A DNA stretch of 29,791 nucleotides from a virus. Lineage: Duplodnaviria > Caudoviricetes. A program made the position numbers and the translations under genes. Where the stretch lies: positions 1-29,791 of IMG/VR virus record IMGVR_UViG_3300006046_000017. One strand, given 5' to 3'. This document shows, piece after piece, positions 1-29,791 of this stretch (the first letter of the stretch is position 1; each line of letters opens with the position of its first letter). The notes under the pieces were generated by a model, which did no database searches, was not told the origin of the DNA, and saw nothing but the letters and a program-made list of their open reading frames with translations.

Positions 1-98
1 CAGTCCGGGTCCGGATACATGCGTAGCAGTCCATCGAGACCGTGGAGTACGTCGTCCCACACCTCACGGTGATCCGCGACGTGATAACGGGCCGGCAT
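1..98 (-). CDS. partial virion-operon protein (runs off the window edge)
   Basis: ATG at 98, 10 nt after the stop of the 109..2052 gene; open to the edge (MPARYHVADHREVWDDVLHGLDGLLRMYPDPD). Confidence 0.5.
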   Translation of the reverse strand, partial: MPARYHVADHREVWDDVLHGLDGLLRMYPDPD

Positions 99-108
99 GG
101 GCACGCGT

Positions 109-2052
109 TCAGTCTGCGGTGCTGTCGGTGTAATGCAGGGCTGCATTGCCGATCCTCGCGGGTCCGATGAAGGTGGAGCGCAACTCCAACGAGAGCGCTG
201 GCGATTCGCCGTTTACTGCGATCTTCTGCTGTGCGTAGGTGCTCTTGGTGATGGTGGCTAACAAGTCGAGCGCGGCGGGCTGCGTCGGATCGAACGAGCC
301 ATACACTGTCCATGTGCCGGCGGCCGCCGCATCGAAGCCGGTCCAGTTCTTCGAGGTCGCGGGCTTCCCGGCATCGATGTACGGAATGCGCGCGAGAGCT
401 TCGCTATCGTCGTACTCGTCGCCATCCTCGTTGCCGTAGATCACGACATCGTTGCCGCTGCGCCAGTACACGCTGTCATCCGATGAGACCATGTAGTCCA
501 CCGGCAAGTCAGTCGCGTCGTACCACGTCCAGGCTGCGATGCGACTCGACGGGTAGTAATTGAGCACGAATATCTTGTCGTAGAGCGCCATCCACAGACG
601 GCCGCTACGCGGCTCAACGATGCCCCAGACGTTGTATATCTTCTGGGCGTTGGTGAGCGTCGCGATCTGCTGCCGCACGAGGTCATCGATCAGGTTGCCG
701 AGGTCTGCGGAAAACGCCTGCTCGGATGAGTCGCGGGCGCGCAGTGAGCGGATGCCGCTGATGTCGAGATACATGACATCTGTCACGCCCCACGGCACGA
801 CGCTGTGCGGCGCAAAGGTGCCGGTGCCGTGGATCGTCTGCCGCTTTTTGTCGCCGCTCGGTACGACATCGATGATGTAAACAAAAATGTGTCGCGTGCC
901 GAATATCGCAAGGTCGCCGCCGTAGTCGGCCATGGAAACGAGTGTGGGCTTGCGGCTCGTAACCATCGATAGATCGATGAACCCGGCGTTTGCGTCCGTG
1001 TTCGTCCAGTTCGAGGGGTCGAGCGGAGCTGAATAATTGAGCTTCGTGTTTTGCAGCGCGAACATCCGGTAGTTGTGCGCGATGGCGAAGTAGCCCTTTT
1101 CAATTGGCGCCCCCGGCGTATCGGCAGCCGGCGTCGGAGCCGAAAACATGGTTGGTGGCGTCGTCGTTCCACCGGAGAGAACTCCAACGCCGCTCGGTTG
1201 CACGAGGGACGGGCCGCTTGTGTGTATCAGGACCTTCCAGCCGTTGTAGGTCGGGCCGGGCGCCTCTACCCACAACGTCAGCGATGCGTCGGCGGTCGCC
1301 TGCAACTGACAGCGCAGCACGACCGGCGGCATACCTGGGCCGGGCGTAAAGATGTAGTCGTTGATTGCCGCCATGCACGCCAACGCGATGTCGCGCGCCT
1401 GCGTCGGGGCGGTGACTACTTCGTCGGAGACCGGCCAAGTGCCCTCCGTCCCACTCTGCGGAAGCATGAGAAACGCGTCGGTTCCCCAGGTGTATGTACT
1501 CGCGGGCGCGACTAGATAGACCCCAGTGATGGTGACATCTGCGTGTGAGTCTGTGTTGATGAGCTGAAACCACATCATCGTCTGCGGGTTGGTGCCCGGC
1601 GTGCTCGTGGGCGGCGTGCCGCCGCCGGGAGTCGGGGGCAGCGGCGGAATTACCAGCAGGTCCCCGCCCCACCAATGCAGAATGTCGTTATCCTCGTACT
1701 GCGCGATGACGTACAAGTTGCTGTTGAACTCCTCGACGCTGAGGATGTGAGTCAACGGCGATCCGTCAGGATCAGGGACACCGTGATAGACAACACCGGC
1801 CGGCAAGCCCGCAGGGGGCGTGGCGGTTGGCGCGTCGCCCCAGGTGTGGATCACTCGCCCTTCAGTTACCCACAAGCCAACGGTGCTCGCGGGTAACGTG
1901 ATCGTAACGACGAACGCGGCCCGCTTCTCGAGTTCGCCGCCAAGCGTGATGTGGCAATCGCGCGCCTCTAACAACGTGCCGGGCTCGGTCGTGTCGATGA
2001 GCTTGCGGGTGTCGATCCCGCGCTCGAATGACTTGACGACGGTGTAGGGCAT
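109..2052 (-). CDS. podovirus tail tubular B / nozzle-like (DNA stabilisation) protein
   Basis: 647 aa; N-terminal FERGID...LEKR, beta-propeller-like middle (HNYRMF, LNYSAPLDPSNW, GTFAPHSVV, AAWTWYD); follows an adaptor-like gene. Confidence 0.7.
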   Translation of the reverse strand: MPYTVVKSFERGIDTRKLIDTTEPGTLLEARDCHITLGGELEKRAAFVVTITLPASTVGLWVTEGRVIHTWGDAPTATPPAGLPAGVVYHGVPDPDGSPLTHILSVEEFNSNLYVIAQYEDNDILHWWGGDLLVIPPLPPTPGGGTPPTSTPGTNPQTMMWFQLINTDSHADVTITGVYLVAPASTYTWGTDAFLMLPQSGTEGTWPVSDEVVTAPTQARDIALACMAAINDYIFTPGPGMPPVVLRCQLQATADASLTLWVEAPGPTYNGWKVLIHTSGPSLVQPSGVGVLSGGTTTPPTMFSAPTPAADTPGAPIEKGYFAIAHNYRMFALQNTKLNYSAPLDPSNWTNTDANAGFIDLSMVTSRKPTLVSMADYGGDLAIFGTRHIFVYIIDVVPSGDKKRQTIHGTGTFAPHSVVPWGVTDVMYLDISGIRSLRARDSSEQAFSADLGNLIDDLVRQQIATLTNAQKIYNVWGIVEPRSGRLWMALYDKIFVLNYYPSSRIAAWTWYDATDLPVDYMVSSDDSVYWRSGNDVVIYGNEDGDEYDDSEALARIPYIDAGKPATSKNWTGFDAAAAGTWTVYGSFDPTQPAALDLLATITKSTYAQQKIAVNGESPALSLELRSTFIGPARIGNAALHYTDSTAD

Positions 2053-2814
2053 CTATGGTCCCAAGGACCACGGCACCGGGCGTGCAAATACCTCTGGCTG
2101 TCGGTCTGCCTTCTCCGCATCTCCGCCCAAGTTGAAGGTGCGGTTTTTCTCCTGATTTCCGCGGAGTTTCATGTACAGGGTAGTGCCGGCCTGTAGTTTG
2201 GCCTGTGCGTCGTCCTTACGGTCGCGCATGAGCACTTCTGCCGCCGCGAACAACACAATCAGATCCCCGTCGAGGTCGCAGCGGTCGGCGTCGCCGTTGA
2301 ACGGACGCAGGAAGCGGATGCCGGTGAAACGCATCCAGCCCTCATCGTCGCTGCCTGGAGCTGGCGCGGTGCCGCTGGCGGATGGCAGCGGCCATACTTC
2401 AATCATGCCGCGATTGTCGGGCGTGCCTGCGGTGTCGGCCGGGTCCTCGGCGATGTCCCAGCGCTCGATGGGCCATGATCGTTCATCGACGCGCGGATCG
2501 TAGATGCTGTACTGCCGTTCATCGATGCCGAAAGTTAGCGGCAACCAACGCCCGCCGAATTTCACTTCGGCCGCGTCGATGCGCTCGTAGGGAAGATCGG
2601 TCGGGCAGTTGTAGTAGCGCTGTCCCGAGTTCACCTGCATGTCACGCGAGACGCGCATGTGCATCCAGTCCCAATCGCCCCACAGCCGGCGCTGCGTGCG
2701 TTTCAGGACTTGCACGAGAGAATCCCGATTGTTGATGCCGTGAGCGGCGTTCTGGCTGTAACCGCACTCCGCTTTCAGGTCGCTCAACAACTCGCCGAGC
2801 GTTTGACCACGCAT
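2053..2814 (-). CDS. head-tail adaptor / tail tubular A-like protein
   Basis: 253 aa; TLGELL start, WDW, GQRYYNCPTDL, DGDLIVLFAAAE; lies between capsid and nozzle genes. Confidence 0.65.
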   Translation of the reverse strand: MRGQTLGELLSDLKAECGYSQNAAHGINNRDSLVQVLKRTQRRLWGDWDWMHMRVSRDMQVNSGQRYYNCPTDLPYERIDAAEVKFGGRWLPLTFGIDERQYSIYDPRVDERSWPIERWDIAEDPADTAGTPDNRGMIEVWPLPSASGTAPAPGSDDEGWMRFTGIRFLRPFNGDADRCDLDGDLIVLFAAAEVLMRDRKDDAQAKLQAGTTLYMKLRGNQEKNRTFNLGGDAEKADRQPEVFARPVPWSLGP

Positions 2815-2818
2815 CGCG

Positions 2819-3160
2819 TCACGCTGACTTCGCGCTGACGGTGTAGGGCCTCGATGCCTCAGCCGGCTTCAGCAGCACTGGGTTGATGCCAAGCACGTCG
2901 ATCCGTGAGGGGAACGCCGGGCCGGGGAAGTCGCGCCATATGTTCTGGATGCGTTCGCTGTGCAGCGGATACAACTCCTTCAAGCGCGTGATTTCCTCGT
3001 GAGGCTCGCGCTTCACATCGCCTGTCGGCTCGATCTGGAGAACGGCGTCCGCGCCGTGAAGTGACTGCAAGAGCAGCACTTCGGCCGGGGAGAGGTCCAT
3101 TTTCCAAACCATGTTGTTGCGGTCGCCCGTGAGCGCCACCATTGCGTTAAGTGTCTGCAT
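2819..3160 (-). CDS. hypothetical virion-module protein
   Basis: 113 aa, purine-rich RBS (GAGGGAAGAG), directly after capsid gene. Confidence 0.7.
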   Translation of the reverse strand: MQTLNAMVALTGDRNNMVWKMDLSPAEVLLLQSLHGADAVLQIEPTGDVKREPHEEITRLKELYPLHSERIQNIWRDFPGPAFPSRIDVLGINPVLLKPAEASRPYTVSAKSA

Positions 3161-3177
3161 AGCTCTTCCCTCGCGTT

Positions 3178-3207
3178 AAGAAGCGGGGCGGCACGCCGCC
3201 GCCCCGC
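3178..3207 (-). terminator. weak intrinsic terminator / stabilising hairpin after the capsid gene
   Basis: 10-bp stem GCGGGGCGGC/GCCGCCCCGC with 5-nt loop, followed by TTCTT on the - strand. Confidence 0.55.
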
Positions 3208-3215
3208 GTGCTGCT

Positions 3216-4274
3216 TCAAGTAACTTGAAACAGGGCGTGACAGTTGAGCTGATCGGCGCAGAGCTGCGCGGTGTACGTGCGCGCCTTGAACAGCGCGTAG
3301 ACATCGTGCGGTCGAGCTGGCGCGTGGTCCTTACCCCACTCCTGTTCCATCGCGTAGATGTACAGATGCTTGGGATCGATCACGTAGCAGCTATTCACGA
3401 ACGCGCCGCCCAGGTCATCCAGTGACGGGTCGTACTGGAAAATCAGGTCGTTGTAGCGGATGTCCGCCACCGCGATGTCCGTGCTCGACGGGCGACTCCA
3501 GCCCGCATCGGTGTAGTAGCCCTTGTCACGGAGCTGCTTCACCAACGCATCGAGGAAGCCCGAGCCTGCGAGCGCCTTGGTCGGCTTGCCGCCGTAACGG
3601 CGAAGCTGGCGCATTTCAGAATGGATCGTGTTCGGCAGTTCGGTCGTCGCAACGGGCCACGTCGCAAAACGATTTCTCCACCACGTATTCGTGCCGCGAT
3701 CCAAACCACCCGTAACACCGACATTCGGCGTCGCGGTGATGAAGTAACGCGCACCGATAAAGCCGAGCGGATCGGCCGTGCCGTCACCCCAGAACATCGT
3801 GTTGAGCGACTTCATGGTGATTTCACCGAAGGTCTCAACCTTGTCCTGCATGATGTTGCTGATCGCCGTCAGCTCACGCTTGCTGTGCTTGCTGGTGTTG
3901 TCACCGAACGCCGAATCAGTGACGGAGATGCCGTCGATCTTCAGTTCGGTAAACGTGCAGTTCCAGCCGGTGTGAACTTCGCGCCACGGATACTTCACGC
4001 GCTCGATGCCGGCGATGTTGCCGTACGCAACCGCGTCGTCATGTGTGAAGCCACGCAGCGAACCTGTGGGCGGGGTGGCCGCGCCCTCGAAGTTGTACTT
4101 GCCCTTGACCGGGATAGTGATGTCGCCCTTGCCGCCGGGGAACGTCTTGCGCGCCCCTTCAAGCAGTGCCAGGAGCGGTTTGTCCTGGATGCTCTGGGGC
4201 AACGGCTGCCCCTTGAAATGAAAGTCGAGAGCGGCGTTCGCAATTGACGCCAGCTCCGATGCAGTAAAAGCCAT
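3216..4274 (-). CDS. major capsid protein
   Basis: 352 aa after portal and scaffold; GGAGG RBS; FWGDGT and GGLDR..TWWRN motifs seen in podovirus capsids. Confidence 0.85.
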   Translation of the reverse strand: MAFTASELASIANAALDFHFKGQPLPQSIQDKPLLALLEGARKTFPGGKGDITIPVKGKYNFEGAATPPTGSLRGFTHDDAVAYGNIAGIERVKYPWREVHTGWNCTFTELKIDGISVTDSAFGDNTSKHSKRELTAISNIMQDKVETFGEITMKSLNTMFWGDGTADPLGFIGARYFITATPNVGVTGGLDRGTNTWWRNRFATWPVATTELPNTIHSEMRQLRRYGGKPTKALAGSGFLDALVKQLRDKGYYTDAGWSRPSSTDIAVADIRYNDLIFQYDPSLDDLGGAFVNSCYVIDPKHLYIYAMEQEWGKDHAPARPHDVYALFKARTYTAQLCADQLNCHALFQVT

Positions 4275-4308
4275 GTGTGCAGCCTCCGAGAGAGGCCGGT
4301 GGGATCAG

Positions 4309-5364
4309 CTAACGTGCGAGTGCGTTTTCAATTGCTTCTCGCATCGATTTGGGCTGCGCCTCGGCCGGCTTGTTGAGTCGTCGGCCGACCGTTGGGCTAG
4401 CTAGTGAGCGAGGCTGCGGTTTGAACGCGGAGAGTCGCTTGGTCACGGTGTCATAGGCGTTCTTCGCCATCGACCGTGCGTCTGCAACTGTTCCGGGTAC
4501 GCCATGCTTCGAGACCAACGCCGTCAACGCATCGACCACCATGTCGTGCTTTTCCGGCGTGTAGTCGGGGTCGTGGGCTTTCAGCTCTGCCTGATACGCG
4601 TTGACTGAATCGTGAATTTCGCGCGTCCGCTGCGTGGCGTTGGAGTGGGCGGTCTCGGCGACATCCGCCTCATGGCGGCTGCGATCAAGGGTGCTGCTCG
4701 CGCGGAGCTGAGACACCTCTTTCGCGGTGGCTTCATCCAGAACGCCGTCATCGACTTTCTGTTTCAGATCGTCGGGCAGGGTGTGCCCGATCTTCTGCTG
4801 CCACATTGCGGTGAACTCTTGGAGTTGTTCGACCGCTGTCTTCGGATCGCTCGCGAGCAAACGAGGCCACGCGAAGAGCTGCGCCATCTCTTGTTGGGAG
4901 ATGCCCATTCTCTGCGCGTCCCGCCCAATGGCACCCATGGTGGATTCCATTTCGCGGAAACGCTCGTTGGCTCCCTTCAGGGACTTGTTCTCTTCCAAGA
5001 CGGCGCGGAAGCGCTCGATCTTGTTCAAGGGAACGTCGCCCTTCAGTTTGTCCAGCGCCGCGAGCAACGAATCGTCACTCACGTCGTCTTTCGTATCTGG
5101 TTTCGCGTCAGCACTCGGCTCTGACTTATCGCCTTCGGCGGTGGACGGTTCCGCTTTGGACTTGAGGTCTACCGGCTCGTCTTCGTCTTCGATGTTTTTG
5201 ACATCGAGGGCGCCTTTGACGGCATCCAGTAGGGTCTTCTTGTCCTCGTCCTTCGCAGGTGACGACTCTGCGGGCGCTTGCGCGTTTGCGTCGGGGGCTG
5301 GTTCGCTGCCGGGTGACGACACCGGCGCCGGGGGTTCTGTCGAAAGTGCCTCGTCAGGTGCCAC
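4309..5364 (-). CDS. capsid scaffolding protein
   Basis: acidic Pro/Ala-rich N-terminus, coiled-coil middle, C-terminal PKSMREAIENAL; between portal and capsid. Confidence 0.7.
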   Translation of the reverse strand: MAPDEALSTEPPAPVSSPGSEPAPDANAQAPAESSPAKDEDKKTLLDAVKGALDVKNIEDEDEPVDLKSKAEPSTAEGDKSEPSADAKPDTKDDVSDDSLLAALDKLKGDVPLNKIERFRAVLEENKSLKGANERFREMESTMGAIGRDAQRMGISQQEMAQLFAWPRLLASDPKTAVEQLQEFTAMWQQKIGHTLPDDLKQKVDDGVLDEATAKEVSQLRASSTLDRSRHEADVAETAHSNATQRTREIHDSVNAYQAELKAHDPDYTPEKHDMVVDALTALVSKHGVPGTVADARSMAKNAYDTVTKRLSAFKPQPRSLASPTVGRRLNKPAEAQPKSMREAIENALAR

Positions 5365-5394
5365 AGCTACGTCTCATGAGAGCGAACGCGCTGG

Positions 5395-5435
5395 AATATA
5401 CGACAGCGCGCCTACCGTGGTCTATAGACCACGGT
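5395..5435 (-). promoter_or_regulatory. putative late promoter overlapped by a perfect 22-bp palindrome
   Basis: ACCGTGGTCTATAGACCACGGT at 5414-5435; on - strand TAGACC-N18-TATATT upstream of the scaffold gene. Confidence 0.6.
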
Positions 5436-5442
5436 CGGTTGC

Positions 5443-7515
5443 TCACGCGTAGCCGGCGGGAAGCGACACGAGTGGCGGGCGTCCTGGCCCACCTTGGCCG
5501 GGCAAAGCGGGGCCAGTTCCCTGCGGTTGCGTCATCGGAAGCTCGGCGTTCTGCGCGCCTTCATCTCCTTGAGCTGCCGGGTCTTCTTCACCCGTTCCGC
5601 CCGGCTGCGGGGGTGGCGCGGCGTTCATCATCTGAATCGAAGGGATGTTCGCGGTAAACGCTTCGGTCAGGTCGATGCTGTCGTCGATGGCCTCGATCAA
5701 TTTCTGTCCCAGCCATTGCGGGTTGACGCCTGGAATCTGCATCAGGAACGGCACCAACTGCTGTAGTGCCTGCTGGCGCTGAATCTTGTTCGGGCGGCCG
5801 TTGGAGCCTGCGACGATCTCCAAATACATTTCGGCCTGAATCTGCTGGCGGTTCATCTGCGGCCAGACGGAGCCGGGGCCTGCAATCTCTGTCACGGTCT
5901 GCGGGTCCAATTCCGCCAACATGATCTGACTCGCATCGCGCGCGAGGATCGACAGGAAGTCGTTCAAAAGGTCGGCCTCCGCTTCAAGTGCGGCGGTGCG
6001 CGCCTGCTCGGCGGTGGCGACGGCCGTCGCCGTGTCGCCGGAGCTGCCACCAAAGGAGGGCTCGGCCATGCCGACCGTTTTGTACACGTCGTCCATGATG
6101 GTCTGCGACTCGTACAGGTTCGGGTCAACCCCGATCTTCGGCAGCGGCTGGATCAGGTCTAGCACCTTGTTGCCCGGCATCATGCCGTCGAGTTCAACTA
6201 CCGCGTTGGCCTCGGCGCCGGTGAGCGCGGACTTGTCGCCATCCGACAGCGCGCCCTTCGGCGTCACGTAGCCGGGTCGATTCGCCTTGCGATGTTCGCG
6301 CAGCGCTTCCTTCTGCCGGTTCAGCTCCATCTGCTGCGGCGTCATGTTGTTCACATCGGAGGGCGGGAACAGTTTCGTCGGGTGTTCCAGCTCGTTGAAA
6401 CACAGCGCGTAAATCGGGAAGAACCGCTCGACGGTAACCTCGGGGCCTTCCGGGTCCTTCAGGAAGTCCTTGTACCCGTCGCACATTTCAAACTTCAGGC
6501 CCGTGGGCTTGTGGTACATCATCCAGACGCAGCACAGGTCGTTGTGCGTGCCGGAAATGTCCGCGCGTGGGTTCTGGCGATACTCAACGCCATTGGTGGA
6601 GTAGGCCGCGTAATTTGCGCCGCCGGCCGGCGTCGCCACACCGCACAGGTCGAGCTTGTAGAACTCCTTCACCTCATCGGGCGTCATGAACAGCTCTTCG
6701 GTCAACCAGTCGGCGCCGATCCAGCCATCGAGCGCGATGCACTTCCTGTCCGGGATCACGGCGGTCGGGCGCGGGAAGTCGAACACCAGGCCCTCGCGAA
6801 TAATGACCGTGGCTTCCTTGCGCAGTTGTTCGACGGCAAGGCGCAGCTCTTCGGTCTCCGCGTCGTATGTGGTCTTGTCACCGTCCGGGCCAACTTCATC
6901 CATCAAGCGCTGAATGTGCGCGAGGCGCTGCTGGCTGTCGGCGATCTTCGCCTTGTTGTCAGGGGATAAGTCGGTCTCACGCTGAAACCCCAACTTGACG
7001 TACCCGACAGCGGTCTGCACGGCGGAGCGCACGCAGCGCTTCATCTGCGATTTGAACGATGGAATCTGTTCATCGATGTAGTAGTGAAAGCAGCACTCCA
7101 GCGTCTTGCCGAGCTTCTTGTACATCTCCTCTTCGGCCTTGCCCTGCTGCACGTCCTGCATGATCGCCATGGCCTGCATGGGGTCGGGCTGACCCTGCGC
7201 GGCCATCTGCAATTGCTGCATCGTGCCGTCCCAGAACTTGTATTTCATGCGCGGGCGGCACTTGGCGAGCGCGCGCGGGTTCTTCGCGTACAGGCTCGCG
7301 ACCTTCTGGCGTACGAATCGCTGCGTGATGTTCACGCGGTAGTTGGTCTTCGGCCATGAGCGTGCCGCGCCCGTCCATGCAACCTCCATGTCATCGAGCA
7401 TCTGCTTGAACGCGGGGGAGAAGTGCTTTTTGTCAGAGCGTACTTCCTCCTGCATTTCGAGCACGAGGGCGGCGCGCGCTTCAGGTACATCGATGTCGTA
7501 ACCCTTGATAATCAT
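5443..7515 (-). CDS. portal protein
   Basis: ~690 aa from ATG 7515 overlapping the terminase stop (TGATG); VNIT...LYAKNP, GYVKLGF, TATAV and Gln/Pro-rich tail; directly after terL. Confidence 0.85.
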   Translation of the reverse strand: MIIKGYDIDVPEARAALVLEMQEEVRSDKKHFSPAFKQMLDDMEVAWTGAARSWPKTNYRVNITQRFVRQKVASLYAKNPRALAKCRPRMKYKFWDGTMQQLQMAAQGQPDPMQAMAIMQDVQQGKAEEEMYKKLGKTLECCFHYYIDEQIPSFKSQMKRCVRSAVQTAVGYVKLGFQRETDLSPDNKAKIADSQQRLAHIQRLMDEVGPDGDKTTYDAETEELRLAVEQLRKEATVIIREGLVFDFPRPTAVIPDRKCIALDGWIGADWLTEELFMTPDEVKEFYKLDLCGVATPAGGANYAAYSTNGVEYRQNPRADISGTHNDLCCVWMMYHKPTGLKFEMCDGYKDFLKDPEGPEVTVERFFPIYALCFNELEHPTKLFPPSDVNNMTPQQMELNRQKEALREHRKANRPGYVTPKGALSDGDKSALTGAEANAVVELDGMMPGNKVLDLIQPLPKIGVDPNLYESQTIMDDVYKTVGMAEPSFGGSSGDTATAVATAEQARTAALEAEADLLNDFLSILARDASQIMLAELDPQTVTEIAGPGSVWPQMNRQQIQAEMYLEIVAGSNGRPNKIQRQQALQQLVPFLMQIPGVNPQWLGQKLIEAIDDSIDLTEAFTANIPSIQMMNAAPPPQPGGTGEEDPAAQGDEGAQNAELPMTQPQGTGPALPGQGGPGRPPLVSLPAGYA

Positions 7516-9215
7516 CACCACACCTCCGCGAGCTGCGGCGCGTCGCGTAACTTGCTCTGATATTCCATTTCTTTTTTCCACCAGCCGTACGTGCCCTGAG
7601 TCGGCGAGGTCACGTCGCGCTGCGGCGTGCCTGCGATGAGCTGCAACACCTTCAGGCCCATGAGTGAAATCGCGCTCACAAAGTCATCGTTGGTGCCGTG
7701 CGGGAAGTGCATCAGCTCGTGTTTAGCTTCCGGGAACCACGGGGCGGCCCGTGGAAACACCACGCGCCCGGCTTGCATGAGGCCCGCGATGCTTTGCGCG
7801 ATGGCCTCTTTGTTTTTGTGGACCGGGATCGAATCGATCACGACGGGGAGGCCGCGCTCGATCTTTCGTTTGTGAATCCACGGGCCAATGGACTTGAGGA
7901 TCGCCTCGTTCTCGGCGAACCAGAACGACGGTTTCCAGAGCTGCACCATGTCGAGCATGGCTTCGACGGTTTGGTCGGGGGGTCTGCGATCCCAGTAACA
8001 GTCTAATAACCACAGGTACTTGTTAGGACAGACCCCCGCGATGAGCATCACCGACGCGTCGTGCTTCTTGCGGTCGGTGCCAATGGCGTGATCGGACGCG
8101 GCGTAAATCCGCATCTCTTCGGCTTTCGGGCGATTCGTGACCATGTAGGTCTTCATCCACGCGGCGCGGAAGAACGATCCTTCTTCGGGCGATGGCCGCT
8201 GCTGATACAGCGCCATGAAGCCGGTGGGATCGATGCGCTTCTGCGCTTCGAGCATCGGCAGCGGGAAGCGCTCCGGCCACAGCGCCTCGCCGGGCCGGCG
8301 CTTCATCGGGTCATTGAGTTCGGCGATGGCGGGCAGGTTCAGCACCTTCCACTTCGACGCCTCGTCTTTGTTGTACGCCGGGTTGTGCGGATCGGTGAGA
8401 CGACCCACGATGTCGTCCTCGTTCCAGCGCGTCATCACCAGCACCACGCAGGAGCCCGCGCGCATCTGGCGAGTGAGGAACACCTTCACAAACCATTGCC
8501 ATATTTTCTCGCGGATCGTGGGCGAGTCGGCTTCCTCGGCGTCCTTTATCAAATCGTCGGCGATCAGTAGATGGCCGCCGCGTCCGGTGGATGAACTGCC
8601 GCGACCGACGAATGAGAGCTGCCCGTTTTGCGCGGTCTTGATTCGGTCGGAGCCCTGCGCGCCGGTCTTCAGCTTGCAGAGCGGGAAAATGTCTTGGTGG
8701 CGCGGATGGCGCAGCACATCGCGCACGTCGCGGCCGATGTCCCCGGCGTAGTCATCGTTGTAGGTGGCGATGATCGTTGAACGGTACGGGTCGCGGCCGG
8801 TGAACCACGCCGGAAAGAACTTGCTGATCTGCTGCGTCTTGCCGTGCCTGGGCGGCATGGTGACGATCAACCTGGGCCACACGCCCTTGTCCACCTGTTC
8901 GAGCGCGGCGGCGAGAATCTTGTGATGTTTCGCGACCTCGTACATGGACTGCGACAGGTCGTCCGGGTCATCTGGCGATGGCATGAGCAGCCGGCAGTAC
9001 AGAAGAAAATCGTCGCGCGCTTCCTTGAATACCTTCAGCCGCTCCATCGCCTCCAGTCGCGTGCGAAGGGACTCGATGGCTTCGGTCTCCTCGGCGTCGT
9101 CGAGGCCGATCCCCTCCCTCCGCGTGCCGGGAGCTTGCCGCGAGGCGTGCAGGTCCGGCGCGCTTTCTCCCTCGCGGGAGCTGGAGGAAGGGGTCGGCGT
9201 TTTCTTTTTTCTCAT
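7515..9215 (-). CDS. terL: terminase large subunit
   Basis: Walker A MPPRHGKT, TGRGGHLLIADD (Walker B), MTRW coupling motif, ALYQQRP, nuclease ASD...D and FPHGTNDDFVSA; ATG 9215 coupled to upstream stop. Confidence 0.95.
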   Translation of the reverse strand: MRKKKTPTPSSSSREGESAPDLHASRQAPGTRREGIGLDDAEETEAIESLRTRLEAMERLKVFKEARDDFLLYCRLLMPSPDDPDDLSQSMYEVAKHHKILAAALEQVDKGVWPRLIVTMPPRHGKTQQISKFFPAWFTGRDPYRSTIIATYNDDYAGDIGRDVRDVLRHPRHQDIFPLCKLKTGAQGSDRIKTAQNGQLSFVGRGSSSTGRGGHLLIADDLIKDAEEADSPTIREKIWQWFVKVFLTRQMRAGSCVVLVMTRWNEDDIVGRLTDPHNPAYNKDEASKWKVLNLPAIAELNDPMKRRPGEALWPERFPLPMLEAQKRIDPTGFMALYQQRPSPEEGSFFRAAWMKTYMVTNRPKAEEMRIYAASDHAIGTDRKKHDASVMLIAGVCPNKYLWLLDCYWDRRPPDQTVEAMLDMVQLWKPSFWFAENEAILKSIGPWIHKRKIERGLPVVIDSIPVHKNKEAIAQSIAGLMQAGRVVFPRAAPWFPEAKHELMHFPHGTNDDFVSAISLMGLKVLQLIAGTPQRDVTSPTQGTYGWWKKEMEYQSKLRDAPQLAEVW

Positions 9216-9379
9216 GGCGGCGTTACTGGCTTTCGGCAAGCGTCGCGGCAGCTCGCAAAAATGCACACCACGAGCACGGTGGGAACGTCGCGCTTTTCAT
9301 TCGCGTCGGTGCGAGTGGGCACGCGCTGCAACGCGCAACCACTCATCAGGAAAGCGACGAGAAGCGCGACGATTTTCAT
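9212..9379 (-). CDS. small predicted lipoprotein, 55 aa (not in ORF track)
   Basis: MKIVALLVAFLMSG-CALQ: basic, hydrophobic, lipobox-like signal; ATGA overlaps at both ends. Confidence 0.7.
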   Translation of the reverse strand: MKIVALLVAFLMSGCALQRVPTRTDANEKRDVPTVLVVCIFASCRDACRKPVTPP

Positions 9380-9609
9380 CGCTCGTCCGCCTTCACTTCC
9401 GGCGTCTGCGCGACCGGGGCGGGCGGCGGCGCCAGGACGACCTGCCCGCTGGCAATCGCCTGCAACATGCCAACGGCCATGTCATAGGCCTGCCGCTGCG
9501 CGTGCGTGTGTGTCACGTGCTCCAGAAACTGCAACGCGAATACGGCCGCGTCGCGTGGGTTCACGTTCATGGTCGGCGGTCCTGCCGCCCCGTTTGTTTG
9601 TCCGTTCAT
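9376..9609 (-). CDS. hypothetical protein
   Basis: 77 aa, GAGG RBS, packed within the operon. Confidence 0.65.
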   Translation of the reverse strand: MNGQTNGAAGPPTMNVNPRDAAVFALQFLEHVTHTHAQRQAYDMAVGMLQAIASGQVVLAPPPAPVAQTPEVKADER

Positions 9610-9624
9610 AAATGCCTCGCGTAG

Positions 9625-10197
9625 TTAGTGGACTTGGAGACTGATCGTTGCGCTGCTCTGCACGATGCCCGTGGAATCGAGCCTGATTTCCACGAGGAAG
9701 CCCGAGAAGTTCAGGCTGACGCCGGAGATGCTCCATTCGCGGTTGGTGCCCAAATTGAGCCACACGTTGTTGCCCGCGCCGCCGGGCGATGTACCGCTCT
9801 GCGGTGTCACGCGCGCGGAATACAAACTCATGTTGACCTTGGGCGAAATCCAGTCGCCCCGGTCGATCACTGACGAGGTGCCGTTATTCGCGAAGATGTC
9901 GCCACCGCTTGTTAGGCGGTAGAGCGCGGTCACCGTGCCTGCGTCTGAATTCGCAGCCGACAGGTTGCTGATGCTGACCGCACCTGAGGCGATGTCCCTG
10001 AAGAGCGTCGCCAAGTCGTTGGCACCTGACTTGAACCCGGTGTTTGCAATCGCAGTAATTGCGCCGCGTGGCTCGAAGCGCTGCGCGAGGTCCACGCCGC
10101 CGTTGCTCAAAAAGCCGACGTTGGCGATAGCGGTGCTGGTACGCGGCATGAAGAGCGCGTCGAGGTCGCCGGCCGGCGCGATGTAGCCGGTTGTCAT
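9625..10197 (-). CDS. tail-fibre-associated protein
   Basis: ATG 10197 overlaps the fibre stop (ATGA); three DLxxxF units at N-terminus, beta-rich C-terminus. Confidence 0.65.
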   Translation of the reverse strand: MTTGYIAPAGDLDALFMPRTSTAIANVGFLSNGGVDLAQRFEPRGAITAIANTGFKSGANDLATLFRDIASGAVSISNLSAANSDAGTVTALYRLTSGGDIFANNGTSSVIDRGDWISPKVNMSLYSARVTPQSGTSPGGAGNNVWLNLGTNREWSISGVSLNFSGFLVEIRLDSTGIVQSSATISLQVH

Positions 10198-13100
10198 GCA
10201 GCCTCCGCGTGCTCTTCCTGCCATGCGGCGAGCAGGAGGATCGCGAGGCGGTCATAGGCGACGGCCTTGCCGTCTGAGAGCTGCGGGCACACCTCGCGGA
10301 CTTCTTCGGCGATGAGTCCCAACTGTTCGCGGTCGTCGCCGTCGAGCAGCCGATACAGCAGCGGTCGCAGCTTCGCCAAGATCGATGCGGCAAGTTTCGG
10401 CGTGCCGGTCTCGCGCTTGATCTTGCGCGACGATGTGCTCGTGAAGCTCGGAGCCTGGGCGGCGCTGGTCATGTTGACGATGCCGCCGCTGCCAGCGGTG
10501 ATAACGACGTTGGCACCCGAAGCCGATGCGGCGAGGGTGATGTGGCTGTCGCTCCCGCCCATGTCGCCCACGTTCCCGATGGTGACGCTCGCGGAGTCCA
10601 GAAACGACACGTAACTTGTGTTGGCCGCTCCCGCGCCGCCGCCGATGAGGTTAAGAATGCCGCGAGACAAGAGCGCGCCCGTTGCGCCTGCGGTCGCGAA
10701 CCCGATGATCCCGGCACCAGCGCGGTAGAGGCCCGTGTTCGTTTCGCTGATGTACCGCAGCGTCGGCGCGATGTTCGAGCCGTCCGCCAGTGAGATAGTT
10801 GTCGGCGTGCTGGCGGGCGTTGTCCAGATGGGCGGCGCGGCACCTTGGCTAGTTAGTACCTGCCCGGCCGTGCCAACCGTTGCCGCAGCGGCGAGCCCCC
10901 ATGAGCCATCACCGTTGATATACAGACGATCCACACCGCCCGTGCCGGTGCGGAACCGAATCGCGCCTTGCGTGCCGGTCGCGAGGCCACCCGCAGTAAT
11001 GGTCACGCTGCCGGCGGTTGCTGTGCCGGTGTTGTTCCCTGCGGTAATGTTGACGTTACCGCCCGCGCGATTCGTGCCGGCGCCAGCGCGCCCCGTAAGC
11101 TGAACGATGCCACCATTGCCGTCAGTTGGCGTCCCACCCAAGATGTTGACTAACCCACCATTACCGGCCGCACCGGCGGCTGACCCACCAGTGATTGTGA
11201 TAGCGCCACCGTTGTTGCTAGCGCCTGTCCCAGCACCCCCGGTAATGTTGATAGGCGCGCCGGCAGCAGCGCCGGCAGGGACTGTGATGGTTCCCGTAGC
11301 AGCCCCGTCCCCTAGCGTCACCGTCGCGCCGACGACGGTCAGCGCGCCGCCTAGCGTCGTGAGCCCGGTGCCGAGGAAGTTGAACGTGTTGTTATCGGTC
11401 GCGTTGCCAAACTCCAAGTCGGCCACGACTGCCAACAACCGCTGGACGCGCAGAAAGTTCTTCGTTCCCGCACCGGCGTCGTCGCTGAGTGCAAACTGAA
11501 GCGTCCCGGCGAGGCCCAAGATGCGCCACGCTCGGTTGCTTGCAGTGGAATCTGTTTCATAGATGACGATGCTAGGGGCCGAACTAGATAGGAGTATGGT
11601 TCCAGCTATGCCGGTGTGTACGGCCGAGAACGTATGCGATCCGGTCCACGTCGGCACGATGGCCTGCGAAAGCGCGGGCGCACCGTCGCTGCGGAGGAAC
11701 GTCGTCGCGACTCCATTGACTGCGGCGAGCCCAACGGTGCCGGTCGGATTTGCAGCGGCTGCCGACGCCGTGAGCGCGACGCCGTTGACGTAGACGCCGG
11801 TCGCGTTGATGGTGCCGACACCCATTGAGGCGCCCGTGGGCGCGCCGATGACAATCGAGCCGTTGACGGTTGCGACGCCGGTCCCGAGGAAGCTGTACGT
11901 GGGGTTGTTAGTCGCGTTGCCGAGCGAGACATTCGTGATCGCCGTGCCGGTGCCGCGCGTCACTTGCAGGGCGACGGCGGACGTGGCTTCTGCGCCATCG
12001 TAGGTGCGCAACGTGAGGACTTTGGTGTTGACGATGAGGCGCCACTTCTGCTCGTCGGTTGTCTGATCCGACTCAAGCAGCGTGAGGTTGGGCGACAAGG
12101 ACGACCAAAAGTGCGTGCCGGTCCACACCGGGTTTATGGCTTGGTTCAGTGCCTGGGCGGCGTCGCTGCGCAGGTAGGTCGTCGCCACGCCATTGACAGC
12201 AGTGATGCCAATCGTTGCGGTGGGGTTTCCTGCGGTCGTGCCGCCAGCAGTCACCGCCACGCCGTTGATGTACAGCCCCGTCGCGTTGATGGTGCCGGTG
12301 CCTTGCGCGCCGCCGGTCGCGGCGCCGATGAGCATCTGTCCTGCGACGCTGACGGTGCCGGTTCCAAGGAAGTTGAATGCGGGGTTATGCGTCACGTTGC
12401 CGAAGTTCATCGTCGTGATGATTCCCGCGACCTTCACGAAGTTGAGCGCTTGCCCGACTTCGGTTCCGGCATCGTTCTCGGATGAAACGATGTACGCGCC
12501 GTTGTTGTTTCGCGTGCGCCAGTTCTTGTCGTCCGTCGCGGCGTCACTGTCGATGTACTTGAGTACCGGGCCGCCCGCGTTCGTGATGACATTCGTCAGC
12601 GCGTTCATGGTCATGGAGCCGGCGACATCCACCGCACCGTTGAAGAACACGGTGCCGTTCGAGTGAACGTAGAAGTCGGTGGTGAGCGCCTGGTTGTCAG
12701 CGCTCGCGACCGGAACGCGGCCGAAGAGGAGCGCGCCTGCGGCATCGGTCGTGATGACGCGGCCAATGACTCCGCGCGTCATGAAGCTGTTGTCGTTGGT
12801 GCCATGTTCTGCGTGGAAAGCCAAGAACGGCCTGCCGTTCTGGCGCGCGTATCCCAAGGTCGAGGCGTAGCCGGCGCCATTCGAGTGACCGAACTCGAAT
12901 GCGTTCACGAGGCCGCGTGAGGCGATGCGCGAGGTCGTTTGATTGCTGCCGGCACCGCCGAAGGTATGCGTTCCGGTCCAGCCGGGCGAGATGCCAACGC
13001 TCAGCGCGGGCGCCGCATCGGAGCGCATGTAGGTCGCGGCGGAGCCGTTGACCGGAGTCAGCACTACGCTTGCGGTTGGATTCGCGAACGCATCGCCGGC

Positions 13101-14939
13101 TAACAAACCGGCGCGGACATCCGAGGTGCGCGTGACGTAGACCGAGCCCTGCGTGGCGTGCGAGTCGAGCACCACGCCCAAGAGTTGCAGCGCGGCCGGG
13201 TAGGCGGGCGGAGTGCTGGTGAGAACGCCGGCATTTCCGAGAAACAGTTTCGTGCCGGCCGCCCACGCGGAGGTGTCAACGCCCGCAACGACGCCGATAA
13301 CCATGACTTCGACGAAGCCATTGTTGGCGACCGTCGCCCCGGTGATGCCGCCCGCCGTCTGATTCAAGCTCGCATCGGCGAGCCCAATCGTCGGCCGATT
13401 GGCCGAGCCACCTACCGCGCGAACGGCGCGCAGTTTCTGGATGGTCGCGCCCGAGGTGTTGCGGCCGACGATGTAGTTGTCCTGATTGAGCACCCACGTA
13501 GCGCGCGAGTTATGCACGTACATCCGCGTGATGCCGTTGTCGCTCTGCGGGTTCATCCAGTACTCGCCGGCCGCCGCGAGTCCGGGGTCCGCCTGTTCGC
13601 GGAATTTCACGACGTTGTTGAAGGTGTGAATGCCCGACCACACAGGCGCAATGGCTTGCGAGAGTGCCGGAGAGCTGTCGGCGCGCGGCGCACTGGTTGA
13701 GACACCGTTGACGGCTGTTAGGCCAATGACACCCGTGACGTTGGCAAGTGGCGGCTGCGGGCCGGCAGGACCCTGAATACCCTGAATACCTTGGATACCC
13801 TGAATGCCCTGATCGCCTTGCGGGATAGTTAGGTTCAGGGTCTGCGATGGGGCGGTGCCGGTGATCGTCGCGGCAGCGGCCGAGCCAGCGGCGCCCGTGG
13901 TCGTGGTACCGATGGCAAGCGCATTCGGTGGACCTGCGGGGCCGGTCGGGCCCGTGGCGCCGGTCGCGCCTGCCGGGATCGTCATGTTCAGGACTTGATT
14001 CGGCGATGTGCCGGTGATCGACACGATGACCGATGAGCCAGGAATGCCCGTGGCGATGGTGCCGGCGGTCAGCGTGTTAGGCGGTCCTGCGGGACCTGGG
14101 CCGCCGGTGATGTTCGTCCAGCTCGCAGGGTTCGATGGGTTGCTACGGTCGATCAGGACGTAGGTCTTCGTGGGCGTACCCCACGTCGCGTAGGTCTGCC
14201 CGACCCCCAAGTCATTGCCGGGGATCGCGTCCCAGATGTCGAACGCGGCGCCGACGTTCGCGCCTGCGGTGCCCAAGTCAATGGTGTCGGTCGCGTTGTA
14301 CTCGCGCGCGCGCAGCGCCCACCACTTGGCCGAAAACATGCCGTCGTCCACGGCTTCGGGCCAGCCAGGAGGCGCGGGCATGACAGGGGCGGCCAAGTAC
14401 TCCGCCCACTTGAAGGCGGTTTCCTCGTGCATCTGCGCTTCAGAGACCGAGTTGATGACGGAGTTCGCGGCTGTCTGCGCGGCGTCCGCTGAAGTTTGCG
14501 AGTTGTCGGCGAAGGTGGCGGCGTTCGTCGCCGCCGTCTGCGCGACGCCTTGCGAAACGCCAGCGGCAGCGGCTGCGCCATCGGCTTCATTGGCTGCGGT
14601 GACGGCGGCGGAGGCGGATGCGTCGCTGTCCGCCGCAGAACTTGCGGCGGCAGCAGCGGACGCAGCGGCAGCGGCGGCAGCCGCTTCAGCGTCGGCGGTA
14701 ACGCCGTCGGTGATGCCGTCGAGCAAGCCGTCTTGGAGCTGGTCTTCGCCAACAGAATCGTTGGCGAGCGCGCCGTCTGCGCGCTGAATCAGCGCAAGTG
14801 CGGTTTGCGTGCCGGTCAGCGCGTTCGCAACGGCATCGTATTCAGTGTCGAGTTTGTTGCCGGGCTTCGGCTCACCTGGATTGGTGGTCTCGAAGTCCGT
14901 AAATGAATACGCGCGTGCATACGCTGGGGGATACGCCAT
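10194..14939 (-). CDS. long tail fibre with collagen-like segment and C-terminal peptidase S74-type intramolecular chaperone
   Basis: ATG 14939 with GGAG; Ala-rich coiled coil, G-X-Y runs, internal repeats; C-terminal SSRKIK...LRPLLY...GLIAEEV...YDRL. Confidence 0.88.
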   Translation of the reverse strand: MAYPPAYARAYSFTDFETTNPGEPKPGNKLDTEYDAVANALTGTQTALALIQRADGALANDSVGEDQLQDGLLDGITDGVTADAEAAAAAAAASAAAAASSAADSDASASAAVTAANEADGAAAAAGVSQGVAQTAATNAATFADNSQTSADAAQTAANSVINSVSEAQMHEETAFKWAEYLAAPVMPAPPGWPEAVDDGMFSAKWWALRAREYNATDTIDLGTAGANVGAAFDIWDAIPGNDLGVGQTYATWGTPTKTYVLIDRSNPSNPASWTNITGGPGPAGPPNTLTAGTIATGIPGSSVIVSITGTSPNQVLNMTIPAGATGATGPTGPAGPPNALAIGTTTTGAAGSAAAATITGTAPSQTLNLTIPQGDQGIQGIQGIQGIQGPAGPQPPLANVTGVIGLTAVNGVSTSAPRADSSPALSQAIAPVWSGIHTFNNVVKFREQADPGLAAAGEYWMNPQSDNGITRMYVHNSRATWVLNQDNYIVGRNTSGATIQKLRAVRAVGGSANRPTIGLADASLNQTAGGITGATVANNGFVEVMVIGVVAGVDTSAWAAGTKLFLGNAGVLTSTPPAYPAALQLLGVVLDSHATQGSVYVTRTSDVRAGLLAGDAFANPTASVVLTPVNGSAATYMRSDAAPALSVGISPGWTGTHTFGGAGSNQTTSRIASRGLVNAFEFGHSNGAGYASTLGYARQNGRPFLAFHAEHGTNDNSFMTRGVIGRVITTDAAGALLFGRVPVASADNQALTTDFYVHSNGTVFFNGAVDVAGSMTMNALTNVITNAGGPVLKYIDSDAATDDKNWRTRNNNGAYIVSSENDAGTEVGQALNFVKVAGIITTMNFGNVTHNPAFNFLGTGTVSVAGQMLIGAATGGAQGTGTINATGLYINGVAVTAGGTTAGNPTATIGITAVNGVATTYLRSDAAQALNQAINPVWTGTHFWSSLSPNLTLLESDQTTDEQKWRLIVNTKVLTLRTYDGAEATSAVALQVTRGTGTAITNVSLGNATNNPTYSFLGTGVATVNGSIVIGAPTGASMGVGTINATGVYVNGVALTASAAAANPTGTVGLAAVNGVATTFLRSDGAPALSQAIVPTWTGSHTFSAVHTGIAGTILLSSSAPSIVIYETDSTASNRAWRILGLAGTLQFALSDDAGAGTKNFLRVQRLLAVVADLEFGNATDNNTFNFLGTGLTTLGGALTVVGATVTLGDGAATGTITVPAGAAAGAPINITGGAGTGASNNGGAITITGGSAAGAAGNGGLVNILGGTPTDGNGGIVQLTGRAGAGTNRAGGNVNITAGNNTGTATAGSVTITAGGLATGTQGAIRFRTGTGGVDRLYINGDGSWGLAAAATVGTAGQVLTSQGAAPPIWTTPASTPTTISLADGSNIAPTLRYISETNTGLYRAGAGIIGFATAGATGALLSRGILNLIGGGAGAANTSYVSFLDSASVTIGNVGDMGGSDSHITLAASASGANVVITAGSGGIVNMTSAAQAPSFTSTSSRKIKRETGTPKLAASILAKLRPLLYRLLDGDDREQLGLIAEEVREVCPQLSDGKAVAYDRLAILLLAAWQEEHAEAA
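11628..13745 (-). repeat. four copies of a 42-aa module in the tail fibre
   Basis: (A/G)NxT..VNG....R(S/A)D...AL...I.P.W(T/S)G.H at 13620-13745, 12960-13085, 12105-12230, 11628-11753. Confidence 0.85.
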
Positions 14940-14979
14940 TGCTCGCTCCATCCCACGCTGACACCTGCACCCCGCGCGC

Positions 14980-15017
14980 AAGGTACGCTACCGGAGTGAC
15001 AGGTGTCTACAGACGCC
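14980..15017 (-). promoter_or_regulatory. putative late promoter, same layout as at 5395-5435
   Basis: near-palindrome GGTGTCTACAGACGCC (15002-15017); on - strand TAGACA-N18-TACCTT upstream of the fibre gene. Confidence 0.55.
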
Positions 15018-15022
15018 GGTCG

Positions 15023-15298
15023 TTACCAGTAGTACTTGTGCGGCTTGCGGTTATCCGGCCAAGACACGGCGTCGGCGTCGAGGCCGCGCGCGATGGCGTG
15101 CTCGAAGCGCTTCTCGATGCGGCGAGCGGGGACGGTCATCCAATCGTGAACCCACCAGCCAGGTTCGTTCATGACCGAGCGTGACAGTTCGCGCCACGGG
15201 CGTTTGACCCCGTGGCGTGAACCCCAGCACTGACTGATGATGCGCAGCGCTCGCACGCGAGCGACGGCCGCGCGATGGCGGCGAAGTGAGCGAGACAT
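15023..15298 (-). CDS. hypothetical protein
   Basis: 91 aa, GGAGG RBS. Confidence 0.6.
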   Translation of the reverse strand: MSRSLRRHRAAVARVRALRIISQCWGSRHGVKRPWRELSRSVMNEPGWWVHDWMTVPARRIEKRFEHAIARGLDADAVSWPDNRKPHKYYW

Positions 15299-15317
15299 AG
15301 GGCCTCCGTTGAAGTAC

Positions 15318-15485
15318 CTACGTCATGTCAACCACCTCGAAGCTCCAGCCCTTCTGTTTGCAGTACGCGCTGATCTCTCGCACCGTCCAGCCGCGCATGT
15401 ATTTCAAGATCGGCGCAAGGCGCACGCCCGTTCGCTCGTACGCGATGCCGGCGCAGAAGTGTCGCGCTGTGATCCTAATGAGCAT
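15318..15485 (-). CDS. small phage protein, 55 aa (not in ORF track)
   Basis: MLIRITARHFCAG...APILKYMRGW...YCKQKGWSFE; GGAG upstream; fills the operon gap. Confidence 0.7.
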   Translation of the reverse strand: MLIRITARHFCAGIAYERTGVRLAPILKYMRGWTVREISAYCKQKGWSFEVVDMT

Positions 15486-15648
15486 CTGGCTTCGCGAACA
15501 TCTCCGGGTAGTGCGCGCGCTCGTACGCCTCGCACTCCTCGGCGAGCGCGATCAGCTCATCGGACTCGGGAGTTGGCTTTTCCGGGTCCATGTAGGCGAG
15601 CTTGCGCACCCGTTCGATGGCCGCCTCGTATTCGGTTCTCGTGAACAT
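15475..15648 (-). CDS. 57-aa protein resembling the N-terminal region of HigA antitoxins, no HTH (not in ORF track)
   Basis: GAGGA RBS; TEYEAAIERVRKL...PTPESDELIALAEECEAYERAHYP. Confidence 0.65.
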   Translation of the reverse strand: MFTRTEYEAAIERVRKLAYMDPEKPTPESDELIALAEECEAYERAHYPEMFAKPDAH

Positions 15649-15657
15649 GGGGATTCC

Positions 15658-16221
15658 TCACGCGTTGGTGGACTGAGCGCCGCCTTTGGCAAGGTCGCTG
15701 CTGTTGTCTTCCCATATCTTCAAGAAGCGGCGCTGACGCTCCAGCTCCGAAAGCAGGAAGTCCGGCAGCGGGCCGACCGCCTGATAGGTCATGTGCCGCT
15801 CGTTCTTCGGGTCCGGGAGCAACGCCGTACCCGTCGCCGCTTCATTCAGGAACTGGCCCACGCGCTCGTAGAAGTCGATGCGATGATTGTGATGCGGGCC
15901 GGTGTACTCCTCGCCTTCGGCCGAGGACTGGAAGTAGGCGATGTTGCGATAGTCGGTGCCATCGCCATCGAACTCCCACACCACGGTTGCGTACTTGCCG
16001 CCGCGATCCGCGTTTTCGGCGCGCGCCATGGCAAGCGCTTTGGTGCGATCCGGCCCGCCGTAGATGTGATACGCGTGCTCGTTGGTGCAGCCCCAGCGGT
16101 ACGCCGTCACGAGGAAGAAGGGCACGCCGGCCTTCACCTCTACAGCAGAATCTCCCGGCGTAGCCGCTGATATTTTGCTGTCTCCAAGTTCTGAAGCTGC
16201 GGGGTCGATGTCATGTGCCAT
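15658..16221 (-). CDS. hypothetical protein
   Basis: likely start ATG 16221 after GAGGA; the longer ORF-track start overlaps two other genes. Confidence 0.65.
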   Translation of the reverse strand: MAHDIDPAASELGDSKISAATPGDSAVEVKAGVPFFLVTAYRWGCTNEHAYHIYGGPDRTKALAMARAENADRGGKYATVVWEFDGDGTDYRNIAYFQSSAEGEEYTGPHHNHRIDFYERVGQFLNEAATGTALLPDPKNERHMTYQAVGPLPDFLLSELERQRRFLKIWEDNSSDLAKGGAQSTNA

Positions 16222-16343
16222 TGTTTGCATTCCTCGCAACGATAGACACGCAGGATCACTCGCCGCAATCGCGTCATTTTGCGCCGCGCCTCGCGCCGCG
16301 CGGCGGCGTGTGTGTAAAAACACTTTTTGGCGGAGCTGCACAC
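16140..16343 (-). CDS. small zinc-binding protein
   Basis: C...K..Y...A...YRCEECKQWHMTS pattern typical of small phage Zn-ribbon proteins. Confidence 0.6.
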   Translation of the reverse strand: MCSSAKKCFYTHAAARREARRKMTRLRRVILRVYRCEECKQWHMTSTPQLQNLETAKYQRLRREILL

Positions 16344-16345
16344 CC

Positions 16346-17848
16346 CTACCTACCCAGTACGTAGAAGTACTGTTCGATGGCCCAGGCACGCAGTTTGCTG
16401 TATCCGATCCTCGAGCTGCCGTCAGAGAACACGCCATCCAGTACCACCTCGTCGCGATCTGCCCCCACGGGCAGCGGCGCGTGATGATCGGGCGCCGGGT
16501 TTGCGGCCGACACATCCGACCAGCCGCCGGCTTCCTCGACCGTGTTGACGAACTGGGAGGCTGTGTCTTTGACGCCGCGAATCGCCGCGTCGATTTGATC
16601 GAAGACATCATTCAAGCCGCCTTCGTACAGGTAGCGGCGATTCGGCATACAGCCGACCGTTTCGCGCACGAGCTGCGTGAACGCCAAGCCCTCTTGCACG
16701 GTGGGCGCGAGTGCGTCGCGGCACGGGCGCAAGACACCCTCGTAGTTGAACCCGAGGCCGAGCGGCCACGCGCCGGGGCGCAAGGTGGGCTTCAGATACC
16801 CCTCGTCCTGCTTGACGAAAAACCCCTCTTGGCTCGCAGGCTGCGGCCAACCGAACTCGCTGTTGTGCGCGCCGTGACCGCTTGACCCCGGCGTCACGTC
16901 CTGCACTTCCGCCAGCACGATTTCATCACCCTGGTTGGGTCCGCGCACGCTCACGCAGCCGGCCATGTTGAACTGCATGGTGCGCCCTTCGGTGGCGTTG
17001 TGATCGCCGTTGTCATCGACCTTGACGGCAGCGCCGCGACCCACATCGGGCTGCCCGTGGTTGTAGTGGAGGTTGTTGATGTGGGCGTGATTCGGTGCCG
17101 CGACCAGCGGGTTTCGATCCGTGGTGTGCGCGTAGAGTGACTGCATGGCGAGTGAGTAGTCAGTGCGCCCGCCAACCAGATGCCCAAAGCCATGATCGGC
17201 GCCGGCCTCGTGGTGACTGCCATCCTCCATCGCAAAGTCGGGCGGGGTGTGCAGCGGGTCGAAAATCGCGCCCCGAATCCACGAGGTGCCGTGCGTGTCG
17301 TACCAGACCTGCACCAACTCATCCATGCCGAAGCGCGCCTCGCAGTTGATGAAGGCGACGTTACCGATTTCCTGGGTGCTGGAGCTGGCCTGCAAGCAGT
17401 CACGCTGATCGGCCTGAAACTTATCCGGGCCATCGCGAGACGGCAGGTCCCCCAGCCAGGAGGGCAGGTGCCAGATGCGCGAGTTGCTGGCGCGCACGCC
17501 CACCGCTGCGGTCTGCACGAAAAGGCCCGCGCCGGGGGCCGCATGGCCCAAGTAATCGAAGTTGGCACGCTCGGGCGTGTTCATTCCGCAGCCGCAAAAG
17601 CAGTAACCGCCGACCTCGGGAATGATCCACTTATGGAACCCCTCGCCTTGGTCGGCGTACCAGCACCACCAGAACGTGCCGGAGAAGCAGTTAGGCCCGC
17701 GCGGATCGGGCCCGCCCTCCTTGACCCATTCGGTGGACGTGACGAAATAGAGTTTCGAGGGAAGATCCCCGCGACTCACATCAAGGCCGGGGCCGCCCAC
17801 TCCGGGCAGCGCCGATAAATACGGGGTCGATTGATAGGGCCATTTCAT
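16346..17848 (-). CDS. pectate-lyase-like (PL1-type) right-handed beta-helix protein
   Basis: YFVT...GTF...EVGG, DC...NV.FINC..RFGMDE, SLYAH..DRNP, HINNL.YN motifs; no signal peptide. Confidence 0.7.
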   Translation of the reverse strand: MKWPYQSTPYLSALPGVGGPGLDVSRGDLPSKLYFVTSTEWVKEGGPDPRGPNCFSGTFWWCWYADQGEGFHKWIIPEVGGYCFCGCGMNTPERANFDYLGHAAPGAGLFVQTAAVGVRASNSRIWHLPSWLGDLPSRDGPDKFQADQRDCLQASSSTQEIGNVAFINCEARFGMDELVQVWYDTHGTSWIRGAIFDPLHTPPDFAMEDGSHHEAGADHGFGHLVGGRTDYSLAMQSLYAHTTDRNPLVAAPNHAHINNLHYNHGQPDVGRGAAVKVDDNGDHNATEGRTMQFNMAGCVSVRGPNQGDEIVLAEVQDVTPGSSGHGAHNSEFGWPQPASQEGFFVKQDEGYLKPTLRPGAWPLGLGFNYEGVLRPCRDALAPTVQEGLAFTQLVRETVGCMPNRRYLYEGGLNDVFDQIDAAIRGVKDTASQFVNTVEEAGGWSDVSAANPAPDHHAPLPVGADRDEVVLDGVFSDGSSRIGYSKLRAWAIEQYFYVLGR

Positions 17849-17851
17849 GAT

Positions 17852-18202
17852 TCATCCCTCCAGACATTTCGCGCAAACAATGACGTTGGGCAGCTCGGGG
17901 TGTTGCAGCGGCGGCGGCCAACCAATCGGGGTGCGCCGGCACAGCAGACATATCGGCGTCGCCTTGCTGATAAACCCATGGCGCCGATAAAAGTCGGCGA
18001 GCGCACTGTAATTCCAGCGCGGGTGATCGCGGTTCTCGGCAAAACGGATGTGCTCGAAGAGTGTGTTGGCGACGAGCTGCGCCTCCTCGTTGTTCAACTT
18101 GACTTCACCCGGTCCCGGCTGCGGGGATTTCTCATCCGTGAGACACGCCTGATTGTTGATGAACTTGGCGAGCGTGCGCAGCCGTTCGATGTCCTCGCTC
18201 AT
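17852..18202 (-). CDS. hypothetical protein with two CxxC pairs
   Basis: ATG 18202 overlaps upstream stop; CLLC...CAKC. Confidence 0.6.
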   Translation of the reverse strand: MSEDIERLRTLAKFINNQACLTDEKSPQPGPGEVKLNNEEAQLVANTLFEHIRFAENRDHPRWNYSALADFYRRHGFISKATPICLLCRRTPIGWPPPLQHPELPNVIVCAKCLEG

Positions 18203-18528
18203 TGCTGCCACCGACTCGGCACGTGCGGCTCCCACTCCAGGCGCAACTTGTTTTTGTTCATGTAGTCATTGACCTCGTGCACCAGAAGCCCTGTTAGGAA
18301 CCGCTCATCGGCCTCTGTGTACCCGGAAGTTCTGAAGTGCTCCAAGAGTTTCAGCACCAGACTCGCCCCGGCCATGAAGGCGCCGGGGGTCAACTGCTTG
18401 GGGGCCAACTTCACCTGTTGCACAAACGACTGGTAGCCAGAATCCAAAAAGTCCGCCATCTCGTACAACTGGCGCTCGTTGGCCTGATCGGGGTGGATGT
18501 CCACAGGTGCCTCCCGCTTGGGCTTCAT
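18199..18528 (-). CDS. hypothetical protein
   Basis: ATGA coupling at both ends. Confidence 0.6.
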   Translation of the reverse strand: MKPKREAPVDIHPDQANERQLYEMADFLDSGYQSFVQQVKLAPKQLTPGAFMAGASLVLKLLEHFRTSGYTEADERFLTGLLVHEVNDYMNKNKLRLEWEPHVPSRWQQ

Positions 18529-18944
18529 GTGTAAACGTCTTCGGCAAGGCCGCTCGGAGGCGGCGGTTGCGCCTGCGGCGACGGCGCTTCTGCTTGCGCA
18601 GGTGATTGAACTGGAGGACCGAAGATCGTGCGCGCGTTCACCGGGTCGTTCACTTCCATGATCTGACGGCAACTGTTGAGCTTCACTTGAAGCCCAAGGA
18701 CCGCATCCATCGCTTCCTTCAGCGCCGCTTCCGTCGCGTTGGTACCCATGTGCATACCCGTCGCGAGCAGCACTTGCGCTGTGGTCGGAAGGTCGGTGTA
18801 CGCATCGCGTGCGATGTTATCAAGTCGTCGCTGCACGTCCCGATCCATCATCAACGAAACCGTGATCGACTTCTCTGGCTTCTTTCCCCTCGCGTTTTTA
18901 CTGCGGGCCCGAAGTCCCGGACGTTTGCCTCGCTTGCTCGTCAT
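18525..18944 (-). CDS. hypothetical protein, possible ribbon-helix-helix DNA-binding
   Basis: GAGGAGG RBS before ATG 18944 (alternative 18989); basic N-terminus, SITVSLMMDRDVQRRLDNIAR. Confidence 0.55.
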   Translation of the reverse strand: MTSKRGKRPGLRARSKNARGKKPEKSITVSLMMDRDVQRRLDNIARDAYTDLPTTAQVLLATGMHMGTNATEAALKEAMDAVLGLQVKLNSCRQIMEVNDPVNARTIFGPPVQSPAQAEAPSPQAQPPPPSGLAEDVYT

Positions 18945-18985
18945 GATTGCCTCCTCGGTAAGTTGTGTTTCCGTTGCATCGACGG

Positions 18986-19204
18986 TCATGGCCCTGCATC
19001 CGGCCAGCACTCACCCGCAAAGCGGGTCAGCGCCTCGTACGCCTCACGCTCCAGGCACACCCGTTCGATCCGCATCTTGGGCGGCTCACGGGGATCGGGG
19101 TTTTCGGGGCGGGACACCATCAGCCAGAGCTGGCCGGTGTCGGGCGTGTACTGCACGTACACGCCATCACCTAGATAGGCACTCCGTGCACTCTCGTCAG
19201 GCAT
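18986..19204 (-). CDS. small phage protein
   Basis: AGGAG RBS; YLGDGVY...LWL...LE.E.YEAL. Confidence 0.7.
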   Translation of the reverse strand: MPDESARSAYLGDGVYVQYTPDTGQLWLMVSRPENPDPREPPKMRIERVCLEREAYEALTRFAGECWPDAGP

Positions 19205-19465
19205 CGCAGCTCCTTCGCGATTCGTCCAGCTCTCAGCAGGGATCAGGCAGCCTAAACTTATGTTGGACGTCTGGCATAGGACTTTATACGTACACGTGTA
19301 CACCGTGCACGGTCGTCACCTGTAGTGCTTCTGCAACGGAGCTTCTGGCTGCGCCAGACTGCGCTTCTGCTTTGCAGTTGGCGTTTTGGAGTAGGGGGAA
19401 ATTTTGGAGGTGGGTCGAAGATCAGATTGGACGCGCGCACTCCGGTGGCGGCCGGGGGGCGGACC

Positions 19466-19526
19466 GCATTATGTAAAGCAATGGAACCGCGCTGCATTAT
19501 GGCAAGTGGCTAGCTACTGCATTATG
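19466..19526. repeat. three direct repeats GCATTATG
   Basis: at 19466, 19494, 19519 in a ~400-bp non-coding gap. Confidence 0.7.
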
Positions 19527-19601
19527 TGAAGCGGATAACCCTGCGCCTTGGCCACATGCCTAGAAGGGATGTGGTGCGCCACCCTATGATATTGATTACC
19601 C

Positions 19602-20081
19602 TCAGGAATCTAAGGTTAGCGGCTGTCTGCCTGCCCGCTGTCTACCCTCTCGGGCTTCGAGTTCGCTGCGAGTGGCTGCAATCAGTTCGGTGAGTTCGCC
19701 CACCGACAACTCCCGCACACTCTTCGCCGGCAGCACGGCGCCGGCCCTCAGCTCGCCGGACACTTCCAGCGCGGTGCGGATGGCGAGCACCTGGGCGCGC
19801 AGGTCCGTCTGTGGTGTGTTTAAAATTTCTTCGAGACATACCGTGGCTCTCTTCCCAAGTCGCCGCACCCGCTCACCTGCCAACGCTTCCACTTCTCGCC
19901 GGACATCATCGTCCCGACAGAACGCCTGCACGGCCCTTTGAGTGGGGAAGCCGGCCTTGGTCCTCACAAACGATTGAGAGGCGCCAGCAGCCAGCAGCAT
20001 GACAGCGAGTTCCGTATCAGGCCCGGACTCTGAGCCCTCCTGATCCGTCCATACGGGTACGTCCTTAGACGTCTCTTCCAT
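19602..20081 (-). CDS. helical DNA-binding protein, candidate terminase small subunit
   Basis: GAGGA RBS before ATG 20081; HTH-like N-terminus, QVLAIRTALEVSG helix, ELSVGELTELI tail; first gene of the leftward arm. Confidence 0.45.
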   Translation of the reverse strand: MEETSKDVPVWTDQEGSESGPDTELAVMLLAAGASQSFVRTKAGFPTQRAVQAFCRDDDVRREVEALAGERVRRLGKRATVCLEEILNTPQTDLRAQVLAIRTALEVSGELRAGAVLPAKSVRELSVGELTELIAATRSELEAREGRQRAGRQPLTLDS

Positions 20082-20162
20082 CTTGTCTTTCCTCGTAGAC
20101 ATCTGACGTCTATAGACGTCTAACTACCAGTATCAGGACGTCCTGAGACAGACGTATCAGGA
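20066..20162. repeat. cluster of GACGTC-based palindromes and GTATCAGGA repeats
   Basis: GACGTCTATAGACGTC 20105-20120, TCAGGACGTCCTGA 20133-20146, GTATCAGGA twice. Confidence 0.7.
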
Positions 20163-20350
20163 TGGACTCATCCTCCCGCCCCTCCTCCCCTGCGAGCTTG
20201 CGCCTTTAATCGCCAGAACTTCAAGCTCTTACCAGTACGGGACTTGTACGTATGCTGTCGGCCGTGCTACACGTCACACCGGGCCGAGCTACGTCTGTGT
20301 GAGAGCAGACACCGTGAGGCCCGACACTACAACCTGAATCGGAGCTGTAC

Positions 20351-20692
20351 ATGACTGACAAAGAGAACGAGAAGCGCATCGCCCGCGAGCGCTCAATAGT
20401 GCGTGGCGTGATCCGCGCCCTTCGTGCTGCCGGCTGGCAGCCGCACAACGTCCACGACGGCGGCGATTGCGTACAGACGCGCACTGAGTCCGCGATGATT
20501 GACGCCGTGTTTGCCGTGGACGTCTCCACTGCGACCTTCAAGCATCCCGACGCGCCCAAGCGCTTCTTCGTTTCGTTTGTCTGCGGCGAGGGTGACGACA
20601 TCATTGCGGACCACTCGGCGCCAGACGCTGACCCGCACGCGTTCGCCGCGACCATTGACGCCTACATGCGCAAGGCCGGCCTGATCGGCTGA
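20351..20692 (+). CDS. early-type hypothetical protein
   Basis: GGAGCTGTAC-ATG; 113 aa. Confidence 0.8.
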   Translation: MTDKENEKRIARERSIVRGVIRALRAAGWQPHNVHDGGDCVQTRTESAMIDAVFAVDVSTATFKHPDAPKRFFVSFVCGEGDDIIADHSAPDADPHAFAATIDAYMRKAGLIG

Positions 20693-20758
20693 GCGTCGCG
20701 TGATGCGTCTCCCCGTGGGGGCGCATCGCGAGGCATTCCGCCTCTCGGAGCTGTCCAC

Positions 20759-20938
20759 ATGAATCCCTTTTCGTTCCACGTTTCCGCGTCCAACTATCGG
20801 CGCCGTCCGTCCGTGCGCTTTGTCTCGCATTGTGAGCGCTCGCGCCGCCGTGAACGCGCGCTCAATACGCTGTCCGTTGTTTTCGCCGTCTCCGGCTTTG
20901 TCGCCGCGTGCGTCGCGGCTTGGGCGGTGCTCTCGTGA
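20759..20938 (+). CDS. 59-aa protein with C-terminal transmembrane helix (not in ORF track)
   Basis: GGAGCTGTCCAC-ATG; ends LSVVFAVSGFVAACVAAWAVLS; stop overlaps next GTG. Confidence 0.7.
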   Translation: MNPFSFHVSASNYRRRPSVRFVSHCERSRRRERALNTLSVVFAVSGFVAACVAAWAVLS

Positions 20939-21213
20939 GCGCCGCCCCGATCATCGTCCGCGTCCGCACCATCGACCGTTTCAGCAAGTCGCGCACCTTT
21001 CGCACCCTTGCGGGCGCGCAGAAGTTCGCCGCGCGATGGGTCGGCGAGACTCCCGAACTCGGCTCGTGCTACGCGGTCAGCGCTGACGGCGTGGCCACTG
21101 TGCGCGCGAGCGTGCCGGTCGCCGACCTGTTCCCCAAGCTGAACGCCACGCCGTCCGAGGAGGGCCCGGACCCTGCGCGCGAGTGGTACGACACGGGCGC
21201 CGAGCTGCGCTGA
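20935..21213 (+). CDS. hypothetical protein
   Basis: GTG start coupled to upstream stop (GTGA). Confidence 0.7.
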   Translation: MSAAPIIVRVRTIDRFSKSRTFRTLAGAQKFAARWVGETPELGSCYAVSADGVATVRASVPVADLFPKLNATPSEEGPDPAREWYDTGAELR

Positions 21214-21293
21214 CTTGCGCCGCCTCTTGCATCCTCACGGGAGGGTGCAAGGGGAGACGCAATCTCGCGCCTCATCACTCGGAGCTGTATCAA

Positions 21294-21479
21294 ATGCAAA
21301 ACGTAAAAACCGAAGTCAAAGGCAACTTGCTGACGATCACCGTGGACTTGTCCGCGCGTCTGGGCCCGTCGAGCACGGGCAAAACGATCATCGTCGCGAG
21401 TTCAAACGGTAGCGCGAAGATTCCCGGTCACGATGGCGTGCGCTTCGGCCTGAACGTCTACACGGGGCGCCCGCTGTGA
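21294..21479 (+). CDS. small beta-rich conserved hypothetical protein
   Basis: GGAGCTGTATCAA-ATG; LTITVDL...GPSSTGKTIIVASS.G...GLNVY. Confidence 0.8.
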   Translation: MQNVKTEVKGNLLTITVDLSARLGPSSTGKTIIVASSNGSAKIPGHDGVRFGLNVYTGRPL

Positions 21480-21730
21480 GCGCCCGTCGCTGGGACCTGT
21501 CCGACTACCGCAAGCACCGCGACGCGCACGTACGTCGTGCACGCTACGCGTCGCGCATGGTTCACGAGACCCAAGGCGCGACGCGTGAGACGTGGCGCGA
21601 GCATCGCCGGCAGCACGTGAAAGCCGCACGCCGTGAGAACTGGTTACTTGTGGGCCAGTCGCGCGCGATCAGCGCCTCGCTGTTCCTGCGCAAGACCATT
21701 GGCTACGACCAGAGGGCGCGCGCGGGCTGA
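21476..21730 (+). CDS. basic hypothetical protein
   Basis: GTGA coupling. Confidence 0.65.
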   Translation: MSARRWDLSDYRKHRDAHVRRARYASRMVHETQGATRETWREHRRQHVKAARRENWLLVGQSRAISASLFLRKTIGYDQRARAG

Positions 21731-21809
21731 GGGGCTTTTCAGTCGGGCTGGCGTGTGAGAGCGCCAGCCCTTCTGTGAATCCCTTCCGCAATCAACTGGA
21801 GCTGTACCC

Positions 21810-22421
21810 ATGACCCCTGAACAAAAGCGCGACTTTCGCGCCGTCGTTGCCGCTATCGCCAAGGCGTTAGGCGGTACCGTCACGCGCGCACCTGATCCCG
21901 ATGAGAACTATTGGAACGCCAAGCTAACCACGGGCGCCGCGTTGCCCCTGTGGATGAGCTACAGGAGCCATGAGAAGAAAATCACGGTGAGCCTGGACCT
22001 GCCGCCGATCAACGACCGCGACGGCGGCGCCCGACATCAGAGCTGGTCCGATGTCATCGGATACGACGAGAAGAAGAACGGCACGGCGCCCACGTATGAA
22101 ATAGGCGTGAGCTTCGAGCGCGGCGCCGATGCAATCGCGCGCGACATCACGCGCCGACTGATTCCCGGCGCGACCATCCTTTACACGCGCGCCCTTGCTC
22201 GTAAGGCATCGGCCGAGGAGTACGCGCGCGGTACTGCCGCGACCATCGCGAATCTGTCCAAACAACTGAACACGGAACCGCGTGGCGCGCGCTTGTACTG
22301 TGGCGGATGCACGCTCGAAGTGTCCGGGCCGGATTCCGTGCGCGTCGATCATCTGTATGTCACGGCCGAACTCGCCGCCAAGATCGCCGCGCTCGTGATG
22401 GCAGAGAAGGGTGGCGAATGA
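21810..22421 (+). CDS. hypothetical protein
   Basis: GGAGCTGTACCC-ATG; 203 aa. Confidence 0.8.
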   Translation: MTPEQKRDFRAVVAAIAKALGGTVTRAPDPDENYWNAKLTTGAALPLWMSYRSHEKKITVSLDLPPINDRDGGARHQSWSDVIGYDEKKNGTAPTYEIGVSFERGADAIARDITRRLIPGATILYTRALARKASAEEYARGTAATIANLSKQLNTEPRGARLYCGGCTLEVSGPDSVRVDHLYVTAELAAKIAALVMAEKGGE

Positions 22422-22726
22422 GCGCCGCCGAGCTGGACAAGTACGGACCCAAGCCGCCGCAGGAGATCACGCGCGAACGGTTCTGGGACATGCTCGAAGT
22501 TCTGCCGCCGTGCAAGTGGCAAGGCATGGGCCAGCGCTTCGAGAGCTTCCACGTTTCCGAGCGGCTGTCGGGCGACGTGGTGTCATGGTTCTGCCGCGTG
22601 GGTGAGCGGTACTTTCAGGTTGACCAAGAGTCCACGCTTCCACGCGGGGAACTTGAGCGCATGGTCAGCGCCGAGCTGGCGCGCGTTGTTGTCGGGGAAC
22701 TGTCGGGCGGACTGCGCCACCACTAA
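22418..22726 (+). CDS. DUF1419-like protein
   Basis: ATGA coupling; EITRERFWDMLEVLPP...F..SE.LSG.V.S.F. Confidence 0.6.
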   Translation: MSAAELDKYGPKPPQEITRERFWDMLEVLPPCKWQGMGQRFESFHVSERLSGDVVSWFCRVGERYFQVDQESTLPRGELERMVSAELARVVVGELSGGLRHH

Positions 22727-22773
22727 CGCACTGACGAGGGGGCAACCCCGAAACGCCGCGAGGCGTATGCGTT
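22725..22773 (+). ncRNA. type I hammerhead ribozyme 1 (predicted cleavage after GUA, 22767)
   Basis: AACGCA-CUGACGA-GGGG(GCAA)CCCC-GAAA-CGCC(GCGA)GGCG-UA-UGCGUU: full core and three stems. Confidence 0.95.
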
Positions 22774-22794
22774 TACACATTTGGAGCTGTACAC

Positions 22795-23040
22795 ATGCCG
22801 AGAAAAAAGAAGATCGAGGGCGCGCACGAGACCAACGAGGAATTCGTTGCGCGCGTCATGGACGCCCCCAAGTCGGGCCCGCTCATGCAGGTATTCGTAA
22901 TCGAAGCGATGCGCCGGTACGCGGAGCTGTGCGCGAACGGCGACATCGACAAGATGAACACGGGCCCGATCAGCGGCGCGCACTGGAAGCGCTGCGCGGT
23001 CGAGCTGCGCGAGGAGCTGAACAAACACCTAGGCGAGTGA
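22795..23040 (+). CDS. hypothetical protein
   Basis: GGAGCTGTACAC-ATG; 81 aa. Confidence 0.8.
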   Translation: MPRKKKIEGAHETNEEFVARVMDAPKSGPLMQVFVIEAMRRYAELCANGDIDKMNTGPISGAHWKRCAVELREELNKHLGE

Positions 23041-23108
23041 CAACGGTCAAGGGACGCGCACGGACGCGCGCACCCTTCGCCGTTTTCACACGTCTGGAGC
23101 TGTACAAA

Positions 23109-23474
23109 ATGGGTACCTATTTCACGCAAGGCGCCAACAAGGCCGCCATCATCGCGGAGTGCGTTCAATCATGCCGCGCCGAAAAGTACGCGATAAACCG
23201 GGACAACTTGTGGTGCGTCGCGAACACCACCATCGACGGCAAGCCGCACAAGTACGTGATCCTTTTCAAGCTGGTCCCGGATACCTACGGTTGGGGATAC
23301 AAGCCCATCAGCGAGGATATGGGCCCCGCGTACTACGACTGCCCCTTGGAGTACGTCAAGGACGTGGAACCCTACGAGCCCGTGGCATATGCGGCCGAGT
23401 GGCGCGCGAAAGTGTACTCACGCAATGGGGAGAACCGCGCGGGATTCCTCGCACAACGCACGCTGTCCCTGTAA
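23109..23474 (+). CDS. DUF6927-like protein
   Basis: GGAGCTGTACAAA-ATG; WGYK.ISE.MGP.YYDCP...YA.EWR motif. Confidence 0.7.
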   Translation: MGTYFTQGANKAAIIAECVQSCRAEKYAINRDNLWCVANTTIDGKPHKYVILFKLVPDTYGWGYKPISEDMGPAYYDCPLEYVKDVEPYEPVAYAAEWRAKVYSRNGENRAGFLAQRTLSL

Positions 23475-23522
23475 CCCGCTGACGAGTCCCGCGTAGGGAC
23501 GAAACGCCGCAAGGCGTCCGGG
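23475..23522 (+). ncRNA. type I hammerhead ribozyme 2 (predicted cleavage after GUC, 23518)
   Basis: CCCG-CUGACGA-GUCCC(GCGUA)GGGAC-GAAA-CGCC(GCAA)GGCG-UC-CGGG. Confidence 0.95.
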
Positions 23523-23689
23523 ATTGAAAAACGTGTCAAGCGATTTTTGTTCGGGGTTGCCGGCCGTCGGGCTTCCCTGAATGGACACGGAACAGGGCGC
23601 GCGGTCGGTGAGGCTAACTAGCGCCATGAGAAAATATCCCCTCGCGCATCACTTTCGGTGCGCGCGCTGTTACACAACTGGAGCTGTAC

Positions 23690-23914
23690 ATGACCAACGA
23701 AAAGATGGCGAAATTGCTGGCCGACTTGGAACGCACGGAATCGAAATTGCTGCGCGTCATTACCCGGTGGATGAAACTCCGGGGACAAGTGAAACGGGCC
23801 GGCGCGAAGCTCGACAAGGGGCTAGCGGAGCGGCTGGAGAAATTGCCGGGCGCCATGGACGTGAGGAAAATGCCGATCAAGCCGAAGGCGTGGCCGGCGC
23901 GCAAACACAAGTAA
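23690..23914 (+). CDS. small basic helical protein
   Basis: GGAGCTGTAC-ATG; 74 aa. Confidence 0.75.
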   Translation: MTNEKMAKLLADLERTESKLLRVITRWMKLRGQVKRAGAKLDKGLAERLEKLPGAMDVRKMPIKPKAWPARKHK

Positions 23915-23966
23915 GACCGCTGACGAGCTGGTGAGATTCCAGCGAAACCCCGCGAGGGGTCCGGTT
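23915..23966 (+). ncRNA. type I hammerhead ribozyme 3 (predicted cleavage after GUC, 23961)
   Basis: GACCG-CUGACGA-GCUGG(UGAGAUU)CCAGC-GAAA-CCCC(GCGA)GGGG-UC-CGGUU. Confidence 0.95.
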
Positions 23967-23983
23967 AAAAACAGGAGCTGAAG

Positions 23984-24265
23984 ATGGCTGACGCGAACGA
24001 ATACACCTTCGAGCACCTCGAAGCCGCCGCGTGCATGTGGGAACACGTGTTGCTGCAACTCAGGTGCCACCGGGAGAAGGGGAACCCGTGGGAGGACTAC
24101 CGCGAGGCGTACGGCATGTGTGCCCTGCGGGAAACCGTGATCCGTCACGCCTCCGTGCTCGAAGTGGCGTACCAAGCGGCCGTCGCCAATGGGTACGACA
24201 AGGCGTTTGATTGGGAGTACGTACCGAAGTACATGGAGGAACACATCGCGCGGATTCTCGCGTGA
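23984..24265 (+). CDS. acidic hypothetical protein
   Basis: AGGAGCTGAAG-ATG; 93 aa. Confidence 0.8.
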   Translation: MADANEYTFEHLEAAACMWEHVLLQLRCHREKGNPWEDYREAYGMCALRETVIRHASVLEVAYQAAVANGYDKAFDWEYVPKYMEEHIARILA

Positions 24266-24295
24266 TGGCGGAGCCGTAACCGGCGCAACAACGGC

Positions 24296-24330
24296 GAGGA
24301 ACCCCGGCCTAGTGCCGGGGTTTCTTTTTA
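24296..24330 (+). terminator. intrinsic terminator ending the early cluster
   Basis: AACCCCGGC-CTAGT-GCCGGGGTT then TCTTTTT, between convergent genes. Confidence 0.85.
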
Positions 24331-24570
24331 GGCGTCGTGGACGCCGTGCTCGATGTCGAACTCGTGGAGCCATTCGCGATAGGGGGACAGGTTCTCTAAC
24401 CCTGTCTTGTCGAGAAACATGCACCAGATACCAAGGTTCATTTCGGCCATACCTTGCTCCCACAGTTGCCACGTCTGCACGGGGTTGAACACGAGCGCGG
24501 CGGCCTCGGTCTGCGTTATCCCAGCGCGTTCGCGGGCGCGTCGTATTTCATCGGGGGTCAATGGTTTCAT
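24328..24570 (-). CDS. XRE-family HTH protein
   Basis: TPDEIRRARERAGITQTEAAALV.....TWQLWEQG...M. Confidence 0.9.
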   Translation of the reverse strand: MKPLTPDEIRRARERAGITQTEAAALVFNPVQTWQLWEQGMAEMNLGIWCMFLDKTGLENLSPYREWLHEFDIEHGVHDA

Positions 24571-24582
24571 TCATGATCCTGA

Positions 24583-24657
24583 TGGTGGACCCAGTAGGGA
24601 TCGAACCTACGACCTCTCCCATGTCAAGGGAACGCTCTACCGCTGAGCTATGAGTCC
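24583..24657 (-). tRNA. trnV: tRNA-Val (GAC) with encoded CCA
   Basis: GGACTCA/TGGGTCC acceptor, TAGCTCAGCGGTAGAGC D-arm, TT-GAC-AT loop, GGTTCGATCC T-arm, ACCA end. Confidence 0.95.
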
Positions 24658-25062
24658 GGGGCGCGGAGTCTACAATCTGTCAACGCATTCCGGGCAGTCT
24701 GAGAGGCCGGCCGGCGGGCCCCGATTCTACACAGAGAGTCAGACGAAAGTCGCGCGGCCCGGTGACAAAGTGCAAAAGACCTTAAAATGTAGGCTCCCAC
24801 AGTACGACCAACATACTTGACATGTATCGGTAGACCCCTGTAGAACAGCGGTCGCCGCCACCGGCTTTTCGTAAGTCGCTGGAAACAAGGGAAATAGTAG
24901 ACTAAACCATTGCCATCGCTTGCACATGCGGGCGTGGCAGACACATTGCAGAGTCATATGGTGGTAGGATGAACCTTACCCAGACAACGATGTGCAAGTG
25001 ATAGTCGCGTGTCAGATGGGAAATCCTATAAAACAAGCCATTTCTGAAAATCGGAGCTGTAC

Positions 25063-26553
25063 ATGAGAGCCGCAACAACTGTTTTTACTGAGACGCTACT
25101 GCGCAAGATGAGCGCGGACCCCAAGCATCGGGGCAATGACTTCACTGACGCCGGATGCCGGAACCTCGTGATCTACATCGCGCGCGATGGCGTCGTGACG
25201 TTCACATTCCGCAAGCGTGTGAAGGATGCCCCGAAGGGGCGCATCTTTGAGGGGCTGGGAACATGGTCGGCCGCCTTCACCCTGGTCCAAGCCCGCGACG
25301 CATGCGCCGTGCGTCGCACTGAACTGTCACAGGATGGGTTCAAGCCGAGGAACGAGAAGAAAACCGTTATCGCCTCGATCCCGTTGTACGAAGCGGCGCG
25401 GACGGCCGGCGACAAACAGGCGAGTCGTCGCGGCGCACCGCTGTCGCCGAAGTGGCGCGAGTATCTGAACCGCTTCAAGGTGGTCTTTCCGAACTTGCTG
25501 GGACGCGACGTGAACACGCTGCGGTACTCCGACTTCATCGACGGAATGGCGGAGTACGGTCGCCGTGAGTACACGGCGAAGGGTAAGGCGTGGGACCCGC
25601 GCGTACTGCGCCCGATGATGGTCTGCATGATGCCGATGTTGCGCTGGTACACGAAACGCTATCGGCTCGATCCGCGAGTGCTTGACGATATAGTTCCTGA
25701 TGACTATGAGCCGGACACTCGCTACCTGCTCCCCGGCGAGTGGCAAGCGTGCGCCCCGCACATTGATTCACTCGATGGGTTAGACAAGGACTGCGGTCTC
25801 TTCGAGCGCTTTGTTCTGTACACGTGCGTCCGATCCGAGCAAGCGCTGGGCATGAAATGGGACGAGCTGCGCTGGGGTGATTGGAGCCACTGGCGCGACG
25901 AGGATGGCAACGAGCACCGTGCGCTGATTTGGATTCCGCCGCGTGAGCGTGTAAAGGGCCGCGCCAAAGCGGGCGGCGAGAAGTTGCCGCGCCGCGTACT
26001 TCTCACTGGCGAATCGCTGGCGATCCTTGAACGATTGCGCGCCATTTGGGAGGAGAACGCGAAGCTCCCAGAGCACGAGCTGTGGGATGGCGTATTCACC
26101 GAACGGATGGTCCACCGCTGGCGTACGGCGCGCACAGAGATGCAGCGTGGCATCGAGGAGAAGGCGTGTACGAAGCCGTGGGATCGCATGGCGTTGCGTC
26201 ACACGCATACGACGTACCTCGCGTTTCTGGGATGTCCGAAGCGGCTGCGCACACTGAGCATGAACCACACGCCAGACAAGGACGAGGGCGCGGACGTGAC
26301 TGATCGGTACACGGGGGCCGACCCGGTGAGGCGGTTCATGTCGAATGATCCGTTGGCCGAGTTGGCGCCGTGGCACGCGCGCCTTCACAAGCTGATCCGT
26401 GACATCGAACGCGGCAACATTCACTCGAATGATCTGGTGTCGATGCAGGAGACGATGCGCGACGGGCAGGCGTGCCGCGATATGTGCGACCAGTACAAGG
26501 TCCACCGCCGGTTCATCGAGGTCGAGGAGACGAAGCTGCGCGCCGTCAAGTAA
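25063..26553 (+). CDS. int: tyrosine integrase with P4-like arm-binding N-terminal domain
   Basis: D...NLVIYI...G..TFTFR...GLG.W...TL..AR; catalytic R (TCVRSE), K (KGR), R (MALRHT), H (MNH), Y (DRY). Confidence 0.88.
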   Translation: MRAATTVFTETLLRKMSADPKHRGNDFTDAGCRNLVIYIARDGVVTFTFRKRVKDAPKGRIFEGLGTWSAAFTLVQARDACAVRRTELSQDGFKPRNEKKTVIASIPLYEAARTAGDKQASRRGAPLSPKWREYLNRFKVVFPNLLGRDVNTLRYSDFIDGMAEYGRREYTAKGKAWDPRVLRPMMVCMMPMLRWYTKRYRLDPRVLDDIVPDDYEPDTRYLLPGEWQACAPHIDSLDGLDKDCGLFERFVLYTCVRSEQALGMKWDELRWGDWSHWRDEDGNEHRALIWIPPRERVKGRAKAGGEKLPRRVLLTGESLAILERLRAIWEENAKLPEHELWDGVFTERMVHRWRTARTEMQRGIEEKACTKPWDRMALRHTHTTYLAFLGCPKRLRTLSMNHTPDKDEGADVTDRYTGADPVRRFMSNDPLAELAPWHARLHKLIRDIERGNIHSNDLVSMQETMRDGQACRDMCDQYKVHRRFIEVEETKLRAVK

Positions 26554-26578
26554 CTGTCAATACGCGATAGAACGAATT

Positions 26579-26603
26579 GAGGCCGCCTACGGGCGGCCTT
26601 TTT
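26579..26603 (+). terminator. intrinsic terminator after integrase
   Basis: GGCCGCC-TACG-GGCGGCC-TTTTT. Confidence 0.85.
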
Positions 26604-26699
26604 CGTTGGGGGGTCCGACGACAGCACGCTGTCGTTGACCGTACGGCATGTCGGTGGTTGACTGCGGTGGTCAAGGGTCGCCAACACCTACCGCGAGGG

Positions 26700-27080
26700 A
26701 TGCAAATGCCAAGGAAACAGAAGCCGCCGGCACGCCGGGCGAAGAAGTACACGGGCGATTCGCCGGTGTACACCACGGAGGAGCTGTGCGTGCGGTACCG
26801 CATCGCCCGCCGAACCTTGAGACGCTGGACGGAGCAGCGGGGATACCCGGAGGGCTGGATCAGCGGCAAGCACATGGTCTACTCCAAGCAGCAGGTCCAC
26901 GACTGGGAGCGCGTGCATCAGCCGCAATATCACACCGACCCGGAACTGTCCGAGGAAGATAAGAAATGGGAACTGATGCGCAGGCGGTACCAGCTTGAGA
27001 AGGAGGAGCGCGAGGCCGGCATAGCACCGCGCGACCCGCCACCGAAACCCAGGCGCCCGCCATCGCGCGCCAGAGCGTGA
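26700..27080 (+). CDS. excisionase / AlpA-like winged-HTH protein
   Basis: YTTEELCVRYRIARRTLRRW....GYP; next to integrase; start 26700 or 26706. Confidence 0.7.
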   Translation: MQMPRKQKPPARRAKKYTGDSPVYTTEELCVRYRIARRTLRRWTEQRGYPEGWISGKHMVYSKQQVHDWERVHQPQYHTDPELSEEDKKWELMRRRYQLEKEEREAGIAPRDPPPKPRRPPSRARA

Positions 27081-27113
27081 AAGAAAAACGGGCGCCAAGG
27101 GGCGCCCGTTCTT
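27081..27113. terminator. terminator between convergent genes (best U-tract on - strand)
   Basis: AACGGGCGCC-AAGG-GGCGCCCGTT with A-run on the left. Confidence 0.8.
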
Positions 27114-27132
27114 CCGACCAACACCGTAACTT

Positions 27133-27498
27133 CTACTCTTCTTTGCCGTTCAGATTCGCCGCCTCCAGCTCGATGAGCAAGCGGTACTGACGTAACGCCT
27201 CCATCGCCGGCAGCGGCATCTTCACGACCAGCACCTTGTACCCGCTCTTTGGATGATCGCGCAGTTCCAGCAGGGTCTCTGTCACCGGCTTAACCGGCAC
27301 TAGGTCCGCTGGCTTGCACCCTAGAACCTTCGCCAGTCGCTCAAGGGTGACTGGCGTCGGCAAGCTCCTCATCGTCGTGTACGTGCTAATGGCGTCTTTC
27401 GATAGCTTGGCTTTCCTTGCCAGCTCCGCACCCGTGATTTTCATTTCGATCATGCGGGCAACCAGCCGATCCCGAAACACTCTCCTGTCGGTCGGCAT
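27133..27498 (-). CDS. CI-like XRE repressor (start uncertain)
   Basis: FRDRL..RM....ITGAELARKAKLSKDAISTY.....LP....LERLAKVLG; divergent from a Cro-like gene; no S24 peptidase motif seen. Confidence 0.85.
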   Translation of the reverse strand: MPTDRRVFRDRLVARMIEMKITGAELARKAKLSKDAISTYTTMRSLPTPVTLERLAKVLGCKPADLVPVKPVTETLLELRDHPKSGYKVLVVKMPLPAMEALRQYRLLIELEAANLNGKEE

Positions 27499-27844
27499 GT
27501 TCAGTAAGTCATCGCTTCGCTTATTTATGACACAGCTCCTTATTCTCAACACCCCATCAGTTCTCTTTGTTTAGACCACTAACTGTCAACTCGCCAACAG
27601 TGGAACGCCCCCGTTCAAAATGTCAGTCGATGTCAACTGACGGCAAGCATACGCCTATATACGTGCAACTAATAATTACAGCGCTGGCAACGATTCAACT
27701 CGCGCGGCCGGGATGTCGGTTGCCAGCGACGGCGTTCAACAAAATAGTGCATTGATTCAGCTCTCTGCACCGTCATTTTTTGACGCCGTGTGGTTCTCAT
27801 AGGAGCGTGTTTCCCACCGGAAATTACCGAGCAGGGAGCGCGAC

Positions 27845-28099
27845 GTGGCCTACAAGACCAATTTCAATTACGAGCGCCTACAGCGTGACTTGGGATTTCT
27901 TGCCACCGACATACCCCACCTGTTCCGGGGTCTCTACGGGGAGGACGTCAGCAAGGCGGCGGTTTATGCCTGGTTTCGACGGGAGTCGATGTCGGTTGAA
28001 CGTCTAACTCAACTTTTGACCATCGTTCGCATCGAGACCGGCAAGAAGCTCGACATCTGGAAATACATCGAGGCCACCCGGCCGGCGCGGGTGGCCTGA
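27845..28099 (+). CDS. Cro-like HTH protein
   Basis: VSKAAVYAWFRRESM; AGGGAG RBS; divergent from the repressor. Confidence 0.7.
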   Translation: MAYKTNFNYERLQRDLGFLATDIPHLFRGLYGEDVSKAAVYAWFRRESMSVERLTQLLTIVRIETGKKLDIWKYIEATRPARVA

Positions 28100-28100
28100 C

Positions 28101-29021
28101 ATGCGCTACCCCATCGAGAACAAGGCGCATTGGCACGAGCTGCGCCAAAGCAGGATCGGCGCTAGCGAAGTAGCAGCCCTCTTTGGCTGCGGCTACCAGT
28201 CGCAGTTCCAACTGTGGCACGAGAAGCGCGGCGATCTAGCGCACGCCAACTACGACGACAACGAGCGAATTGTTCTAGGGCGGTGCCTAGAGGCAGGGAT
28301 CGCCGACGCCGCGCATATCCTCTACGACTACGAGCTGCGGCGCGCCGATGCGTACTACACGGACGATGAGTGTCCGGGCCTGGGCTGCACTCCCGACTAC
28401 TTTCTAGTTATGGAGGGCGGGGAGTTCCCGGCCGAGGTTAAAAATGCGAGCTGGGGCGCGTTCAAGGATCACTGGCTGATTCACGAGGACGGGTTCACCG
28501 AGCCGCCGCTACGATTCTCGTTGCAGGTACAGACGCAGTTGGCTTGCACCGGAGCGGCGGTCGGCCTGCTGATCGCCTTGATAAGCGGGGATCGGATCGT
28601 GCGCTGCGAGATACCGCGCCACGATGAAGCCATTGCGGAAATTCGCCGCCGCGTCGCCGCCTTCTGGGAGTCCGTCGCGAACCACGTCGAGCCGCCCGCC
28701 GAAATGCCGGGCGACATGGATGCGGCCAAGCGCGTTTGGCACACCGGCGACGGCAGTGTGGACCTGCGCGGCGACCCGGACGTAGAGAGCTGGCTCACCA
28801 ACCTCGCCGAGCTGCGCGCCGCGCGCAAGCGCATCGAGGCCGACGAGTCGCTGATCGACGGGCAGGTCCTCGCCTACTGCACGAAAAACCAGTTCGCCGC
28901 CATCAGCGCGAACGGCGGCCGGGTGTCCTGCAAGACGGTGCCGGCGAAACCCGCGCACACCGTCCAGTTCAAGGCGCAGCCGCAGAAGCTGTCGCTGCGG
29001 ATCACCACGAGCCGCGTATGA
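28101..29021 (+). CDS. YqaJ-like viral recombinase / lambda-exonuclease family protein
   Basis: W...R...IGASE, LW.EK, G..LE, TPD, EVK, QVQ.Q, FW motifs. Confidence 0.92.
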   Translation: MRYPIENKAHWHELRQSRIGASEVAALFGCGYQSQFQLWHEKRGDLAHANYDDNERIVLGRCLEAGIADAAHILYDYELRRADAYYTDDECPGLGCTPDYFLVMEGGEFPAEVKNASWGAFKDHWLIHEDGFTEPPLRFSLQVQTQLACTGAAVGLLIALISGDRIVRCEIPRHDEAIAEIRRRVAAFWESVANHVEPPAEMPGDMDAAKRVWHTGDGSVDLRGDPDVESWLTNLAELRAARKRIEADESLIDGQVLAYCTKNQFAAISANGGRVSCKTVPAKPAHTVQFKAQPQKLSLRITTSRV

Positions 29022-29239
29022 AAAAGCCGATCACCGAAGGTCGCTTGCGCGACCAAGCGAACCGCTGCGAGAACGCGAAGTGCAAGCGCTGCAAGTGTCG
29101 TTGCGGCGGCCTGCTACACGGCAACCGGCACAGCGATGAATGGGTAGCCGAGGAGGTCCTGCGGGATCGGGTCGCGCACCAGCGGCGCGGCGAGCAAATC
29201 GACTGGGTGGGCTACGTCGGCTTTGAGCAATACCTGTGA
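29018..29239 (+). CDS. small Cys-rich zinc-binding protein
   Basis: C..A....C.C.CGG..HG; ATGA/GTGA coupling. Confidence 0.7.
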   Translation: MKKPITEGRLRDQANRCENAKCKRCKCRCGGLLHGNRHSDEWVAEEVLRDRVAHQRRGEQIDWVGYVGFEQYL

Positions 29240-29787
29240 AGTGGAAGTGGCAGGTGCCGGAGCTGGCGCGCGCTATCGCGGCCGAGCGTAACCGCTGTCA
29301 CCAAAACCACGCCTCCATGCACGCCATGGGCGGCGATCTGGACGACGCCGCCATCGTCGGTGTCTGCGGGGAAATGTACGTGGCGCGCATGTTGGGCCTG
29401 CCCTACACCTGGGCGGCCTCCGCGCTGCAAGTGGCTGGCGACGGCGGCGTTGACTTCAGTGTCCCGCTCATCGGCCGGCCGAAGCCGCTCACGCTGGACG
29501 TCAAGACCGCGCGGACACCGAAATGGCTGTTCATTCCCCGCGACAAGATCGAACGCGGCGCCGAGGCGCTGGTGCTGTGCAAGTACACCGATGAGGCCGG
29601 CCCTACGTTCGTCGGTTGGGACTGGCGCAGCGTCATGCGGAAAATGGGGATCATCCACGTCAAGAAGTCCAACACGTACAACTACGCGCGACCCGCCGAG
29701 ATGCTTTTCAAGTTCCCGGCGCTGCTGGAGCTGCTGGCCCGGCGCGAGCAGTTCATGAAATTCGACTACGACGGGTTTCGCATATGA
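29236..29787 (+). CDS. PD-(D/E)XK nuclease-like protein
   Basis: G..GE..V, GDGGVDF, LDVKT, FVGW motifs. Confidence 0.6.
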   Translation: MKWKWQVPELARAIAAERNRCHQNHASMHAMGGDLDDAAIVGVCGEMYVARMLGLPYTWAASALQVAGDGGVDFSVPLIGRPKPLTLDVKTARTPKWLFIPRDKIERGAEALVLCKYTDEAGPTFVGWDWRSVMRKMGIIHVKKSNTYNYARPAEMLFKFPALLELLARREQFMKFDYDGFRI

Positions 29788-29791
29788 GGCG

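Follow-up and report, generated by a model that had tools for sequence, protein, structure and literature searches.

The window, a stretch of 29,791 nt (29.8 kb) from a temperate phage of an uncultured family, contains a cluster of 11 small genes between positions 20351 and 24265 (Table 1). The junctions between them consist of three coupled overlaps, four long hairpins and three type I hammerhead ribozyme motifs. Gene content is shuffled yet this layout is kept across 12 related contigs. The features named in the initial annotation were all recovered: the coupled overlaps at 20935, 21476 and 22418 read GTGA, GTGA and ATGA; the hairpins assigned to 20699, 21215, 21730 and 23042 were found at about 20693, 21215, 21729 and 23038; the hammerheads at 22725, 23475 and 23915 were all detected by the full descriptor; and a single terminator closes the cluster at 24296-24329. 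The accompanying rule, that each junction is either a coupled overlap or an element followed by a shared ribosome binding site (RBS), does not extend to the g9-g10 junction, where the hammerhead cut lies 161 nt from the RBS with a conserved promoter-like site in between. Pfam searches with g1 to g11 yielded no convincing family, and an Atlas search with g9 yielded no usable result. Recombination genes include YqaJ in the window and RecT in both of the two relatives tested.

Table 1. Features of the cluster and its surroundings (z, fold z-score against dinucleotide shuffles; score and p, RNase III matrix score and rung-shuffle p; cuts are predicted)
Feature	Position	Strand	Remarks
P1, promoter-like site at cluster head	20244..20273	+	TTGTAC, 17-18 nt, TGnTACAC; -10 without final T
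5' leader hairpin at inferred transcript start	20280..20323	+	fold z -1.1, not significant alone
g1, 113 aa	20351..20692	+	RBS GGAGCTG at 20341; phrog_4158, E 1e-11
Junction hairpin 1, class B	20692..20744	+	cuts 20701/20702, 20729/20730; z -2.8; score -22.7, p 0.006
g2	20759..20938	+	RBS 20747; coupled to g3
g3	20935..21213	+	coupled start, GTGA 20935
Junction hairpin 2, class B	21215..21273	+	cuts 21225/21226, 21253/21254; product hairpin 21254-21273; z -3.4; score -23.7, p 0.20
g4	21294..21479	+	RBS 21281; coupled to g5
g5	21476..21730	+	coupled start, GTGA 21476
Junction hairpin 3, class A	21729..21786	+	2x2 pyrimidine loop; cuts 21741/21742, 21775/21776; z -3.7; score -25.9, p 0.51
g6	21810..22421	+	RBS 21798; coupled to g7
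g7	22418..22726	+	coupled start, ATGA 22418
Hammerhead 1, type I	22725..22773	+	CUGA 22731; GUA; cut after 22767
g8, 81 aa	22795..23040	+	RBS 22783; phrog_7895
Junction hairpin 4	23038..23088	+	bulged upper stem; z -2.4; poor score, -32.2
g9, 121 aa	23109..23474	+	RBS 23096; phrog_21047
Hammerhead 2, type I	23475..23522	+	CUGA 23479; GUC; cut after 23518; Rfam RF00163, E 3.5e-5
Conserved spacer with P2	23523..23679	+	P2 at 23627-23635; CTAG motif upstream; leader hairpin
g10, 74 aa	23690..23914	+	RBS 23680
Hammerhead 3, type I	23915..23966	+	CUGA 23920; GUC; cut after 23961
g11, 93 aa	23984..24265	+	RBS 23974
Intrinsic terminator closing cluster	24296..24329	+	-23 kcal/mol fold; matching DNA in 4 relatives
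tRNA-Val(GAC)	24583..24657		adjoins integrase gene
Tyrosine integrase	25063..26553	+	same leader motif as cluster, RBS 25053; beside tRNA-Val(GAC)

The motif GGAGCTG precedes all eight uncoupled starts of the cluster (Markov expectation 0.008). Followed by 3-7 nt and ATG, it occurs eight times in the cluster, once elsewhere on the plus strand and never on the minus strand. The single plus-strand occurrence elsewhere is at the integrase gene. A role as phage-wide RBS was rejected. At a spacing of 2 nt, it stands before one minus-strand gene (19213).

The P1 motif at the head of the cluster is matched by a regular expression in 10 of 13 contigs, backed by alignment, and we infer that P1 acts as the promoter of the cluster. 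Relatives carry hairpins of varied sequence where the window has its 5' leader hairpin. P2, a putative second promoter, reads TGGTAWAAT in six relatives and TGAGAAAAT in the window. The terminator is followed by six T within 8 nt and was not called by the automatic scan. One could imagine a layout like the PeSL cassettes of T4-type phages, each gene having its own promoter and the hairpins attenuating or terminating transcription; the position from stop codon to Shine-Dalgarno sequence (SD) and the variable small genes are the same (PMC2839356, in part), and P2 is one internal promoter-like site. Against such a layout, a scan of 19000-25200 found no sigma-70-like site (P1 was likewise missed), the clade's own P1 motif is present in one copy per cluster, and there is no T-tract behind the four hairpins (1-2 T per 8 nt). 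We consider it very improbable. A promoter and a terminator for each gene, the state that the initial annotation set against its own proposal, was not seen, yet P2 exists.

The full hammerhead descriptor, applied to both strands of the window, returned three motifs, all inside the cluster. Each has the CUGANGA and GAAA core and an NUH triplet at a three-way junction, and the core is invariant in an alignment of 26. Ten contigs contain 31 type I motifs, whose stems I-III are paired via several pair types, indicating covariation. Hammerhead 1 has a 6-bp stem I that overlaps the g7 stop, a 4-bp stem II with a GCAA loop and a free U1.7. It belongs to a subclass with a 4-bp stem II and a tetraloop in which an unpaired U1.7 and a loop-final A occur in 11 of 11 motifs, matching a tertiary contact described in a passage of PMC11875169; the other 20 of the 31 follow no clear rule for the stem I-loop II contact. 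In Rfam, RF00163 lists hammerhead 2 (32.2 bits, under the gathering score of 34) and neither hammerhead 1 nor 3, and one relative's copy passes the gathering score. Two 48-kb phages, both distant relatives, and 13 genome loci matched by chance gave no hit with the descriptor. The motifs are predicted to self-cleave, and in 25 of the 31 the cut would lie 12-24 nt from the RBS.

Across 34 hairpin ladders, G-U outnumbers A-C by 60 to 7, which points to structures of the sense-strand RNA. This bias argues against a cassette array with attC-like recombination sites in single-stranded DNA, an idea suggested by the gene-hairpin-gene arrays typical of attC (parts of PMC5737381) and by the integrase gene adjoining the cluster. 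The integrase, however, is a 496-aa enzyme of the arm-binding type (PF13356 on homologues) beside a tRNA, not of the IntI type, and the same slots are occupied by hammerheads; we give the attC idea almost no credence. Rfam had no match for the junction hairpins. Pattern scans found no viral locus for class B and three loci for class A, two in a known relative and one an apparent chance match.

The hairpins were scored with the E. coli in vivo matrix given in Table S4 of PMC6212723, whose rules are those of E. coli. Scoring covered 32 hairpins, that is, the 34 ladders minus hairpin 4 of the window and the element after g10 in contig L010, which was rejected as a hairpin class as it is a decayed hammerhead. 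In the best register, the distance between the 5' cut and the loop is 11 rungs for 18 of the 32 and 10-12 rungs for 29; 17% and 29% lay at 11 rungs in shuffled controls. For hairpin 3 the register was fixed by homology, the matrix favoring one two rungs closer to the loop. According to passages of PMC1540722, the minimal helix of an RNase III substrate is 11 bp. The ladders form near-regular duplexes of about 22 positions with at least 11 bp on one side of the cut; hairpin 4 fails to do so, and the orthologous element behind g8 in L011 forms a clean ladder. The three top matrix scores among the 39 long ladders of the window all belong to junction hairpins. The score mostly rewards pairing, and when each hairpin is compared with paired-rung shuffles of itself, just 11 of the 32 score better at p<=0.05, as does one (hairpin 1) of the window's three clean ladders. 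The hairpins are related by descent, and their counts are therefore not independent.

A fixed purine-purine mismatch in 26 of the 32 hairpins served as anchor for counting box positions. Among these 26, pb1 is G-C in 23, pb2 is U-A or A-U in 18 and C-G in just one, db2 is U-G in 13, and db1 is U-A in 7; in class A hairpins, pb2 is a mismatch of pyrimidines. Conservation of the db does not extend across species (PMC3867540, in part). Position A is U-G in 14 of the 26 versus 1 of 85 E. coli sites. Contrary to the A-U/U-A rule (E. coli, Aquifex, in vitro), pb4 is G-C or C-G in 21 of the 26. With these pairs the E. coli enzyme cuts 7-14-fold less in vitro, binding not being blocked (passages of PMC1540722), and 21 of the 85 sites cut in vivo in E. 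coli have them nonetheless (PMC6212723 Table S4). Because of the fit to RNase III rules, we infer that the hairpins are cut by RNase III.

The same pb4 pairs are described in parts of PMC3867540 as the signature of substrates that are bound without being cut. The hammerheads alone might therefore cut, the hairpins being uncut spacers that act as bound RNase III sites, 3'-exonuclease barriers or translation insulators; that hairpins begin very close to the stop codon, a few bases away at most, and that hairpin 4 scores -32 would agree with this. The class B hairpins argue otherwise, as 13 of 14 have an alternative hairpin whose start coincides with the predicted 3' cut, with a paired base as the first of the product (1 of 14 if the product began one base earlier; shuffled tails, mean 7.7, maximum 12). 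This is most readily understood if cutting turns that base into a 5' end. In hairpin 1, for example, the predicted product 20730-20744 refolds into a 5'-terminal hairpin. Products of classes A and C form a 5' hairpin in just 4 of 18, and a test that pooled the classes and included upstream bases gave 7 of 32 (shuffle mean 2.7, maximum 7). Ribozymes are also replaced by hairpins at the same junctions, and we judge uncut hairpins to be unlikely. Cutting by another agent, such as an uncatalogued self-cleaving fold or a phage nuclease, is considerably less plausible again. Ribozyme slots are a context that has yielded new ribozyme classes (parts of PMC6765202), and the fixed mismatch, the two folds of class B and the lack of an Rfam match could be taken in its favor; yet the hairpins are plain ladders in which few unpaired bases are invariant, the pairs that are conserved fall on RNase III boxes, and no nuclease family was found among the cluster proteins of the window or its relatives. 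The main text of PMC5737381 does not mention RAGATH motifs by name.

The replacement that the initial annotation had proposed for orthologous junctions is seen at two of them. At g5-g6, the hairpin of the window corresponds to a type II hammerhead in L010, L024 and L027. Behind g10, L012 carries an RNase III-type hairpin, whereas the window, L015, L024 and L034 carry a hammerhead. Since either element can stand between a given pair of genes, depending on the contig, both are likely to cut a single long transcript. Interchange of the elements is thus borne out, and their equivalence as cutters depends on the predicted cleavage of the hairpins. A terS-like tree gave no direction for the swap. 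The uniformly headed mRNAs that were also proposed hold just loosely: leader lengths are similar (13-40 nt for the 32 hairpins), but the chemistry of the 5' ends would not be the same (5'-OH versus 5'-phosphate) and only the last 10-15 nt are common.

The shared leader had further been suggested to provide microhomology at which gene swaps break. In the near-identical pair L012/L033 (flanks 93-95% identical), breaks fall twice at the leader and once at a coupled start, and leader breaks occur in four other contig pairs. The leader is a frequent breakpoint of swaps, and other breaks lie at stop codons and coupled starts. Elements track the gene before them about as often as the gene after them (p=0.25); the 7-mer is therefore not the sole exchange point. 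That an element travels with its upstream gene was rejected as a rule on the same test.

Parts of this arrangement are known singly, as hammerhead clusters, T7 RNase III processing and T4 PeSL shuffling; the interchange was not found in the literature searched. The claim that the combination is undescribed stands to that extent, and hammerhead clusters between variable prophage genes had already been read as mRNA processing elements (Perreault et al. 2011, PMC3088659), with processing into operon- or gene-length mRNAs proposed and cleavage shown for three arrays in the passages concerned. As in those arrays, several hammerheads flank single genes or short blocks of varying identity. Here, in contrast, RNase III-type hairpins occupy half of the slots, hairpin and hammerhead take each other's place at orthologous junctions, and the leader behind the elements is fixed; RNase III has no mention (0 occurrences) in those passages of PMC3088659. 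Like the T7 early mRNA signals, as described in parts of PMC3867540 and, for a minimal substrate derived from R1.1, of PMC1540722, our hairpins are intergenic within a multi-gene phage transcript and have an 11-pair upper helix, pb1 G-C, pb2 A/U and often db2 U-G. Unlike them, they belong to a temperate phage, are mixed with ribozymes, have mostly G-C/C-G at pb4 and symmetric mismatches, and their cleavage is predicted. T7 R1.1 carries an asymmetric loop. With the PeSL cassettes (passages of PMC2839356 and PMC4122927) the cluster shares repeated stop codon-to-SD modules that are exchange points for small variable genes; PeSL combine promoter and terminator, whereas here an apparent RNA cleavage site and an RBS are combined under one or two promoters. 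A consensus sigma-70 promoter in each intergenic module, as in PeSL, was not found in the cluster; gene gain and loss do break at the modules, though not exclusively.

No DNA match to the cluster was found among 50,697 records of named phages, and the two nearest by terminase (44% and 40%) lack hammerheads. A scan with the single integrase protein returned no viral relative. Among 20 integrase hits a single one had a taxon label, a Bryobacteraceae MAG contig, which is too little to assign a host. Prophage searches of genome contigs gave 58 pattern matches in a first scan, none confirmed, and 13 loci in a second, all of which lacked both a valid hammerhead and a homologue of the cluster. In three sets of RNA contigs belonging to the same study, the matches were all short and foreign, which is evidence neither for nor against expression.

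Taken together, the comparisons favor, at a probability of about 65%, a variable accessory-gene operon whose long transcript is cut by exchangeable hammerheads and RNase III hairpins into one- or two-gene pieces. Transcription would start from P1, and perhaps P2; the hammerheads would cleave themselves and host RNase III would cut the long hairpins. Products of hammerhead cleavage would have their 5'-OH end 12-24 nt ahead of the RBS, those of class B hairpins would carry a new hairpin at the 5' terminus, and the pieces upstream would retain a 3' structure, so that the products may be protected. The repeated blocks of element and leader could be homeologous exchange points for a phage system of the RecE/RecT type. 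More tentatively, and at somewhat less than even odds, we propose a plug-in grammar of RNA cutting, in which an RNase III hairpin equals a type I or II hammerhead in function and yields separately protected mRNAs, with the modules, the leader and the RTGAGC coupled-start motif as recombination joints for gene gain and loss.

If this grammar were true, bacterial and phage hammerheads would be host-independent substitutes for RNase III sites. That both elements cut one message would hand phage hammerheads a testable job, and the natural exchange, at one and the same junction, of a hammerhead and a site predicted for RNase III offers a direct test of their equivalence. It would also tie T7-style mRNA processing to PeSL-style gene shuffling, and would supply natural, compact insulator parts.

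The contig (29.8 kb) belongs to a temperate, podovirus-like phage. Its minus strand carries the genes for terminase, capsid and tail, beyond which come a tRNA-Val(GAC), a tyrosine integrase, a repressor-like gene and a YqaJ exonuclease. Profile searches gave no convincing family name for any of the 11 small genes, g1 to g11. A small HTH gene, convergent with the cluster terminator, adjoins the tRNA. The conserved HTH-like protein encoded before the cluster weakly resembles terminase small subunits in structure, with a TM of about 0.45 that falls short of the threshold; should its gene mark where packaging begins, the cluster might be close to an end of the genome. A C-rich block upstream of both P1 and the divergent gene is conserved in 11 of 11 aligned contigs and is possibly a packaging or late-promoter signal.

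Features of the small-gene cluster and its surroundings in the window
Feature	Position	Strand	Remark
HTH-like protein	19602-20081	-
C-rich block	20177-20225
P1	20244-20273		promoter-like site heading the cluster
g1-g11 cluster	20351-24265	+	11 small genes
Junction hairpins 1-4	about 20693, 21215, 21729, 23038
Coupled starts	20935, 21476, 22418
Hammerheads 1-3	predicted cuts after 22767, 23518, 23961		after g7, g9, g10
Conserved segment	23523-23600		directly 3' of hammerhead 2
P2	23627-23635		second promoter-like site
Small HTH gene	24328-24570	-
Integrase leader stretch	25050-25066

Of the ten junctions of the cluster, three are -4 overlaps, four hold a long hairpin (z -2.4 to -3.7) and three hold a type I hammerhead. 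Across both strands of the window, the full hammerhead descriptor picked up no other hammerhead of this type. GGAGCTG lies 3-7 nt before the start of 8/8 uncoupled genes (Markov expectation 0.008); outside the cluster, it precedes a start at this distance only at the integrase. The junction types described in the initial annotation, coupled overlap, hairpin or hammerhead with a shared GGAGCTG RBS, are thus borne out. So is its single closing terminator, a hairpin of -23 kcal/mol followed by a run of T, whereas the 8 nt following each junction hairpin hold only 1-2 T. Its rule that an element leads straight to the RBS holds at the other junctions and fails after hammerhead 2, where 161 nt with a promoter-like site intervene. 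This site is present in 7 of 13 contigs, as TGGTAWAAT in six relatives and as a weaker variant in the window. The site at the cluster head is present in 10 of 13, and its -10 element without the final T presumably resembles alphaproteobacterial promoters. The conserved, possibly structured 65-nt segment next to hammerhead 2 would begin at a ribozyme-made 5' end and could be a small RNA. All three coupled starts of the window read RTGAGCGCC, and RTGAGC is found at 21 of 32 coupled starts across contigs (background 10%). A 17-nt stretch of the integrase leader is identical to the g1 leader; the integrase leader of the relative L012 is likewise in the cluster's style.

Pattern and protein scans yielded 6 viral and 20 metagenome loci. 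One of the latter was the window itself, four repeated viral contigs, nine covered too little of the cluster side and six were used, giving a comparison set of 13 contigs, window included. The longest related contigs measure about 48 kb. Gene content and order are highly variable (52 rough families, 33 of them singletons, some spurious) while the layout is kept; the architecture of the cluster is real and well conserved. Hairpins occur mostly early and hammerheads (31 type I and 3 type II) later, with L013 as the exception, a polarity that may be inherited. The relatives' integrases are 36 to 75% identical, and one relative has tRNA-Lys in place of tRNA-Val. Among the cargo of their clusters (L015:1029-1214, L011:7878-8492) are a superinfection immunity protein (PF14373) and a protein with matches to phrog_3007 and phrog_947.

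The hammerheads are very probably active. In the alignment their cores are invariant and stems I-III stay paired via several pair types. The 11 hammerheads whose stem II has 4 bp and a tetraloop all show the free U at 1.7 and the loop-final A of a contact described as rate-enhancing (PMC11875169), and comparable prophage arrays were cleaved in vitro (PMC3088659). The predicted cut is 12-24 nt upstream of the RBS in 25 of 31, and the remaining six all lie upstream of the second promoter-like site. In 22 of 31, CUGA comes 3-5 nt after the end of a stop triplet, the reading frame being checked for the window's three alone; stem I therefore frequently overlaps the stop of the gene before it. Near 6001-6061 on the minus strand of L008, a contig of 45% GC with no shared proteins, a hammerhead matches hammerhead 3 of the window at 81% over 64 nt, hinting that the module may have spread beyond the clade.

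Most of the 34 elements other than hammerheads are ladders without bulges, and the 60 G-U against 7 A-C pairs, counted over the first 18 rungs per element, indicate that these elements act on the sense RNA. They were scored with in vivo pair counts from E. coli (PMC6212723, section 27, Table S4). The paper's threshold of -25.5, only roughly applicable to a score without gap columns, was reached by 20 of 34. After window hairpin 4 (bulged) and a decayed hammerhead of L010 were dropped, the best register had 11 rungs between the loop and the 5' cut in 18 of 32 elements (17% and 29% in shuffles) and 10-12 rungs in 29; 11 pairs is the shortest reactive helix (PMC1540722). Eleven of 32 beat their own paired-rung shuffles at p<=0.05. 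A purine-purine mismatch, usable as anchor in 26 of 32, falls at substrate position C', where the commonest E. coli mismatch is G-G. In these 26, pb1 is G-C in 23, pb2 is U-A or A-U in 18 and C-G in one, and db2 is U-G in 13. Against cleavage by RNase III stand G-C or C-G at pb4, which occurs in 21 of 26 and acts in vitro as a catalytic antideterminant (PMC1540722, PMC3867540), U-G at position A (14 of 26) and the pyrimidine mismatch of class A hairpins at pb2. Of the window's hairpins, hairpin 1 has a good score (shuffle p 0.006), neither hairpin 2 nor hairpin 3 exceeds its shuffles and hairpin 4 has a poor matrix score; hairpins 1-3 nonetheless take the top ranks among 39 long ladders. A different sort of support comes from class B, which has a G-A/A-G mismatch. 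There, the RNA past the predicted 3' cut folds as a hairpin that starts with the first base in 13 of 14 cases (shuffled tails: mean 7.7, maximum 12) and one base earlier in 1 of 14; in classes A and C it does so from the first base in 4 of 18. RNase E-type decay is slowed by 5'-terminal hairpins and 5'-OH ends. The hairpin counts all rest on sequences related to each other, and we put the probability that the hairpins are cut by RNase III, as predicted, at about 0.65.

The interchange of hairpin and hammerhead at orthologous junctions, a comparison the initial annotation had called for, is seen twice. The g5-g6 junction has a class A hairpin in the window and a type II hammerhead in L010, L024 and L027; the junction after g10 has a hammerhead in the window, L015, L024 and L034 and a hairpin in L012. 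Before g9, a hairpin in the window corresponds to a hammerhead in three relatives with different upstream neighbours. At the L010 junction after g10, a decayed hammerhead orthologous to the intact L024 ribozyme retains CUGAUGA with stem II deleted. The g5 hairpin of the window matches that of L014 up to GGAGCTG, beyond which the genes differ; the match suggests a crossover at the leader, but the tree favours neither direction. Among 122 phage loci retrieved with a type II pattern, which include the L010 contig and of which some overlap, hairpins resembling RNase III sites upstream of an SD number 18 on the ribozyme strand and 3 on the opposite one; the mixture of hairpins and ribozymes is thus probably not confined to the window's clade. 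Three components are already known from earlier papers: hammerhead arrays around variable prophage genes, interpreted as mRNA processing (PMC3088659), which the cluster resembles, five RNase III signals in T7 early mRNA (PMC3867540) and shuffling mediated by PeSLs in T4-type phages (PMC2839356, PMC4122927). No paper on the interchange was found in the literature searched, which held few subscription papers; the supplements of PMC3088659 and PMC5737381 and the 2015 ribozyme-discovery paper may hold such hairpins.

Gene gain and loss can be followed between L012 and L033, whose flanks are 93-95% identical around different genes. Identity stops at a coupled start with the RTGAGC motif, returns for 19 nt at a leader with different genes after it, and resumes at the g4 leader. 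Four further contig pairs break at the leader. The hairpin of g4 moves together with g4, with a break near the upstream stop. The proposal that gene swaps break at the leader motif therefore holds for these five pairs, but breaks also fall at the coupled start and the upstream stop. Over 48 junctions the elements track upstream and downstream genes equally (p=0.25), and leader flanks are more similar within genomes than between them (0.57 vs 0.44; 64 leaders, p 0.003). RecT is present in both relatives tested. From these patterns we infer that the leader would provide microhomology as part of a larger unit, the exchange block likely being the whole 55-80-nt module, beyond the 7-mer alone. On balance we lean slightly towards these modules acting as exchange points in the phages.

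Follow-up and report, generated by a model that had tools for sequence, protein, structure and literature searches.

Hammerhead ribozyme motifs and long hairpins occupy the gene junctions of a probably early phage operon

Clustered hammerhead ribozymes of prophages were described by Perreault et al. (2011; PMC3088659): in the accessible part of that paper they flank single genes, and processing of the transcript into gene-length mRNAs is proposed. Cleavage of tandem prophage hammerheads has been shown both in vitro and in E. coli, and the examples include A. tumefaciens, A. caulinodans and C. scindens, together with HHphage of the haloviruses HF1/HF2, which is located 13 nt ahead of the start of an early gene and close to a mapped 5' end (PMC3088659). 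A 2019 review (PMC6765202) repeats the processing proposal and, in its accessible part, still states the role of phage hammerheads as open. In phage T7, the polycistronic precursor carries five RNase III signals, and single RNase III cuts can leave stabilising 3' hairpins (PMC3867540, accessible part).

The stretch of DNA analysed here (the window) is a 29.8-kb contig of a soil phage, with ~62% GC. Terminase, major head and tail genes are encoded on its - strand, and its right side carries an integrase-like gene, repressors, a RecE-like nuclease and a tRNA-Val gene. A putative operon of 11 small genes (~20244-24329, ~4 kb) harbours three type I hammerhead motifs, HH1 to HH3 (Table 1). As in the published prophage clusters, several hammerheads stand at gene junctions of one transcript with an integrase nearby, and clusters like those of PMC3088659, flanking single genes or short blocks, are found here (three in 1.25 kb) and in six relatives (2-7 per operon). 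Unlike those clusters, as far as PMC3088659 is accessible, all three copies are compact type I motifs with no evident pseudoknot. The locus resembles T7 in having structured intergenic sites on one long transcript and hairpins of about two turns with internal loops, but here self-cleavage is predicted at about half of the junctions and would leave a 5'-OH instead of the 5'-phosphate of T7 (PMC3867540, accessible part). The basic phenomenon has been known since 2011, when both clustered prophage hammerheads and a processing role for them were reported and put to the test (PMC3088659). Alternation or exchange with hairpins, a proximal-distal order and a fixed cut-to-start distance are not described in the accessible part of PMC3088659; no paper on hairpin-hammerhead exchange or on proximal-distal order was found in the literature searched, and subscription papers or supplements may cover these. 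What this locus adds is comparative: two element types punctuate the operon completely, one swap between them is strict, they are ordered along the transcript, and a natural U1.7 design is apparently conserved.

Table 1. Features of the operon in window coordinates. The hairpin z scores (-2.8 to -5.5) are for windows picked after the hairpins had been seen.
Feature	Position	Strand	Remarks
Candidate operon promoter	20244..20273	+	TTG-type -35, TGn extended -10; invariant columns in four phages
11 small ORFs	20351..24265	+	only unknown-function PHROG matches; no Pfam match above cut-off
ORF starts	20351, 20759, 20935, 21294, 21476, 21810, 22418, 22795, 23109, 23690, 23984	+	
Junction hairpin A	20695..20734	+	about 17 bp; z -2.8; same-junction hairpin in L126, L069
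Junction hairpin B	21212..21264	+	about 22 bp; z -4.8
Junction hairpin C	21729..21786	+	22 bp, 2x2 pyrimidine loop and mismatches; z -5.5
HH1, type I	22725..22773	+	6-bp stem I (22725-22730/22768-22773); core 22731; predicted cut after 22767 (GUA)
Junction hairpin D	23038..23088	+	about 19 bp, between HH1 and HH2; z -5.3
HH2, type I	23475..23522	+	4-bp stem I; core 23479; predicted cut after 23518 (GUC)
Candidate internal extended -10 promoter	23627..23635	+	3' of HH2; degenerate in this phage
HH3, type I	23915..23966	+	5-bp stem I; core 23920; predicted cut after 23961 (GUC)
30-nt motif directly 5' of terminator	24269..24298	+	strongly conserved; no Rfam match
Intrinsic-terminator-like hairpin and T run, operon end	24299..24329	+	conserved; absent from the list of the dedicated scan

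The ribosome-site motif GGAGCTG stands ahead of 8 of the 11 operon ORFs, and the remaining three overlap the preceding gene; with one mismatch allowed, the motif gave 16 matches (1.2 expected). The seven internal ribosome-site junctions of the operon are occupied by the three hammerheads and by four hairpins of 17-23 bp. These long hairpins, in the same slot as the hammerheads, had been overlooked in the preliminary description. A scan with a strict sigma-70 consensus found no promoter and did not pick up the candidate at the head of the operon. The conserved promoter- and terminator-like sites and the small genes of unknown function suggest that the operon is probably early. The 30-nt motif before the terminator hardly varies between the window and seven related contigs, and L389 has a further match in another context; it could be a small H-type pseudoknot, for which invariance precludes covariation, or a DNA or protein-binding site.

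The three type I cores that had been placed within 22725-23966, sense to the genes, were recovered at those coordinates. Judged by the core criteria for type I hammerheads in the accessible part of PMC3088659, C3 U4 G5 A6 N7 G8 A9, G12 A13 A14 A15.1 and U16.1 H17 are complete in every copy; the stems adjoining the core are paired and stem I is open. Stem III is closed by the loops GCGA (HH1), GCAA (HH2) and GCGA (HH3), which agrees with the GNRA loops and paired stems first reported, and the predicted cuts are likewise unchanged. Stem I of HH1, HH2 and HH3 in each case overlaps or adjoins a TAA stop (22724-26, 23472-74 and 23912-14, respectively), so the observation that each copy starts at or right after a stop also holds. 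The next ATG lies 27 nt past the predicted cut of HH1 (at 22795) and 22 nt past that of HH3 (at 23984), as had been noted. The sequence pattern without stems is within chance (at least three matches in 10 of 100 shuffles); when three stems were required, no match was given by any of 1000 dinucleotide shuffles, and with stems relaxed to 3/3/3, two of 1000 gave one match. No fourth hammerhead was found in the window when both strands were scanned with the stem-requiring descriptor.

In predicted folding, each copy in isolation forms the hammerhead junction. In the Rfam check proposed earlier, RF00163 (Hammerhead_1), with which the motifs share topology and core, reported HH2 at 32.2 bits (E 2e-4), under the gathering score of 34, and reported nothing for HH1 and HH3 at E up to 1. 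None of nine hammerhead matches in seven related loci reaches the Rfam cut-off either, and such hammerheads are likely under-annotated because standard Rfam cut-offs miss them. Contigs of soil DNA run X3, a run not flagged as a possible source of the window, cover HH1 (record 14), HH2 (record 15) and HH3 (record 16) with zero differences. By sequence and fold, all three motifs are thus far regular type I hammerheads, and they likely self-cleave during transcription of the operon. The probability of stem I is 0.02-0.25 in 250-nt equilibrium folds and 0.33-0.86 in short, co-transcription-sized windows; cleavage therefore probably needs co-transcriptional folding and, on these folding predictions, may be partial, especially at HH3.

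The copies belong to different loop classes. HH1 has a 4-bp stem II, a GCAA loop and an unpaired U1.7, and so resembles the engineered minimal hammerhead of O'Rourke et al. with a contact between U1.7 and a loop II A (as described in PMC11875169, accessible part), which shares the 4-bp stem II, the A-ending GNRA loop and the unpaired U1.7; HH2 and HH3 fall in other loop classes. In the accessible part of PMC11875169, the U7 residue is headed as non-essential in the trans system of that study, and the original rates of the U1.7 minimal hammerhead are described as taken at 10 mM Mg2+. U1.7 is present in 9/9 clade copies of the HH1 size class and, in a wider viral set, in 6/6 A-ending tetraloops (two of these from L069), which points to HH1 as a conserved natural U1.7 design. 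The same contact had been claimed for HH1 and HH2. Conservation supports it for HH1; in HH2, U1.7 is present and the last loop II base is A, but on a 5-nt loop and a 5-bp stem, and the claim is unsupported for this copy because only 2/7 of the copies listed in its class keep U1.7. HH3 belongs to a 7-nt loop II class shared with L397, L398 and L399, in which position 1.7 is A (5/5).

HH2 is followed by a 171-nt spacer instead of a ribosome site, and a hammerhead stands ahead of the same spacer in L126, L069, L258 and L397. The spacer likely holds an internal promoter, judging from the candidate -10 element: the position aligned to it reads TGnTATAAT, the consensus, in L397 and differs from it by a single base in L126 and L069. 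The spacer gave no support for a conserved small RNA (z +0.4 in the window; folds of the relatives differ). The hexamer TGTCAA was seen by eye in five intergenic places (near 23535, 24680, 26555, 27584 and 27633); the first lies just 3' of HH2, inside an A/T dyad conserved in L126. It might serve as an operator or as a leftward -35.

With 62% GC, the genome abounds in long stems (285 of at least 17 bp, among which the four junction hairpins rank 4, 5, 8 and 13 by energy), and it is conservation, not energy alone, that carries the hairpins. Hairpin B has a counterpart before the same gene in L126, L069, L253, L129 and L398. Hairpin C belongs to a family of eight copies in six phages with compensatory changes and fixed mismatches, recognised by a pattern derived from its own first members. 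The upper stem of these hairpins has 8-11 bp, the 2x2 loop consists of pyrimidines, a stem of 4 bp covaries, and a G-G and a C-U mismatch are conserved. Besides the window copy, its sites are in L069 (1375, 2295 and 4606), L253 (2654), L398, L399 and L400. The family had no Rfam match, and no convincing copy was found outside the clade in a scan of viral contigs (120 loci, 19/64 parts). In a hairpin ribozyme, the strand opposite would carry AGAA. In hairpin C that strand is pyrimidine-rich by eye and, with no Rfam match, a hairpin ribozyme was rejected; so was termination, since hairpins A, B and C have no U run and D has four U's. At 17-23 bp, the hairpins are within the size of RNase III sites, imperfect helices of up to about two turns (20-22 bp; PMC3867540, accessible part), and by analogy likely act as RNase III processing sites. 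Against the proximal and distal box rules in the accessible part of PMC1540722, the boxes are degenerate and fix no cut register.

The window was compared with six relatives that have full or nearly full operons; hammerheads number three in L126, three in L069, four in L253, seven in L397 (two with an irregular stem III, counted from the fold and outside the strict descriptor), two in L398 and five in L399. In L397 (- strand), two hammerheads, ahead of the starts at 3039 and 3685 in coordinates of the reversed locus, have an internal loop in stem III beside the core. L257, which has the same sequence as the window, enters none of the counts; L127, L128, L252, L259 and L260 are duplicates of other phages, and L258, L129 and L400 are partial and stand outside the junction count. 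By our own classification, which excludes first leaders, overlapping genes and SD-like matches within coding sequence, 27 of the 52 ribosome-site junctions in the seven phages carry a hammerhead and the other 25 a long hairpin, so that all 52 are filled; this agrees with conservation of position, the check that had been named for related phages. Each of the 27 hammerheads counted keeps an intact core while the stems vary. For 12 type I copies from four clade phages, 144/144 scored stem pairs are standard, a figure partly built in because the descriptor demands three pairs per stem, and more than one pair type occurs at 9/12 positions. The hammerhead sets are related and pattern-selected, so counts are not independent.

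The cleanest exchange is at the junction between the 84-aa and 203-aa genes, which holds hairpin C here and a type II hammerhead in L126; the flanking proteins are 58% and 50% identical to their L126 counterparts, and this is the one strict swap. After the 74-aa gene, HH3 stands in the window and a hairpin in L069 (gene 80% identical). By eye, elements mostly travel with the upstream gene, and the gene content between elements is shuffled among relatives. Other apparent swaps, for example hairpin D before the 121-aa gene (which is preceded by a hammerhead in L126, L069, L253 and L258), are therefore better explained by insertion of a gene-plus-element cassette. No hammerhead was found in the surrounding DNA examined for distant homologues of the 121-aa gene (L254-L256 and L261-L265), and RHph_N65 and Mae-Yong1326-1 gave zero descriptor matches. 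In L129, a more distant relative, the operon part examined (~75-580, - strand) has hairpins only; one of its operon genes looks RadC-like by eye. Along the operon, hammerheads occupy 5/24 proximal and 22/28 distal junctions, and hairpins are promoter-near; this order was reached by 1 in 200,000 within-genome permutations, a figure that overstates the evidence because the genomes share ancestry.

Viral contigs were also scanned with a hammerhead pattern biased to GCRA-capped stem III (40/64 parts), which gave at least 125 loci and at least 92 distinct type I hammerheads, 86 of them away from locus ends; these copies are not independent genomes. An ORF starting with ATG lies 10-50 nt after the cut in 79/86 (28% at random positions; median distance 27 nt), an SD is present in 57 (random 8%), and an upstream stop is near the core in 82/86 (random 24%), with the TGA of the core itself scored as the stop in 11/86. 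The leaders after the cut are 47% A. In bacterial genomes, 10/120 loci from several phyla pass the structure filter and 110/120 fail; 4 of the 10 passing loci are titled Bacillota.

The reading that we prefer, at a probability of about 0.7, is that a polycistronic, probably early mRNA is processed constitutively, much as at the RNase III sites of T7. It is favoured because element position is conserved, the cut-to-start distance is narrow in many phages and the hammerheads exchange with long hairpins; the processing proposed in the preliminary description thus appears the best account. The hammerheads would divide the ~4-kb message into mRNAs of one to a few genes. On the upstream side of each cut, the RNA would terminate in stems II and III and bear a 2',3'-cyclic phosphate. 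After the HH1 and HH3 cuts, the downstream mRNA would begin with a 5'-OH and a short A/C-rich leader, the start codon being 22-27 nt away; predicted SD-to-ATG accessibility rises from 0.35 to 0.61 (HH1) and modestly from 0.45 to 0.52 (HH3). The HH2 cut would make no leader for a nearby gene; its main effect would be a defined 3' end on the mRNA upstream, before the likely internal promoter. At the other junctions, host RNase III would likely achieve the same by cutting the long hairpins, in the manner of the T7 early transcript. The complete punctuation by two element types suggests interchangeable ways of processing one message. As a tentative extension, to which we give clearly less than even odds, the two types may form a two-part code: RNase III hairpins (5'-phosphate) promoter-proximal and hammerheads (5'-OH) distal, swapped gene by gene, would set mRNA lifetime and translation, with the hammerheads as natural insulators providing a standard 22-35 nt leader. 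Because the clade gives paired controls (hairpin or hammerhead at the same junction, and the proximal-distal order), the processing hypothesis is directly testable.

The change in stability suggested in the preliminary description draws on RNase E, which is not known to be stimulated by 5'-OH ends. In bacteria with RNase J1, by contrast, an RNA that owes its 5'-OH to a ribozyme decays rapidly (PMC3328962, accessible part), and any net stabilising effect would thus hinge on the host. In an opposite reading, hammerhead cuts lower or time-limit distal expression, either because the 5'-OH feeds a 5'-3' exonuclease or because distal genes are uncoupled from the protected primary 5' end. The glmS ribozyme product with its 5'-OH is degraded by RNase J1 (accessible parts of PMC3328962 and PMC11780869), the hammerheads are mostly distal (22/28 against 5/24), and Bacillota titles occur on 4/10 of the passing genome loci. 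This reading is nevertheless unlikely: stable hairpins occupy the same slot, and the tight 22-35 nt A-rich leader with its SD looks made for translating the cut product. Self-cleavage is reported to have a role in translation initiation in a different system, fungal and plant RNA viruses (PMC13725137, accessible part).

Both element types might alternatively be folded insulators or 3' barriers between the stop and the next ribosome site, with uncut hairpins and incidental hammerhead cleavage. About half of the junctions are hairpins, taken as RNase III sites by analogy only, and the elements mostly follow the upstream gene by eye; a catalytic core would be needless, yet it is intact in 27/27 copies while the stems vary, and U1.7 is kept in 9/9 copies of the HH1 class, which makes this account decidedly improbable. 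Very improbable indeed is that consecutive cuts free RNAs of gene length, which carry a 5'-OH and a cyclic phosphate, are circularised or reverse-transcribed and so spread gene cassettes. RtcB-type chemistry would ligate such ends. The shuffled gene content between elements fits this idea, and the retrozyme circles are a precedent in eukaryotes (PMC7761336); but the stem I strands always match within a copy, a match that cassette exchange at the cut site would break, the repeated ribosome-site motif already gives DNA homology for shuffling, and Perreault et al. found neither circles nor spliced products (PMC3088659, accessible part). Constitutive processing of the message accordingly remains our preferred reading.

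To the right of the operon, the tRNA-Val(GAC) gene (24583-24657, - strand) adjoins the gene of the 496-aa integrase-like protein (25063-26553, + strand), a layout shared with L126, L069 and L253. The protein matches an integrase family only weakly (E 2e-8), and neither cultured phages nor viral contigs gave a match to it; the terminase of the window has best matches of only 40-44%. In the scanned loci L001-L125, type I hammerheads form size classes with different apparent tertiary contacts: domain II loops of 16 and 19 nt are complementary to the 3' tail in a pseudoknot-like manner, and a class of U-starting pentaloops has A at 1.7 in 22/23. In L016 (4264-4349, - strand), a Twister-P1-like match (45 bits; cut-off 67) lies within an array of four type I hammerheads. 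The cultured Pseudomonas phages SCYZ1 and tf, which could serve for in vivo end mapping, each carry by eye an unannotated type I hammerhead-like motif near the left genome end. The SCYZ1 motif is at ~2801-2864 of L387; that of tf, at ~2695-2812 of L386, has a long stem III insertion and lies 3' of four annotated sigma-70 promoters.
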